A stretch of 64,000 bases of DNA from Bdellovibrionales bacterium (GTDB lineage: Bacteria > Bdellovibrionota > Bdellovibrionia > Bdellovibrionales > JAKFYE01): positions 869,408-933,407 of the forward strand of contig OZ220494.1 of NCBI GenBank assembly GCA_965116215.1, given 5' to 3'. The notes beneath the pieces were generated by a model. The model did not search any database. It saw only the letters and a list, made by a program, of their open reading frames with translations, and was not told where the DNA came from. Positions within the stretch are counted from its first letter, which is position 1. Every line of letters starts with the position of its first letter. Positions 1 through 64,000 of the stretch are shown here, piece after piece. The position numbers and the translations under genes are program-made.

Positions 1-11
1 GTTGACTATTT

Positions 12-395
12 ATAAGATAGACAACAGGGAAGAGTTTTTCTGATGGCTTCCAAAATCTCAGATACCCTGTTCTTTAGGAAAAAGACTTTTATCTTCCCCT
101 TAAAGCTCAAACAGCTTTGAAGGGCGCAAAGCGTCTCTGCCGCAGGCTAAAAACGCAAGTTGGATAGTGCTCCATGCAGTCAAGCATAGAATAAACGATC
201 TCTCTACGGATACGCATTGCGCTTCAAAAAACTTGCTTTAAGAGAAAAATAAAAGCCTTTTTCTAACGCAGGCTAAAAACCCTGGCTGGATAGTGCTCGA
301 TACTATCACTATAGAATAAAAACGATCTCTCCACGAATACGCCCTGCGCCTCAGAGAACTCGTTTTGAAATCTTTAAGAAAAACTCCCACTTCCC
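12..395. repeat. Degenerate MITE-like intergenic element, inverted relative to the copy at 13710-13898, with an internal duplicated subunit
   Basis: 28-55 GGAAGAGTTTTTCTGATGGCTTCCAAAA is the near-exact reverse complement of 13870-13897; 266-385 is the reverse complement of most of 13715-13835; 209-263 matches the reverse complement of ~13568-13621. Confidence 0.8.
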
Positions 396-425
396 CTTTA
401 CTCAACTGAGTAAAATAAACAAATC

Positions 426-541
426 TGTCTGAATTTTGTCCGAAATGTCCGAATTTCTGAGTCACTCTATCGGACATTTTTTTAGAGTTATTCAAAATCT
501 TCATCATAACCCATTGAAATAATTAAACTCACAGTGTCCGA
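426..541. promoter_or_regulatory. Cluster of TGTCCGA/TCGGACA motifs, putative enhancer for a sigma54 activator
   Basis: TGTCCGA at 437, 446 and 535, TGTCTGA at 426, TCGGACA at 470; AAATGTCCGA..TCGGACATTT inverted pair; upstream of a sigma54-like promoter and an enhancer-binding-protein gene. Confidence 0.45.
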
Positions 542-546
542 TCTCA

Positions 547-562
547 CGGCATCCTATTTGTA
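547..562 (+). promoter_or_regulatory. sigma54-like -24/-12 promoter
   Basis: CGGCATCCTATTTGTA versus consensus TGGCAC-N5-TTGCW (GG-N10-GT rather than GC); AGGAGG RBS follows. Confidence 0.45.
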
Positions 563-594
563 TAGTTATTTTATCCAAAAAGGAGGCTTTTGCT

Positions 595-1869
595 ATGTCC
601 ACTCAAAACTTAGAACCCAAACAACACCTTACTCATGATAAAGTCGCTCTGATCTCCACCGGACACTCTGGGGTTCAAACCATAAAAGTTTCAGAATTTA
701 TGACTTTTGGCAGAGACCCTATGAACACAATATCTCTTTCGGATCCTTTTGTTTCCGCAAGACATGCTCGCATTGAAAGTACTAAAAAAGGATTTGTGTT
801 ACGTGATCTTCAAAGTCGTAATGGGACATTTCTCAATGGGGCACGTATTATTGAAGCTCTTCTAAAACCAGGAGATCGCCTTTCGATAGGTAAATGTGAA
901 TATCTATTTCAAAACAAAATACCTAAGAATACAGAAAATAGAATTTTAGAAAGTAAAAATATAAAATGGAATAACATCCTTAAAACACTTCCAGAATTTG
1001 CTCGAACAGATCTGCCTGTACTTCTTTTCGGTAACTCTGGTTCAGGGAAAGAAATTGTCGCCCAAGCCATTCACGAAAATTCAACACGCTCTCAAGGTCC
1101 ATTCGTCAGTGTGAACTGTTCAGCACTGAGTGATACATTGATTGAAAGTGAACTTTTTGGTCATAAAAAAGGAAGTTTTACAGGTGCTACCAGTGATCGA
1201 CAAGGGGCCTTTGAGGCAGCTCGGAAAGGAACTTTATTCCTTGATGAAATTGGAGATCTACCCATTACATTACAACCAAAACTTCTCCGTGCTCTAGAAA
1301 ATCGTGAAATAAGACCAGTTGGAAGTGATCGCAACTTTAAAACAGACGTTCGGATTATTGCAGCTACACATAAAAACCTACAAAAACAAATCTCTAAAGG
1401 ATTCTTTCGCTCTGATTTATTTTACAGACTTCATGTTATTAAAATACAAATCCCATCACTTAAAGAAAGAATGGAAGACTTTGACCTCCTCCTTTCTCAA
1501 TTTGCTAGAGAAATGCGTGTACGCTTTTCATACAACGCAATACAAAAACTAAAACAGCATTCATGGCCAGGAAATATCAGAGAACTAAAAAATGTTGTAG
1601 CCAGAGCATCTGCATTTTATCCAAAGATGGAGATTCTTCCCAAACATATAGACTCTTTAATTGATGAAATTCCTGGAACTCAACACACTTCTTTAGATCA
1701 GATAAAGAAAGAAAGAGGATCATTAAAGGAAATGGAACAAAGAATGATAAGAGAAAAACTGATTGAAACAAAGGGAAATCAACGACAAGCCGCTAAAGAA
1801 CTCGGGATCGCAAAAAGCACCCTTCATGATCGCATAAAGTCTTATGAGATAGATATTTCCTCTTTATAA
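595..1869 (+). CDS. FHA-domain sigma54-dependent transcriptional activator (FHA-AAA+-Fis HTH)
   Basis: FHA motifs FGR, VSARHA, SRNGTFLNG; Walker A GNSGSGKE; ESELFGHKKGSFTGA; LFLDEIG; WPGNIRELKN; C-terminal GNQRQAAKELGI HTH. Confidence 0.93.
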   Translation: MSTQNLEPKQHLTHDKVALISTGHSGVQTIKVSEFMTFGRDPMNTISLSDPFVSARHARIESTKKGFVLRDLQSRNGTFLNGARIIEALLKPGDRLSIGKCEYLFQNKIPKNTENRILESKNIKWNNILKTLPEFARTDLPVLLFGNSGSGKEIVAQAIHENSTRSQGPFVSVNCSALSDTLIESELFGHKKGSFTGATSDRQGAFEAARKGTLFLDEIGDLPITLQPKLLRALENREIRPVGSDRNFKTDVRIIAATHKNLQKQISKGFFRSDLFYRLHVIKIQIPSLKERMEDFDLLLSQFAREMRVRFSYNAIQKLKQHSWPGNIRELKNVVARASAFYPKMEILPKHIDSLIDEIPGTQHTSLDQIKKERGSLKEMEQRMIREKLIETKGNQRQAAKELGIAKSTLHDRIKSYEIDISSL

Positions 1870-2069
1870 CCTAAAGGAGATCTCGCATCTATTGTTCAAT
1901 TTATAAAGGCAGGTGTAGATATAGATTTAGAAGATAAATCTGGCCAAACTCTTCTCACGCTACTGTTTTGGAAAAAGGAACTTTACCGGTTAACTTTAAA
2001 GATGGAATAAAAACTCACTACCAACTTTCTGGAAAACTGTACAATCAAGTCTCAATCGCTACATTTTAG
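1870..2069 (+). pseudogene. Startless ankyrin-repeat remnant, frameshifted into a MORN-variant-like segment
   Basis: Manual translation: PKGDLASIVQFIKAGVDIDLEDKSGQTLL, then -1 frame HATVLEKGTLPVNFKDGIKTHYQLSGKLYNQVSIATF*. Confidence 0.55.
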
Positions 2070-4588
2070 GCATGAGCCACTTCCCAATTTTCGCCTGTCA
2101 CCACATTTACCTTTAAAGGAACGCTTAACTCCACAATATTTTCCATAATATCAATGATCTGAGGAGTCACGCTCTTAACCCCATCCTCTGAAGACTCAAA
2201 AACCAATTCATCATGAACTTGAATAAGCATATCCGCCTCTATAATTTTATCGAGTTCAATCATTGCTTTTTTTACGATATCACTTGCCGTCCCCTGTATA
2301 GGAGCATTGATAGCTGCACGCTCACCAAACTTAGATATATTTGCATTTTTAGACTTTAATTCTTGAATATAACGACGTCTACCAAATAACGAAGTCACAT
2401 AACCTTGTAACTTTGCTTTTTCCACTATAGAGTGCATATATTTTTGCACCCCTGGAAACTTTTTAAAATAATCCTTAATCACCAAAGAGGCTTTATCAAT
2501 AGATACATGCAAACGCTCCGATAAACCAAAAGGACTCATTCCATAGGCAATCCCAAAATTAACAACTTTTGCAATCCTCCTTTGCTCCATTGTTACACTC
2601 TTAAAAGATACATTAAAAATTTTAGATGCCGTAGCAGAATGAATATCTAAATCTCTATTAAAAGCCTCAATCATCTCTTTGTCTTTAGAAATATGTGCTA
2701 AAACTCTAAGTTCTATCTGACTATAGTCTGCTGAAATTAACACCTTCCCCTTATCAGCTATAAAAGCTCTGCGAATGGCACGCCCACGATCTGTACGGAT
2801 AGGAATATTTTGAAGATTTGGATTCGTACTCGATAAACGACCTGTGGTTGTCACCGCTTGATTGAAATGTGTATGTATACGACCTGTCTTTAAATCAATA
2901 AGCTTTGGCAAAGATTCAATATATGTACTTTTTAACTTACTCAACTCACGAAATTCTATTATCTTTTTACAAATAGGATTATTCAATTTTTCCAAAACAT
3001 CAGAGCTTGTACTATATCCTGTTTTTGTTTTCTTAATAACAGGCATCTTTAACTTCTGAAAGAGCACCTCAGAAAGTTGCTTTGGACTAGTCAAATTAAA
3101 ATTTTCTCCTGTATCTTTATAAACTTCCTCTTCTATTCTTAAAATGTCAGAAGAAATGGATCTATTTTGTGATTCAAGAACAGACTTATCGATAAGAAAT
3201 CCTTGGCTTTCCATTTTTGCTAAAATTCCAATCAACGGAAATTCAATCTCTTTAGCAATAAATAAAGATTGGTCTTTCTCTAAAGCATTTTTCAAGTATG
3301 CTTCTAGATCTAACTGAGCTATATAATATTGACTCGCTTCAAAATCTTCAGAAAGTTTTTTCCCGAGAAAACTCTCATAAATTTTTAAAAAAGAGCCCAC
3401 CTCACCTGACTTTAAAATATAAGCCCCTAAAAAATGATCCCAGAGAGTTTTGGGATTTTTAATATGAAACTGTCTATAAAACTCTTTTAGCTTATACCCT
3501 TTCCAAAATAATCGCTTTTTATTGAGAGCTTGACCTATATCCATAGGTTTTCCCTTTACAGAGAAAACCTTGCCATTAACACCTAATTTTAATTCAGGAT
3601 CACTGACTAAAACCCAAGCCTTTGCAAACTTTGGTATCGTTTTCTGTATTTCGTCGACATTAATAAAATTTTCTCTAATATATATCTTTTCAGACAGTCC
3701 TTTTACTTTCTTTTGGAATTTATCATTTTTACTCACCGTTTTATTTTCAAATAACCGACGCTCAAAACTCTGAAATTCCAATTCATTCAATAAAGATTTT
3801 AATTTCTCATTATTTCTATGTCGAATTTTAAGATCTTCTAATTGGACTCCAAGATCAACGTTAGTTCTAATAGTCACAAGATCTTTAGAAAGGTAGGCCA
3901 TCTTCTTATCTTTTAGCAGTTTTTTTTGCACACTCCCTTTAATGTTATTAATATTTTTATAAATCCCATCCAAATCATTATATTCCGTTAAAAGTTTCTG
4001 CGCCCCTTTTGGACCAATACCGTAAACACCCGGAATATTATCTGAACTATCTCCCACCAAAGCTAAATAATCTAGCATCTGCTCCGGAGGAACACCCCAC
4101 TTCTTCTGCACTCCCATAGAGTCATATTTGATGTCTTTCATAGTATCCAACATAGAGACATGGGAATCCACAAGCTGTGCAAAATCCTTATCACCACTGA
4201 CAATAATAACTTCAAGATTATTTTTACGCCCAAAACTCACAAGAGTTCCAATCACATCATCCGCTTCAAAGCCTACCTTCTCATATTGTGGAATCCCCAT
4301 ATACTCAGTGAGCTTTTTAATATATGGAATTTGAGGTACAAGATCCTCCGGCATTTCTACTCGATGACTTTTATAATCTTTATATATTTTTTTTCTAAAA
4401 CTCGGTTCCTTCACATCATTACAATATACAATGTAGTCTGGTTTAACATCTTTAAGCAACTTTACAGTCATAGACATAAAACCATACAAAGCATTTGTGG
4501 GTAAGCCGCTCTGAGTACTTAGAGGTCGAATAGCATAATAAGCACGAAAATACATTGAACTGACATCAACAACATATAACGTTTTCAT
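2066..4588 (-). CDS. polA: DNA polymerase I
   Basis: 5'-3' exonuclease motifs (FEADDVIGTL, SGDKD, GDSSDNIPGV) and family A polymerase motifs (TGRLSSTNPNLQNIP, DYSQIELRVLAH, QVHDELVFE); proofreading domain looks eroded. Confidence 0.98.
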   Translation of the reverse strand: MKTLYVVDVSSMYFRAYYAIRPLSTQSGLPTNALYGFMSMTVKLLKDVKPDYIVYCNDVKEPSFRKKIYKDYKSHRVEMPEDLVPQIPYIKKLTEYMGIPQYEKVGFEADDVIGTLVSFGRKNNLEVIIVSGDKDFAQLVDSHVSMLDTMKDIKYDSMGVQKKWGVPPEQMLDYLALVGDSSDNIPGVYGIGPKGAQKLLTEYNDLDGIYKNINNIKGSVQKKLLKDKKMAYLSKDLVTIRTNVDLGVQLEDLKIRHRNNEKLKSLLNELEFQSFERRLFENKTVSKNDKFQKKVKGLSEKIYIRENFINVDEIQKTIPKFAKAWVLVSDPELKLGVNGKVFSVKGKPMDIGQALNKKRLFWKGYKLKEFYRQFHIKNPKTLWDHFLGAYILKSGEVGSFLKIYESFLGKKLSEDFEASQYYIAQLDLEAYLKNALEKDQSLFIAKEIEFPLIGILAKMESQGFLIDKSVLESQNRSISSDILRIEEEVYKDTGENFNLTSPKQLSEVLFQKLKMPVIKKTKTGYSTSSDVLEKLNNPICKKIIEFRELSKLKSTYIESLPKLIDLKTGRIHTHFNQAVTTTGRLSSTNPNLQNIPIRTDRGRAIRRAFIADKGKVLISADYSQIELRVLAHISKDKEMIEAFNRDLDIHSATASKIFNVSFKSVTMEQRRIAKVVNFGIAYGMSPFGLSERLHVSIDKASLVIKDYFKKFPGVQKYMHSIVEKAKLQGYVTSLFGRRRYIQELKSKNANISKFGERAAINAPIQGTASDIVKKAMIELDKIIEADMLIQVHDELVFESSEDGVKSVTPQIIDIMENIVELSVPLKVNVVTGENWEVAHA

Positions 4589-4644
4589 AGACCTTCTTAG
4601 TAATAGAAAAATAACAGAGAATGAATATAATTTTGAATAAAATT

Positions 4645-4890
4645 TTACGTCTTTGCGGAAGACCCCTCAGTTGTTGTTTCTACAGGAGTTAAAACCTGGA
4701 CGTTCGAGGCCTGAGGGCCACGATCTGTTTCCAGAAGTTCAAACTTCACTTCTGTACCCTCTTCAAGTGTCCTAAAACCACCACCTTCAATAGCTGAATA
4801 ATGTACGAAAACATCCTGACCGCCAGCATCTTGCTCAATAAAGCCAAAGCCTTTGAAGCTATTAAACCATTTCACCCGACCTATAACCAT
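4645..4890 (-). CDS. Cold-shock protein (CspA family)
   Basis: [31 protein letters not shown]; start moved to ATG at 4890 behind an AGAGGA RBS. Confidence 0.95.
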
Positions 4891-5056
4891 ATAACTTCCT
4901 CTGTTGTAAACCGTATAAATCCAGCCCCTACTGGTCAAGACAGAATCTTAGTTATATCGCAAACACAAACATTAATACAGCGTGTCTCAAGTCTTGTCCT
5001 TTTAAAGTAACAATCTTTGTATTTTGAAAAATACCTTCTTATAAAGACAAAACTCA

Positions 5057-5347
5057 TCACTCATTTGAAAAAATAAAAACGAGATCATTCTCCTCTACAA
5101 AATCAAACCTCTCAAGAGCTTGCTTTTCTATAAATTTAGGATCTTTAGACTCTAAGATTTGCCCTTCTAGTTTGACTATTGCAGACTTTACCTGACTAAT
5201 GCGTCCATTAATCTCTATTAATTCATTATTTAAACTCCAATAACGATAAAGAGTTCCATCAAGTATTAAAGTCATAAGAGATATCGCCCCACAAAATAGG
5301 AGCACACGGTATGGTCTATGGAGAAGCTCTCTACAAATACGAACCAT
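5057..5347 (-). CDS. Septum formation initiator (FtsB/DivIC family)
   Basis: Single TM helix, coiled coil, DPKFIEKQALERFDFVEENDLVFIF; near eno as is typical. Confidence 0.8.
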   Translation of the reverse strand: MVRICRELLHRPYRVLLFCGAISLMTLILDGTLYRYWSLNNELIEINGRISQVKSAIVKLEGQILESKDPKFIEKQALERFDFVEENDLVFIFSNE

Positions 5348-5549
5348 CTATTCTCATTTTATTGCGTATTGGAAGAACCCGATAGAAAAACAACCTCAAA
5401 CTGGACATCACCCCTACATAAGGACATAGATTTCTATTTTTACCACTGTTATTTTAAAACTAAAAACGAAAAGCCCCTCTTCAATAAAAGAGAGACTTCC
5501 GATGCGGTTCACACTAAAAGATCAATATTTATCCCTTTACCTTTTTTCA

Positions 5550-6563
5550 TTAAAAGGTGAAAGAGTAAGCTGTCTCTAGAAAGACTGCAGGACTAGTGCC
5601 ACCTTCATTTTCTCGTAAATACGCAAAACCCTTATTTTCTAAACTAGGTCCGAGTTGTGTAATACCAGCTCCAACAAAAACATTCTTAATCCCACTATAC
5701 GTCAGTGCTGTTTCAGTGATGGTATCAATTTTACGAGAATACCTTCCCTCTTCTGAAGAAGTATTATGATCCCATCTATGCCAAAGACCAACAAGCGAAT
5801 AAATAGAAACTGTATCCGAGAGCGGATACTCTCCCTTCAAGTAATGCCTATACCTAATCGCTGAATGACCCGTTCTATTTTCTAAAGTATCGGGCTTTTC
5901 CAAACCACTCACTTTATCCTTCTCTAAACTATAAGAGCGACTTTGAAAGTAAAAGCGTGGCTCAGCATAATAACTTAAAGATAACTTTCCAAGAGGTTTA
6001 GTCAAAGTATAGGCAATACGTAACATACCAATATGATCTGACTCACGAGAAGCCTCACTGATTGGAATATAAGCCCTAACATACCCCTTTTGCTTTAAAC
6101 CCCAAGGAAGGGCACCTAGATTACTCGAAGACAACATAAAATGAGGATCAAAAAAGTCAAAATTCAGCTTATCTTCCCACTGTGTTTGAAGATCAGTAGT
6201 GAAAGCAAGTGTCCATTTATCGTTTAACTTATACTTCAATCGTAAATACCAATCTGTAAAGGGAGTAGAGCCTGTTACACCAGCTTCCGTCCATGCATAA
6301 ACCTCTGCGCTCCACGGAGACAAAGTCACTTTCTCTTCCATTTCCATCTCTTCTGAATCAGGAGACACTTTATCCGTTGTCTCTGGCACTTTAACAGCCT
6401 TATCCTGCTGGGCCGCTTTTTTAATTCCTGCTGCCTTTTTCATGGTAGTAGAAGTTGTCGCTTTTGCCTGAGCTATTTGCACTTTCTCAAGTGCTGTTTC
6501 TTTCGCCTCTGCCAAAACATCCCCTGCAAATGTCAGACATATAGAAAATATAATAAATCTCAT
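5550..6563 (-). CDS. Putative outer-membrane beta-barrel protein of unknown function
   Basis: Signal peptide, low-complexity linker, alternating aromatic beta-strands, C-terminal YSFTF beta-signal. Confidence 0.65.
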   Translation of the reverse strand: MRFIIFSICLTFAGDVLAEAKETALEKVQIAQAKATTSTTMKKAAGIKKAAQQDKAVKVPETTDKVSPDSEEMEMEEKVTLSPWSAEVYAWTEAGVTGSTPFTDWYLRLKYKLNDKWTLAFTTDLQTQWEDKLNFDFFDPHFMLSSSNLGALPWGLKQKGYVRAYIPISEASRESDHIGMLRIAYTLTKPLGKLSLSYYAEPRFYFQSRSYSLEKDKVSGLEKPDTLENRTGHSAIRYRHYLKGEYPLSDTVSIYSLVGLWHRWDHNTSSEEGRYSRKIDTITETALTYSGIKNVFVGAGITQLGPSLENKGFAYLRENEGGTSPAVFLETAYSFTF

Positions 6564-6802
6564 GATTCTCTCCTTTAGCCCTAGAAGACTCTTCTTTTTT
6601 TAAACCCTTATTTGTCTCATGATATGTATTTCCCCCCTTGTATCTCAGCAATTAAAAACCAAGTCAAACTCTAAAAGTATTTAAAAAACCAACTCTCTGG
6701 CACAACTCCAACCATAAAGCTCTCAAAACACCTCTTTCCAATTTGATCTCAATGAACCATGCTGTTATGATGGTACCCCAAATCTTAACCTCTTTCTTAA
6801 TC

Positions 6803-8077
6803 TCAGGATAAGACCTCAAAAGCCTGTTTGCCTATATATTGTGCTTGGGCACCCAGCATCTCCTGAATACGCAAAAGTTGATTATACTTTGCCGTCCTTT
6901 CTCCTCGGCACAAACCTCCTGTTTTAATTTGAGAACACTGCAGGCCCACAGAGAGATCAGAAATTATTATGTCTTCTGTTTCCCCACTTCGATGGGACAT
7001 GATTGTTTTAAAACCAGCACTATGAGCTATTTCAACAGCTTGCTGTGTCTCAGTTAACGTCCCAATTTGATTGCACTTTACAAGTAAAGCATTGGCTGCT
7101 TTCTTCTCAATACCCCTTTGAATTCTCTTCGGGTGTGTGACAAAGAGATCATCCCCCACCAATTGCAGCCGATCTCCCATATTTTCAGTAAAATTCATCC
7201 ATGCAGACCAATCATCTTCGGCGAAACCATCTTCAATACTGACAATAGGAAAGCTATCACACCACCCCTTGTAAACTTCACCTAATTCTTCTGCACATAA
7301 TATTTTTCCTTCAAAAGAATACTGTCCATCTTTAAAAAATTCCGTTGAAGCCACATCTAATGCCAAATAAATATCTTCCCCTAAGATATAACCTGCCTTT
7401 TCAACGGCTTCAGCAATAATTTCTAATGCCTCTTTATTTTTAACCAAGCGAGGAGCAAAACCCCCTTCATCACCAACGGCAACAGAATACCCTTTTTCAT
7501 CCAGACGTTTTTTTAACATTTGAAAAACCTCAACCCCTGCACGCAACGATTCTGCAAAGCACTCTCCCACAATAGGGCAGATCATGAACTCTTGAATATC
7601 AATACCATTATTTGTATGTGCACCACCGTTAAGAATATTCATCAGAGGAACAGGTAAGAATCTGGCCCCCAGTCCACCTAATGACTGAAAGAGTGGTAAA
7701 TCTTTTTCCCGAGCAGCAGCTTTGGCAACAGCCCAAGACACCGCAAGTAAAGTATTGGCTCCCATTTTCGACTTATTTTCTGTTCCATCTAATTCTAAGA
7801 GAATTTTATCAATCTCCACTTGTTGATGAACATCCTGACCCTTAATATGCGACGCTATTTCTTCGTTGATATATTTAGTCGCCTGACAGACCCCCTGACC
7901 TCCATATCTGCTTCCCCCATCTCTCATTTCAAGGGCTTCATGTAGCCCTGTAGATGCCCCAGAGGGAACACTTGCTCGCCCAACATGGTATTTTTCAGTG
8001 AGAACATCCACTTCAACAGTTGGACAGCCACGACTATCTAATATCTCCCTTGCAAAAACCTTGATAATTTTTGACAT
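6803..8077 (-). CDS. eno: Enolase
   Basis: REILDSRG, VPSGASTG, VGDEGGFAP, LVGDDLFVT, SHRSGETED. Confidence 0.99.
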   Translation of the reverse strand: MSKIIKVFAREILDSRGCPTVEVDVLTEKYHVGRASVPSGASTGLHEALEMRDGGSRYGGQGVCQATKYINEEIASHIKGQDVHQQVEIDKILLELDGTENKSKMGANTLLAVSWAVAKAAAREKDLPLFQSLGGLGARFLPVPLMNILNGGAHTNNGIDIQEFMICPIVGECFAESLRAGVEVFQMLKKRLDEKGYSVAVGDEGGFAPRLVKNKEALEIIAEAVEKAGYILGEDIYLALDVASTEFFKDGQYSFEGKILCAEELGEVYKGWCDSFPIVSIEDGFAEDDWSAWMNFTENMGDRLQLVGDDLFVTHPKRIQRGIEKKAANALLVKCNQIGTLTETQQAVEIAHSAGFKTIMSHRSGETEDIIISDLSVGLQCSQIKTGGLCRGERTAKYNQLLRIQEMLGAQAQYIGKQAFEVLS

Positions 8078-8095
8078 AATTTATGTTCCATACCT

Positions 8096-9172
8096 TTAAG
8101 ATAAAGTGACAGGATGTTTTTTATCTTTTACAAAAGGCATAAGAGAAATTTGTGAAGGCTTTGTTTTTTCCTTCGCCCTATCTGCCTTGACCTGTCCCTG
8201 TAATTCATGACGCATATTAATGAGTGAACGAGACATCGACTCAATGAGTTCAGGTGATTTTTCTTGTATCTGATTCCAATCCAACCGCCTCATAGCTTCC
8301 TTAACTTGTAAATCCTGCCTCCCCTGTCCTACTAAAAGTGTTATAAGTTGATAGGATCTCAATAAATAATCATTTAATATCTGTGTTTTCTGCTGTAATT
8401 CCCAAAGCCGCTCATCCATCTTCTGAGAAGACATCTCTGTTACGCTGGCCAGTTTCTCCTTAAGCGAAGACTCAAGTTGTTTCTTAATGGATTCGAGTTC
8501 TGTATTTCTATCTATGAAAATTTTATTTTTAAATTCCAACTCTTTCTGTCCGATTTCTAGAGTCTTCACAAGCTTTTGTAAAAACTCTGGCTTCATATAC
8601 TTTTCAGATCCCTCTTCCCCCAAAAGACTCTTGCCTTTTTCAGACCAAAAGATTTTAACCCTTTCATTGTTCCACTCGATAGTTGCCAAACCTCGTCCCA
8701 TAAAAAGTGGAAGAGTGATTATCACTGACTGCATAAAAGATTTTGTCTTTGGGAAACAATCCAGCTCAGAAGAGATATGAAACTCTACACCTATTCCGGG
8801 GAGACCTTCAGATGATATTATATCTTTTCTAATAAGTTCAGAAACTTGAGGATGAGGTTGGAAAAAGTAAGAAAAAAATCTCTCTGGTTGAATAAAAAGA
8901 TCTATCGGGCTATCCATCATTTGCAAAACCCCATTAAGTACGCCCCAGGCTTGGAGTTCCACACTGGCTTTACCAACTTCTGCGACTTTAAACCCTGTCT
9001 TATCCTCAAACTCCTCTAGAAAATCCTCCATTTGATGAGAATCTACCCAAAAAGAAGAATCCCTAAGAAATTCATTTGAAACATCAGAAAGAGCATTGAA
9101 CTCAAGCCCCTTAAAGTTTTGCTTCTCAAGATAAACAAGAATAGAATTTGAAATCTTACTGCTTGTGTGCAT
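8096..9172 (-). CDS. Hypothetical protein: sensor-like N-terminus plus coiled coil, no kinase motifs visible
   Basis: 358-aa ORF co-oriented with and 18 bp from eno; heptad-rich C-terminal half. Confidence 0.6.
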   Translation of the reverse strand: MHTSSKISNSILVYLEKQNFKGLEFNALSDVSNEFLRDSSFWVDSHQMEDFLEEFEDKTGFKVAEVGKASVELQAWGVLNGVLQMMDSPIDLFIQPERFFSYFFQPHPQVSELIRKDIISSEGLPGIGVEFHISSELDCFPKTKSFMQSVIITLPLFMGRGLATIEWNNERVKIFWSEKGKSLLGEEGSEKYMKPEFLQKLVKTLEIGQKELEFKNKIFIDRNTELESIKKQLESSLKEKLASVTEMSSQKMDERLWELQQKTQILNDYLLRSYQLITLLVGQGRQDLQVKEAMRRLDWNQIQEKSPELIESMSRSLINMRHELQGQVKADRAKEKTKPSQISLMPFVKDKKHPVTLS

Positions 9173-9419
9173 AACAAGTTCTTCTAACCTGAAAACCTAA
9201 AATTGACACGATTTAATCTATCCCTTAATGCATTGCTATCTCCACAAAGAAAATTTAAATTCTATACACTATAAAATAATCAAAAACCCTTCGATCGGGG
9301 CAAAAATAAAGATTTCACCCAGAGACATGACAAGTGGCAAAATATTTTTAAATCGCTGTTTTCTTTGGACAATATCTTCAAGTTGTTGTCGAATATAAAA
9401 AGCTCCGGAGGACTGTACT

Positions 9420-10754
9420 TTGCGTTCAGAAAATCATCGTATAGTTGTCATTGACACCAATGTTATTTTGTTTGATGCACAAGCTATTTATAAATTCCAT
9501 CACTCTGACATCCACGTTCCCATTTCCGTCATTGAAGAAATTGATAGATTTAAACGTGAACTTGGTGAGAACGGTAGAAATGCTAGGCAATTTAGTCGTT
9601 TAATGGATATTCTAAGAGCTGGTGGAAGCCTACGACATGGTGTAAAACTTGAACAAACTCAATCGAAAGTTTTTGTAGATATGGATCTGGACCTGAATGA
9701 TATTTCTTCAGGAGATTTAGATCTAGAAAAAGCCGACAATCGCATATTAGCCTGTGCCATGACTCTACAAGCCGCCAACAAAGACTGCGTTGTTGAGCTT
9801 ATTACAAAAGATACGAACTTAAGAATTAAAGCCGATGTCTATGGCATTGCAGCTAAAGATTATGAACCAGACGCTGTTCAGATTGATGAACTGTATGCTG
9901 GGTATATTGAAATGAATGTAGAACATGATCTTATTAATGAGTTCTATCAATCAAAGATCATGGTAGATTTAGACTTTTCTCATCTGTACGCCAATCAGTA
10001 CGTTATTATGAAGGACAAAACAAATCCCAATCATAGTGCGATTGGCCGATTCAGTAGAGCACAAAAGGGGATCGTTCCTCTTATTCGTCCCAATGAAAGT
10101 ATATGGGGTATATACCCCAAAAATGTAGAACAAAGTTTTGCTTTAGATTGTCTCTTAAATGATGAGATTTCATTTATTTCTTTAGTTGGAAAAGCCGGAA
10201 CGGGAAAAACCCTTCTTGCTCTAGCCGCCGGCTTATTAAAGACCTTAGATGAAGGGGCTTTTCAAAGGCTGTTAGTCAGCCGACCTATTTTTCCTATGGG
10301 ACGCGATATTGGTTATCTCCCTGGTGATGTCGAACAAAAACTTAATCCATGGATGCAACCCATATTTGATAATGTAGAATTTTTAATGGGGGCAGAGGCT
10401 TCACATAAAAAGGCAGCTGGACGTGCGCAAGAACTCATTAGTCAAGGTATGTTAAATATAGAACCACTGACTTATATAAGGGGTAGAAGCATTCCTCACC
10501 AATATCTTATTGTAGATGAAGCTCAAAATTTAACCCCACATGAAATTAAAACTATAGTCACTCGTGCAGGTGACGGGACAAAAGTTGTTTTAACTGGAGA
10601 TTGTTACCAAATTGACAATCCATATGTTGACTCCGCCAATAGTGGGTTAACATACTCTGTTGAAAAGTTTAAAGAACAAGAAATCTCTGGACATGTCACC
10701 TTGTCTAAAGGCGAGCGTTCAGAACTTGCAGAACTGGCCTCCAATCTGCTTTAG
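9420..10754 (+). CDS. PIN-PhoH fusion (PhoH2 family)
   Basis: PIN VIDTNV and ADNRIL; GKAGTGKT; GYLPGD; YIRGRS; DEAQNLT. Confidence 0.95.
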   Translation: MRSENHRIVVIDTNVILFDAQAIYKFHHSDIHVPISVIEEIDRFKRELGENGRNARQFSRLMDILRAGGSLRHGVKLEQTQSKVFVDMDLDLNDISSGDLDLEKADNRILACAMTLQAANKDCVVELITKDTNLRIKADVYGIAAKDYEPDAVQIDELYAGYIEMNVEHDLINEFYQSKIMVDLDFSHLYANQYVIMKDKTNPNHSAIGRFSRAQKGIVPLIRPNESIWGIYPKNVEQSFALDCLLNDEISFISLVGKAGTGKTLLALAAGLLKTLDEGAFQRLLVSRPIFPMGRDIGYLPGDVEQKLNPWMQPIFDNVEFLMGAEASHKKAAGRAQELISQGMLNIEPLTYIRGRSIPHQYLIVDEAQNLTPHEIKTIVTRAGDGTKVVLTGDCYQIDNPYVDSANSGLTYSVEKFKEQEISGHVTLSKGERSELAELASNLL

Positions 10755-10809
10755 AAAAGACACTCGTCCTACCGATCAATTTGACAAGAAGATTCATTGG
10801 AGAAAGAGT

Positions 10810-11097
10810 ATGAGGCTTTATTTGCAAGGTCAATTGCAAGTCGTGTTTGATGCACTTTATGAACTAGGAGTTATTGAACCTGTATTACACACCGATTGGT
10901 CCCGTGCAATGACTGAACTTCCCAAGTATCGTAAAGATTATGAAAGGGCTCTCGAAGTGATAAATAACACCCCGAAGACAGTAACCGATCTTATTTATCA
11001 TCTTAAAGATTTTTCCCCTGAGACCTTAGGTTATGTTGCAATGGAAGTTGGAAAAGAATTTGTCGATTATCAATCCCGAACAACAATATTGCATTGA
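10810..11097 (+). CDS. Small hypothetical protein
   Basis: ATG at 10810 after GGAG; avoids the overlap with phoH2 seen in the 10660 ORF call. Confidence 0.65.
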   Translation: MRLYLQGQLQVVFDALYELGVIEPVLHTDWSRAMTELPKYRKDYERALEVINNTPKTVTDLIYHLKDFSPETLGYVAMEVGKEFVDYQSRTTILH

Positions 11098-11110
11098 ATC
11101 TGAAAACAGA

Positions 11111-11162
11111 TTTCCGATGGCATCGAGCACTATCTAGCCAAGGCTTTTAGCCTTCGGCAAAA
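11111..11162. terminator. Hairpin between convergent genes, formed from a 44-nt fragment of the MITE-like element
   Basis: 11116-11159 equals 13793-13836 with one mismatch; CCGATGGC..GCCTTCGG imperfect stem. Confidence 0.5.
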
Positions 11163-11163
11163 G

Positions 11164-11673
11164 CTATAACTTTGAAAACAGCTTATCACCTTTATCTCTT
11201 TGAAGATTACGGCTAATGGTTTCTATAAATTTGACAAAGTAAAACAAAGTCTCTTCATCTAAAGAATCTTGCACAAAACTGACACCCTGTCGATAAATAC
11301 CCTCTTCAGGAATATGCCTTGTATTATTAATCCTTACAAAAAATGGAAAATATGTGTATTGGGACAAGTAGACCCTCATGGCAAACTCTTTGCCAGGTTT
11401 TAAACTACCGTACTCAAATTCAATATCAAAAGCGAGTCCCTTTTCTGAAATATCAAAAAGGGCAACTCTTTTGAGCCCTTTTTCAGGCACAACAATATAG
11501 GCCTCTATAAATTCCGTAAGAATTATTCTCCGCACCTTTCTCCTCTCCTGTTGGAGAGCTTCCAACCTCCGCTTTGTCATATCAGTAATCCCACAGTCCG
11601 CTACAGGAACGACTTCCTCTTTCTTTTTCTTATGACGACGAACCTTTATATCAATGACATTATTATTAGACAT
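11164..11673 (-). CDS. PilZ-domain c-di-GMP receptor
   Basis: RxxxR (ERRKVRR) and DxSxxG (DISEKG); start likely MSNNNVIDI at 11673. Confidence 0.85.
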   Translation of the reverse strand: MSNNNVIDIKVRRHKKKKEEVVPVADCGITDMTKRRLEALQQERRKVRRIILTEFIEAYIVVPEKGLKRVALFDISEKGLAFDIEFEYGSLKPGKEFAMRVYLSQYTYFPFFVRINNTRHIPEEGIYRQGVSFVQDSLDEETLFYFVKFIETISRNLQRDKGDKLFSKL

Positions 11674-11813
11674 TTGCCCCCCGAGTCCCCTGACAACAAC
11701 TCTATCGGTTAAATAGTGTCTCAACTTTAGACTTTATCTGAATGTTCGATAGGTTATTGAGTAGAAACAGTTTTTCTAAAAAGATATTTAAGTATATTGC
11801 TGCTTTCAAAAGA

Positions 11814-12659
11814 TTATTGGGAAAGTCTATCCAATAGGACTTCAATAGGTATTGCAAAGTATCTACGTTTTTCAAAAGAATCAGGTTTAGATTTCTGAGA
11901 TGAAAATATTCCAGAATTAATGCCAATGACTTCACCTTTGAAGTTCACTAGAGGCCCACCACTTGATCCGGATAAAAGGTGAGCGGAATGTACATATACC
12001 CTCTCGAAAGAAAGTGTTATTTTTTTATTTCTTTCAATAGAGTACTCTTTGAACTCAGAGTCTATTATTACACCTAATGACTCTCCAATAGAATAATGTT
12101 TAGCATTTTTATTATGGTTTAATAATTTAAAAAATAAATTATTCTCTTTTTTATTACGGATTGTAGGAAATCCTATAGAATACACAGTGTCTTTAATTTG
12201 AGATTTTTCTGTTGAGAGTGTTGCAATAGAAAAGACCTCATCCCCTTTGAGCGGGATCTCTAAGATAACAAGATCTTTTTCAATTATTATTTCTTTATAG
12301 ATCTTAGAAGTGAGCATGAATCTGTACGACATATTATTAGAATAAGTCACTGTTATAGAAAAAAGTCCTTCTAAAAGCAAATCACAATAGACTGTATGAT
12401 AATTAGTGACAACCCAAATAGAATTTTTCACAGTATCATGCTTTATAATAAAGCCTGAGCCTATTCTCTTTTTTCTCAAATGAGGAGCATGACGTACACT
12501 ACTCACATTTAATCGAACAACAGAGTTCCATACATCTTGTAGGCTATCTGGCAACTTCTCATTAGATTGAGCGTAACTAGGAATTTGTAATCCTAGACTG
12601 AAAATAATAGATAAAAATAAAAATTGGAGATCACATATTGATCTTGACTTTTTCGCCAT
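11814..12659 (-). CDS. Secreted trypsin-like serine protease, paralog A
   Basis: Signal peptide; IGSGF, VTNYH (His), EKDLVIL (Asp), SGSSGGPL (Ser). Confidence 0.9.
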   Translation of the reverse strand: MAKKSRSICDLQFLFLSIIFSLGLQIPSYAQSNEKLPDSLQDVWNSVVRLNVSSVRHAPHLRKKRIGSGFIIKHDTVKNSIWVVTNYHTVYCDLLLEGLFSITVTYSNNMSYRFMLTSKIYKEIIIEKDLVILEIPLKGDEVFSIATLSTEKSQIKDTVYSIGFPTIRNKKENNLFFKLLNHNKNAKHYSIGESLGVIIDSEFKEYSIERNKKITLSFERVYVHSAHLLSGSSGGPLVNFKGEVIGINSGIFSSQKSKPDSFEKRRYFAIPIEVLLDRLSQ

Positions 12660-13314
12660 TTTTAATCCCTACCTCGGAAGAAGTTTGACTAGCAAACTTC
12701 TTCCGACTGACTATAAACTCTATAAGCTTCCTATTCAAAAACAGAACTTTTTGAAATACTTCTTTTGTGATCCACTGAGACTTTTCAATAAAAGAAACAA
12801 GATGCACCACGCCACCAAAAATTCCGGCAGTTAAAATAAAACATGTTAACAAGCTTAAAGCTCCAAAAATTCCAAAAAAATGCTTTAATGTTCCACCAAT
12901 AATGATTCCTAACATCCCCCCTGCCCCATATTCTAATCTCTGACTTGCACCTATCCATTCTGTCGCCTCAAAAATAGTTAAATAACTTCCTACAAGAACA
13001 AGAAATGCAAACTGAAATATAACTAAAGAGGACATAGGTTTAGCTGCAAGGACAACATCCTCTACTGCCTGTACACGCTCAATGAGATTCTTCCCTATGA
13101 TAAATAAGGAAATAGCTATCCCAAAATACGCATAACCAAAGAGGGATAACCCTATATCCATCATCTGTTTTCCATATTCACCCAACAAACTTGAAAACAC
13201 TTTGGGATCCAATACGAGATAAAACATTCCACCGGAAACAACGAACAAACATCCTACTAAGGTCACTAATAAAATAATTTCCTGAAAACGAGTTTGAAGC
13301 CGTGATAACATCAT
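12631..13314 (-). CDS. Membrane protein resembling a stand-alone FtsK 4TM domain
   Basis: LLGEYG...LFGYAY and GAGGMLG...LKHFFGIFGA pattern; no motor domain. Confidence 0.6.
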   Translation of the reverse strand: MMLSRLQTRFQEIILLVTLVGCLFVVSGGMFYLVLDPKVFSSLLGEYGKQMMDIGLSLFGYAYFGIAISLFIIGKNLIERVQAVEDVVLAAKPMSSLVIFQFAFLVLVGSYLTIFEATEWIGASQRLEYGAGGMLGIIIGGTLKHFFGIFGALSLLTCFILTAGIFGGVVHLVSFIEKSQWITKEVFQKVLFLNRKLIEFIVSRKKFASQTSSEVGIKNGEKVKINM

Positions 13315-13567
13315 ATACCTCTCTTGTAATGTTCTTTAAACATATCCTTTTTTCAAGATCTTCTTCTCTTTAGCTGCAAAAGAAATGCCCATATCCATAT
13401 CCCCTGAACAAAACGCAACCTCTTTCATTTTGGCCATTTTTAAATCTTTTGACAGTTTTTGACACCTCAGAAACCCATTAGAGACGATTTTTGTTAAAAG
13501 GAAGTTCTATAGAGCTGACGCTTTTAGACTGCGGCCTATTCAGCTTGCACTTTTAGGCTCTGCAGTG

Positions 13568-13675
13568 GAAAAAGGCTTTTATTTTTCTCTTAAAGCGAGT
13601 TTTTCAAAGCGCAGGGCGTATTTTGAAGAAAGACGAGCTGCGGACCTCAGAGTTGTTTGAGCTTTTGGAAGCCTT
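13568..13675. repeat. Partial rearranged copy of the MITE-like element
   Basis: 13631-13675 duplicates 13838-13882; ~13568-13621 matches the reverse complement of 209-263. Confidence 0.8.
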
Positions 13676-13709
13676 AAAAATGATTTGTGCCACTCAGAGA
13701 ATATAAGGA

Positions 13710-13898
13710 AGGAAGAGTTTTTCTGAAGGATTTCAAAACGAGTTCTCTGAGGCGCAGGGCGTATCCGTGGAGGGATCGTTTATTCTATGCTTGATGGCAT
13801 CGAGCACTATCCAGCCAAGGCTTTTAGCCTTCGGCAGAGACGAGCTGCGGACCTCAGAGTTGTTTGAGCTTTTGGAAGCCTTCAGAAAAACTCTTCCT
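13710..13898. mobile_element. MITE-like non-coding element, 189 bp, with perfect 20-bp terminal inverted repeats
   Basis: AGGAAGAGTTTTTCTGAAGG (13710-13729) and CCTTCAGAAAAACTCTTCCT (13879-13898); related copies at 12-395, 11116 and 13568; no clear target-site duplication, no transposase in the window. Confidence 0.7.
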
Positions 13899-14114
13899 CT
13901 TACTATCTTACAAAAGCAAAGCCTGAAGAAAAACTAGCTTATTCTATCCTTGAGCGACATCCAGCTTACGATTTTATTGAACCCCTAAATAGACAAAATA
14001 CCTACTTTTCACAATCATTACAACTATTTCCATCTTATAAAAATCCACTCAAAGTGTCATGAACTCCATTCAATTATTGTCACAACTTTCCGATAAGTTC
14101 AATAGGGTGGAGCT

Positions 14115-15035
14115 TTGACAAAAAAAAAGACAAAACATAAGAAAAAATCTTCTGACTTCACAGGAAAGCTGTTAATGAATGCTCCCATCTCTTCTTATAT
14201 TGATAATACCTCTAACGATACAAACACCTTGAATTATAAAAATCCCTCAAACCCTCATTCCACCTCTAGCCAGATAGACCCTTCCGATGCCACTGAAATT
14301 TTAGGAAACCCTGAATCCTCAAAAAAGGATATCCCCAATAATCCATCAGTCTCCTCCGAAAACATATCCTCACTCAGTCAAATTTTTAAATCAAATGAAC
14401 AAGATAAATCCTCTACACCACAAGAGCATTCATTAAAACAGTCAGAACACTTACATATAGCCCAACAACGCATCTCTGAGTTGGAAAAAACTATTGATGG
14501 TCTTCGTAAAGAAAATGAACAGATCCTAATATCAAGCGAGACTATTGAAACTCATAATGAAGAATTAAAGGCCAAATTAAACACATTAGAAAAAGACCAT
14601 AAAGAGAACTTAGAGATCCTTAAACAAGAGGTAATAATACTCAAAACAAGTTTATCCTCTAAAGACGAAGACATATTAAAACTAAAATATAAGAATCAAG
14701 AACTAGAAAGAAGTTTAAATACAAATTTTAAACATGTGCGATCCCGCGAAAGAGAATTAGAAAACAGATTGGAAATTCTAAGAATGGAAGGCTCTGCGGT
14801 TGTCCAAAACAAAGATGAAGCCCTCTTAGAACTCAAGAGCAAAATAGATCAACTCACTCATCAAATAGACAACTATAGAATTAAAAATAAAGATTTTAAT
14901 ACATTTATTGAAGAACAACAAAGTAAAGTAAGAAAAGCAGTCAAAGGTCTTCGCCTTACGCTTTCATTACTAGAAAGTGGTCATGAAAGTAGTACCCCAA
15001 GCTCTTCACCCGCTATTGTCAAGAACATTAAATGA
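14115..15035 (+). CDS. Coiled-coil hypothetical protein with a disordered N-terminus
   Basis: S/N/P-rich N-terminus followed by a long heptad region. Confidence 0.7.
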   Translation: MTKKKTKHKKKSSDFTGKLLMNAPISSYIDNTSNDTNTLNYKNPSNPHSTSSQIDPSDATEILGNPESSKKDIPNNPSVSSENISSLSQIFKSNEQDKSSTPQEHSLKQSEHLHIAQQRISELEKTIDGLRKENEQILISSETIETHNEELKAKLNTLEKDHKENLEILKQEVIILKTSLSSKDEDILKLKYKNQELERSLNTNFKHVRSRERELENRLEILRMEGSAVVQNKDEALLELKSKIDQLTHQIDNYRIKNKDFNTFIEEQQSKVRKAVKGLRLTLSLLESGHESSTPSSSPAIVKNIK

Positions 15036-15256
15036 ATTATATATTTAAAATATCCACCTCCTTTTCTATGAACACTTGACTTTTTTTATCTTAGGTCAAA
15101 ACGACACAAGGCCCAAGATCTCTTCGCCCGAAATAGAGGAATAGGAATTAGTAGGGGATAAAAAATCACCTTTACAAAACAAATCATTGAAATCATTGAG
15201 AGAGCTATGTATGAAAAAGAGGAAAGAATTCGAATAAAGATACGAGAACATATTGG

Positions 15257-16360
15257 ATGGAAAAAAAGCGTATAAAACTAGTTGTTAGTGATCTACATAT
15301 AGGTGTAGGACGCACTCTAAAGACAGGACAAGCAAATTCACTTGAAGAATTTTTCTATGATGAAAAATTCTCTGAATTTATAGATTACTACACTTCCGGA
15401 GAATATACCGACTGTGAAGTAGAACTAATACTTAATGGTGACATATTTAATTTCCTACAAGTTGATTATAGAGGGCATTTTCTTACAGTTGAAACACAGG
15501 ATATGTCTTTAGAAAAAATGCAAAGAATAGTTGAAGGACACCCTGTTTTTTTTAAAACTCTTAAAAATTTTATAAAATCAGGTCATCAAATCACCTATAT
15601 TGTTGGTAACCATGATCAAGCTATGCTTTGGCCAAAAATTAGAGAATACGTTAACACAATTGTAGGGGGTTCCATCAGATATAAAAACATTGTTTATTAT
15701 TTTGATGGCATACACATCGAGCATGGCCATATGTACGAAATAGCTAATCGGATAGACCCTAAAAAATTCTTTTTAAAACGTAATATTCCAGAACCTATAC
15801 TCAACTTTCCATTTGGCTCCCATTTCTTTGTGGAATTTGTATTAGAACTAAAAAAACTCAATCCTTTTGTTGGCAAAGTACGTCCCTTCAGAAATTCTAT
15901 TCGTTGGAACCTGATAAACGATTTTATGTTCACCATAAAATCTGTCTTTAAACTTTTTCGTTATTTCATTAAAGCTGCTATGAATGGTGGAAAAAACAAT
16001 CGACGTCAATGGTCTATAAAAAGTCTGCTTGAAATCTTTTTGAGAGGACCCATTTTTCCAGATCTTTCTCTTGCTGCTAAGAAATTATTAGAAGATGAAC
16101 GCATTAAAAAAGTTATTTTTGGACATTCACATGTCTATACTTTTAGACAGTGGAATGACAAAGAATACTTTAATACAGGCACATGGACAGAAGTCACATC
16201 ATTAGATACAGCCTCTCTTGGTAAAATTACTAAACTCACATATGTTCTCATTGAATATCCTGAAGCTCCAGAGGACAAAGAATTATCCGTCACCCCTCAA
16301 GCTCGCTTAAAAGAATGGTGTGGTTACCATCGTATTGAAGAAGATATCGATGTTTCATAA
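15257..16360 (+). CDS. Calcineurin-like metallophosphoesterase
   Basis: SDLH, NGD, GNHD, HGH, GHSH motifs. Confidence 0.9.
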   Translation: MEKKRIKLVVSDLHIGVGRTLKTGQANSLEEFFYDEKFSEFIDYYTSGEYTDCEVELILNGDIFNFLQVDYRGHFLTVETQDMSLEKMQRIVEGHPVFFKTLKNFIKSGHQITYIVGNHDQAMLWPKIREYVNTIVGGSIRYKNIVYYFDGIHIEHGHMYEIANRIDPKKFFLKRNIPEPILNFPFGSHFFVEFVLELKKLNPFVGKVRPFRNSIRWNLINDFMFTIKSVFKLFRYFIKAAMNGGKNNRRQWSIKSLLEIFLRGPIFPDLSLAAKKLLEDERIKKVIFGHSHVYTFRQWNDKEYFNTGTWTEVTSLDTASLGKITKLTYVLIEYPEAPEDKELSVTPQARLKEWCGYHRIEEDIDVS

Positions 16361-16542
16361 ATTCAAGTCTTAGGCATATATCTATAGAACAAATGAGAAA
16401 AACTGAGGAAATATACATTAAAACATATCTTTAGTAACAAAAACTTTCCTAAACCCTTTTCAATCAAAAGAACATAGAAATTGAATAACCACATTATAGT
16501 CAGTATATTAAAGAGGTACACATACCTTGAGGAAATGAAAAG

Positions 16543-17757
16543 ATGTTAGAAATTCAAACAGATCTTTTAAAATTAAAACCTCAATCTATAGAGAAAGCCC
16601 AAAAATCATTAAATCAGTTATTAAAGCGCACCGACGTTGGATTCACTAAGCTACCGGAAAGAACTGAGTTATGGGAGAGTTCTTTAAAACGAGCTAAAGA
16701 ACTCAGATCTTCCAATACCGACCTTGGAATTGTTGGTATTGGAGGCAGTTCTTTAGGTAATAAAGTCATTGCTCATTTGTTTAACGACTCCCATCTTATT
16801 TTCTTTGAAAATGTAGACCCCACTCAATTTGATAAGGAGTGGGAATCTATTAAAGATTTAAATAAGATACATTGGCTCATCATCTCTAAAAGTGGACAAA
16901 CTATAGAGACACTTAGCTTATCTGAAATCATTTTTAAAAGATTAAAGGAAAACGGGATTCACCTTTCAAAGGTATCAACTGTCATCACAGAGAGACAAAA
17001 TAATCCCCTCTCTCGATGGGCTCGTAAAAACAATGTCCCTCAGCTCGATATCCCACTAGATGTTGGAGGGCGATACAGCATCCTCACACCTGTTGGTTTG
17101 CTCCCCTTAAGTTTTCTAAATGCAGATTTAGAACATGTGAAAGCTGGGGCCATAGCTGCTTTAGAAGATAGAAATAAAGTTTCTGAATTCATGGCCTACG
17201 CTTTAGAAAGCTTTGATCGAGAGGAAAATATAACAGTATTTTGGTCTTACTCTAATAGTCTAAGGTTCTTTGGGGATTGGATGCAACAGCTCTGGGCGGA
17301 GTCCCTTGGAAAAAAGATAGATTGCTCTCAAAAACCAAATCTTTCTGTCAGCTCTCCTCTACCTCTTATTGGAGTCAATGACCAACACTCTGTTCAGCAA
17401 CAAATCATTCAAGGGCCCAAAAATAAATTAGTTATATTTCTCAGAGTACGAAGGATTGAAAACTATGGGGAAAAAATAGATCAAACAGTATTTGAAGCAC
17501 ACCCTGAAATGGTAGGCAAAAGCCTTGGGGAACTCTTAGGCGTTGAAGCACAGGCGACTTCTCAGGCTCTCAATCAAAATAATGTCTCGAATCTAACTAT
17601 TTTTCTCTCTGATCTAGACGAATGGCATCTGGGATACTTTTTCATGTTCTTTCAATTAGCGATCGCTGGGATAGGTGAGGCTTTAAATATTAATGCTTTT
17701 AATCAACCAGGTGTTGATCTAGGTAAAAGATTAACTAAAAAACTATTGAATCACTAA
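16543..17757 (+). CDS. pgi: Glucose-6-phosphate isomerase
   Basis: GIGGSSLG, ISKSGQTIET, VGGRYS, QLWAESLGK, DQHS, FNQPGV. Confidence 0.93.
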   Translation: MLEIQTDLLKLKPQSIEKAQKSLNQLLKRTDVGFTKLPERTELWESSLKRAKELRSSNTDLGIVGIGGSSLGNKVIAHLFNDSHLIFFENVDPTQFDKEWESIKDLNKIHWLIISKSGQTIETLSLSEIIFKRLKENGIHLSKVSTVITERQNNPLSRWARKNNVPQLDIPLDVGGRYSILTPVGLLPLSFLNADLEHVKAGAIAALEDRNKVSEFMAYALESFDREENITVFWSYSNSLRFFGDWMQQLWAESLGKKIDCSQKPNLSVSSPLPLIGVNDQHSVQQQIIQGPKNKLVIFLRVRRIENYGEKIDQTVFEAHPEMVGKSLGELLGVEAQATSQALNQNNVSNLTIFLSDLDEWHLGYFFMFFQLAIAGIGEALNINAFNQPGVDLGKRLTKKLLNH

Positions 17758-17781
17758 TAAACCATTCTTATAATAAATAAA

Positions 17782-18720
17782 ATGGCCAATTCTAATAAAA
17801 AGCCAAAAGTATTTGAAGACAAAACCTCTGTTGTTTCAAGTAATACATTACAAATGCGATTAACAGAGGTTGTGAATACACCCCCTGCTCTTGTTCTTCT
17901 CATGGGCCCCGCCCATATGGTCGGTAAACAGTGGATGCTCACCAAATCAAATACTATTATTGGAAGAATTATAGAGTCTAATATCTTTATAGAAGATCGC
18001 AGCTTAAGTAAGAGACATCTAAGTCTACTAAAAACAGAAAAGGGTGTAGCTATCTTAGATCATAAATCAACAAATGGTACAGAATTAAATGGTGAAATCA
18101 TTCCTCCCAATAAAGCGATCCTCTTAAAAAACAATGATCACATTAAATGTGGAAATCTTATTTTTAAGTACCTTGCAAAAGGAAACATTGAATCCGTCAC
18201 AAATAAAGATACATATGATCGCACACAGATGGATCCTTTAACATGGATCTACAATAAAGAAGCCCTTTCAAATACAGGCAAAGAAGTTTTCAATCGTGCA
18301 AAGCTTACAGAGACAGCCCTCACCTGTATTGTCTTTGACTTAGATAATTTTAAGTCCGTCAATGACACTCATGGACACTCAGTAGGTGACTTTGTTCTAA
18401 AGGAAATGGCCAATGTTATTCTCAATACCTTAATTCGCCCTGGTGATTTTTTTGCCAGATTTGGAGGAGAAGAATTCTGTATTATACTTGTTGCCACACC
18501 CCTAACTCAAGGGGTTGAGATTGCTGAACGTATTCGGCAAACAATCTCCTGTCATACTTTTAACTACAATAAATCTATAGATCTGAATGTAACACTAAGT
18601 CTTGGGGTAGCATCTCTATCAAAAGACATTTCTTCATGGAGTGAACTTTTCAAGAAAGCCGATCAAGCATCCTATGTTTCTAAAAAATCTGGAAAAAACA
18701 AAGTCTCGTCTATTAAATAA
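17782..18720 (+). CDS. dgcB: FHA-GGDEF diguanylate cyclase, DgcB-like
   Basis: N-terminal DKTSVV tail, FHA (IIGR, SLSKRH, STNGT), RPGD I-site, GGEEF; architecture as in Bdellovibrio DgcB. Confidence 0.82.
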   Translation: MANSNKKPKVFEDKTSVVSSNTLQMRLTEVVNTPPALVLLMGPAHMVGKQWMLTKSNTIIGRIIESNIFIEDRSLSKRHLSLLKTEKGVAILDHKSTNGTELNGEIIPPNKAILLKNNDHIKCGNLIFKYLAKGNIESVTNKDTYDRTQMDPLTWIYNKEALSNTGKEVFNRAKLTETALTCIVFDLDNFKSVNDTHGHSVGDFVLKEMANVILNTLIRPGDFFARFGGEEFCIILVATPLTQGVEIAERIRQTISCHTFNYNKSIDLNVTLSLGVASLSKDISSWSELFKKADQASYVSKKSGKNKVSSIK

Positions 18721-18884
18721 TAAACACATATTGCTCTTGAGTCATTGGAATCTCCTTTTATTAAATTAAAAATTTATTCCAACAAATAAATTCTAACTGA
18801 GAGAGTCCTGCGTTTTTTATATCAAATATAATTTAAGTGCTGTAAACACTTCTCCAACCCTTTAGCCAATAAACATATATATTA

Positions 18885-19796
18885 TCAGATGGAAACAATC
18901 TTCTTATATTCTAATTGTCTAAGGTAAATATCTTCATCCACAATTGAACATAGCTTTTTTAATCCAAAATCTTCAATTGTATAGCTAGCTAAAATAGTAC
19001 CGTCGATACACCCTCCTTTTAAGGTCTCAAATGTGATATCTCCCTCTTGTTTTGCGAGATATCCAATCAACCCACCAGCAAATGTATCTCCAGCACCTGT
19101 TGGATCTACAACAGAGGTTACAGGAAATGAAGGAAGGATAAAAAACTTCTCCTTCGCATAAAGCATAAATCCATACGAGCCTCGCTTAATAACCACAGCA
19201 GAAACATCCATATTAGCCAATTCTTTAACAGCTTCCACTGAATTATTTTTATATGTCAATTGTAGTGATTCTTCTTCATTAAGAATCAAAATATCAACTC
19301 TCTTAATAACCTCAAGCAGCGACTCCCTCTTAGATCTAATCCAAAAGTCCATTGTATCTAAAGCAATAACTTTTGGGTTTTCAACTTGTTCTAACACCTT
19401 AAGTTGTAAATCAGGATCTATATTGGCTAAAAAAACGATATCTGCTTTTTTACAATTTTCGTTGAGAATAGGGTTGAATTTTGCAAATACAGCTAGTTCC
19501 GTATTAAGAGTAATTGCTGTATTCATATCCTCTTTATAGGCCCCCTCCCAATGAAAAGTTTTTCCAAAATCTTTCTGAATACCAGAGATATCAATATCTC
19601 TATCACTTAATAGAGCCATATTCTCATCAGTATAATCTTCTCCAACAATGCCAATAACACTTACAGGACAATAGCGTGAGGCCGTTACTGAAAAATAATT
19701 AGCCGAGCCCCCAAGAGTTTTACAAACCTTTCCCTTGATCGTGGATATAGTGTCATAAGCCAAACTACCAACAACTAGAATATGTGACATACTCAT
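18885..19796 (-). CDS. PfkB-family carbohydrate/nucleoside kinase
   Basis: LGGSANY; DPTGAGDTFAGG. Confidence 0.92.
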   Translation of the reverse strand: MSMSHILVVGSLAYDTISTIKGKVCKTLGGSANYFSVTASRYCPVSVIGIVGEDYTDENMALLSDRDIDISGIQKDFGKTFHWEGAYKEDMNTAITLNTELAVFAKFNPILNENCKKADIVFLANIDPDLQLKVLEQVENPKVIALDTMDFWIRSKRESLLEVIKRVDILILNEEESLQLTYKNNSVEAVKELANMDVSAVVIKRGSYGFMLYAKEKFFILPSFPVTSVVDPTGAGDTFAGGLIGYLAKQEGDITFETLKGGCIDGTILASYTIEDFGLKKLCSIVDEDIYLRQLEYKKIVSI

Positions 19797-19907
19797 AACC
19801 CCCTTATTCCAACTATTCTTTTAATATTTATTCACCACTTTTTCAAAATTCTCTAATTGAAATAAAACAATCTTTTCGCAATAATCTTTTTCCTAAGACT
19901 GTGTCCA

Positions 19908-20960
19908 TCAACACTGAAGTGTTCCTGGATGACCTTCAAAAGATGATCGCAACTGACCACACGCTGCATAAATATCCTTGCCCATAGTACGACGAAGTAA
20001 TACATGAACCCCAATTCTTTGAAGTTCTAAATGAAAAGCTCTTATTTTTTTATCTGGAGGTCGACAGAAACCTGACTGAGGGTACTCATTAAAAGGGATA
20101 ATATTCACTTTACAAGGAATACCCTCTGTTATTTTCTTAATCCGTTGGGCATCTTCTAAACTATCCGTCACTCCTTTTAAAAGTACATATTCAAAGGTGA
20201 CTTTATCTCGTGTTTTTTCTGTATACTCTTGACACGCTTTTAAGAGTTGGCTTAATGGCCACTTCTTATTAATTGGCATAAGAGAACTCCTGACCTCATC
20301 TGTCGTGCCATTTAAACTAATAGCTAATCGCGTACCACTTTCAATAACACGATGAAATTGATCGAGCACTCCAGAAGTAGAAATTGTTATTTTCTTTCTA
20401 GAAAAATTTAAACCCCAAGGAGAATTGAAAATTTCTACAGCTCGAAAAACATTATCTGGATTATCAAGAGGCTCTCCCATACCCATAAAAACAATATTGG
20501 TGATCCTCTGATCAGTGTTTTTCGCAGCTAAGATAAATTGTGTAACTATCTCACCTGCCGTTAATCGGCGTTTCATTTTCTGCTTTCCAGTAAAACAGAA
20601 TTTACATGCCATATTACAGCCCACTTCAGAAGAAAGACACAAAGTCAATCTTCCCGATGAAGGAATAAGAACAGACTCAACTGTGTCATCTCCCATGGCA
20701 AATAAAAGTTTTCGTGTGCCATCAGAACTTACACGATTTTTAAGAACCTTTGGAAGGTCAAAATGAAGCCATTCTCTGACTTGAACTCTAAAAAGTTTAG
20801 AGAGGTTTGTCATTTGAGAGAAGTCACTTATGCCCTTTTGATACTGCCATTGGTAAAGCTGTTGTGCACGATAGGATTGCTTTCCTAATCCCTTCAAATA
20901 GTCTGCCAATTCAGACAAGGTAAAATCGAAAAAACTACGAGCTACCATAAGGCCGTACAC
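19908..20960 (-). CDS. rlmN: 23S rRNA/tRNA C2-adenine methyltransferase
   Basis: CNMACKFC radical-SAM motif, MGMGEP, DIYAACGQL. Confidence 0.97.
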   Translation of the reverse strand: MYGLMVARSFFDFTLSELADYLKGLGKQSYRAQQLYQWQYQKGISDFSQMTNLSKLFRVQVREWLHFDLPKVLKNRVSSDGTRKLLFAMGDDTVESVLIPSSGRLTLCLSSEVGCNMACKFCFTGKQKMKRRLTAGEIVTQFILAAKNTDQRITNIVFMGMGEPLDNPDNVFRAVEIFNSPWGLNFSRKKITISTSGVLDQFHRVIESGTRLAISLNGTTDEVRSSLMPINKKWPLSQLLKACQEYTEKTRDKVTFEYVLLKGVTDSLEDAQRIKKITEGIPCKVNIIPFNEYPQSGFCRPPDKKIRAFHLELQRIGVHVLLRRTMGKDIYAACGQLRSSFEGHPGTLQC

Positions 20961-20984
20961 CTTATCCGTTCTCTTTCGAGCTGT

Positions 20985-22010
20985 CTAGCTCTCCAGAGTA
21001 CTATCCTGTTTTTCAATGGAATCCTGTAATTCTTTAAAATGACAGGGAACACACCCTATTTTTTCAACAACAACACCGGCTGCAAAATTGGCCAAGACAC
21101 ATGACATCCGCACATCTAGATCTGCCGCCAACCCTAGCGCAAGAATTGCAATAACCGTGTCTCCAGCCCCGGTAACGTCAAAAACTTGCTTTGCAACAGT
21201 TGGTATATGAATAACTTTTCCAGTGCTATAAAAACTCATTCCCTCTTTTCCTTTTGTCATTATAATTTGTGTCTGAGACCCTAGTTTTGATTGTAAAATC
21301 TCCATTATTTCCATCAAATCATCTGAAGGAAGCATTAACCGATCAGCCTCCCTTCCAATTAATGAAAAGGCCTCATTTTTATTCGGTGTGATGATATCAG
21401 AGTTCATGTAGAATTTTAAAGGTGTCATACGATGAGGATCAACTAAAACTCGACAATGAACTTTTTTTGCCTCTTGAATTAAGGCTTGAATAAGACTCTG
21501 ACTCAAAACACCCTTGGCATAATCTTGCAAAATCACTCCATCAGCCAACTTTAAAAGAGGCACCGCTTGATCTACGATTTTTTTTTCAATACTTTTAGAC
21601 AAAAATCGACGTCTTTCAAAATCTACACGCACCACATGGTGCTGACCAGACATCACTCTCAACTTACGTGTTGTTGGGCGTGACATATCAACAATAAGAT
21701 TTTTCGTACTCACATTGATATTATTCAGACTTTTTTTCAATGTCTCTCCTGCGAGATCATCACCGACAACAGACACTAAATCAACATGACCTCCAAGACA
21801 CCGAATATTTTGAGCTACATTTGCTGACAAGCCCAAGTGGAATTTTTCTTCACGTACATCTAAAACAGGAACGGGTGCTTCAGGACTAATACGAGCAATA
21901 TCTCCATCAATATATTCATCTAATCCAACATCACCCAAAACAAGTATCCGTTTAGACTGAAAATGACCCAATGCCTTTTGTAAACCCAACCTATCTATAG
22001 ACGTTAGCAT
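20985..22010 (-). CDS. rfaE1: D-glycero-beta-D-manno-heptose-7-phosphate kinase (RfaE domain I / HldA)
   Basis: RISPEAPVPV, DYAKGVL, VFDVTGAGDTV. Confidence 0.93.
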   Translation of the reverse strand: MLTSIDRLGLQKALGHFQSKRILVLGDVGLDEYIDGDIARISPEAPVPVLDVREEKFHLGLSANVAQNIRCLGGHVDLVSVVGDDLAGETLKKSLNNINVSTKNLIVDMSRPTTRKLRVMSGQHHVVRVDFERRRFLSKSIEKKIVDQAVPLLKLADGVILQDYAKGVLSQSLIQALIQEAKKVHCRVLVDPHRMTPLKFYMNSDIITPNKNEAFSLIGREADRLMLPSDDLMEIMEILQSKLGSQTQIIMTKGKEGMSFYSTGKVIHIPTVAKQVFDVTGAGDTVIAILALGLAADLDVRMSCVLANFAAGVVVEKIGCVPCHFKELQDSIEKQDSTLES

Positions 22011-22138
22011 CTTCTCTCTCCAAAAAACTGTACTTGTCTACACTCTGCCCACGCATTCATCATTCTTACAAGCCTTTTTGAAGGTGTTATCAAAGATCCT
22101 TAACATTTGGCATAAAAATTCTTCAACCTAGCCCAAAA

Positions 22139-23455
22139 GTGAAACCAGATGTATATTTAACCTATAGAATAAACACATTTAACGGAAGTGACTTTATGGA
22201 CAATATCACTCAAGGTAGGCTTTACAAAAACACAATAAAAAATCTAAATCAAGTGGCAGAACTCATAGGTTTAGATGGTAATATTCACAACCGCCTTCTC
22301 TACCCTAAAAGGGCCCTCATAGTTAGAATCCCTGTTCGTATGGACGATCACTCTGTGAAAGTGTTTTCTGGATACCGTGTACAACACAATCAAACACTGG
22401 GCCCCTTTAAAGGTGGTTTTCGCTACCACGAATCTGTTAATTTAAGTGAGGTCGCCGCACTTGCGATGCTTATGACTTTTAAAAACTCACTCATGAATCT
22501 ACCTCTTGGGGGAGCGAAAGGTGGTGTACATGTTGACCCCACTCAACTCTCTCAATCTGAAAAGCAAAGATTGACGAGAAGATATGCCTCAGAGATATCA
22601 GTTGTTGTCGGACCAGATAAGGATATCCCAGCTCCTGACGTCGGAACCGACGCACAAACAATGGCCTGGTTTATGGATACCATTTCACAGGAAACTGGCT
22701 ATGCCGTCCCTGAGGTCGTCACCGGAAAGCCGATTGCCATAGGTGGATCGCGGGGACGTTTAGGAGCTACAGGGATGGGGTGTATTTTCTGCATGAAATC
22801 AGCTCTTAAAAAAATGAATTTAGATATAGATCAAAACTTAACAGTAACGGTCCAAGGATTTGGTAATGTGGGAGCTCATGCGGCACAGTATGCCCATGAA
22901 TTAGGAGCTAAAGTCATTGCCGTAAGTGATGTTCATGGCGGCATTTATGATGAAGAGGGCATTGATATACCTTCTCTTATTCAATACTACCAAAGTGAAA
23001 AAACACTCAAAGGACATGCAAAAACAACATCTATAACTAATAAAGAACTTCTTACTTTAAATACAAAGATCTTAATTCCAGCAGCTCTTGATGCTGTCAT
23101 TCACTCAGAAAATGTTAATGATATTAAAGCAAAATTAATTATTGAGGGAGCCAATGGCCCTGTGACTTCAAATGCGGCTCAAATTCTCTATGAAAAGGGA
23201 CATATTATTATACCCGATATTTTAGCTAATGCTGGAGGAGTTGTCGTCTCATACTTTGAATGGGTACAAGGCATCGCTTCTTACTTTTGGAGCGAGGAAG
23301 AGGTTAACAGAAGATTGTCTCTCATTATGGATACAGCGTTTAACGAAGTTTGGACATTCGCATCGGAATACAATATGAGTTTAAGTATGGCCGCATTAGG
23401 ACTTGCCACAAGACGCCTTGAAGATGCCATGCTGTTAAGAGGTCTCTACCCTTAA
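22139..23455 (+). CDS. Glu/Leu/Phe/Val dehydrogenase (glutamate dehydrogenase type)
   Basis: GPFKGGFRY, GGAKGG, DIPAPDVGT, QGFGNVG, NAGGVVVSYFEW; real start may be ATG 22196. Confidence 0.95.
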   Translation: MKPDVYLTYRINTFNGSDFMDNITQGRLYKNTIKNLNQVAELIGLDGNIHNRLLYPKRALIVRIPVRMDDHSVKVFSGYRVQHNQTLGPFKGGFRYHESVNLSEVAALAMLMTFKNSLMNLPLGGAKGGVHVDPTQLSQSEKQRLTRRYASEISVVVGPDKDIPAPDVGTDAQTMAWFMDTISQETGYAVPEVVTGKPIAIGGSRGRLGATGMGCIFCMKSALKKMNLDIDQNLTVTVQGFGNVGAHAAQYAHELGAKVIAVSDVHGGIYDEEGIDIPSLIQYYQSEKTLKGHAKTTSITNKELLTLNTKILIPAALDAVIHSENVNDIKAKLIIEGANGPVTSNAAQILYEKGHIIIPDILANAGGVVVSYFEWVQGIASYFWSEEEVNRRLSLIMDTAFNEVWTFASEYNMSLSMAALGLATRRLEDAMLLRGLYP

Positions 23456-24447
23456 TGAATCTTACAAAATATCCTTGGCGACTTTTGCCTGAAGATTTTA
23501 GACATTGGCTTGCACCTTATGCTCTTCGTCTTCTCTGCCGCTTTTACCGACTGCATGTCTACTCCTGGCGATCTTTTTCTTGGAAAGGATTAGATTTTCC
23601 AAACCCTCTAGGCTTAGCGGCTGGGGTTGATAAAAATGTCCAAAACATTTTGGATTGCTGGAAGCTAGGAGCTGGCTTTTTAGAAATTGGAACCGTAACT
23701 CCTCAGCCCGAAAAACCTCATCCAAAATCCATTCTGCATTATACATCTTGGAACTTTTTAGGATTTCCCTCTCAGGGCTTAGACAATGTGAAGAAAAACT
23801 TAAAAAGATATGCACGTCCCTATCATACTCCTATTTTTCTAAACTTAGAAAAAAATAGAGAAACACCTCTAGAAAAGGCAAGCGAAGACTACAAAATTTT
23901 AATTCGACAACTTGTCGATCATGCTGATGCTTTTGTTATAAATATGAGCAGTCAAAATATGAAAGACTTAAAAACTCTGCAATCTAAAAATTGTTTTAGC
24001 GACTTTCTAGGTCCTATCTTAGATACTATAAAAGCTCAAGAACATGTGCGACCCACTCTTTTAAGGCTGAGTCTCGATGACTCCGACGAACTATTTATTT
24101 CTAATATACAAATGAGTCAGCAATTAGGAATTGATGGTTGGATTTTAACAAATACGACAGAACAGCATCCTTCACATATTCCCTTTCCAAAACATGGGGA
24201 ACTCTTAAGTCAGTCATTAAAACAATATTCTGAGCACCGATTGAACCTCACTATAAACTGCTTAGGAAAAGAGAGAAAAAAATATCTCATTGTCAGTGCC
24301 GGAGATATCATGACCCCAGAAGACATTGAGAGCCGATTAAACAAAGGAGCCGACCTTGTGCAAGTTTATTCAACACTGATCTTTAATAAACCCTGGTTTT
24401 TTAAGGAAGTGGCAGACTATCTCCCTCTACAACGACAACACCTATGA
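23455..24447 (+). CDS. pyrD: Class 2 dihydroorotate dehydrogenase homolog with eroded motifs
   Basis: NPLGLAAGVDK, EIGTVTP, TNTT, GADLVQVYS retained; several conserved residues changed. Confidence 0.8.
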   Translation: MNLTKYPWRLLPEDFRHWLAPYALRLLCRFYRLHVYSWRSFSWKGLDFPNPLGLAAGVDKNVQNILDCWKLGAGFLEIGTVTPQPEKPHPKSILHYTSWNFLGFPSQGLDNVKKNLKRYARPYHTPIFLNLEKNRETPLEKASEDYKILIRQLVDHADAFVINMSSQNMKDLKTLQSKNCFSDFLGPILDTIKAQEHVRPTLLRLSLDDSDELFISNIQMSQQLGIDGWILTNTTEQHPSHIPFPKHGELLSQSLKQYSEHRLNLTINCLGKERKKYLIVSAGDIMTPEDIESRLNKGADLVQVYSTLIFNKPWFFKEVADYLPLQRQHL

Positions 24448-24851
24448 TTCGATCATCCAAAAGGACTCATACAGCATGTGAGACAGTCTCCTTTACAACA
24501 ACACCTATGATTATTAAGATGACAGTCTCATCACTGAGATCACAACACTGAAAAGCCTCGAAAAATGAATAACAACCCTTATGATTGATCTGAAAAATAT
24601 CAGATGACTCATTTTAATGATATATGAAAAAGATTTCTTATGACTCCTCTTATCTATAAAAAGCAATAAATGATATCTATCTATTGGTAGACTATCCTTC
24701 AACAAATTATTTGTAGATGCAGCATTGAGAAATCACTCCATGATCTGGTATCTTTTAGTATTTGACTCGCTATACAGAATAGATTAAACAAATAGAATCA
24801 AAACTATAATTAAAGAAATGAAATCCGTTAATTAAAACGAATTAAAAAATC

Positions 24852-25259
24852 ATGATAAAAAGACCTCTTTGGACTCCAGTCACTGCCGCATTCATACGTC
24901 AAAATGGATATGTTCTCATTGGACAAAGACCTTCAAATGGTCGTCTCTCGGGGTTATGGGAATTTCCTGGTGGAAAAATTGAGTCCTATGAAACTCCCAA
25001 AATGACACTTCAAAGAGAACTCAATGAAGAGCTAGGTATCGATGCCCAAATCGGCCCTCTAAAATTAGCCAACTCCTATGCCAATAAGGACAACGGTATA
25101 GTGATACTATTTTATGATGTTATCTCCTGGAAAGGTGAACCACAAGCACTCCAACACACAAAACTCAAATGGATAAACCCGAAAGAACTCAAAAATTACA
25201 AAACACCTAAGGCAAATCATATGATTCTAGATGATTTGATTTCCACTCTCACAGAATAG
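24852..25259 (+). CDS. NUDIX hydrolase, MutT/NudG-like
   Basis: WEFPGGKIESYETPKMTLQRELNEELGI Nudix box. Confidence 0.93.
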   Translation: MIKRPLWTPVTAAFIRQNGYVLIGQRPSNGRLSGLWEFPGGKIESYETPKMTLQRELNEELGIDAQIGPLKLANSYANKDNGIVILFYDVISWKGEPQALQHTKLKWINPKELKNYKTPKANHMILDDLISTLTE

Positions 25260-25433
25260 TCTCATATCATTTTTTATTCCAAAGAATCACTTCAGTAAAA
25301 TTACAATCCATGACATGGACTAAGGTCAGCCCACGCATCGTCATGCATATACAAAACAAAAATAAAAAAATATTCTGTAGCTTTAGTAAAATTGTAAACC
25401 ACTTAATTGTATAGGTAGAAATGCAAACAGAAA

Positions 25434-26294
25434 GTGATGTTGTTAGATATGAAAAAAAATAGTGTACATAGAAAATCAATACACAATCTTCGATTTTATT
25501 TTTCTCTATTGATTTTCAGTCTAGGATTACAAATTCCTAGTTACGCTGAATCTAATGAAAAACTTCCAGATAGATTACAAGATGTATGGAACTCTGTCGT
25601 TCGATTAGATGTAAGAACTATGAGTGGCTCTCCCTTAAGTGCAAAGAGAGGTTCAGGAGTTATTATACAACATGACACATTTAAAAACTCTATTTGGATA
25701 GTCTCTAATTACCATGCGACATATTGTGGTTTAAGACAATTTTGTTCTATAACAGTGACTTATTCTAATAATGTATCACAAAGATTCCTCATTACCTCTG
25801 ATATCTATAAAGAAATAATAATCGAAAAAGATCTTGTTATCTTAGAAATCTCGCTCAGAGGAAATGAGTTCTTTTCTATTGCAACACTCTCAATAGAAGA
25901 CCCTCAATCTAAAGAAACTCTGTATGCTATAGGATTTCCTCAAATACCTCATCCAAAAAGCAACAATGATTTATTTAAAAAATTATCAAGCCATAATAAA
26001 AATGCTAAACATTATTCTATTGGAGAGTCATTAGGTGTAATAATAGACTCTGAACTCAAAGAGTACTCTATTGAAAGAAATAAAAAAATAACACTTTTTT
26101 CTCCGAAGATATTTGTACATTCCGCTCACCTTTTACCTGGATCAAGTGGTGGACCTCTAGTGAACCTAAAAGGTGAAGTCATTGCTATTAATTCTGGAAT
26201 ATTTTCATTTAAAAAATGTAAAGCCGATCCTTTGAGAAAATGCAGATACTTTGCGATACCCATTCAAGTCCTATTGGATAGGCTTTCCCAATAA
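25434..26294 (+). CDS. Secreted trypsin-like serine protease, paralog B
   Basis: VSNYH, EKDLVIL, PGSSGGPL; long near-identical blocks with 11814-12659; start may be ATG 25449. Confidence 0.9.
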   Translation: MMLLDMKKNSVHRKSIHNLRFYFSLLIFSLGLQIPSYAESNEKLPDRLQDVWNSVVRLDVRTMSGSPLSAKRGSGVIIQHDTFKNSIWIVSNYHATYCGLRQFCSITVTYSNNVSQRFLITSDIYKEIIIEKDLVILEISLRGNEFFSIATLSIEDPQSKETLYAIGFPQIPHPKSNNDLFKKLSSHNKNAKHYSIGESLGVIIDSELKEYSIERNKKITLFSPKIFVHSAHLLPGSSGGPLVNLKGEVIAINSGIFSFKKCKADPLRKCRYFAIPIQVLLDRLSQ

Positions 26295-26533
26295 CCTTTT
26301 GAAAGCAGTAATATATTAAATATCTTTTTGAGAAAACTGCTTTATCTAAAAGATATCTATCCTATGATATAAAACACTTTAACAAAGCATGTATAGTTTC
26401 ATGAGATACAATGAACTCAGTGTGATCGAGTATCTTTTTTAGAATTGAACCAGTTGTGTAGAGTAGACTCACTAAAATAGAGAATGTATCTTTCATACTC
26501 ATTATTATTTTTTGAAAATCCTAACAACAGTTA

Positions 26534-27643
26534 TTAAGAAAGAAGGGCCTCTTTGAGGTTTTCAATAACATACGATTGTTCATCATCACTCAATTCTGGG
26601 AAAATAGGCAAGGCCAACACCTCTTTTGCAGCTTCTTCTGCGACAGGAAAATCTTTGATGATATCCCAACTCTCAAATACTGATGCTTGAGGTATAGTCT
26701 TTGGATAATAAATATCAGTAGAGATACCCTTTTCAACAAGCCAAGTGCGAATACGATTGCGATTTTTAACTCTTATAACAAATTGGTTCCAAACCACTTC
26801 ACAATATTTCGAAATCTTAGGTAACTGAAAGCGTTCACTCTCCAAATCTTTCAACTCGGAGAGATACCTCTGTGCAATTTTTGTTCTCTTTAAAACCCAT
26901 TGTTCTAAATATTTCAATTTTACATTTAGGTAGGCACACTGAAGAACGTCCAACCGAGCATTAGTGCCTAAGTAACTAAACTCATGCTTTTTTATCTTTC
27001 CATGATCTCTCAAGAGTTTAACTTTTCTATTCCATTCATCATTGGCCGTGACAACAAGTCCCCCTTCACCTGCGCCACCAAGATTTTTAGTGGGATAAAA
27101 ACTTGTGGCTCCTAAGTCCCCTATACCTCCTGCGGGTTTTCCCTTGTATTTCGCACCTAGGCTCTGTGCAAAGTCTTCTAAAACATAAAGTGAATGTGAT
27201 TTTGCTAAATCCAAAATGGGATCCATATCTGCACACTGACCATAAAGATGAACAGGCATAATCACTTTTGTTTTACTTGTTATGAGAGGTTCTATAGCTT
27301 GTGGATCAATATTGAACGTCTCGGCATCAATATCAACAAACACTGGGCGTGCTCCAATCCAACAAATTGCACTTGTTGTCGCAAAAAAACTAAAAGCTGG
27401 CGTAATGACCTCATCACCAACTCCGACACCCAAAGCCTTTAACCCTAAAATCAACGCATCTGTTCCTGAACCTACAGTCGAAGCCTGCTTCACTCCCAAA
27501 TATTCAGAAATATCCGACTCAAAAGCACTGACATATTTTCCACCAATAAAAGATTGCTCTTTCAAAATGGATTCAAAGACACTTAAAACATCTTTCTCAA
27601 TAATCTGATATTGACGCTGAATATCAAAAAAGGGAACTCTCAT
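26534..27643 (-). CDS. DegT/DnrJ/EryC1/StrS PLP aminotransferase
   Basis: SGTDAL, PVHLYGQ, EDFAQSLGA, SFYPTKNLG; start likely MRVPFFD at 27643. Confidence 0.95.
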   Translation of the reverse strand: MRVPFFDIQRQYQIIEKDVLSVFESILKEQSFIGGKYVSAFESDISEYLGVKQASTVGSGTDALILGLKALGVGVGDEVITPAFSFFATTSAICWIGARPVFVDIDAETFNIDPQAIEPLITSKTKVIMPVHLYGQCADMDPILDLAKSHSLYVLEDFAQSLGAKYKGKPAGGIGDLGATSFYPTKNLGGAGEGGLVVTANDEWNRKVKLLRDHGKIKKHEFSYLGTNARLDVLQCAYLNVKLKYLEQWVLKRTKIAQRYLSELKDLESERFQLPKISKYCEVVWNQFVIRVKNRNRIRTWLVEKGISTDIYYPKTIPQASVFESWDIIKDFPVAEEAAKEVLALPIFPELSDDEQSYVIENLKEALLS

Positions 27644-27757
27644 GAGGGTAGAATAGAGTTTTAAGAAAACTCTGTCTAGAAACAACACAAAGATTTATTC
27701 TTTCTAATTTTGACCTTCTGTTGCTACACAATAGGAGACCAAGTAGTATAAAGCCTT

Positions 27758-29017
27758 ATGTCACGTCGACCCCCTTTACCAAAACACTTAAATATTTGTA
27801 TGGTGGCTCGAAAATTTCCTATTAAAAGTCGAGCAGCTGCTAATGGATTTCTATGGCCTATAGCTAGGGGGCTTTCACAGAAAGGGCACTATGTGACCTT
27901 TATATCTAAAGACAGCCCTCAAAACCAACATGAATTCCAACAGGATGATGTCCATGGCTATTACACTTCTGAGAGTCCATTAAAGCGTTTTCACTTTCCC
28001 AAAGCTGTACGCCTCAAGTGCTTTGAACTCCATAAAAAGAGGCCTTTTCACATTATACATAGTGTAGATGCATCAGCCATCCAAGTGGCTCAGCTGAAAA
28101 AGAAAAATCAAATGGCCGTAGCATACGACATTCAAGCCACACAAGTTGCCCAACTTTTTGCCATACTCGGCATGGCAAAAGACTCATTAAACTCCCTGTT
28201 GCGAGCTGACCTAGCACTTGTCTATAAATATTTCACCACCTTTTTTGGAAAAGATCGCAAAATTTTAAAAACAGCCGATGGTGTTTTTGTCACAAGCCCA
28301 CAACAAAGGCTCATTTTAGAAAGATACTATTATTATCCTGACTCTCGAATTTATACCGTTCCCTATGGCGTTGAAATAGGTGACATCTCTCAAACCAAGG
28401 ATACAGAAAACAAGGAATTGAAAGAAAGCCTCAACTTACCCGAAGCAGGTCATACTATAGTGAGCATTACAGATATGACAGAACTTGAAGAAATAAAAAA
28501 TCTCCTACAAGCCTTTGAAAAAGTGGCTATTAAAAAACCAAAGTCCCGACTTATACTTGTTGGCAACGGCCCACGCAGAAAAGATATAGAGTATCAAACA
28601 TATAATTTAGCTTTAGGAGGTAAGGTTATTTTCACTGGTTCTGTACGAAACACTGATTTGTCAAAATATATTTCCTTAGCTGATGTTTTTGTCAACTTAA
28701 GTTCTAGAACAACAGGATTTGAACCCTCTATGTTGGAAGCCATGGCACAGAAAAAAGTAGTTATTGGATCAGAAGTGAGTGCTATATCAAATATCATTGA
28801 AGATGGCATTGATGGGTTTCTTATAAGACCAGCAGATACACAGTCTTTATCTCATCTGCTCATAGCTATGTTTACAGGACGCTTGATCACCCCTCAAATA
28901 GGTGATAGGGCATATAAGAAAGTTATGGATCTCTTTGATACAGAAAAAATGGTTAGCGAAACGATTTCATCCTATTTTAAAATTCTAAAAAGATCAGGAT
29001 ATTACTCTGCATCATGA
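27758..29017 (+). CDS. Glycosyltransferase family 4
   Basis: VGNGP, ADVFV, GFEPSMLEAMA, DGIDGFLI. Confidence 0.9.
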   Translation: MSRRPPLPKHLNICMVARKFPIKSRAAANGFLWPIARGLSQKGHYVTFISKDSPQNQHEFQQDDVHGYYTSESPLKRFHFPKAVRLKCFELHKKRPFHIIHSVDASAIQVAQLKKKNQMAVAYDIQATQVAQLFAILGMAKDSLNSLLRADLALVYKYFTTFFGKDRKILKTADGVFVTSPQQRLILERYYYYPDSRIYTVPYGVEIGDISQTKDTENKELKESLNLPEAGHTIVSITDMTELEEIKNLLQAFEKVAIKKPKSRLILVGNGPRRKDIEYQTYNLALGGKVIFTGSVRNTDLSKYISLADVFVNLSSRTTGFEPSMLEAMAQKKVVIGSEVSAISNIIEDGIDGFLIRPADTQSLSHLLIAMFTGRLITPQIGDRAYKKVMDLFDTEKMVSETISSYFKILKRSGYYSAS

Positions 29018-30402
29018 AATATTGGTCTACCCCTAGCGAAAAAGCACACTATATAACAAACCCAAAGCCGCCCAGAGTACAAAAAAGCCTGCAAGAGGAA
29101 TCCATTCTTATTTTATGGGCTAAAAAAATACTAGGCACACCTATTCCCCTACTTTTACTTCTCTATCCGATCACTTTGTTAACAACCATATCTGGAATGG
29201 AAATTCTCAGCGCAATCCTTATAGTACTGACACTTTTCTATATGCTCTTTGATGTTTTGGGAAAAAGACGTGAGTTTAAATTTTTTATGATTCCAGGAAC
29301 TGTGAGTCTTATTGGGTTCATCATTATTGCCTACTTAGGCCTTGTTGTGAATGCACCAGAAGCCAATCCATGGCGATATCTAGCTCAGATTCATTGGGTC
29401 GTTTTGTTATTTATTTTACCCTACACATTAACTCTTTTTCCCGGCTTAAATAAACTTTTCAATATTCTCATTGTAACAGCTTCCATCATTTCTATCTATG
29501 CCATAGCTCAACACTTCACAGGTTTAGATCTGAACTATCTTATGGGTTGGAGAGATACACCCGCCCCCAGACCCGCTCTTCACTCCAATGGGAAGTTTTA
29601 CTCAAGCATAGGTTTCTTTAAACATCACCTCATATATGGCTATGTGTATGGTATCGTGTTGTGTTTCCCAGTTGCAGCACTGTTACTAGGTCGTCAACAA
29701 ACTCTATTATTTAAAATCATGATGATTTTATCCTCCCTTTTAATTGGTTTTAGCTTATTATTCACATATGGACGGGGTGTCTGGCTTGCAGTATGTGCAG
29801 CCATTCTCTTTATGGCAGCGTATACAAGTAAACGCATCTTTTTCTTAGCACTTTCCTCACTGCTCGGGATATTTATCCTAATGTATTCTACAAGTGATAC
29901 ATTTTCAGATCGCTTTAATACTTTTTTATCAACAACCTATAGTAGTAATAAAGTACGCATAAATATTTGGAGAGCCAATATGGCTATGTTTGCCGACTAT
30001 CCATGGATTGGAATCGGATACGAACAAAATGCACGAAGAACTGCAGAATATTACGAAAAACTAAGGATTGAAGAGACATTCATAGCAGATGCACATAATA
30101 ACTATATCCAAGCCCTCTCAACCACAGGGATTTTGGGCTTTTTATTTTATATGCTATTTATTATTTCTTTTTTATTTGCAACCCATCAATTAATTATGAA
30201 AATACCTAAAACACACTATTGGCATAGGGTTTTCACATTAGCTATTTTGGGAGCACAAATCACTATGCATACGGGAGGACTTACTGAGTGGACAATAGGA
30301 GATAGTGAGGTTTACCATCTCTTCATTTTCTTATTAGCCTGTATGTCCTACATGTGTGAACGTTACAACAATGAAATCATCCCAAGTGACCATAGCCTTT
30401 AA
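29014..30402 (+). CDS. O-antigen ligase (Wzy_C) family membrane protein
   Basis: Multiple TM helices, TYGRGVW, RINIW, PWIGIG, AHNNY. Confidence 0.9.
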   Translation: MKYWSTPSEKAHYITNPKPPRVQKSLQEESILILWAKKILGTPIPLLLLLYPITLLTTISGMEILSAILIVLTLFYMLFDVLGKRREFKFFMIPGTVSLIGFIIIAYLGLVVNAPEANPWRYLAQIHWVVLLFILPYTLTLFPGLNKLFNILIVTASIISIYAIAQHFTGLDLNYLMGWRDTPAPRPALHSNGKFYSSIGFFKHHLIYGYVYGIVLCFPVAALLLGRQQTLLFKIMMILSSLLIGFSLLFTYGRGVWLAVCAAILFMAAYTSKRIFFLALSSLLGIFILMYSTSDTFSDRFNTFLSTTYSSNKVRINIWRANMAMFADYPWIGIGYEQNARRTAEYYEKLRIEETFIADAHNNYIQALSTTGILGFLFYMLFIISFLFATHQLIMKIPKTHYWHRVFTLAILGAQITMHTGGLTEWTIGDSEVYHLFIFLLACMSYMCERYNNEIIPSDHSL

Positions 30403-30645
30403 AGACCTTGCAAAACTTTTTTCATCAAATCTAACTCGTAAATTGTCACAATAACTTTTCAGTTTAGCCTTATGAGTTCAAAAAAATTTCTGGTATTAAG
30501 TCGAGAAAAATTCTTTTGGCTTCTTTCTTTTTTAGAAAAAAACATTTTTTCTGATATTGAAAGTAAAAATCACTGGATAAATGCCATTGGATGAGAAAGA
30601 ATATAGTTAGTTCTTTCAAGAGCTTAGAACATATAAGGAAGAGAG

Positions 30646-30942
30646 ATGACAAAGGCTGATCTTATAAATCATATTTCAGAAACTGCAGGCATTACTCGTG
30701 TAAAGTCTGAAACTGTTGTAAATACGATATTTGATTACATGATAGATGCCCTTCTCAAAGATGATCGTATTGAAATTCGAGGATTTGGTTCCTTTGTGAA
30801 CCGCACTTACGATGCCTATAAAGGAAGAAATCCTAGAACAGGAGAAATCATCAATGTCTGTGATAAAAAATTACCTTTTTTTAAAGTTGGAAAAGATTTA
30901 AAAGAAGAAGTGAATCAAGGCACAGATCCAATATCTGATTAA
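30646..30942 (+). CDS. HU/IHF-family DNA-binding protein, IHF-beta-like
   Basis: MTKADL, RIEIRGFGSF, GRNPRTGE, PFFKVGK. Confidence 0.95.
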   Translation: MTKADLINHISETAGITRVKSETVVNTIFDYMIDALLKDDRIEIRGFGSFVNRTYDAYKGRNPRTGEIINVCDKKLPFFKVGKDLKEEVNQGTDPISD

Positions 30943-31162
30943 AGTGGCATTCCCCATCGATCGCTTTTTAAAGTAGATCTCATTCTAATACCTTATTAAG
31001 AATTCATCATTTTTTAATCACATTGAGATATAAACTCGTTTTGCTTTGGTTTAATAACATCATTCATAGCTCATTATTTTTTTAATCATATCTAGATCTT
31101 TCTCATAGACGTGCTGAACCAAGACATTGAATATTCATCATTTTTTTAATGATAGCTATAGA

Positions 31163-32635
31163 TTAAACACGAGTTTCTGCAATATTCTTTTTATCTGTAA
31201 TTGCCATAAACAACCGCTCTAATCCTAAAGCAATACCTGCGCTCGGAGGTAAACCAGAGTCAATAGCCCTTATAAAGTCCTCATCTATTTTTTGGCCAGA
31301 GTCCTTGAACCGTTGACGATGTTCATTTGGATCATTTAACTCATGAAAAGCATTGGCAATCTCTAAACCCTTCCAATAGAATTCAAAACGATCTGCCCAG
31401 CCTTCATTTGTTATACGCGACCAAATAGCCTGAGAAGGAGGATATTGAGTCACAAGCACAGGTCCACTTAATTGTGGTTCAATATATTCTATAAAAATAC
31501 GAAAAAAAAGAGTATTAAAATCCTCTCTATCCATAAACTTCAAAGCCAACCTTTTACAGAGACCCTGAAGGTCTTTTTTTGACGTATGGGGAGTGAGTTT
31601 AAAATAAACATATTTTTTAAATAACTCAGCCATCGTGACTTCACAAAGAGGCTTAAGTTCTAAAATTTTATAAGGCCAGTGCTGACCAAAGTAATCCAAT
31701 AAAACCTGTAAATCTTTTTTTAAAGTCTCTATAGAGTCTAGACCCCTATACCACTCCAATAGCTTAAACTCTGGGCGATGATGTGCTGTAAATTCATTAT
31801 TTCTATAAACGGTTTTTATTTCATAGAGCCTTGTCCAGCCCTGAGCTAAAAGTCTTTTTAAATAAAACTCAGGGCTTGTGACAAGATATTGTTTTTGTCT
31901 CTTCCCCAGCGACAAGACCTCTACTTCAAAGGGCATAATTTCAGACTCAATACCTGCGCACTTCACAAGGGATGGTGTCTCCACTTGAACAAAGCCTAAT
32001 GTATCAAAAACATTTTGAATATAACGGATAAAAAGCTGCCATTGGTGAGCCAGCTCATATGATGGAGAGTCCTCTGTGACACTGAGAGTATTAGGACTAA
32101 CTAATTTTAACCATTTAATATGTACTCTTTTTATCTTCTGTTGGGATGGTATTTCTTTGAGGTCATTGGTGTAGACTTCGGCAATAACCCAGTCACCCAA
32201 TACTAATTTCTCAGATAAATGAACTATTTTCTGTTGATCCACTTGAATACGAAGACCTAATGTTCTGCCATTATTAGCAATGAACAGACACCCCTCTTGC
32301 TTTTTATTCTCTGTATGTTCTTTTGTGGATCTGAATGAATCCTCTCGCTTTCCTTTTATAAACTCAGAGACACCCCTTTTCTCTATATTTTTTGTTGTTT
32401 GTTGTCTTATAGTTTTTAGATTTTGTTTTTGTTCTTCAGAATCACATGGAACAGGCAAAATGTCGCAAATCCGTCCTCCAACCACCACTGTCTTAGACGA
32501 AACAGCTTTTTGCTTATTTAATTCAGAAATAAAAAGGTCAAACTCTGGTAGAGTGAATACCTTTTGAGTCATAGCTGGGAAGTGAGTCCATTCAGAGTGA
32601 AGATAAGATTGACGATTTTCCATATATAAATACAC
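31163..32635 (-). CDS. epmA: EF-P lysine aminoacylase (EpmA/GenX) with a long N-terminal extension
   Basis: LVTSPEFYLKRLL, HRPEFKLLEWYR, LEIANAFHELND, GLPPSAGIALGLERL. Confidence 0.85.
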   Translation of the reverse strand: MYLYMENRQSYLHSEWTHFPAMTQKVFTLPEFDLFISELNKQKAVSSKTVVVGGRICDILPVPCDSEEQKQNLKTIRQQTTKNIEKRGVSEFIKGKREDSFRSTKEHTENKKQEGCLFIANNGRTLGLRIQVDQQKIVHLSEKLVLGDWVIAEVYTNDLKEIPSQQKIKRVHIKWLKLVSPNTLSVTEDSPSYELAHQWQLFIRYIQNVFDTLGFVQVETPSLVKCAGIESEIMPFEVEVLSLGKRQKQYLVTSPEFYLKRLLAQGWTRLYEIKTVYRNNEFTAHHRPEFKLLEWYRGLDSIETLKKDLQVLLDYFGQHWPYKILELKPLCEVTMAELFKKYVYFKLTPHTSKKDLQGLCKRLALKFMDREDFNTLFFRIFIEYIEPQLSGPVLVTQYPPSQAIWSRITNEGWADRFEFYWKGLEIANAFHELNDPNEHRQRFKDSGQKIDEDFIRAIDSGLPPSAGIALGLERLFMAITDKKNIAETRV

Positions 32636-32795
32636 CTACACGCCTTCTCCAACATGCCTCAAGAATTATTATTTCAGGTTCAAGATACTTTAAGTGGACG
32701 AGAATAGGAATTAACTTCTTGTAATAACTATGAAAAATAGGTATTTTTGTGTGTTCAAGGATTTCAGAGTCTAAATTGAGGGAAATTATCGACAC

Positions 32796-32840
32796 AGCTA
32801 TTTGCCGGTGATTGAATCGCTGGGCAAATAGCTTTATTTT
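32796..32840 (+). terminator. Intrinsic-terminator-like hairpin upstream of gcvP
   Basis: Perfect 11-bp stem AGCTATTTGCC/GGCAAATAGCT, extendable internally, followed by TTATTTT. Confidence 0.6.
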
Positions 32841-32908
32841 CACCAGTGAGCAGAAACTGTGTTCATCGTAATTGTAAAACAAGTCAAGAATGAGGATAAC
32901 TGAGTTTT

Positions 32909-35815
32909 GTGAAAATGAAAATTTTTGATAAAGGAGAGGGTCTCATGCCAAAAACAAAAAAAAATCATGATACAAATGATCCCATCTTTCAAAACACAGA
33001 ACAGAAGACGAGCCTATATACTGAAAACTTTGCTGATCGTCATATTGGAGTGCAAGCTCATGATATCAAAGAGATGTTAAATACCCTCAATGTCCAATCT
33101 TTAGATGCACTCATAGATGCCACTGTCCCCAGAAATATTCGAACACATAAACCATTAAGATTACCCACAGCTCTGACAGAGCAGGACGCTTTAAAACGAA
33201 TCAAAGTAATTATGTCTGAAAATTCTATCTTTAAAACATACATAGGAATGGGTTACAGTGATTGTATTACTCCGACTCCAATACAAAGACATTTTTTTGA
33301 AAACCCTGGTTGGTACACTCAATACACCCCCTATCAATCAGAAATTTCTCAAGGCCGTCTGGAAGCTCTCTTAAATTTTCAAACAATGATTGCTGACTTA
33401 ACAGCACTTCCTCTATCCAATGCCAGTCTACTAGATGAGGGAACGGCCGCTGCAGAGGCTATGAGTCTTGCTTTTCATAAATCAAAAGGACGTTCTACAT
33501 TTCTTATTGCTCAAGACTGCCATCCCCAAACAATTGAAATTTTAAAAACACGATCTGAACCTTTAAACATAAAACTCATTATTGATAACATTCATCAATT
33601 CCCAATTGACGATTCCATCTTCGGTGTTCTTGTCCAATACCCTACGACATATGGAGATATTAACAATTATTCTAAGCTATTTGAATCTATTCATCACATC
33701 GGAGGTCTTTGTATCATGGCGGCCGACCTTTTAGCACTCACTCTTCTTAAACCTCCCGGAGAATGGGGGGCTGACATTGCTGTTGGTAACACTCAACGTT
33801 TTGGAGTGCCTTTGGGGTTTGGAGGACCACATGCAGGTTACTTTGCCACAAAGGCAGAGTTCAAACGCATGATACCGGGACGAATTGTAGGTGCCTCTAT
33901 TGATAGCCGCAAACGTAGAGCGTATCGATTAGCTCTACAAACTCGCGAACAACATATCCGTCGAGAAAGAGCGACAAGCAACATATGTACATCCCAAGTT
34001 CTTCTTGCTATTATGGCGAGCTTTTATGCCATATATCACGGCCCTCAACGTTTAAAAAAAATAGCCCTTCGCATTCACCACCTCACAGATACTTTAAGAA
34101 AAGCTCTACAATCAAAAGGCTTCTCTATTTCCCATGAGAGGTACTTTGATACTTTGACCATAAAAGTCTCTCCATCAGAAAGACAGAAAATTTTAGAACG
34201 CACTCAAAAAATAAATTTACGTCAAGATCAACTGGACACTCTAAGTGTGAGTCTGGACGAGACAACAACGCTTCATGATTTACAGAATATCATTGAGGTC
34301 TTTTCAGGCGAAAACACTCCAATTTCACTATCGACTTCGTATCAGATACCTAAGGGATTTCAACGCACTTCAAATTTTCTTTCCCATAAGGTTTTCAATT
34401 CTTACCATTCAGAGACAGAACTCTTACGTTATATGACTCGCCTACAATCAAAAGATCTTTCCTTAACATCTTCAATGATACCTTTGGGGTCATGTACAAT
34501 GAAACTCAATGCGACAACTGAAATGTTGCCCGTCAGTTGGCCAGAAATTTCAAAGCTCCATCCCTTTGTTCCCTCCTCTCAAGCCAAAGGGTACTTGCAA
34601 CTGTTTAAAGACTTGGAAACATGGCTTTCAGATATCACGGGGTTTAAAAGTGTTTCGTTACAACCTAATTCAGGATCTCAAGGAGAGCTGGCTGGTTTAT
34701 TAGTCATAAGACAGTTCTTTAAAAAAAATCTTCCCCAATCTCATAGAAATATTGTTCTTATTCCCCAATCCGCACATGGGACCAATCCAGCAAGTGCAGC
34801 AATGGCGAGTTTTCAATCCATTCCTGTTGAATGTGACAAAAATGGCAATATAGATTTCAAAGATCTGGACATGAAGGTTCGAAAACATTCTAAAAACTTA
34901 GCAGCTCTAATGATAACTTATCCTTCAACTCATGGTGTTTTTGAAGAGAACATCAAAGATGTTTGCACACTGATCCATCATCATGGAGGGCAGGTGTATA
35001 TGGATGGTGCAAACATGAATGCTCAGATGGGTTTATGCCGACCGGCTGAGTATGGGGCTGATGTTTGTCATTTAAATTTGCATAAAACATTTTGTATCCC
35101 CCATGGCGGTGGTGGTCCCGGAATGGGTCCTATTGCTGTAGCCTCTCATTTGGCAGATTATCTTCCAGGTCATAGTGTTTATGGCTTAGGCCAAGAGCAC
35201 AGTTTAACTGCTGTATCGGCAGCTCCTTGGGGCAGTCCAAGTATTTTACCTATTTCTTGGACATATATTGCTATGATGGGCCCAGACGGTTTGAAAAAAA
35301 GTTCAGAAATAGCTATCTTAAATGCTAACTATATAATGAGTCGACTTAAGGACTCTTATAAAATTCTCTATACGGGCTCAGGGGGTTATGTAGCTCATGA
35401 ATGCATTATTGATCTTCAAGAATTCCAACCTTTTATAACAGTAGAAGATGTTGCAAAACGCCTTATGGATTATGGATTTCATGCTCCCACAGTCGCCTTT
35501 CCTGTGCATGGGACACTAATGATTGAGCCGACAGAGAGTGAATCTAAAGCTGAGTTGGATCGTTTTTGTGAAGCCATGATAGAAATACGAAAAGAGATTG
35601 AAGAGATAGTGAGTGGAAAAATGGATAGAGAAAAAAACCCTTTAAAACTTGCACCCCATACAATAGAAGATCTTTGCGACGATTGGGATCGTCCCTATTC
35701 ACGAAAAAGTGCCGTCTATCCTCTCGATTGGGTCAAAGAGAGAAAGTTCTGGCCTGCTGTGAATCGCATTGATAACCCCTATGGAGATCGTCATTTATTT
35801 TGCACCTGTGAGTGA
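32909..35815 (+). CDS. gcvP: Glycine dehydrogenase (decarboxylating), P protein
   Basis: [40 protein letters not shown]; start likely ATG 32945 after AGGAGA. Confidence 0.98.
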
Positions 35816-36438
35816 TTATCCGGCTGACTTGAAGGGTGTGCTTTTTTAAAAGGTTCCATGACTATACACTTTTCATACACTGAGGTGACTTTTGGAAATG
35901 GAGTCATATCTACATTAAACCTTTTTGCATTGTAAACTTGTGGGACGAGAAAGGCATCAGCGGCCGTTAATTGATTTCCAAAAGAAAAAGTGCCCTCTTG
36001 CATTTCTTCTTCTAAGGCTTGAAATCCTCTTTGTATCCAGTACTCGCTCCATTCAGCTCTATCTCCACCGAGTTCTTCAACTTTTTTTAAAACAGAAAGG
36101 TTTTGTAGAGGTTGAATTCCCGAGTTGACCATCTCACAAAGTTTTAAAACACGGCATCGGGCTTTTATCTCTTTTGGCAAAAGGCTTGGAGTTGGAAAAG
36201 AGGTATCAAGATATTCAATAATGGGTAGAGACTGTGTCAGGGAATACCCATTATGCACAAGGATAGGAACCTGTGCCATTGGATTGAGTTTTCTATAATC
36301 TCTCGTATATTGTTCCCCACCGTCTTTTAATAGATGAATGGCCCTATATTCATAAGAAATATTTTTGATCTCTAAAACAATACGTACCCTATAGGCTGAC
36401 GAACTTCTATAATAGGAATAAAGTGTGACATGTTCCAT
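35791..36438 (-). CDS. maiA: Maleylacetoacetate isomerase (GST zeta)
   Basis: [29 protein letters not shown]. Confidence 0.93.
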
Positions 36439-36599
36439 ATATGAATCCTAATAAAGAGAAAGAAGATATAGCAGATGCTTTGACAATAACGCAAGGATGC
36501 CTTTTATCAAACCTTGTCAAAAAGCACTCTATATGACAGCTTAATAGCCACCCTTACTATAACGAATATATATAAAAAACAAGATTTAAAGGACTCTCT

Positions 36600-37580
36600 A
36601 TGAAATTAGGATCATTAAAATCACCATCATCTTTGGATGGAATACCAGTGGTTGTCAGTCGTGATGGAAGATCTGCTGTTCAGGTGAATGATCGAGTGTC
36701 TTCGTTAAGAGAGGCATTAGAGAATTGGAAAACAGTGAAGTCTGATTTAGAAAAGATATATAAAGAGTTAAATGAAGGTCAAATAACGGCGACTTTTCCT
36801 GTAAATATCAATAATTTTCACTCACCACTTCCGAGATCATTTGGTTGGGCGGACGGGTCGGCATTTATTCATCATATTCGTTTAGTTCGAAAAGCACGTG
36901 ATGCCGAACCCCCCGACACTTTGATGACAATACCACTGATGTATCAGGGAGGCAGTGACACGTACTTAGCTCCTACGGATGATATTCCCATCATTGATGA
37001 AGCGTTTGGTGTGGATTTAGAGGGTGAAGTTGCAGTTATTACTGACGATGTCCCCATGGGAGTGACTCCTGATGAAGCCCTAAAACACATTCAACTCTTC
37101 ATGCTCTGCAATGATGTTTCGCTACGTGGACTCGTCCCGGGGGAATTAGCTCAAGGTTTTGGTTTTTTTCAATCTAAACCAAGCTCTTCATTTAGTCCTT
37201 TTGCCGTTACACCTGATGAATTAGGGGAGAGTTTTAAAGAAGGACGTGTACACTTGCCTTTGTTATCAGAGTTGAACGGAGAGTTTCTTGGCAATCCCAA
37301 TGCGGGAGCTATGCATTTTCATTTTGGTCAATTGATCGCTCATGCAGCGCGAACTCGAAAACTTTCTGCAGGATATATTGTAGGAAGTGGAACAGTTTCC
37401 AATGATGACCCTTCCAGAGGAAGTAGTTGTTTAGTGGAAAAGAGAATGATTGAAAAAATAAATACAGGAAAAATGACAACACCTTTTTTAAAACATGGTG
37501 ATACTGTAAAAATAGAAATGAGAAATAACGCCGGCGAAAACATATTTGGCACTATTTTTCAAAAGGCTGTTAAGATTTAG
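36600..37580 (+). CDS. Fumarylacetoacetate hydrolase family protein
   Basis: PLPRSFGWADGSAF, DLEGEVAV, NDVSLR, GSGTVSN; divergent from maiA. Confidence 0.92.
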   Translation: MKLGSLKSPSSLDGIPVVVSRDGRSAVQVNDRVSSLREALENWKTVKSDLEKIYKELNEGQITATFPVNINNFHSPLPRSFGWADGSAFIHHIRLVRKARDAEPPDTLMTIPLMYQGGSDTYLAPTDDIPIIDEAFGVDLEGEVAVITDDVPMGVTPDEALKHIQLFMLCNDVSLRGLVPGELAQGFGFFQSKPSSSFSPFAVTPDELGESFKEGRVHLPLLSELNGEFLGNPNAGAMHFHFGQLIAHAARTRKLSAGYIVGSGTVSNDDPSRGSSCLVEKRMIEKINTGKMTTPFLKHGDTVKIEMRNNAGENIFGTIFQKAVKI

Positions 37581-37814
37581 GGATATCGTATTCACTGAAA
37601 TCCATAAGACCTACTGGGCGACAGTTCAATCCTTATATTCAGTGATGGTAACTATAGATCTATACTTATTTTTATTGAGACTGACTCGCAGATTCTTAAA
37701 GATGTTGAGATTTTACTATTCAATGAGGGCCCTTACCATTGGCGTCTATATGATGGACATCTATTTTGATTATCTGGCTTGACGTTTTTAGATGGGATAG
37801 ATAAATAAGTCATA

Positions 37815-39413
37815 ATGGATGATCGGTTAAAGTCTCGCCGTCAATTTTTAGAGTTTTTAGGTTATTCAGCGTTAGCCTCTTCTCTTCCTATTTCTTTATC
37901 TGCAAAGAGTCCTATTCGAAAAAAGGCATTAACTTTTCACCCTGTTTCTCTTTCTAGAAATAATGATACATTCAATTTAGCTGAAGGATTTTCCACCTAT
38001 ACTGTCTTAAGGTGGAATGACTCTATAAACGATAAAGGAGAGTTCTTTGGTTACAACAACGATTATATTGCTTTTATTCCTCATCTGTTTAATGAGGGAA
38101 CCCTTTGGGTCAATCATGAAACAGCTCATCCTTATTTAGTGCATGGAAAGAAGGGTTTTAAAAAGAAGCCAAAGGATAAGGTGGACTTAGAGAGAAAAAA
38201 TGTAGGTGGTAGTCTTTTAAGAATAAAAAAGAACAATGGTCGATGGTCTTTGGATAAAGCACATTCGATAAACAGGAGGTATGATGCTACAACTCGAATA
38301 CCTTTTGCATGGAACCATGCTATAAGGGGAGAGCGAAGTGCTATTGGAACTTTAGCAAATTGTTCTGGTGGGATTACACCATGGGGTACGTTTTTAACTT
38401 GTGAAGAAAACTATGATAGTGCTTATGGGGAGGTAGACTATTCTTCCGGTCGACGTGTTGTCCATTTTAAGAGGAAGAAGAAGTGGATGGTGCCTTGGCA
38501 TACGTTTTATTCTTTTCCTCCGGAGCACTATGGTTGGGTTGTGGAGATTCATCCTCGCAATAGGAGTGCAAAAAAGTTAATTGGTCTGGGTCGTTTCTCC
38601 CATGAGGGAGCACTGGTTGTGGAGGGGCCTGATTCTCGAGTGGTTGTTTATTCTGGAGATGATGCTAACGATCAGTTTATTTACAAATACATTTCTCAAA
38701 AGGCGGGAACTTTAAGGGATGGAACACTTTATGTAGCTGATACAAAAAGAGGCCGATGGTTGAGTTTAAATTTTAAAAAACAGCCTCTCTTGAGAAAACA
38801 CTTTACGAGTCAGACGGATGTTCTTATTCAGACACGCAAAGCTGCAAAATTATTAGGTGCCACTCCACAGGATCGACCAGAGGGAATGGCTCAAGATCCG
38901 AAGACAGGAGCTATCATTGTTGCTTTAACGCAGAATAAACCAAAGGGAAATCTTTATGGATCTTTATTGAAGATCGAAGAAAAAGACAACAACCCTTATT
39001 CTTTAGAGTTTAAATCTTCCACACTACTCAATGGAAATCCAGAGGTGGGTTCTGCATGTCCTGACAATGTGATATATGATCGAAAGGGAAATTTGTGGTT
39101 TACGACCGATATTGCCTCTCATGATTTAGGGAATAAACATTTTAAAAAAGTTCATTGTAACGGTCTTTTCTACGTTCCGATGTCGGGTGAGAATGCAGGT
39201 CAGCCTTTATGTGTAGCTACCGCACCTATTGATGCTGAGCTCACTGGCCCATGTGTTATTGATAATGAGACTTTATTGATTTCCGTCCAACATCCAGGGG
39301 AGCGTTCTCGTCCTGGGAAGTTGACAAGTCATTGGCCCGATGGCGGAAAGAGTTTTCCCAAACCTTGTGTTATGGCCATTACTGGCTCTGTAATGAAGAA
39401 CTTATTGAGTTAG
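37815..39413 (+). CDS. phoX: Tat-exported alkaline phosphatase, PhoX family
   Basis: SRRQFL Tat motif, VNHE, NCSGGITPWGTFLTCEEN, GRFSHE, DRPE, PDN, QHPGE. Confidence 0.92.
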   Translation: MDDRLKSRRQFLEFLGYSALASSLPISLSAKSPIRKKALTFHPVSLSRNNDTFNLAEGFSTYTVLRWNDSINDKGEFFGYNNDYIAFIPHLFNEGTLWVNHETAHPYLVHGKKGFKKKPKDKVDLERKNVGGSLLRIKKNNGRWSLDKAHSINRRYDATTRIPFAWNHAIRGERSAIGTLANCSGGITPWGTFLTCEENYDSAYGEVDYSSGRRVVHFKRKKKWMVPWHTFYSFPPEHYGWVVEIHPRNRSAKKLIGLGRFSHEGALVVEGPDSRVVVYSGDDANDQFIYKYISQKAGTLRDGTLYVADTKRGRWLSLNFKKQPLLRKHFTSQTDVLIQTRKAAKLLGATPQDRPEGMAQDPKTGAIIVALTQNKPKGNLYGSLLKIEEKDNNPYSLEFKSSTLLNGNPEVGSACPDNVIYDRKGNLWFTTDIASHDLGNKHFKKVHCNGLFYVPMSGENAGQPLCVATAPIDAELTGPCVIDNETLLISVQHPGERSRPGKLTSHWPDGGKSFPKPCVMAITGSVMKNLLS

Positions 39414-39517
39414 GGATTTCATACAAACCTAAAATAATCCGGACTTATATCCCAATAAATACCATAAAGGATTATTGATAGAGCCAACTATTAATCATAT
39501 TTGTAGGGCTATATCTA

Positions 39518-40762
39518 TTAATGCCATAAAGCACTTATTGGGATAGCCCAAAAGTTTTCTCCAAATGAGACAATATGTTGGCCTGTGTATAGAATAATTC
39601 CTACAAAAGGGATTTCTTTACTGATATTGGAAGCAAACCATTTTAGATGTTTAAATGAAGATCGACTTATAATGGATCCAGCTTTTACATCAATTCCAAT
39701 GATATCTCCTTTTTCATTTTTAACAATGAAGTCAATTTCACGTTTCTCACCATCACGATAATGGTATAATTCATATTCTTCATCTTGTGATTCAAGAATA
39801 GATGCTAATTGATGAAAGATAAAAGTTTCGAATAGTTTACCACTTTTATCACTATTGAGAGAAGTTTCTTCCTCTTGCCAATTTAGAAGAGAAGTCATTA
39901 ATCCTGTATCTGTTATAAATATTTTCTCCTGCTTACTCACTCGATCATAATCTGTTTTATGCCAAGGTTTTACTCGTTCTACAAGACAAAGACTTTCTAG
40001 AGCGTTTATGTATGTTTGTATCGTTAAGCGTGAGAGAGATAATATTTTACCTATATCTGATATAACTATAAACTTTGATGACCAAGCCGCTAATATAGTA
40101 ACTAATTTATTAAGACTATCTTTACGTTTGATCTGAGCAATATCTATAAGGTCACGTGCAATTAATGCTTCTAAATAATCTTTATACCATTTTCGTTTCT
40201 CTTTATATTTTTTTAATTTTAGTGGCTCAGGATAGCCGCCATTAAACGCATGCTTAATATATGTATGCTTATACATTCTTTTATATTGCGTATTTAAATT
40301 AAAATTTCCATCGAATATTTTTTTAATAAATGAAGGTTGTCTACCATATATCTCACCTAGTGTTAGCGGCCTTAATCTAATGTTTGTTATCCGTCCAGCT
40401 AAGGATTCTTTTACACTGGGTAAAGACTGTATATGGGTAGAACCTGTGAGGAGAAAACGGCCTGGTTTCTGATTTTCATCAACGTTTTGTTTTATGGCTT
40501 GCAATAAAAGTGGCGCACGTTGAATTTCATCAATAATCATAAGATCATTACCATGACGTATAAAGCTTTCTGGATCATCTAAAGCAGCATTTAAAAGTGT
40601 TATATTATCTAATGTACGATAAATTATTTTCTTACTTTTGAGGCTCTTTGCTAAAGTTGTTTTTCCACTTTGTCGTGGCCCAACCAGTAATAATACTCTT
40701 CGAGTCTTCAGAGCTTGTTTTATTTTTTTAGTTTGCCAACGTTTATAAATTTTCTGAGCCAT
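39518..40762 (-). CDS. AAA+ ATPase with C-terminal DUF4143-type nuclease-like domain
   Basis: GPRQSGKTTL, IIDEIQ, LTGS, ESLAGR, GGYPE, DTGL, EIDFIV..IDVK. Confidence 0.92.
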   Translation of the reverse strand: MAQKIYKRWQTKKIKQALKTRRVLLLVGPRQSGKTTLAKSLKSKKIIYRTLDNITLLNAALDDPESFIRHGNDLMIIDEIQRAPLLLQAIKQNVDENQKPGRFLLTGSTHIQSLPSVKESLAGRITNIRLRPLTLGEIYGRQPSFIKKIFDGNFNLNTQYKRMYKHTYIKHAFNGGYPEPLKLKKYKEKRKWYKDYLEALIARDLIDIAQIKRKDSLNKLVTILAAWSSKFIVISDIGKILSLSRLTIQTYINALESLCLVERVKPWHKTDYDRVSKQEKIFITDTGLMTSLLNWQEEETSLNSDKSGKLFETFIFHQLASILESQDEEYELYHYRDGEKREIDFIVKNEKGDIIGIDVKAGSIISRSSFKHLKWFASNISKEIPFVGIILYTGQHIVSFGENFWAIPISALWH

Positions 40763-40811
40763 TTTTTTCCTTTGAAAAATTGACTATTTATTCTTATAGA
40801 TCTTTAAACCG

Positions 40812-40839
40812 ATTATCTATAAAATCCCGTTAAAGTCAA
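40812..40839 (-). promoter_or_regulatory. sigma70-like promoter for the AAA+ gene
   Basis: TTGACT-N16-GATAAT on the minus strand. Confidence 0.4.
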
Positions 40840-41051
40840 TATATCTTATCCGAAATTTGTAATAAATAGAACACGTTAAATTATAATCTCGAACTCTATT
40901 TTGTGACTCACTCCTCTTTCTGAGAATAGTTTTCTTTAATAATTTTAAATACTTATTAAATTTTAGAATCTTATAAAGTGTATAAGATTATTCAATGAGA
41001 GCAATGTGAAAAATATGGCGATAATCTTAGATTTAAGATAACTCATTTTAG

Positions 41052-42028
41052 ATCTACAACAGTAGAAATTAAATGGCCCTTCTAAACCTTGGAGCCTCTG
41101 AAGTTTCGTCATCTATCTACAACAGTAGAAATTAAATGGCCCTTCTAAACGAGGCATGTGATGTGGGAAGATCTTAATCTACAACAGTAGAAATTAAATG
41201 GCCCTTCTAAACATTGTTGTAGACGAAGTTCATAGGTTATCTACAACAGTAGAAATTAAATGGCCCTTCTAAACCAAGCAGTGCAAGCAGTCTGGAGCGA
41301 TTATCTACAACAGTAGAAATTAAATGGCCCTTCTAAACAAGAATGTAAAATATGACTTCGGTGGAAATCTACAACAGTAGAAATTAAATGGCCCTTCTAA
41401 ACTTAAATATTTTATCAAGTGATTATTTTATCTACAACAGTAGAAATTAAATGGCCCTTCTAAACTCGCACACAAGCCTTCCTGCAAATTTTATCTACAA
41501 CAGTAGAAATTAAATGGCCCTTCTAAACTTGTATCTTGTTGCTTGGGGAAGATTTATCTACAACAGTAGAAATTAAATGGCCCTTCTAAACTTAACTCTT
41601 GTGGCTGCCATTTTCCATATCTACAACAGTAGAAATTAAATGGCCCTTCTAAACTCATACAAAAGAAGTTATACCTCAGCATCTACAACAGTAGAAATTA
41701 AATGGCCCTTCTAAACTATTGTCAAATCCTTTAGCCTTTCTTGATCTACAACAGTAGAAATTAAATGGCCCTTCTAAACCTCTATATAGCTCGCCGTCTT
41801 CTCCAAATCTACAACAGTAGAAATTAAATGGCCCTTCTAAACCTTGATTTAGAATCAAAGTTTGATTCATCTACAACAGTAGAAATTAAATGGCCCTTCT
41901 AAACCTTTTAAATTATTAAGGGGGGGGCATATCTACAACAGTAGAAATTAAATGGCCCTTCTAAACGTTTTGCCATTGAGAAATTGAGTTGGATCTACAA
42001 CAGTAGAAATTAAATGGCCCTTCTAAAC
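41052..42028 (-). CRISPR. Type V-A CRISPR array: 16 identical 36-bp repeats and 15 spacers of 26-28 bp
   Basis: Minus-strand repeat GTTTAGAAGGGCCATTTAATTTCTACTGTTGTAGAT ends in the canonical Cas12a handle AATTTCTACTGTTGTAGAT. Confidence 0.99.
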
Positions 42029-42196
42029 AGTTAGACTGTAAAAGAACCGCTTTTCAAGGATTTCTTGAACCCTATAAAACTCTCTTATCCTTCTTAAAGG
42101 CATTCGGGCCACCTCAAAAACATTAAGACTCAGGTTTTCAATTATCAAAGAACTTTGACCAAACTAAACCTGCTCTATTCTATAAATTATACATCT
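42029..42196 (-). promoter_or_regulatory. CRISPR leader
   Basis: Non-coding segment between the cas2 stop and the first repeat in the transcribed orientation. Confidence 0.75.
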
Positions 42197-42472
42197 CTAC
42201 TTAATAAAAATCAATTCATCCTCATTTTTAGCATATCCAAATCTCAATTGGGTACAATTTTTACTCAAAGAAAAAATAATCACACTATCTGTTTGTTTAA
42301 ATTCTTTCACAAAACTTCCCTCTATAACAGACACAATATTATTTAATATCCTACCACTATTTCTAATTTGAAAAACAGAGTACTGCAAACGATAACCAAA
42401 CTTTTCTAAAAACTTTGAAAACCTCGTCCTTATCTTATTATCGCTAATATCATAAGAAACAACTAACACCAT
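42197..42472 (-). CDS. cas2: CRISPR-associated endonuclease Cas2
   Basis: VSYDISDNK, GYRLQYSVF; GAGGAG RBS. Confidence 0.97.
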   Translation of the reverse strand: MVLVVSYDISDNKIRTRFSKFLEKFGYRLQYSVFQIRNSGRILNNIVSVIEGSFVKEFKQTDSVIIFSLSKNCTQLRFGYAKNEDELIFIK

Positions 42473-42701
42473 CTCTCCTCATATCATATCTCCAATATCA
42501 ATCGATAATGAGTATTATAAATAAAACTGTGAAATTGCCCTACTCTGATATTTAACTCAATCACGAATGTTATTCATTTAAAATAAAAAATCTACTCTGA
42601 TTTTTAAATTTTCAAAAACAATCCCTCTTTATTTTCTCATCTATTTTCCTTTCAGAATAAGCTAGAAAATCTAGAAGCAAGAAATCTAAAAATCTTTTAT
42701 T

Positions 42702-43706
42702 CTAAGACACTTTCTTCGCAGATGCCACAGAAGGAATTGAATCTGATAAAAGAAAAATAGGATATTCCTCTATCGACTTTTCACGAATAAAGCACCTATA
42801 ATATTGTTGCATATATAAAAATATATCTTCCTTATATTTTAAAATGGCTCTTAATAGAAAATTCACATAGGGCTGCCCCTTCTTACCTAAAATACGATAC
42901 TGTTTATTCACAATAGTAAAATCCTCTTCTTTTATCTCCTTTAAAGAGTGGGCTTTCTTAATTCGATCATCAATAATCGGTCTAAACGGCTCCACCAAAT
43001 CACAAACTAAAGATTTTCTTTGAAAAAAAGACTGATGATAAACACCCTTATAAACATCAAATCCATATAGACCCAATAGCCCCTCTATAAAATTAAATAA
43101 CATCGTATACCCCGTATCCTGCAAAGAATTAATAGGATCATGCTTAACTCGAGGCCTTCGAAAAACCCAATGACAATCTTGAAATAGAATTTTAAAATAT
43201 TCCCTTGATGCAATCCCTTCAAGACCTAAAATTTTATATAAATCCAAGGATTTTTCTTTCAAAGAATCATAAAAACCATAAAGCCGATCTATAGTTTCCT
43301 TTGTGCACTGATCTTTTCTTCTGATTTTTTTTAAAAGAAAAATTTGATTTTCAATTTTATTTCTTACTAAATGGGAAGCGATAGCAAGGGATTGATAATT
43401 GTACTGCTTTTCTCTTAATAAAAAGTTCCCCTCAGTTTTAGACCCCCAAATACCATAAACCCGTAAAGTCGGACTCATAAAGACAATAGAAAATCCAAAC
43501 TTTTTAGAACGCTGAAGAAGCCCTGACGTCAATGTCACATGACCAACAATATACATGGCAAAAAGTCGATAACAACTGGATTGATAAATAATTTTCTTGT
43601 CAGCATCTCGAACAACAATATTATCATTCTTAAAACTAAAAGTGTGTCCTTGACTTGGAAAAGCAAAGACAATTTGTTTTTCTCTAAAATCAGGAAGGCT
43701 TAACAT
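42702..43706 (-). CDS. cas1: Type V CRISPR-associated integrase Cas1
   Basis: MLSLPDFREKQI, EGNFLLR, LGLEG, GVYH, SLVCDLVEPFR. Confidence 0.97.
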   Translation of the reverse strand: MLSLPDFREKQIVFAFPSQGHTFSFKNDNIVVRDADKKIIYQSSCYRLFAMYIVGHVTLTSGLLQRSKKFGFSIVFMSPTLRVYGIWGSKTEGNFLLREKQYNYQSLAIASHLVRNKIENQIFLLKKIRRKDQCTKETIDRLYGFYDSLKEKSLDLYKILGLEGIASREYFKILFQDCHWVFRRPRVKHDPINSLQDTGYTMLFNFIEGLLGLYGFDVYKGVYHQSFFQRKSLVCDLVEPFRPIIDDRIKKAHSLKEIKEEDFTIVNKQYRILGKKGQPYVNFLLRAILKYKEDIFLYMQQYYRCFIREKSIEEYPIFLLSDSIPSVASAKKVS

Positions 43707-44263
43707 GCATCTGCTCTTTCATCACAGAGATTGGAGTATATACATCGAGCACATTTTTGAGGATTGGCTTGAAATGACTGTTTTAAACTATAGGACTGTA
43801 GACTATGAACTACGCTTTCAAAAGCCTCCTGCATGGACGGATCTTCTTCTGGAAGTAAAATAGGATAACTCTTATTTGTATCCATGCTATACACAACCAA
43901 TTTATTCACTTTATAGCCCATCTCCCGCAAAGAGTGGCATTGAGCGTAGAGTTGAAAAACATAACCATCATATATTTTCTGAACACGCTTTTTTCTCTCC
44001 CTTAGAGTTCCAGTGTTTTTATCAAAAGTATCAATCTTGCCATGTAACTTATATTTGGAAGAGTAAACAGGCAATCCCTGCAAAATATTCTGTCGTGTGC
44101 TATATTTTCTGGAGTCAATGGCCCCATGGGCCTGTAGGCCCTTAATCTGATCTTCACCTTGATAATTCATCTTCTCATAAGATCCATAGAGTTGATGAAA
44201 ATAAATAGATCTGGGACAAAAAATAAAATCATTTAAAAAAGAGATGGGAATATAAAACTCCAT
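43700..44263 (-). CDS. cas4: Type V CRISPR-associated Cas4
   Basis: ISFLNDFIFCPRSIYFH, GKID, ERK, QLYAQ, CARCIYSNLC Fe-S cysteines. Confidence 0.97.
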   Translation of the reverse strand: MEFYIPISFLNDFIFCPRSIYFHQLYGSYEKMNYQGEDQIKGLQAHGAIDSRKYSTRQNILQGLPVYSSKYKLHGKIDTFDKNTGTLRERKKRVQKIYDGYVFQLYAQCHSLREMGYKVNKLVVYSMDTNKSYPILLPEEDPSMQEAFESVVHSLQSYSLKQSFQANPQKCARCIYSNLCDERADAC

Positions 44264-44579
44264 TAGTATTTTTATTTTCTCTCATAAAGTTTATAAAAAG
44301 AATCTTTAAAAATTATAAAATGCCAGTAGATTGAAAAGTGTTTTCTATTAGATGAATTCAATAAATCTTCCAATCTTATTTCTTATTTAAGTAAATATAT
44401 TCTAAAAAACAAGACAACAAAAAAGGAAATAAATACTTTTCATTCAAAATTGCCTTTTTAAAAATAAAGCCTCACTCAGAGAGTCCAGCTCTTTTAGATC
44501 AAACACGATCTAAGTATGTAAATATATTTTTCAAGCCACTAGCACTCACTTATACTGGCAACCAGAGCAAACACATCTT

Positions 44580-47500
44580 TTAACTTGCCCTATCTGGTTT
44601 GGAATAATGAGTTCCGTTGACCCTCTTTTTTAAAGATTGATACCATTTCCTATTACTTAAATCGATTTTCCCTTCCCCGTGTCTTATCTGATCAACCATT
44701 AGCAAACCTTTTAAGGCAATATGATAGGCTCCATTGGCATCAGCATCTTGAGGCCCATTGTTATGTCCTATCGGAGCAACAAATTTTCCATCCTTATCTT
44801 TCTGATTATTAAAAAAATGACCGTTTTTATTTTTTACAGGTGAGATAATCCAATCCTCTTTGGAGTTGATTCGACTATTGCGCATTTGTAAAGTCAATTT
44901 CAATAACTTCATCAACTGCTCAAAAAAGTCTGCATTCTCCTGCTGTACTATTTCTTCCTTTATATTTTTCCCCTCTGGATAAGAAATAGAGTGTTGATTA
45001 AAGAGTTCTTTCATCTCTTTTGTAAGATTCACAGGATCACTTTTCCATTTATTATTCTCCTTTCTATTCTCTAAACGATCTCCATGAGTACAAACGACCC
45101 ACTCTTGTTGAAGTCCATCAGCTTTATTTGTAAAATTTTTATAGTTAAAACAAAATTCAAAATGCCCTTCCTTGTTATTAAATGCTATTCGATCAAATTT
45201 CTCAAAAAACTCTTGAGATTTTGGAAGGCTTTCATGCTTAGGGCGCAAAAGATCTATAAAACCCGTTGCCGGACAAACCTTAGAGGTGTAAGCAGCGTAG
45301 ACATAAAATAAAAAGCCTGTTTGCTTTCCTATCTTCTGAAAGCTCTCAAAAGGAGCTGTTAATTGTAGAGCCTTTAAAGCACCTCCCAACTCTTGTGGAT
45401 CGCACTCTTTGAACATAAGATAGTTCAGCTTATCAATAAGTCTTTTTTCTAATTTCTGATAAACTTGCTTCTCAACTTTCAAACGACCCCTCTTAAAACC
45501 AGAGTTTAAGTCTTCTAATACAACTATAGCATTATGTTGGACCATAAGCTGTGTTATCTTATGTACAACCTGTGACATATATCCTTCTTTGAGATCCTTA
45601 ATCTTCCCAATTGTTCCCCATGATTTTCTGGCACCATCTCTTTCCTTTTCCCTTTTATCAAGAAGATCATGGTAATCTTTTTTTCCCATGGGATTATTCA
45701 AACTACCTTGATCTAAAATCTCACCTTTCTGATTAATCACTGTATAATACGCCAAATGCCTTTCCCCTCGATCAATTCCAATAATATTCATATCCTTTGG
45801 AGGATGATTCAAAAGATTTTCTACATCTTTATTGATATTGATATCTTTATTGCTTGCCTTAAAATTACAATTAACAGATAAGTGAAGTAGGAACCTATCC
45901 TCTGTGTACCTTTTGTCTTTTATTATTTCATAGTTAAACCTATTCACCTTGGCTTTATCTTTGAATGTCAATAATTTATTTTCTTCTAATTTCAAAGAAT
46001 GCTGACTTAACCCTCGGTCTTTATTTTTATAAAACTTAGTCAGTTCTTTATGTTCCTCAGGAGAAAGTGTATGAGAATGTTCTTCTCCTGTTCGACTATC
46101 TACAGACTTATACGTCCTGCAAACAAGAGGTTCATTCTTTTTATGTATAGTATTATTTTTAATATCCGATTTTTTTCTAAAAAAGACTTCGCCACTCCCT
46201 AAATCAAAAACTCGATCTGGGTTATTATCTGCCAACAAATGTTTAAAGTACAGAGTATGAAGGTTATCTCTGCCTTTCTTTTGACGAAGACCTTTGTTTT
46301 TCTTTTCATAAAAATCTAAATCTTTATTAGAAATTTTAAATAAATATAAGTAATCTTTCTTTTCATCGCTTTGAGCTTCATCTAGCTCCCTTTTAGAAAC
46401 TGGAAAGAAATTAAATACTCGCTCTGATTTATCTTTTTTATCTAGAAATTCGATCATATTTAAAAAATCTTTATATCCAGAATATTTTTTACTTACTATA
46501 TCCTGTAGACAAGGATATTTTTCAAGATATCCATTCTTAAGATGGTCCTGAATATCCCTCACAGTCTGTGAAAGAATCTTATCTAAATCTGAATCTTGTA
46601 AAATCCATTTCATTTCTGGGTATTTTTCAATTTTTTTTATTATACTTGATGGTGTATTTTTCTCCAACGATGAAGAAGAAATAAGTGACTTAAGATCCTT
46701 TGATTCTTCTAAAGTATGTATTCCTCCCTCCTTTGAGAACTGAGAAACCTTTACTTTTAAAAAAGCAAGGATTTCTTTTTTATTATTTGGATACTTGCCC
46801 TGAAGAAAATGTCCTTTAGGTTGACAATACTCCAATCTTTCATATTCACTTTGATCCCCTTCCTTAATCTTATCTTTATTATGACATCTAAATAGTTTAG
46901 AATCTCTGCTTATACCCAAAAAATAATCATATTCATTATAACCCTCTATTTTTTTTCTAAAAATGTATCCGCCATTTTGAGTTCCATTATCAGATTTTTC
47001 TGTATATGAATCTGCAAAACCTTTAAGCAATGTTGAATGTTCAAAATTGAGCTTGTACTTCTCTACACTATAGGGCTTCTTTGTCAGATAATTCCGAGCT
47101 TGATTATAAAGAGGAATAATGAGACTAATACTTTCATACAACTTTTCAAACTCACTGTAAAACCCACCATCTGTTTCATAAACCTCAGCATTTTGTTTTT
47201 TATCTTTAGGCTTAAGTTGAAAATGAAAAGGTTTTAAAAAATGATAGAGTGCTATTACAGAATCTAAGTAATCCTTAATCTTAGAGATCTCATCATCCTT
47301 GTTCTTTAATTTTTCTTCTGCAATATCCTTATGCTCTTCAAAGATAGGATGAGCCTTCTTATAAGACTCCTTGATCCAATCTAAAATTTTTACTGGCTCA
47401 GAAGAAGTTCCGTCTTTACGTGTTCTGCTCGCCATTGGCTCTTTAAAATAGTCTAAAAGAGGTTGACTAAGAGCTCTCTGTTTTTTCTCTTTTAACGACA

Positions 47501-49484
47501 GTTGATAAGACTCTTTATCCTCTGATGCATTATGGGAACTCCTCCCTTTTTCAATAGAGACAACATTGCCCCTATTATTGTCTGCACGCTCCTTATTTTT
47601 ATAATCTTCATCTGAATAATAGTGAGTATAGTAATACTCCAAAGCCTTATGAATATCCGAAAGAGAATGATAAGATTTGTTAACCCACTTTTTTCTCTTG
47701 TCTTTTAATTTTTTTGTGGCCCCTTTTCCCTCAGGTGTAGGGAATAATTTTTGTTCAGCATAATATTCTAAACACTCTTTAATATCCCCCCACTGACGAA
47801 ATAGGCTTTGAGAAATCTGCGTCAAAGAGCTGTCATTTTTAATCCAGACCTTTGTTAAATCAGACTCTTCAAGGGATTCTGAAAGCTCTGAAATCTTTTC
47901 AGTCAGATGGATCACCCTCTCATTCGTTTCACTCTCTTCCCCTTGTTGTTTTTCCTCATTTTGAACTTGAGTCAAATAAACAGATCCATTTTTATCACTG
48001 ATATGAAACAGAGATGTTATTTGCTCGCATAAGTCAGCATCACTTTTTATAGCCTCAAAACGAAAAGAATTTGAATCCCTATCACTCAGAATTTGTTTAT
48101 AGAGTTCTACTAATTGGCACCCTTTAAGATCTTTTGCTATTCCCTTCTTTTGTTTAGCCTCATCCCCTTTACCTTCCTTCTGTAATCTCTTCACTTCTGA
48201 CTGAAACTGTTGCCTATAGAGATTGATCTCTTCATTAACCCCTTGTTGCTTCTCATTACCCTCTTTGCTCTGTCCCCCCAGAATCTGATTATACCAATCA
48301 ATACCCTTTTGAGTGAGACACTTATTAAAAGTTTTAAGACTAAAAAAATCATCTAGCTTTACATCAAATGTCTTTTCCACTTCAGAAAGCTCTTTTTGAA
48401 ATTCCCTCACCTTATCTACATCTGCCTTATGAGGACTCTGAGAAAGTTCTGATTGTATTTTCTTAAGTTTTTCATAACGATCCATATTGTCCAAAAAACG
48501 ATCTAGGTTCTCATGCACAATACGAAAAGCGATAGCCGTTGACTTTTCTTCATGAGTATAAATATTTTCACGGTTCTTGTGAAATCCCCCAAAATAAGCC
48601 GTCCACTTCTCGAAAGATTCTATAATTTTTTGAGGACCCTTATCAGGTGATTTCCCATCCACTTTCCACTCTGGCTTTTTAAATTCTTCTTTAAGACGAC
48701 TCTCTACTTCAGGTTTTTCTTTTAACCATTTGAGCAATAGCTCTTTAATTAATTCTTTCTTAAAAAGTTTTTTATCCTCAAGGCAAGATGCAATCTTTTT
48801 TCTTAATTCGCCTTCGTGTTTTTCCTTTTGAGCCAAAACATTTGAATTTTTTTTATTCTCCCTGCTATTTGACCTCAACTGATCGTGTCGTTTTTTGTAC
48901 TCCTCTAAATCTTCTATCTTAAAATTAAAATCCTTAAGCCTATTATCAATATGCCACTTATGATACTCATCAATAATTCTCTTGGCCTGTTTATACTTAG
49001 AAGCCTTGTCTCCATCTTCGCTTAATAACCCCTTCTCTTTAATATGACGCTTGGTCTTACCAACTGGTTTAAGACGAAAGCGCAGAGTCTTTGACAAAGA
49101 GTACTTATTGACAAATTCAGAAAATATCGACTTGGATAATATATCGGATATGGAAGTCCTATCTGAATCTCTAGAAACAAACCGAAGGCGAGGAGCCTCT
49201 TCCCTATAATCACTTTGTCTCTGTCTTTCAGCTCCAGCCCTTTCCCCTCCTAGTGAGTTGATTGACCGACCATGGACATGTTGTGAGTTCGTTTTTTTTG
49301 TTGCCCCTCCAATCTCTGTATCTGAATGACAACTCTCACCAACAACCTTGGGCAAAGTCTCATTCGCTTGTTGTAATGCCCCCACATTCTTCATCCCTTT
49401 ATGATAAGACGCCCTTTCATTTCCTCTTTCTGATAACTGTTCCCCTTGTACCTTTATAGCTTTACTCTTCTTAACTGAACCCAA
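44580..49484 (-). CDS. cas12a: Cas12a (Cpf1) effector, oversized (1634 aa)
   Basis: FVNKYSLSKTLRF, YNQARNYLTKKPYS, RuvC-I IGIDRGE, RuvC-II VLEDLN, LQMRNS, RuvC-III DADANGAYHIALKG; TTG start behind AAAGGGGGA. Confidence 0.98.
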   Translation of the reverse strand: MGSVKKSKAIKVQGEQLSERGNERASYHKGMKNVGALQQANETLPKVVGESCHSDTEIGGATKKTNSQHVHGRSINSLGGERAGAERQRQSDYREEAPRLRFVSRDSDRTSISDILSKSIFSEFVNKYSLSKTLRFRLKPVGKTKRHIKEKGLLSEDGDKASKYKQAKRIIDEYHKWHIDNRLKDFNFKIEDLEEYKKRHDQLRSNSRENKKNSNVLAQKEKHEGELRKKIASCLEDKKLFKKELIKELLLKWLKEKPEVESRLKEEFKKPEWKVDGKSPDKGPQKIIESFEKWTAYFGGFHKNRENIYTHEEKSTAIAFRIVHENLDRFLDNMDRYEKLKKIQSELSQSPHKADVDKVREFQKELSEVEKTFDVKLDDFFSLKTFNKCLTQKGIDWYNQILGGQSKEGNEKQQGVNEEINLYRQQFQSEVKRLQKEGKGDEAKQKKGIAKDLKGCQLVELYKQILSDRDSNSFRFEAIKSDADLCEQITSLFHISDKNGSVYLTQVQNEEKQQGEESETNERVIHLTEKISELSESLEESDLTKVWIKNDSSLTQISQSLFRQWGDIKECLEYYAEQKLFPTPEGKGATKKLKDKRKKWVNKSYHSLSDIHKALEYYYTHYYSDEDYKNKERADNNRGNVVSIEKGRSSHNASEDKESYQLSLKEKKQRALSQPLLDYFKEPMASRTRKDGTSSEPVKILDWIKESYKKAHPIFEEHKDIAEEKLKNKDDEISKIKDYLDSVIALYHFLKPFHFQLKPKDKKQNAEVYETDGGFYSEFEKLYESISLIIPLYNQARNYLTKKPYSVEKYKLNFEHSTLLKGFADSYTEKSDNGTQNGGYIFRKKIEGYNEYDYFLGISRDSKLFRCHNKDKIKEGDQSEYERLEYCQPKGHFLQGKYPNNKKEILAFLKVKVSQFSKEGGIHTLEESKDLKSLISSSSLEKNTPSSIIKKIEKYPEMKWILQDSDLDKILSQTVRDIQDHLKNGYLEKYPCLQDIVSKKYSGYKDFLNMIEFLDKKDKSERVFNFFPVSKRELDEAQSDEKKDYLYLFKISNKDLDFYEKKNKGLRQKKGRDNLHTLYFKHLLADNNPDRVFDLGSGEVFFRKKSDIKNNTIHKKNEPLVCRTYKSVDSRTGEEHSHTLSPEEHKELTKFYKNKDRGLSQHSLKLEENKLLTFKDKAKVNRFNYEIIKDKRYTEDRFLLHLSVNCNFKASNKDININKDVENLLNHPPKDMNIIGIDRGERHLAYYTVINQKGEILDQGSLNNPMGKKDYHDLLDKREKERDGARKSWGTIGKIKDLKEGYMSQVVHKITQLMVQHNAIVVLEDLNSGFKRGRLKVEKQVYQKLEKRLIDKLNYLMFKECDPQELGGALKALQLTAPFESFQKIGKQTGFLFYVYAAYTSKVCPATGFIDLLRPKHESLPKSQEFFEKFDRIAFNNKEGHFEFCFNYKNFTNKADGLQQEWVVCTHGDRLENRKENNKWKSDPVNLTKEMKELFNQHSISYPEGKNIKEEIVQQENADFFEQLMKLLKLTLQMRNSRINSKEDWIISPVKNKNGHFFNNQKDKDGKFVAPIGHNNGPQDADANGAYHIALKGLLMVDQIRHGEGKIDLSNRKWYQSLKKRVNGTHYSKPDRAS

Positions 49485-50015
49485 AGTATGATCCCCCTTT
49501 TCTTTATTCTTATACAGAACTTCTCACTCAGCAGAAAAAAATAATTCTAGTGAGTTAATCCGCTCCGTTGATTTTTTAAATCCCTAAACCCTTCAGTTGA
49601 CTTGAATAGGAGTGAACCGAGTGTAATCAAACACGATTCATCCTCTACTTTTATTCCATTTTACTCGACTCGATCTGAGCTAAAGCTCAAGAAGAAAATG
49701 TAAAAGACCTTAAAAAAACCCTTATTTATCATTTGTGACTCCACTTTTTGTTCTTACTGCAAATCTTAAGGGTCACCCATGACATCTACTTTTCTACAAC
49801 ACTCAGTCTCAGATAAAACCTTAACTTCTACAATTTAAGAGTGAATGTCTTTATAGTCGTATAACTCTATCGTATTGACTATAAAGAGAACTCCAACACA
49901 TCCTTAACATGATCTTCAGTTCGAATTTTTTAATCATACTACAGATCAAAAACCAAAACAAAAAATACACATTCGGGAATATAAAAATGAATCCTTTTGA
50001 GACATTCTATCTACT

Positions 50016-50090
50016 AAAGACAAAGACAAAGACAAAGACAAAGACAAAGACAAAGACAAAGACAAAGACAAAGACAAAGACAAAGACAAA
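50016..50090. repeat. Perfect hexanucleotide microsatellite (AAAGAC)12 + AAA
   Basis: Directly visible tandem array. Confidence 0.98.
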
Positions 50091-50440
50091 TCCTATTGTG
50101 AGGGCAGTGAGATATGGAATCCATATAAAGTTTCAATCTATAAATAACAAAACCATCTCTCACTATAAAGATAACAGGGAATCACTAAGGTTTGATTTTA
50201 ATTTCTATTGAAAATAGACTCATCAGGAATGACAATTAACAACTCTTCAGCCTCAGAGGGTGCTTTTTTTAATCCTCTTATTTTATCTACATGGCCTTAA
50301 TGAGATCATTAAAAACTATCTGAATTTTCTAACATCCAAGAAATAAGTCAGTACCTTATTCGGACAAAGTTCGGACAAATAATTTCTCAATATCATTCTT
50401 TTCATTTTTAAAAAGGTTTTATTTATCCTCAATAAAAGTC

Positions 50441-50469
50441 TTGAGTTTTTAAAATTGAGAAGATATAAA
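50441..50469 (+). promoter_or_regulatory. sigma70-like promoter for the nuclease triplet
   Basis: TTGAGT-N17-TATAAA, followed by a GAGGA RBS. Confidence 0.5.
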
Positions 50470-50506
50470 AAATAACCTATTATTTAAGTTAAGAGGAAGA
50501 AAATTT

Positions 50507-51142
50507 ATGTCCACTCAAAGTAAAAGATCAACTGCTGAAGAATTCTGGAAAGGCATGGCTGAACTCAAAGAACAAATGAAAGAGCAAATGAAAGACACTG
50601 ATCGACGAATGAAAGACACTGATCGGCAATTAAAGAAAACCAACCTCTGGCTCAAAGAACAAAAGAAAGAAACAGATCGGCACATTCAATATACCAATCG
50701 GCGTATTCAATATCTAGATGAGCTTTTTACCGGACAGTGGGGGAAACTTATGGAATCACTTGTTAAAGGAGATCTTGTCCGTTTGCTGAATGAAAAAAAC
50801 ATTCAAGTCTCAACACTGGCTCAAGAAACATCCACTGTCTTTGAAGAGAAAAACTACGAATTTGATATTATTGCCACAAATGGAGGAGAGGTTGTTGTGG
50901 TGGAAGTGAAAACCACTCTGCGCATGAAGGACGTAGACCATTTTATAAATAAACTCACGCTCTTTAAGAAAATCTTTTCTCACTATGCGAATAAGAAAAT
51001 CTACGGAGCCATAGCCTATCTAAAAGCCAATGAGGGAACAGGCAGCTACTCTGAAAAACAGGGGCTATTTGTCATAAGAGCCACAGGAAACAGTGCGAGT
51101 ATAATCAATAAAAAAGCCTTTAAACCAAAAATATTTGCCTAA
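50507..51142 (+). CDS. Coiled-coil + PD-(D/E)XK nuclease-fold protein (DUF3782-like), copy 1
   Basis: KDTDRRM-type heptads; WGKLMESLV, EFDIIA, VEVK, GLFVIRATG. Confidence 0.85.
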   Translation: MSTQSKRSTAEEFWKGMAELKEQMKEQMKDTDRRMKDTDRQLKKTNLWLKEQKKETDRHIQYTNRRIQYLDELFTGQWGKLMESLVKGDLVRLLNEKNIQVSTLAQETSTVFEEKNYEFDIIATNGGEVVVVEVKTTLRMKDVDHFINKLTLFKKIFSHYANKKIYGAIAYLKANEGTGSYSEKQGLFVIRATGNSASIINKKAFKPKIFA

Positions 51143-51162
51143 AACTTATAAGGAAAAAACTT

Positions 51163-51786
51163 ATGTCGTCTAAAAATAAAACATCAACTGCCGAAGAATT
51201 CTGGAAAGGTATGGCTGAACTGAAAGAACAAATGAAAGACACCGATCAACGAATGAAAGAAACAGATCGGCAATTAAAGGAAACCAACCTCTGGCTGAAA
51301 GAACAAAAAAAAGAAACTGATCGACACATTCAATATACCAATCAACGTATTCAATATCTAGATGAGCTTTTTACCGGACAGTGGGGAAAACTTATGGAAT
51401 CACTTGTTAAAGGAGATCTTGTCCGTTTGCTGAATGAAAAAAACATTCAAGTCTCAACGCTGGCTCAAGAAACATCCACTGTCTTTGAAGAGAAAAACTA
51501 CGAATTTGATATTATTGCCACAAATGGAGGAGAGGTTGTTGTGGTGGAAGTGAAAACCACTCTGCGCATGAAGGACGTAGACCATTTTATAAATAAACTC
51601 ACGCTCTTTAAGAAAATCTTTTCTCACTATGCGAATAAGAAAATCTACGGAGCCATAGCCTATTTAAAAGCTAATGAGGGAACAGCCAGCTACTCTGAAA
51701 AACAAGGGCTATTTGTTATCAGAGCCACGGGAAACAGTGCAAGCATAATCAATAAAAAAACCTTTAAACCAAAAATATTTTCCTAA
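51163..51786 (+). CDS. Coiled-coil + PD-(D/E)XK nuclease-fold protein, copy 2
   Basis: Near-identical to copy 1, coil 4 aa shorter. Confidence 0.85.
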   Translation: MSSKNKTSTAEEFWKGMAELKEQMKDTDQRMKETDRQLKETNLWLKEQKKETDRHIQYTNQRIQYLDELFTGQWGKLMESLVKGDLVRLLNEKNIQVSTLAQETSTVFEEKNYEFDIIATNGGEVVVVEVKTTLRMKDVDHFINKLTLFKKIFSHYANKKIYGAIAYLKANEGTASYSEKQGLFVIRATGNSASIINKKTFKPKIFS

Positions 51787-51812
51787 AACTTATAAGCAAG
51801 GAAGAAAAATTT

Positions 51813-52469
51813 ATGTCCACTCAAAACAAGAGATCACCTGCTGAAGAATTCTGGAAAGGCATGGCTGAACTGAAAGAACAAATGAAAGACACTGATCGAC
51901 GAATGAAAGAGCAAATGAAAGACACCGATCAACGAATAAAAGACACTGATCGGCAATTAAAGGAAGCTCATCTCTGGCTCAAAGAACAGAAAAAAGAAAC
52001 CGATCGACACATTCAATATACCAATCGGCGTATTCAATATCTAGATGAGCTTTTTACCGGACAGTGGGGAAAACTTATGGAATCACTTGTTAAAGGAGAT
52101 CTTGTCCGCTTGCTCAATGAAAAAAATATTCAGGTCTCAACACTGGCCCAAGAGACATCCACCGTTTTTGAAGAGAAAAACTACGAATTTGACATTATTG
52201 CCACAAATGGAGGAGAGATTGTTGTGGTTGAAGTGAAAACCACTCTGCGTCTTAAAGATGTGGATCACTTTATAAATAAACTCATGCTCTTTAAGAAAAT
52301 CTTTTCCCATTATGCAAATAAGAAAGTCTACGGAGCCATAGCCTATTTAAAAGCTAATGAGGGAACAGACAGTTACTCTGAAAAACAGGGGCTATTTGTC
52401 ATAAGAGCCACAGGAAACAGTGCGAGTATAATCAATAAAAAAACCTTTAAACCAAAAATATTTGCTTAA
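51813..52469 (+). CDS. Coiled-coil + PD-(D/E)XK nuclease-fold protein, copy 3
   Basis: Near-identical to copy 1, coil 7 aa longer. Confidence 0.85.
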   Translation: MSTQNKRSPAEEFWKGMAELKEQMKDTDRRMKEQMKDTDQRIKDTDRQLKEAHLWLKEQKKETDRHIQYTNRRIQYLDELFTGQWGKLMESLVKGDLVRLLNEKNIQVSTLAQETSTVFEEKNYEFDIIATNGGEIVVVEVKTTLRLKDVDHFINKLMLFKKIFSHYANKKVYGAIAYLKANEGTDSYSEKQGLFVIRATGNSASIINKKTFKPKIFA

Positions 52470-52562
52470 AATCTAAAGATTTGATACTTTTTGGCCTCCA
52501 TATCTACTAAATGGAAATGGCAAAAAGCTGACTCAAAAACACAGCTGCAAGGGGGCTCCATA

Positions 52563-55253
52563 ATGAAACAAACTCTGTTTCAAATACAACACGATAAAAA
52601 ATTACAAATGAAGCATCTCATTCCAGGTCTTCTCCTCTGTTTTCTATCTCTTATCTCCTTACCCTTCTGCGTTTTTGCAAAAGATGTCATCTATGACCTC
52701 AACATTGAACATAAAACAGTGAACTTTACAGGCACCTCTGTTCACCACGCCTTAGCTATTAACGGCTCTATCCCAGCCCCCACCCTGAGGTTTCAACTCG
52801 GAGATACAGCGATTATTCATGTGAAAAACTCAACTCAAGAAGCGACAACGCTACACTGGCACGGCGTCCTTGTACCATGGAATATGGATGGCCCTGCCTT
52901 CTCAAACAATAAATTGATTCAACCTGGAGAGTCCTTCACTTTTACCTTTCCCATCAGACATACAGGCACCTACTGGTACCACTCACACACGGAACTACAA
53001 GAACAACGAGGCCTCTATGGAGCAATTGTTATAGAAGACAAAAAAGAATTTGATAAAGATCTCGTCTTTATCTTAAGTGATTGGACAAACGAACATCCAC
53101 AGTCTGTTCTAAAAAACTTAAAAAAAGAAGGCCATTACTACGCTTATAAAAAAGACTTTCTCCCCTCTCTCCTCGGAGCCATACAAGAAGGTCAAACAAA
53201 AAACTTTCTCCAAAGCGAATGGACCAGAATGGGCCCCATGGACCTCAGTGATGTCGCTTACGATGCTTTTCTAATTAATGGAAAAATAAACCAGACCTTA
53301 CAAAATATTCAATCAGGAGATCGATTAAGAATTCGAGTCATCAATGCAGGGGCCTCCTCGTATTTTTATTTTAACATCGGCGATTTAAGACATTTTGAAG
53401 TTATCGCCAAAGATGGTGTCGATATACAAACCGTAAAAGTCAACGAAGTGCTCATAGGTATGGGTGAAACTTATGATCTCGCCTTTACAACTCCTACAAA
53501 AATCAGTCCTGAGTTCCGAGCCACAGTCCAAGACATTACAGGCTACGCCTCCGTTATTTTAGGAAATAACACCGTAGAAACCGTCCCCGATAAAACAAAG
53601 CCTTCTGAATATGCAGGTCACGACCATCATCAAGGTCATCAAGGTCATCAAGGTCATCAAGGTCATCAAGGTCATCAAGGTCATCAAGGTCATCAAGGTC
53701 ATCAAGGTCATCAAGGTCATCAAGGTCATCAAGGTCATCAAGGTCATCAAGGTCATCCTCACAGCAACCATCGAAAAAGTCACCCAGAACACAACAAAAA
53801 AATGCAACAAAATACCCAACGCCCCAAAGATAATAACAATCACCTCATAAAAGATAACTTACCTAACAAACAAGAAAATTCTCAGAACTTAATAAAAACT
53901 CAAGAGTCAAAAACTCATAATCAACATCATCCAATGAAAGGCAAAACAAAAGAAGATTCTCAAAATACAAAAGCTCAGTCATCAAAAGTCCATCATCACT
54001 CTCATCATCCAAAAAACAATCCCTCAAAAAATAAGGACTCTCTTTCCATCACCCTACATCAAGAGAAAAAAAACAATGACGACAACCAACCCACAACAGA
54101 AGATACGTCTTCAGAAAAATCTACAGAAAAAATAATGAAACGAGACATACAATCTGGTGAGCACATACAATCTGCTGGGCATAAATATAAAAAACAAGAC
54201 AACACAAAAAACATACATCATCACCACCAAACCAACACAAAACACAATAAAATGATCCGCCGCCTGAACTATAGAATGTTAAAGGCCATTCAACCCACAG
54301 AATATTCAGCCCAATTACCCAGGGCACATGAACTCATCTTAGAACTCAATGGAGATATGGATCGCTACACATGGACTCTCAATGGAAAACCCTTTTCCAA
54401 AGAAAAATATCTGGTCGTCAAAGAAAATGATGTCGTCCGATGGACTCTGGTCAATAAAACAATGATGCATCATCCGATGCACCTACACGGGCACTTTTTT
54501 CGATACCTGAACGGTCAAAAAGAAAATGCACCCCTATTTCACACCATAGATGTCGCCCCTATGGCGACAAGAACCATCGAGTTTCACGCCAACGAACCCG
54601 GTATTTGGTTTTTTCATTGTCACAACCTCTACCATATGAAAATGGGAATGTCTCGATTGGTAAAATATGAAAGTTTTGAACGCCCCGAAGAACTTGTAGA
54701 ACATGAAAAACAATACAATAACATCGTAACCAAAGATAACGATTTTTTTCCTAGAGGAGAAATCAAACTATTTACTAACCATGGAGAACTCAACGCCGCT
54801 ATGAGTGGAGGCGATTGGGATGTCTCTTTTAAAGTAGAAATTGATAAAAACCATTCCTCATCTTCTGAAAAATGGGGCAATTATGAAAGTGAACTGATGA
54901 TTAAAAATTATCGTAGCCGATTTTTTTCTTTTCTTGGAGGAGCTGAACATGATGACAAAAAAGTCCATGCCTTCCTTGGTATAACATATGTTCTGCCCTT
55001 CCTTATTGAAATGGAAGCCTATGTGAGATCAGATCAAACAATCGTCACAAAACTAGATAAAAAGCTCCACCTAGCCAAAAAATTAGACCTGGAAGTTGAG
55101 CCCAAGTTTTCTTATAAAAAAGGAGACTGTAAATGGGGACTTGAAGCCTCACTCATGTATCATATTAAAAATAACTTAGCCTTGGGGACTTTTTATAAAT
55201 ACAGTGATTCCTCTGGCTCTTCTATAGGGTTTGGTGGGAAATTAAATCTCTAA
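52563..55253 (+). CDS. Multicopper oxidase (CopA/PcoA-like) with a His-rich insertion and a C-terminal beta-barrel-like domain
   Basis: HWHG, WYHSH, HPMHLHGH, HCHNLYHMKMGM copper sites; signal peptide; start at ATG 52563 (GGGGG RBS) or 52608. Confidence 0.92.
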   Translation: MKQTLFQIQHDKKLQMKHLIPGLLLCFLSLISLPFCVFAKDVIYDLNIEHKTVNFTGTSVHHALAINGSIPAPTLRFQLGDTAIIHVKNSTQEATTLHWHGVLVPWNMDGPAFSNNKLIQPGESFTFTFPIRHTGTYWYHSHTELQEQRGLYGAIVIEDKKEFDKDLVFILSDWTNEHPQSVLKNLKKEGHYYAYKKDFLPSLLGAIQEGQTKNFLQSEWTRMGPMDLSDVAYDAFLINGKINQTLQNIQSGDRLRIRVINAGASSYFYFNIGDLRHFEVIAKDGVDIQTVKVNEVLIGMGETYDLAFTTPTKISPEFRATVQDITGYASVILGNNTVETVPDKTKPSEYAGHDHHQGHQGHQGHQGHQGHQGHQGHQGHQGHQGHQGHQGHQGHQGHPHSNHRKSHPEHNKKMQQNTQRPKDNNNHLIKDNLPNKQENSQNLIKTQESKTHNQHHPMKGKTKEDSQNTKAQSSKVHHHSHHPKNNPSKNKDSLSITLHQEKKNNDDNQPTTEDTSSEKSTEKIMKRDIQSGEHIQSAGHKYKKQDNTKNIHHHHQTNTKHNKMIRRLNYRMLKAIQPTEYSAQLPRAHELILELNGDMDRYTWTLNGKPFSKEKYLVVKENDVVRWTLVNKTMMHHPMHLHGHFFRYLNGQKENAPLFHTIDVAPMATRTIEFHANEPGIWFFHCHNLYHMKMGMSRLVKYESFERPEELVEHEKQYNNIVTKDNDFFPRGEIKLFTNHGELNAAMSGGDWDVSFKVEIDKNHSSSSEKWGNYESELMIKNYRSRFFSFLGGAEHDDKKVHAFLGITYVLPFLIEMEAYVRSDQTIVTKLDKKLHLAKKLDLEVEPKFSYKKGDCKWGLEASLMYHIKNNLALGTFYKYSDSSGSSIGFGGKLNL
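53628..53753 (+). repeat. (CATCAAGGT)14 coding repeat giving (HQG)14
   Basis: Perfect 9-bp tandem repeat inside the oxidase gene. Confidence 0.98.
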
Positions 55254-55484
55254 ATTAAAACAAAACACCTTCATATGAGAAGTTTTTATAAATACAATGA
55301 TCCTTCTAGCTACTCCATAGGCTATGTCTTCTCTTTGATATAAATAGCCCTGCCCTTTCATAGGACTTGCTGCCAAACTAAACCCTAAGTTAAAACAAAA
55401 CATCTTAATATGAGAACTTTTTATAAATACAGCGATTCTTCTAGCTATTTCATAGAACTTGGTGCCAAACTAAAACTCGAATAA
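55191..55484 (+). repeat. Three degenerate tandem copies of the oxidase 3' end
   Basis: TTTTATAAATACA..GAT..TCT..ATAG units at 55191, 55284 and 55419. Confidence 0.85.
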
Positions 55485-55548
55485 AATATATAACACCTTT
55501 CACTGAATAAGCTATGTATAAATAAGGAGCTTTAAAAGCTTTAATACT

Positions 55549-56451
55549 ATGTCATTGACTTCATTTATGGAGACATCCTATGCACCATATGTCTATGCTC
55601 TTTTCACTAATCTCTGTTTTGCGGCCGCTGCCGTTATCTATTCACTATCTCGCAAAAAAGTCTCTGCCGTTGAAATAAACAGTCTTATCGTCAGTACTTC
55701 CTTTATAACTTTTTCACTCCTATTAATCTTTACAACCGGCCTTCGCGATATAGGCATTAAAGCCATTTCTAGTTTTATGCTCAGTGGACTTATTGCTCTA
55801 AACTTCGGTGACCTATTTCTTCTCAATGCCTTTTCTAGAATTGGTGCTGCCCCCACCTTCATCCTCTTTGGATTCCAACCACTTCTTCTAGGCAGCCTAA
55901 GCTATATCCTATTCCATCAAGAGATCTCCCCCTATAAATTTATTGCAATTATATTCCTGATTGGATGTCTCTTTTGCTTCCTCTTAGAAAACTTCAAAAA
56001 AACTAAAACTTGGGAATTTAAAGGCATCGCTCTTGCTCTCATAGGGGTCCTACTCGACACTTTTGGAATCCTATTGACTCGATATGGATTTGAAACAACA
56101 ACCCAACCACAACCTATTGAAGCCGCTGTCTATAGAAGCCTAGGGGCTCTTTTAGGCTTTGGCATCATATTTATACTCTTTCCCTTTTCACTAGAAAAAT
56201 ATTCTAACTCCATTAAAAATAGTCTTCGTCCATGCCTTGCCATTGTCGGGCTCTGTGGATTGATTATACCTTTATTTCTTATGATGATGTACCAAGTGGG
56301 ACACCTGGCATCCGTCTCTGCTATTGCCATTACATGTCCATTCTTTGCACACGCACTAGAATGTATCCACAAAAAAGAAAAGCCAAGCCTTTATATGGCA
56401 ATAGCCCTTATCCTCTTCACAATCGGTTTTTCCATCCTCATGCTCTCATAA
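55549..56451 (+). CDS. DMT/EamA-family transporter
   Basis: About 10 TM helices in two halves; LSGLIALNFGDLF..AFSRIG. Confidence 0.85.
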   Translation: MSLTSFMETSYAPYVYALFTNLCFAAAAVIYSLSRKKVSAVEINSLIVSTSFITFSLLLIFTTGLRDIGIKAISSFMLSGLIALNFGDLFLLNAFSRIGAAPTFILFGFQPLLLGSLSYILFHQEISPYKFIAIIFLIGCLFCFLLENFKKTKTWEFKGIALALIGVLLDTFGILLTRYGFETTTQPQPIEAAVYRSLGALLGFGIIFILFPFSLEKYSNSIKNSLRPCLAIVGLCGLIIPLFLMMMYQVGHLASVSAIAITCPFFAHALECIHKKEKPSLYMAIALILFTIGFSILMLS

Positions 56452-56780
56452 AATAAATGAAAAAACAGTATGTTTGAGTGCGTTCTAAAATTTTCTGTCT
56501 TTCTGATGGAGAGACTTTTATGATTAAAGTATCAAAGTACTTCTCATGAGAAACAGAGAAGCCTTTTGATTGTTTTGAGAATCTAAGAAATGATTGAACT
56601 CGTCATAAGTTGTTCAATTATAGGCTAGAATTAAACGATATGGTGTCTATGGTAAGTGGGTTCGTTGTTATTAATCGTTCAATATTGATTTTATCCCTAT
56701 GCAGCTTGGCTTTTAAAATGAAAGAGAAAAACTTTTCTCTAAACTTCCAAAGAAAATAAAATCATTTGGTGCATGACGCT

Positions 56781-57539
56781 CTAAAAACACCGCTGTACAG
56801 TCTCCTTGTATTTTTCCTTCCAGTACGCAGCTCTTTCAAAATCTTTGGATAGATACTTCCCTTTATAATACATTCGAGCAAGGTCACGTTGAGCTTGTAG
56901 ATTACCCTCCCGCGCTAACCCCTCCAATAGTTTAAAACCCATTCTGGGGAGAATGTCTCGGAACTCTTTTAAGAAAACCCAATTTCCTTTTATAAACATC
57001 CAACCTAATCTATATATTGAATCCATATAGAAATTTTTTATAGGGGAGTTGAACGTCCTAGACAACAACTCTACGCTATGGTTATATTCTCTCTCCCAGT
57101 AATAGGCCCTTACAAGATCTTTTGGTATGCCATACTCCCCCTTACGATATATTTGGACAAGATCATATTGAGCTTCCGGTTTTCCTGCCGCCGCCGCCAA
57201 TTCCAGAAGTTCAACACCTTCTTTGAGGTGATCTTTGTAGTTGGCCGCCCACTCTGCTGCTTCACCTTCAAATTTAACATTTGAGCTGGGGTGTTTGGAG
57301 TTTTGAAACCATTTGAAATAGTCTCCTCTTATCAACGCCCAAGCATGTTTATATTGGATCTCTACCATATTCAAACGAAAGTTACCAGGCCGGCCTATTT
57401 TCATAGGCTTGTACGGTTTTCGTCGCTGACCCTTAGCTAATTCTTTCTTACGTGATTTAAGGTCTACTACCTCCTCTGAGAATATTGGTTCTGTAGCAGA
57501 GGCATTAAAAAATTCTTTCCTACGTGATTCAAAGTCCAC
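56781..57539 (-). CDS. Sel1-like repeat protein (true start probably further upstream)
   Basis: AAAAGKPEAQYDL..Y..G..PKDLVRAYYW and AREGNLQAQRDLARMYYKG..KDFERAAYW. Confidence 0.85.
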   Translation of the reverse strand: MDFESRRKEFFNASATEPIFSEEVVDLKSRKKELAKGQRRKPYKPMKIGRPGNFRLNMVEIQYKHAWALIRGDYFKWFQNSKHPSSNVKFEGEAAEWAANYKDHLKEGVELLELAAAAGKPEAQYDLVQIYRKGEYGIPKDLVRAYYWEREYNHSVELLSRTFNSPIKNFYMDSIYRLGWMFIKGNWVFLKEFRDILPRMGFKLLEGLAREGNLQAQRDLARMYYKGKYLSKDFERAAYWKEKYKETVQRCF

Positions 57540-57793
57540 TACCTCCCCAATCTTAATATCGTTTGGTTCATCCCCACTCCAACACAGAGGACTTAAAAAA
57601 CAAATAAGGAAAAATAAGGAAATTTTGACTCTAAATAAAGAATAAATAGCTCACCCCTTCTGATTTCATAAAAGCCTCCAAAGATGAAAAATAGGTACAA
57701 TATCTTTAAATTCAATTTTTGTTATTATCAGCAAAATTTAGCTCAATCCTTTAACAGGGGCTATAAAGTATATGCAGTAAGTTACAAACCATC

Positions 57794-58366
57794 TCATTTT
57801 ATCTTGGAAGATAAATAAGAAAGCATCTGTGGGTGATCCCAACTTTCAGCCCCTGAAAATTTCCTCACCAACTTATGATCCGCTTTAAAAAAATAAGACT
57901 CCGGAAGCACCTCTGTTCCATAAGACATTGCTATCGAAAGCGTCTTATCCCAAATGTGTATAACATCTTTATGGTAACCATCAAACCGCTCTAAAAAACG
58001 ATCCAACGCCTCTTCATCACTATCCGCACTCACAGCAATCATCTTAATGCGACCATTAAAATGATTGAGCATACTTATTAAAGAGGGAAATTCCTCAACA
58101 CAAGGCGCACACCAACTCGCCCAAAAACTCACCAAAACAGGCGTGCCCCTTAACTCCTGAAGAGAAAACATCCCCTCCCCATCAAATCTCTTACCAATCA
58201 ATTCCCTGGCACCACTTTTCCTCATTTCAGCACTCACTTCATAACTGACCGGCAAAGTATTTCGCCCTTCTTGATAGGAGCGTATATGGTTCCAAAAAAA
58301 GACCATAATAGAAATTCCACCCACTAAAAATAAAACACCCAAAATAGACTGTTTCAAATCATTCAC
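57794..58366 (-). CDS. TlpA/ResA-family thiol:disulfide oxidoreductase
   Basis: N-terminal TM helix, FWASWCAPCVEEFP, LPESY. Confidence 0.92.
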   Translation of the reverse strand: MNDLKQSILGVLFLVGGISIMVFFWNHIRSYQEGRNTLPVSYEVSAEMRKSGARELIGKRFDGEGMFSLQELRGTPVLVSFWASWCAPCVEEFPSLISMLNHFNGRIKMIAVSADSDEEALDRFLERFDGYHKDVIHIWDKTLSIAMSYGTEVLPESYFFKADHKLVRKFSGAESWDHPQMLSYLSSKIK

Positions 58367-58501
58367 CCTCTATAAAAAATAAATCCAAAAAGCCCCTATC
58401 CAAAATAAAAAGACAAACCCTACCATCTGTCTCCAAATGATTTGCCGTCTCCCTCAAATGAACTCTTGAACCTGTCACACCCAACTGATCAAAAAAGAAA
58501 G

Positions 58502-58933
58502 TTATTCGATTTCTGTTTCAGATGGCTTTTTTGTACTTTTAGATCCCCTATTTTTCTTCATCCTACCGGAGACACCATCATAATCCACCCACTCAATAAA
58601 AGCCATATCTGCCCCGTCTCCTCCACGAGGACCCAATTTAATAATACGTGTATATCCCCCATGACGATCCTTAAAACGTAAACTCAAATCTTTTAAAATC
58701 TTCGAAATAGCCTCCCTATTCATAACTCGACTTTGCAAAGCCATACGAGCCGCAGACGTTCCACGCTTGCCAATGGTGACAGCCCTCTCCGCATGACGAC
58801 GCAACTCCTTAGCCTTAGCTAAAGTCGTCTGAATACGCTCATGCTCAACAAGAGAAATAACCAAATTACGCATAAGAGCCCTGCGCCCATCTTTGTCTCT
58901 CCCAAAGGTCTTCACCCGTCTCTTATGTCTCAT
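58502..58933 (-). CDS. rplQ: 50S ribosomal protein L17
   Basis: MRH, ERIQTTLAKAKELR, GGYTRIIKLG. Confidence 0.98.
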   Translation of the reverse strand: MRHKRRVKTFGRDKDGRRALMRNLVISLVEHERIQTTLAKAKELRRHAERAVTIGKRGTSAARMALQSRVMNREAISKILKDLSLRFKDRHGGYTRIIKLGPRGGDGADMAFIEWVDYDGVSGRMKKNRGSKSTKKPSETEIE

Positions 58934-59093
58934 TCCAACTCCAAAAATAGATTAAAAGAAATGAATAGAAATACTGAACCACCAAACACTTCCAATCACA
59001 ATAGACTCTCAAGCTCTACTCAACACCACTACCGGCTGCTACTTATATAATGTACGGTCCTCTTAAAATACTCTCAATTTCTACTTAACACCA

Positions 59094-60734
59094 CTACTCA
59101 CTACGACCCTCATTATCTCCTCCATCTTCTTCACCACTTGCTCCCTTATCCGTAGTACTCTCCATGGCCTCTTCACGACTCACATCACCTAGTGTCTCCC
59201 CAGCACGAAAATCTCTATTCTCCTCAGCACCAGAGCCAGAACTCTCACTCATTCCAACATCATCAGAATCACCACCATCCATACTACCTGAAGCTCCTTC
59301 CGCACCATCGACACTACTGACAGTCTCATCACGACTCACATCACCTAGTGTCTCCCCAGTACGAAAATCTCTATTCTCCTCAGCACCAGAGCCAGAACTC
59401 TCACTCATTCCAACATCATCAGAGGTACCACCATCCACACTACCTGAATCTCCTTCCCCACCATCGACACTACTGACAGCCTCATCACGACTCACATCTC
59501 TGTCCACTATTTCTTCACGAACTGCCACCTCTTCACTATGTCCCGTCACATTATCACCACTTGCTGCATCTGCAGCAGAACTCGTTTGTCCACCCTCTTC
59601 TTCGCTACCATCGTAACTCACAGTGGTATCTCCAACATGTCCTTGCGGCTCACTACCCATCGTTGATGTCGAATCTACCTTTCCATTAGGTTCAGAAACT
59701 GCACCCGTGGCTGCTGCAGATGACGGTGGTTGTGCATCTGGATTCCAATTCGCAGGCGGCCATCCATCAATCTTCATTCCCAGAGACAATCCCATTTCTA
59801 TCAATATCTCTTTAATCTCATTTAAAGACTTACGACCAAAATTCTTTGTCTTCAACATCTCCGCCTCAGAACGTATCACAAGCTCCCCAATATACCGAAT
59901 ATTCGCATTCTTAAGACAATTAGCACTTCGTACTGATAACTCTAAATCATCAACTGAGCGAAAAAGATTGTCGTTAAACGATGGTGCCGCTTCCTGTGCC
60001 TCCACCTCAACAGGTTCATTATCTTCATCAAAATCAATAAACACCTGAAGCTGCTCTTTCATAATTTTTGAACCTAAAGACACAGCCTCTTCTGGTTTGA
60101 GGGAACCATCCGTCCAAACTTCAAAAGACAAAGCATCATAATCCGTCTTCTGACCAACACGTGCATGACTGACAGAGTAGTTGACTCGACGTATAGGAGA
60201 ATAAAGCGCATCGACCCCAACAAATCCTACAGGCAAATCCGCCTTGCGATTTTCTGCCATTTCATACCCACGACCAAATTCCACAATAATTTCCGCATCC
60301 ATTTTGCCGTTTGGCCCTAAAGTACAAATATGTTGCTCCGGATTTATCACTTCAATTTGATCTGTGAGTTGAATATCAGCTGCTGTCACAGAGCCTTCAC
60401 CTTTTTTGTTCAACCTTAATGTCACAGGCTCAGCCGTATATTGCCTAAAGCGAATAAGTTTAAAGTTCAGTATAATATCTGTCACATCCTCTAAGACATC
60501 TGGAATGGTTGTAAACTCATGTAAAATACCCTCAAAACGCACGGCCGTTACAGCAGAACCCATCATAGAATTCAACAAAATCCTACGTAGAGAATTACCT
60601 AGCGTAACTCCATAACCCTTCTCTAAAGGACGTACCATAAACTTTCCGTACTCAGTAGTTAAAGAGTCTCGATCCACTTCGTAACTCTTTGGCTTAATTA
60701 AATCTCTCCAGAACTTATAATTATGATCCAACAT
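59094..60734 (-). CDS. rpoA: RNA polymerase alpha subunit with a long acidic C-terminal tail
   Basis: [48 protein letters not shown]. Confidence 0.98.
59173..59498 (-). repeat. 156-bp (52-aa) tandem duplication in the rpoA tail
   Basis: TCACGACTCACATC recurs at 59173, 59329 and 59485. Confidence 0.95.
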
Positions 60735-60758
60735 CTTTAAACTCTCCCTTACTTTAAA

Positions 60759-61157
60759 TTAACCTCTCCTACGCTTAGGAGGACGACACCCATTATGAGG
60801 TATAGGTGTCACATCTCTAATAGAAGCAATTCTTAACCCTCTGGCCGATAGCGCACGAATAGCTGACTCCCTCCCTGCGCCAGGACCCTTAACAAAAACA
60901 GAACAAGATTTCATTCCACTTTCTTGAGCTTTACGAGCCGCCTCCTCTGCCACCATTTGGGCAGCAAAAGGCGTCCCTTTTCGACTCCCCTTAAACCCCA
61001 ATTGACCAGCACTCGACCAAGCCAGCGTATCACCCATAGCATCAGTTATCGTCACGATAGTATTTCCAAAACCAGCCTGAATATGGCATGTCCCACTGGG
61101 AACATTTTTTTTTGTTTTCTTACCCTTAGTTTTTACCTTCTTAACAGCCAAACTCAA
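60759..61157 (-). CDS. rpsK: 30S ribosomal protein S11
   Basis: [31 protein letters not shown]. Confidence 0.99.
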
Positions 61158-61196
61158 AAACTCCTTATAAAAATATGATGACTTTTCTAATAAACC

Positions 61197-61571
61197 CTAA
61201 ACAGCCTTCTTCTTATTTGCGATCGTCTTACGAGGCCCTTTACGAGTTCTAGAGTTTGTTTGTGTATTTTGACCCCGAACAGGTAGACCCCTTTTGTGAC
61301 GCAAGCCTCGATAAGTTCCAAGATCCATCAAACGTTTTATTGATAAAGAAACTTCTCTGCGTAAATCACCCTCTACTTTATAGCCTCTATCTAAAATTTC
61401 ACGAATTTTAGCAACATCAACATCTGTTAACTCTCCCGTCCTTAAAGCTGGATCAAAACCTGCCTTTAAACAGATTTCTTTCGCTTTCACATGACCAACG
61501 CCATAAATATAAGTTAAAGCAACGGCGACTCTCTTATTTCTTGGTAAATCAACCCCTGATACACGTGCCAT
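61197..61571 (-). CDS. rpsM: 30S ribosomal protein S13
   Basis: [23 protein letters not shown]. Confidence 0.99.
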
Positions 61572-61574
61572 CGC

Positions 61575-61688
61575 CTACCCCTGTCTCTGTTTATGCCTAG
61601 GGTTTTCACAAATGACACGAATATTCCCTTTGCGCTTAATTAATTTACACTTATTACAAATCTTTTTTACTGAAGCACGCACTTTCAT
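61575..61688 (-). CDS. rpmJ: 50S ribosomal protein L36, zinc-ribbon form (absent from the ORF track)
   Basis: Manual translation [37 protein letters not shown]. Confidence 0.98.
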
Positions 61689-61979
61689 AAAACCAACACC
61701 TCTTCAAATATAAAACCTCTTTAACTTACTCAAACACAACATAGACTTATAATTTCTAAACAGTCAAAACACCTTCCTATAAAAATAAGACCACTTAAGA
61801 TCAGCATTTCTTAACAGTCACAAACAACAGGCCCTATACCAAACCAACCTTAAAAAAGACCCTACAACCTACACACTTCAATACCTTTTTACAAAGATAC
61901 CACCTAAGCCTTTGAAAAAACTAAGGTTTTAAATAAAAATACCACGCAAAAAAGAATCGAAAGATGTTAACACTTCCCT

Positions 61980-62648
61980 TCAAAGGCTGTCCACTCCTTT
62001 CTTTATCTTACTAAGGAGAGCCTTTATACTCTCAAAAACTCTGTCAACGGAATCCTGACCATCGACAATCCCCAATATTCCAATATCTCTATAAAAAACC
62101 TTTAAGGGAGCTGTATTCTTTTCATAGGCATCTATACGTATTTTAATCGCAGATTTCATATCATCTTTTCTTTGAGACACCTCGGCACTGCATTGGTCAC
62201 AGATGTCCTCCTGTTTAGGAGGGCAAAATAGTATATGGTAATTTTTCCCACACCCTAAACACACACGACGTCCTGTAAGACGTTTTAAAATGATATCTTG
62301 GCTCACATCAATAAATATCGCCTTCGCAAGAGTCTGATTTTTTTTTTGCAATAAATCCTGAAGAGATTCAGCCTGTGACACCGTCCTAGGAAAACCATCA
62401 AAAATAAAGGGCTTTTCACAAAACCTTTCAATAGTCTCTTCAACCAATCCCACGACAATATCGTCAGGGACAAGCCGCCCTTGATCCATAGTGGCCTTTG
62501 CCTTTAAACCCAGAGGCGTCTCATTCTTGATGGCCACTCGAAATAAATTCCCTGTGCTCAAGTGAACCATCCCCAACTCTGATACCAATCGAGCCGATTG
62601 TGTCCCTTTCCCCGCACCAGGTGGGCCAAATAAGACCACATTGTTCAA
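61980..62648 (-). CDS. adk: Adenylate kinase with a zinc-binding lid
   Basis: GPPGAGKGTQ, DGFPRT, CxxC..CxxC lid. Confidence 0.98.
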   Translation of the reverse strand: MNNVVLFGPPGAGKGTQSARLVSELGMVHLSTGNLFRVAIKNETPLGLKAKATMDQGRLVPDDIVVGLVEETIERFCEKPFIFDGFPRTVSQAESLQDLLQKKNQTLAKAIFIDVSQDIILKRLTGRRVCLGCGKNYHILFCPPKQEDICDQCSAEVSQRKDDMKSAIKIRIDAYEKNTAPLKVFYRDIGILGIVDGQDSVDRVFESIKALLSKIKKGVDSL

Positions 62649-63967
62649 AACCGTGCCCTCCGGCCCCTGATCTTTACTTTCCTCATCATACCGTCATACT
62701 TTTGATTAATCATATGACTCTGCACTTGTTGAGCTGTATCTAGTGCAACTCCCACAAGAATAAGTAAACTTGTACCACCAAAATAAAAAGGAACCTTGGC
62801 TTGGGCAATAAGAATACCTGGTAAAATACAAACAATACTGAGATAAATAGCCCCACCAACAGTCAAACGATCAATCACCCTTTGTATATATTCTGAAGTT
62901 TCCTTCCCCGCTCGAATGCCTGGAACAAATCCTCCATATTTTTTTAAGTTATCTGCAAGATCCTTTGGATTAAAAACAATCTGCGTATAGAAAAAACAAA
63001 AGAATATAATCAAACCAACAAAGAAGACATTATAAATCATACCTGTGGGTGTTAAAGAATCTCTCAAATTAATCAGAAATGTAACATTTGTAAATTGAGC
63101 CACCGTGGCTGGAAACATCAATAAACTGCTCGCAAAAATAGGAGGAATAACACCTGAAAAATTTAACTTCAAAGGCAGATGACTCGATTGTGCCGCCATA
63201 GCCTGCCGACCGGGACCTCTTTGAGAGTACTGGACAGGAATACGGCGTTGCCCTGTTTCCAAAAATACAATCACACCCACAACGATAATCATAAATATGA
63301 GTAAAAGGAATCCCACAAAAGTGGTCAGTTCACCATTTTGAATCAGTTGAATCGTATTTGTCAGCCCACTTGGAATTCCAGCTGCTATACCAGCAAAGAT
63401 AATTAAACTCGCTCCATTACCAATCCCACGTTCTGTAATTTGCTCACCTAACCACATAATAAAACATGTCCCTGCAGTGAGAGTCAGCAATGTCATAACT
63501 TCAAAGGGGATGACACCTACATAATAGGAAGACACAAGCGGTATTCCTCCAGGAGCAGATGAGTTCTGTAAAAAAGTAACAATACCCCAACCTTGAATCA
63601 AAGCGAGAACAACAGTTCCATAACGTGTATATTGAGTGATCTTTTTCTGACCATGTTGCCCTTCTTTTTTCAAAGCCTCAAAGTAGGGGACAACAGCTTG
63701 CAATAGTTGAAAAATAATCGAACTAGAAATATAGGGCATAATACCCAAAGCAAAAACACTAAATCTTTCTAATGCACCACCTGTAAATGTATTAAATAAA
63801 CCAAACAGCCCAGAGTTTTGTTGTGCAAAAAAAGCCATAACAGCGTTGCCATCAACACCAGGAGTTGGAACATGAACTCCGATTCGAAAGATCGCCAACA
63901 TACCCAGAGTAAATAAAATCCTCCGACGCAATTCTTCATTCTTAGCAATCCCCTCTACCGCTGACAC
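62645..63967 (-). CDS. secY: Preprotein translocase subunit SecY
   Basis: FALGIMPYISSSII, WLGEQITERGIGNG, GGTSLLILVGV. Confidence 0.99.
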   Translation of the reverse strand: MSAVEGIAKNEELRRRILFTLGMLAIFRIGVHVPTPGVDGNAVMAFFAQQNSGLFGLFNTFTGGALERFSVFALGIMPYISSSIIFQLLQAVVPYFEALKKEGQHGQKKITQYTRYGTVVLALIQGWGIVTFLQNSSAPGGIPLVSSYYVGVIPFEVMTLLTLTAGTCFIMWLGEQITERGIGNGASLIIFAGIAAGIPSGLTNTIQLIQNGELTTFVGFLLLIFMIIVVGVIVFLETGQRRIPVQYSQRGPGRQAMAAQSSHLPLKLNFSGVIPPIFASSLLMFPATVAQFTNVTFLINLRDSLTPTGMIYNVFFVGLIIFFCFFYTQIVFNPKDLADNLKKYGGFVPGIRAGKETSEYIQRVIDRLTVGGAIYLSIVCILPGILIAQAKVPFYFGGTSLLILVGVALDTAQQVQSHMINQKYDGMMRKVKIRGRRARF

Positions 63968-64000
63968 TGATCCATCACCTCAACTTTTCCCCCTGCAGCC
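63955..64000 (-). CDS. rplO: 3' end of 50S ribosomal protein L15, truncated by the window edge
   Basis: AAGGKVEVMDQCQR* immediately upstream of secY. Confidence 0.85.
   Translation of the reverse strand, partial: AAGGKVEVMDQCQR

Follow-up and report, generated by a model that had tools for sequence, protein, structure and literature searches.

The choice of PAM constrains the sites within reach of Cas12a editors and diagnostics, and the engineering of Cas12a mostly begins with three enzymes of one PI type. The surfaces involved are also exploited by anti-CRISPR proteins, which mimic the PAM, bind the WED domain or acetylate lysine. Among Cas9 orthologs, such as those differing in the Neisseria Cas9 PIDs, close backbones carry unrelated PAM-reading modules, implying recombination. 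In AsCas12a, N547 and K548 are given in passages of PMC7261169 as residues of the GWDxNKE motif, of which the lysine contacts the PAM, and parts of PMC13330018 describe the PI as the most variable domain of Cas12a. Natural Cas12a enzymes with a G-start PAM and with a GTV PAM are reported in sections of PMC12375029, so Cas12a PAMs that are not T-rich do exist; in the same sections, the sole enzyme failing the dsDNA cleavage test came from a Bacteroidales RC9 genome. Further PI variants, namely the As-like type with MIPKCS, the Moraxella-like type, AmCas12a (PDB 8kgf) and RbrCas12a_1 (in the sections cited of PMC12375029), also indicate that the PI is variable and that the PAM can leave TTTV.

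The window analysed here, a stretch of 64,000 nucleotides from a Bdellovibrionales bacterium, contains a cas12a ORF of 1634 aa with a TTG start (44580..49484, minus strand), identified by four Pfam Cas12a domains and a PDB match at 1e-252. It is followed on the same strand by cas4 (43700..44263; Pfam Cas_Cas4, 5.6e-08), cas1 (42702..43706; Pfam Cas_Cas1, 6.4e-45), cas2 (42197..42472; Pfam CRISPR_Cas2, 3.3e-14) and a CRISPR array (41052..42028) of 16 identical 36-nt repeats with 15 spacers of 26-28 nt; the adaptation module cas4-cas1-cas2 adjoins the effector. In the ORF, Pfam recognized REC1 (PF18501, 5.2e-48), REC2 (PF21918, 2.9e-38), RuvC_1 (PF18516, 8.6e-93, residues 1214-1616) and NUC (PF18510, 2e-53), and there was no Pfam match over residues 802-1213. 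A phmmer search against all PDB chains returned 27 distinct sequences at E<=1e-3, with ReChb at the top (1e-252). Cas12a2 and Cas12a3 were not among them and the Nuc domain PF18510 (2e-53) is kept, which ruled out an identity with either. The canonical enzymes FnCas12a, LbCas12a, AsCas12a and ReChb (PDB 5mga, 5xus, 5b43 and 8qwd), with phmmer E-values of 1e-133 to 1e-252, have the same architecture with all of the Pfam domains and share the crRNA handle and the cas4-cas1-cas2 locus.

Of the RuvC motif columns in alignment A1, D1238 and E1324 do not vary and D1582 reaches at least 90% conservation; their catalytic role we carry over from the family. The WED-III motif DNLHTLYFK is present, with N1074 and H1076 (in NLHT) invariant or nearly so, and the histidine and lysine around NLHTLYxK are presumably the residues that process pre-crRNA. 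The repeat of 36 nt ends in AATTTCTACTGTTGTAGAT in all 16 copies, with the handle AAUUUCUACU-GUU-GUAGAU and the spacers 3' of it; we take this to be the canonical Cas12a crRNA handle, in agreement with the original prediction, and the arrays at most related loci have the same one. Judging by the intact RuvC, Nuc and pre-crRNA-processing motifs and by the locus, the type V-A effector encoded by the gene is complete and probably active.

A decayed or PAM-independent effector, in which PAM reading has been lost or another substrate is used as in Cas12a2/Cas12a3, is on this evidence very improbable. Cas12a2 and Cas12a3 (PDB 8d4a, 21we and 9hm6) have V-A-type repeats and a related WED fold, and their chains do match the WED part of our model (Z 6.5-8.1); moreover, two genomes of the clade described below tolerate perfect self-targets. 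Nevertheless, the ORF is uninterrupted, conservation extends to the RuvC, Nuc and WED-III motifs, the NUC match is strong and neither relative appears among the 27 PDB matches. Additionally, the locus has cas4, cas1, cas2 and 15 distinct spacers, the variant central region is conserved in 76 of 77 relatives, and the tolerated self-sites, one flanked by GCTA excepted, have no Y-T-V flank.

The ORF begins with an N-terminal extension of ~118 aa (49131..49484, minus strand) that precedes the usual Cas12a start, SIFSEFVNKYSLSKTLRF beginning at residue 119. AAGGGGGA is located 6 nt upstream of the TTG start, and no in-frame ATG, GTG or TTG occurs between residues 44 and 119. P0003, the closest relative, has an N-terminus that can be aligned to the extension from residue 1 on, at 35% identity, and this conservation ruled out a falsely called extension. 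Its GC content is 43%, versus 33% across the remaining cas12a gene. Canonical Cas12a proteins lack this ~118-aa extension, an insert found here at about residues 1121-1179, and two features of the region between WED-II and the PI: a longer WED-II loop and a Y-x-Q-x-K loop.

For this region (46420-47020, minus strand, corresponding to Cas12a residues 822-1022), it had been predicted that GWDxNKE and KMLPKV were replaced by other strings. Both of the strings quoted are present, at residues 822-845 and 886-906, and the module that contains them is conserved in 76 of the 77 relatives. The first is the expanded WED-II loop G822-K845, GFADSYTEKSDNGTQNGGYIFRKK (46950..47021, minus strand), which occupies the GWDxNKE position: in the phmmer alignment with PDB chains, GFADSYTEKSDNGTQNGG pairs with GWDV--NKETD----N. 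The loop is 6-7 residues longer than the canonical one and follows the pattern DS-x-TE-x-SDNGTQ-x-GG. Five of its positions (G822, T835, Q836, R843 and K844) do not vary in A1, and four more (D825, S826, S831 and D832) reach at least 90% conservation. Residue 823 is F in this Cas12a and its nearest relatives (GF subtype) and W in most of the clade (GW subtype).

The second is the short post-WED-II loop Y886-L906, YCQPKGHFLQGKYPNNKKEIL (46767..46829, minus strand), at the position of the KMLPKV loop. It reads Y-C-Q-P-K-G-H-F-L-Q-G-K and retains, with respect to the canonical lysine loop, the P-K dipeptide and K890. A1 shows no variation at R883, Y886 and Q888 and at least 90% conservation at K890, and 69 of the 74 motif-bearing relatives have ERxxYxQxK. 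The claim that the PAM-reading lysine itself had been replaced was therefore too strong, since the conserved K890 (in QPK) lies in the loop that directly follows the last WED-II strand; we regard K890 (46815-46817) as a candidate for that lysine. The motif strings SDNGTQ, SDNATQ and YERLDYYQ were not found in any of the papers searched.

An AF2 model places between two strands a seven-helix bundle, the PI domain (residues 881-1022; 46419..46844, minus strand), and the prediction that these helices cannot be aligned to the canonical PI was borne out by phmmer, which gave no match there, and by hhalign. In the three phmmer alignments printed, the match is interrupted over the PI, with query residues 886-1023 against ReChb and 858-988 against FnCas12a. 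The profile-profile alignment (hhalign) with canonical sequences covered 219 columns with 31% identity overall (Prob 99.9); the matched residues, however, belong mostly to WED-II and WED-III, with very few over the PI helices, and the Y-x-Q-P-K loop is set only nominally against LLPGASKMLPKVFF. The RK pair that ends the WED-II strand is conserved with respect to the canonical proteins. The median length from WED-II to NLHT is 279 aa in the variant and 221 aa in canonical Cas12a, and the variant WED-III has KISNKDLS, as against QIYNKDFS in canonical proteins, and a further loop with RK-x-RG at its end.

The model of WED-II/PI/WED-III had a pLDDT of 86.1, with strand 878-887 and then loop 888-897 in blocks of pLDDT 90-92. 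Searched with Foldseek, it matched only Cas12a-family chains at E<=1e-3 (TMq 0.30-0.44), and in VIA-align the Cas12a rows had Z 8.7-11.6 and covered no more than 198-260 of the 346 residues. The WED-II strands and WED-III are the parts that align with canonical Cas12a (hhalign probability 99.9; VIA Z ~10-11.6), and AmCas12a behaved like the other solved Cas12a proteins (Z 10.0, 228 residues). The model of the PI alone had a pLDDT of 89.2 and a pTM of 0.81. With it, Foldseek, run with no positive control, found nothing at E<=1e-3, FnCas12a standing at rank 32 (E 2.4, TMq 0.16). In VIA-align, also with no positive control, the top Z was 5.4 against 48,161 chains and 4.6 against 628 chains, with no Cas12a among the best 50 in either case; the rows that these PI-only searches listed do not include AmCas12a, and the solved PI variants gave no match to this PI. 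The structural check originally proposed came out with a PI that finds no Cas12a, and a missing match of this kind is not proof of a new fold.

Searching a database with residues 800-1060 yielded 78 matches, including the protein of the window itself. Among the 77 relatives, 74 fit the xDNGTQ-type pattern, two more have SNNGTQ and one lacks the anchor, so that the same module is present in 76; this conservation ruled out a singleton oddity or sequencing artefact. Among full-length Cas12a genes of species genomes (n=69), 13 are of the variant type, 35 have the canonical motif pair and 21 have neither; several of the other natural PI types thus recur in this set. The size of the clade was gauged from the WED-II/PI region because single-sequence searches do not cope with the divergence of the helical part: with the PI alone as query and 1.84 billion representatives as database, phmmer returned no more than 8 proteins at E<=1e-3, the query's own among them. 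These comparisons support a PI of a divergent type that defines a large clade. Of the claim that a divergent PI clade exists with a possibly non-TTTV PAM, the clade is thus supported (78 matches; 13 of the 69 genes), and the different PAM is a conjecture.

The variant PI is not confined to one lineage of Cas12a backbones. In RuvC-Nuc, P0001 is 59-61% identical to L001, L002 and L003, which have other PI types, and 34-40% identical to the variant carriers P0005, P0010, L010 and L038. The variant carriers are scattered on the RuvC-Nuc tree: a 44-row IQ-TREE needs 10 changes, of which starred branches force at least 7, and a 119-row FastTree needs 20 changes of the variant label, at least 12 of them forced, both trees having been made by quick methods from a sample picked partly by PI similarity. 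The AU test rejects a single clade of variant carriers (delta lnL 695, p 4e-67). Sister pairs that differ in PI type are L024/L057 (100), L015/L017 (98) and L020 with (P0036, L014) (99). In 40-column windows, the identity within the three pairs falls to 2-40% across a central block of ~300 aa, comprising WED-II, PI and WED-III, and is mostly 60-95% elsewhere. Mapping the three identity troughs onto P0001 delimits a variant WED-II/PI/WED-III cassette of ~residues 816-1195 (45900..47039, minus strand), the 3' boundary being approximate: the 5' edge lies directly after KLNFE, and the 3' edge varies by sister pair from ~1097 to 1195.

Both the scattered carriers and the identity troughs of the sister pairs indicate that the central block behaves as a recombining cassette. 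Since the cassette is homologous across backbones that are only 34-61% identical in RuvC-Nuc and occurs beside other PI types on close backbones, the WED-II/PI/WED-III block has apparently been exchanged between Cas12a genes by recombination. The likeness to the swapping of Cas9 PIDs is partial: there the exchanged domain is C-terminal, whereas the Cas12a unit is internal (WED-II, PI and WED-III) and belongs to another effector family. In a limited literature search, we found no description of PI-module swapping in Cas12a. The original prediction had overlooked the behaviour of the whole block as such a cassette.

We lean, with modest confidence, towards an active type V-A effector with an exchanged cassette and a short, pyrimidine-rich PAM, N-Y-T-V-like and not strict TTTV. 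The central block of ~300-380 aa is one among several alternative cassettes that occur in Cas12a genes and is composed of the longer WED-II loop, the shortened loop with Q888 and K890, and the seven-helix PI bundle. Targets in dsDNA would be licensed via a 5' PAM gripped between WED, REC1 and PI, with K890 and Q888 of the PI loop and T835/Q836 of the long WED-II loop as putative readers of the bases. The PAM itself would most likely be short and pyrimidine-rich, resembling N-Y-T-V more than strict TTTV. As the models contain no nucleic acid, the proposed contact residues are guesses.

The flanks of protospacers bear on this. From the window's array of 15 spacers, exact 22-mers of five were looked up, four of them in viral contigs and the fifth in metagenome contigs, with 0 matches; among these were spacers 1, 4 and 5 (viral contigs) and spacer 7 (metagenome contigs), at 0 each. 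In a blastn-short search of the array against its own genome, the array itself was alone among the matches listed, and INPHARED phages gave repeat-like matches only and no spacer match. Against 201 genomes of its order, two weak candidates were dismissed, one with 5/26 mismatches and the other gapped. The flank check therefore yielded nothing for the own spacers scanned, but it did yield flanks other than TTTV in relatives. Spacer 7 of L035 matches 28/28 in a repeat-free metagenome contig with the 5' flank TCTC, and spacer 3 of L014 matches 27/28 in its own MAG with the flank GCTA and the mismatch at position 8. In both flanks, -3 is a pyrimidine, -2 is T and -1 is a base other than T. These are the only two attributable protospacers, and both belong to effectors of the GW subtype, whereas the Cas12a of the window is of the GF subtype. 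The site flanked by GCTA lies on the chromosome, and the relative G511 has it too, as a perfect 28/28 self-match, so it may be a tolerated non-PAM site; the L010 genome tolerates perfect self-matches flanked by GCAG or GCGG.

Unlikely, in our judgement, is a cassette that is merely a different structural solution and still reads TTTV/TTV by the conserved lysine, leaving targeting unchanged. K890, at least 90% conserved, lies topologically at the place of the canonical lysine loop, the WED-II strand still ends in its RK pair, and the 21 new orthologs in parts of PMC13330018 were all assayed on a TTTV substrate. A third protospacer, matched by spacer 37 of G511 in a phage-like region, is flanked by TTTG, and T at -2 is common to TCTC, GCTA and TTTG. 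However, G511 has its cas12a in pieces on three contigs, the middle piece encoding an As-like PI, so that TTTG is unassignable to a variant PI and, if anything, fits TTTV. Against an unchanged PAM, C stands at -3 in both TCTC and GCTA, G stands at -4 in one of them, and the lysine motif of WED-II is rebuilt with an insertion of 6-7 residues. Should the PAM be plain TTTV, the clade would show two unrelated PI architectures reading one motif.

A still less likely reading is a distinct PAM outside the T-rich family, for instance with a required C at -3 (NCTV), the exchange of the cassette being a PAM switch. Both attributable flanks are N-C-T-V, no likeness between the PI and known PI domains was detected, and different cassettes on close backbones are what would be expected if PAM switching is selected; the G-start and GTV enzymes in the sections cited of PMC12375029 offer precedents. 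On the other hand, only two flanks are available, one of them a self-site for which a perfect match is tolerated too, and both are from the GW subtype and none from the GF subtype. CTV, moreover, lies within the relaxed PAM range of some canonical Cas12a enzymes, for which TCTC is a weak PAM, and LbCas12a structures with TCTA and TCCA PAMs were among the Foldseek matches of the WED-II/PI/WED-III model. TCTC and GCTA are different from TTTV, yet they fit the pyrimidine-T-V range of relaxed Cas12a enzymes.

Wider searches added little to these flanks. The arrays of L010, L008, L014, L064 and L031 gave no spacer match in phages, and spacers 2, 3, 7 and 9 of L035 had 0 matches in viral contigs. 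With 2-5 candidates scored per genome, no protospacer was found for the L024 array in 301 family genomes or for the L010 and L035 arrays in 101 relatives each. The G511 array against 151 relatives gave nothing past the matches already known, no self-targets were found in G202, G204, G205, G506, G508, G509 and G510, and 1112 unique spacers compared all-against-all with the related loci gave nothing new.

A bolder proposal, which we hold tentatively and consider doubtful, is that the block is a mobile specificity cassette, the swapping of which changes both the PAM (here ~N-C-T-V) and the surfaces exploited by anti-CRISPRs, and that its PI fold is unlike solved structures. If so, it would represent an untapped PI family that could be grafted to re-target Cas12a editors. 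The natural mosaics mark the limits at which such a cassette can be cut and pasted and are thus material for PAM-diversified chimeras. They also raise a testable question, namely whether module exchange serves as a PAM switch or as an escape from anti-CRISPRs, as in Cas9 systems. As a separate observation, 3 viral relatives were reported for the ORF under the L096 protospacer.

The Cas12a of the window, a 1634-aa protein (P0001) encoded at 44580-49484 on the minus strand, carries an alternative, recombining cassette composed of WED-II, PI and WED-III. Pfam identified REC1 (residues 165-433, 5.2e-48), REC2 (residues 519-801, 2.9e-38), RuvC_1 (residues 1214-1616, 8.6e-93) and NUC (residues 1405-1561, 2e-53), and residues 802-1213 matched no Pfam family. 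Downstream of the gene lie cas4, cas1 and cas2, assigned by Pfam, followed by a CRISPR array in which the 36-nt repeat, ending in AATTTCTACTGTTGTAGAT, occurs 16 times without variation, with 15 spacers of 26-28 nt. The window belongs to a single 1.82-Mb contig with a GC content of 36.7%. Since Cas12a was found in only one of the 31 related genomes searched, namely the window's own, the locus looks horizontally acquired. Immediately beyond the array, on its leader-distal side, 39518-40762 (minus strand) encodes an AAA_14/DUF4143 ATPase with a weak match to the NERD domain.

The protein begins with a charged N-terminal extension of about 118 aa (49131-49484, minus strand), with a TTG start, a Shine-Dalgarno-like AAGGGGGA upstream and a GC content of 43% versus 33% in the remainder of the gene. 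In P0003, the closest relative, the extension is conserved (35% identity) right from its first residue; in other relatives, the protein begins about 10 residues ahead of LSKTLRF. An insert of about 45-60 aa (..CRTYKSVDSRTGEEHSH...KLLTFKDKAKVNRF; residues ~1121-1179, ~45948-46124 on the minus strand) lies between WED-III and RuvC-I; it is missing in the six other Cas12a proteins aligned and unaligned in the phmmer matches to the PDB. Outside the window, the same genome contains a second cas12a-like fragment (G000:C1:157479-157706, minus strand), 61% identical to Cas12a residues 1172-1249 and with three in-frame stops, which looks like the remnant of another cas12a gene.

The non-canonical PAM-interacting region proposed at 46420-47020 corresponds to residues 822-1022, and both of the strings quoted in the original prediction were found in the ORF. 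A phmmer search against all PDB chains returned 27 distinct sequences, all of them Cas12a except one weak Cas12e match, the best being ReChb (1e-252), with FnCas12a at about 1e-204. The lack of a canonical PI match was borne out, as all three of the printed alignments to PDB Cas12a break over the PI; the gap covers query residues 886-1023 against ReChb and 858-988 against FnCas12a. The WED-II loop GFADSYTEKSDNGTQNGG pairs with GWDV--NKETD----N only through gaps.

A comparison of residues 800-1060 with 5.8 billion proteins, as had been suggested for defining the clade, gave 78 matches, the window's own included, nearly all spanning the entire region at 31-54% identity. By pattern, an xDNGTQ-type motif is present in 74 of the 77 other relatives, SNNGTQ in two more, and one is without the anchor; ERxxYxQxK accompanies the motif in 69 of the 74. 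The tryptophan of the GW pair is retained in 49 relatives and replaced by Phe in 26, including the window Cas12a and its nearest relatives. Residues G822, T835, Q836, R843, K844, Y854, G857, R883, Y886 and Q888 are invariant in a 40-sequence alignment, in which K890 is at least 90% conserved. The helical part of the PI alone retrieved 8 proteins from 1.84 billion representatives (phmmer, E<=1e-3, window's own included) and is, at the sequence level, very divergent inside the variant clade. Based on one genome per species, we collected 77 cas12a loci, 69 with full-length genes. Among the latter, 13 have the variant type (Bacteroidota, Planctomycetota, Lentisphaerota and Treponema), 35 the canonical GWDxNK and KMLPKV pair, and 21 other PI types, As-like MIPKCS among them. 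The sources of the 78 matches give no variant-type member a specific name beyond Cas12a/Cpf1. Some close backbone relatives (loci L001, L009 and L061) have further PI forms with a long, probably coiled, charged insertion before the lysine loop, exemplified in L001 by ...LQEEEESKNLDALTKRKKG...YKYFKDGTTMIPKC.

Profile-profile alignment was significant (Prob 99.9, 219 columns) for the region that starts where REC2 ends and runs to NLHTLY, represented by 58 variant sequences (median length 279 aa) and 30 canonical ones (221 aa); the matched residues are mostly in the WED-II strands and WED-III, and the middle of the PI is paired only nominally. Residues 790-1135, modeled with AF2 from a 72-row alignment (pLDDT 86.1), matched only Cas12a-family chains in Foldseek at E<=1e-3 (TMq 0.30-0.44). 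With VIA-align, Cas12a rows reached Z 8.7-11.6 over 198-260 aligned residues out of 346, roughly what the WED parts by themselves comprise. The PI-only model (residues 876-1032, pLDDT 89.2) folds as seven helices bracketed by two strands. Foldseek found no match to it at E<=1e-3, with FnCas12a at rank 32 (E 2.4, TMq 0.16). VIA-align placed no Cas12a in the best 50 of 48,161 representative chains (best Z 5.4, generic helical proteins), and none was among the matches listed for Foldseek's 628 top chains (best Z 4.6). Because these searches had no canonical-PI positive control, we describe the modeled variant PI as having no detectable likeness to the Cas12a PI, short of proving a new fold.

Domain-wise BLASTP comparison gives the picture of a mosaic. 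The RuvC-Nuc part of P0001 is 59-61% identical to that of proteins with other PI types, L001 (As-like) and L002 and L003 (GWD-type WED-II loop), 56-59% identical to that of its variant relatives, and only 34-40% identical to that of the variant carriers P0005, P0010, L010 and L038, whose WED-II is 55-57% identical to that of P0001 and whose PI aligns full-length. In trees built by quick methods from a sample partly picked by PI similarity, the variant label requires 20 changes on the 119-row RuvC-Nuc FastTree, of which well-supported branches force at least 12, and 10 on a 44-row IQ-TREE RuvC-Nuc tree, at least 7 forced. The label of one row, P0027, is wrong in the 119-row count and right in the 44-row one. 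A single variant clade was rejected by the AU test (delta lnL 695, p 4e-67). In the 44-row tree, the sister pairs L024/L057 (100), L015/L017 (98) and L020 with P0036 and L014 (99) differ in PI type. In 40-column windows, the members of these pairs mostly share 60-95% identity across REC and RuvC-Nuc, dropping to 2-40% over the central ~300 aa. On P0001, the 5′ edge falls directly after KLNFE (~residue 816) and the 3′ edge between ~residue 1097 and residue 1195; thus, the exchanged unit includes WED-II, PI and WED-III. WED-III co-varies with the cassette, with KISNKDLS and an extra loop in the variant versus QIYNKDFS in the canonical type. In a limited literature search, neither this variant cassette nor an exchange of the PI between Cas12a genes was found described.

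A contemporary exchange, or a polymorphism within a population, is possible in G511, a genome closely related to that of L014. Its cas12a is distributed over three contigs (G511:C6, C51 and C58; stretches L134 and L124): identity to the variant-type L014 gene is 97% for the N-terminal piece, 91% for the C-terminal piece and 66% for the middle piece, which lies on a 2-kb contig and encodes an As-like PI. These three pieces may also reflect mis-binning.

As for the PAM, scanning five of the 15 spacers of the window array as exact 22-mers in viral or metagenome contigs revealed no protospacer, nor did the whole array against INPHARED phages, 201 genomes of its order and, among the matches listed, its own genome. 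Counting relatives with an intact variant Cas12a and an array on one contig, we obtained two protospacers. Spacer 7 of L035 matches 28/28 in a repeat-free 1919-bp metagenome contig, overlapping an ORF with relatives in viral contigs; its 5′ flank is ...GGTCTC (TCTC at -4 to -1). Spacer 3 of L014 matches 27/28, differing at position 8; its target, flanked by GCTA, lies in a chromosomal gene of the MAG that carries the array. The proposed flank check thus yielded two flanks from clade relatives, both reading N-C-T-V, and none from the window's own array. This reading is weakened because G511, which shares the L014 spacer, contains the GCTA site as a perfect self-match; because G511 spacer 37 matches a phage-like region of the genome G507 (phrog_38413 6.8e-34, tail-like matches, BACON domain) with flank TTTG, a match not assignable to a PI type given the ambiguous PI of G511; and because canonical enzymes also use TCTV-type PAMs weakly. 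The leader-proximal spacer of the L010 array has at least 17 matches in its own MAG (G203), six perfect, in a palindromic, REP-like multi-copy element (e.g., L101 165-190 and L102 1501-1526) with 5′ flank GCAG or GCGG, and G511 has a tolerated self-match with flank TAGA. These tolerated self-matches fit a requirement for T at -2. Together, these flanks speak against a PAM rich in G or A and hint at a relaxed Y-T-V motif. The original interpretation is partly supported: it stands for the divergent PI type, which is common to many Cas12a proteins; for its suggestion that the window Cas12a may read a PAM other than TTTV, there are weak hints of N-Y-T-V from clade relatives. In published work, active metagenomic Cas12a proteins retain a conserved Lys and a GWxxxK motif, their PAMs ranging from TTTV to YYN (PMC7757703), natural Cas12a proteins with G-start and GTV PAMs are described and an enzyme from an RC9 Bacteroidales genome did not cut its test dsDNA (PMC12375029), and the PI is the most variable Cas12a domain, 21 of 21 new enzymes having been assayed on a TTTV substrate (PMC13330018).

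Canonical Cas12a contacts the PAM through a WED-II Lys and a PI-loop Lys. The window enzyme would be expected to act as a Cas12a, processing its own crRNA (the His of NLHT is conserved) and licensing targets via a 5′ PAM, followed by R-loop formation and RuvC cleavage. Three elements of the cassette would read the PAM duplex: the long WED-II loop, with the invariant T835 and Q836 and with D825, S826, S831 and D832; the short loop past strand 878-887 (pLDDT ~90 in the model), with the invariant Q888 and near-invariant K890; and the new helical bundle. In AsCas12a, N547 and K548 contact the PAM, according to PMC7261169.

Repeat-like stretches were also observed in viruses: 30 nt in Capybara microvirus Cap1_SP_161 (MK496734.1 2204-2233), 99% identical to the window array repeat; 23 nt of the same repeat in Leptospira LE1-type phages (KF114879.1 64619-64641); and stretches in Methanosarcina virus MetMV (MK170447.1 14827-14926) matching the L010 and L008 repeats. 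Solitary repeat units are known to act as RNA anti-CRISPRs, and these stretches could be such units or viral mini-arrays. On the plus strand of the window, a 100-aa ORF contains a perfect AAAGAC tandem repeat of 12.5 copies (50016-50090), and downstream of it are three consecutive paralogous ORFs of ~210 aa (within 50507-52469, plus strand); short repeats of 21-33 nt occur close to where each of them begins.
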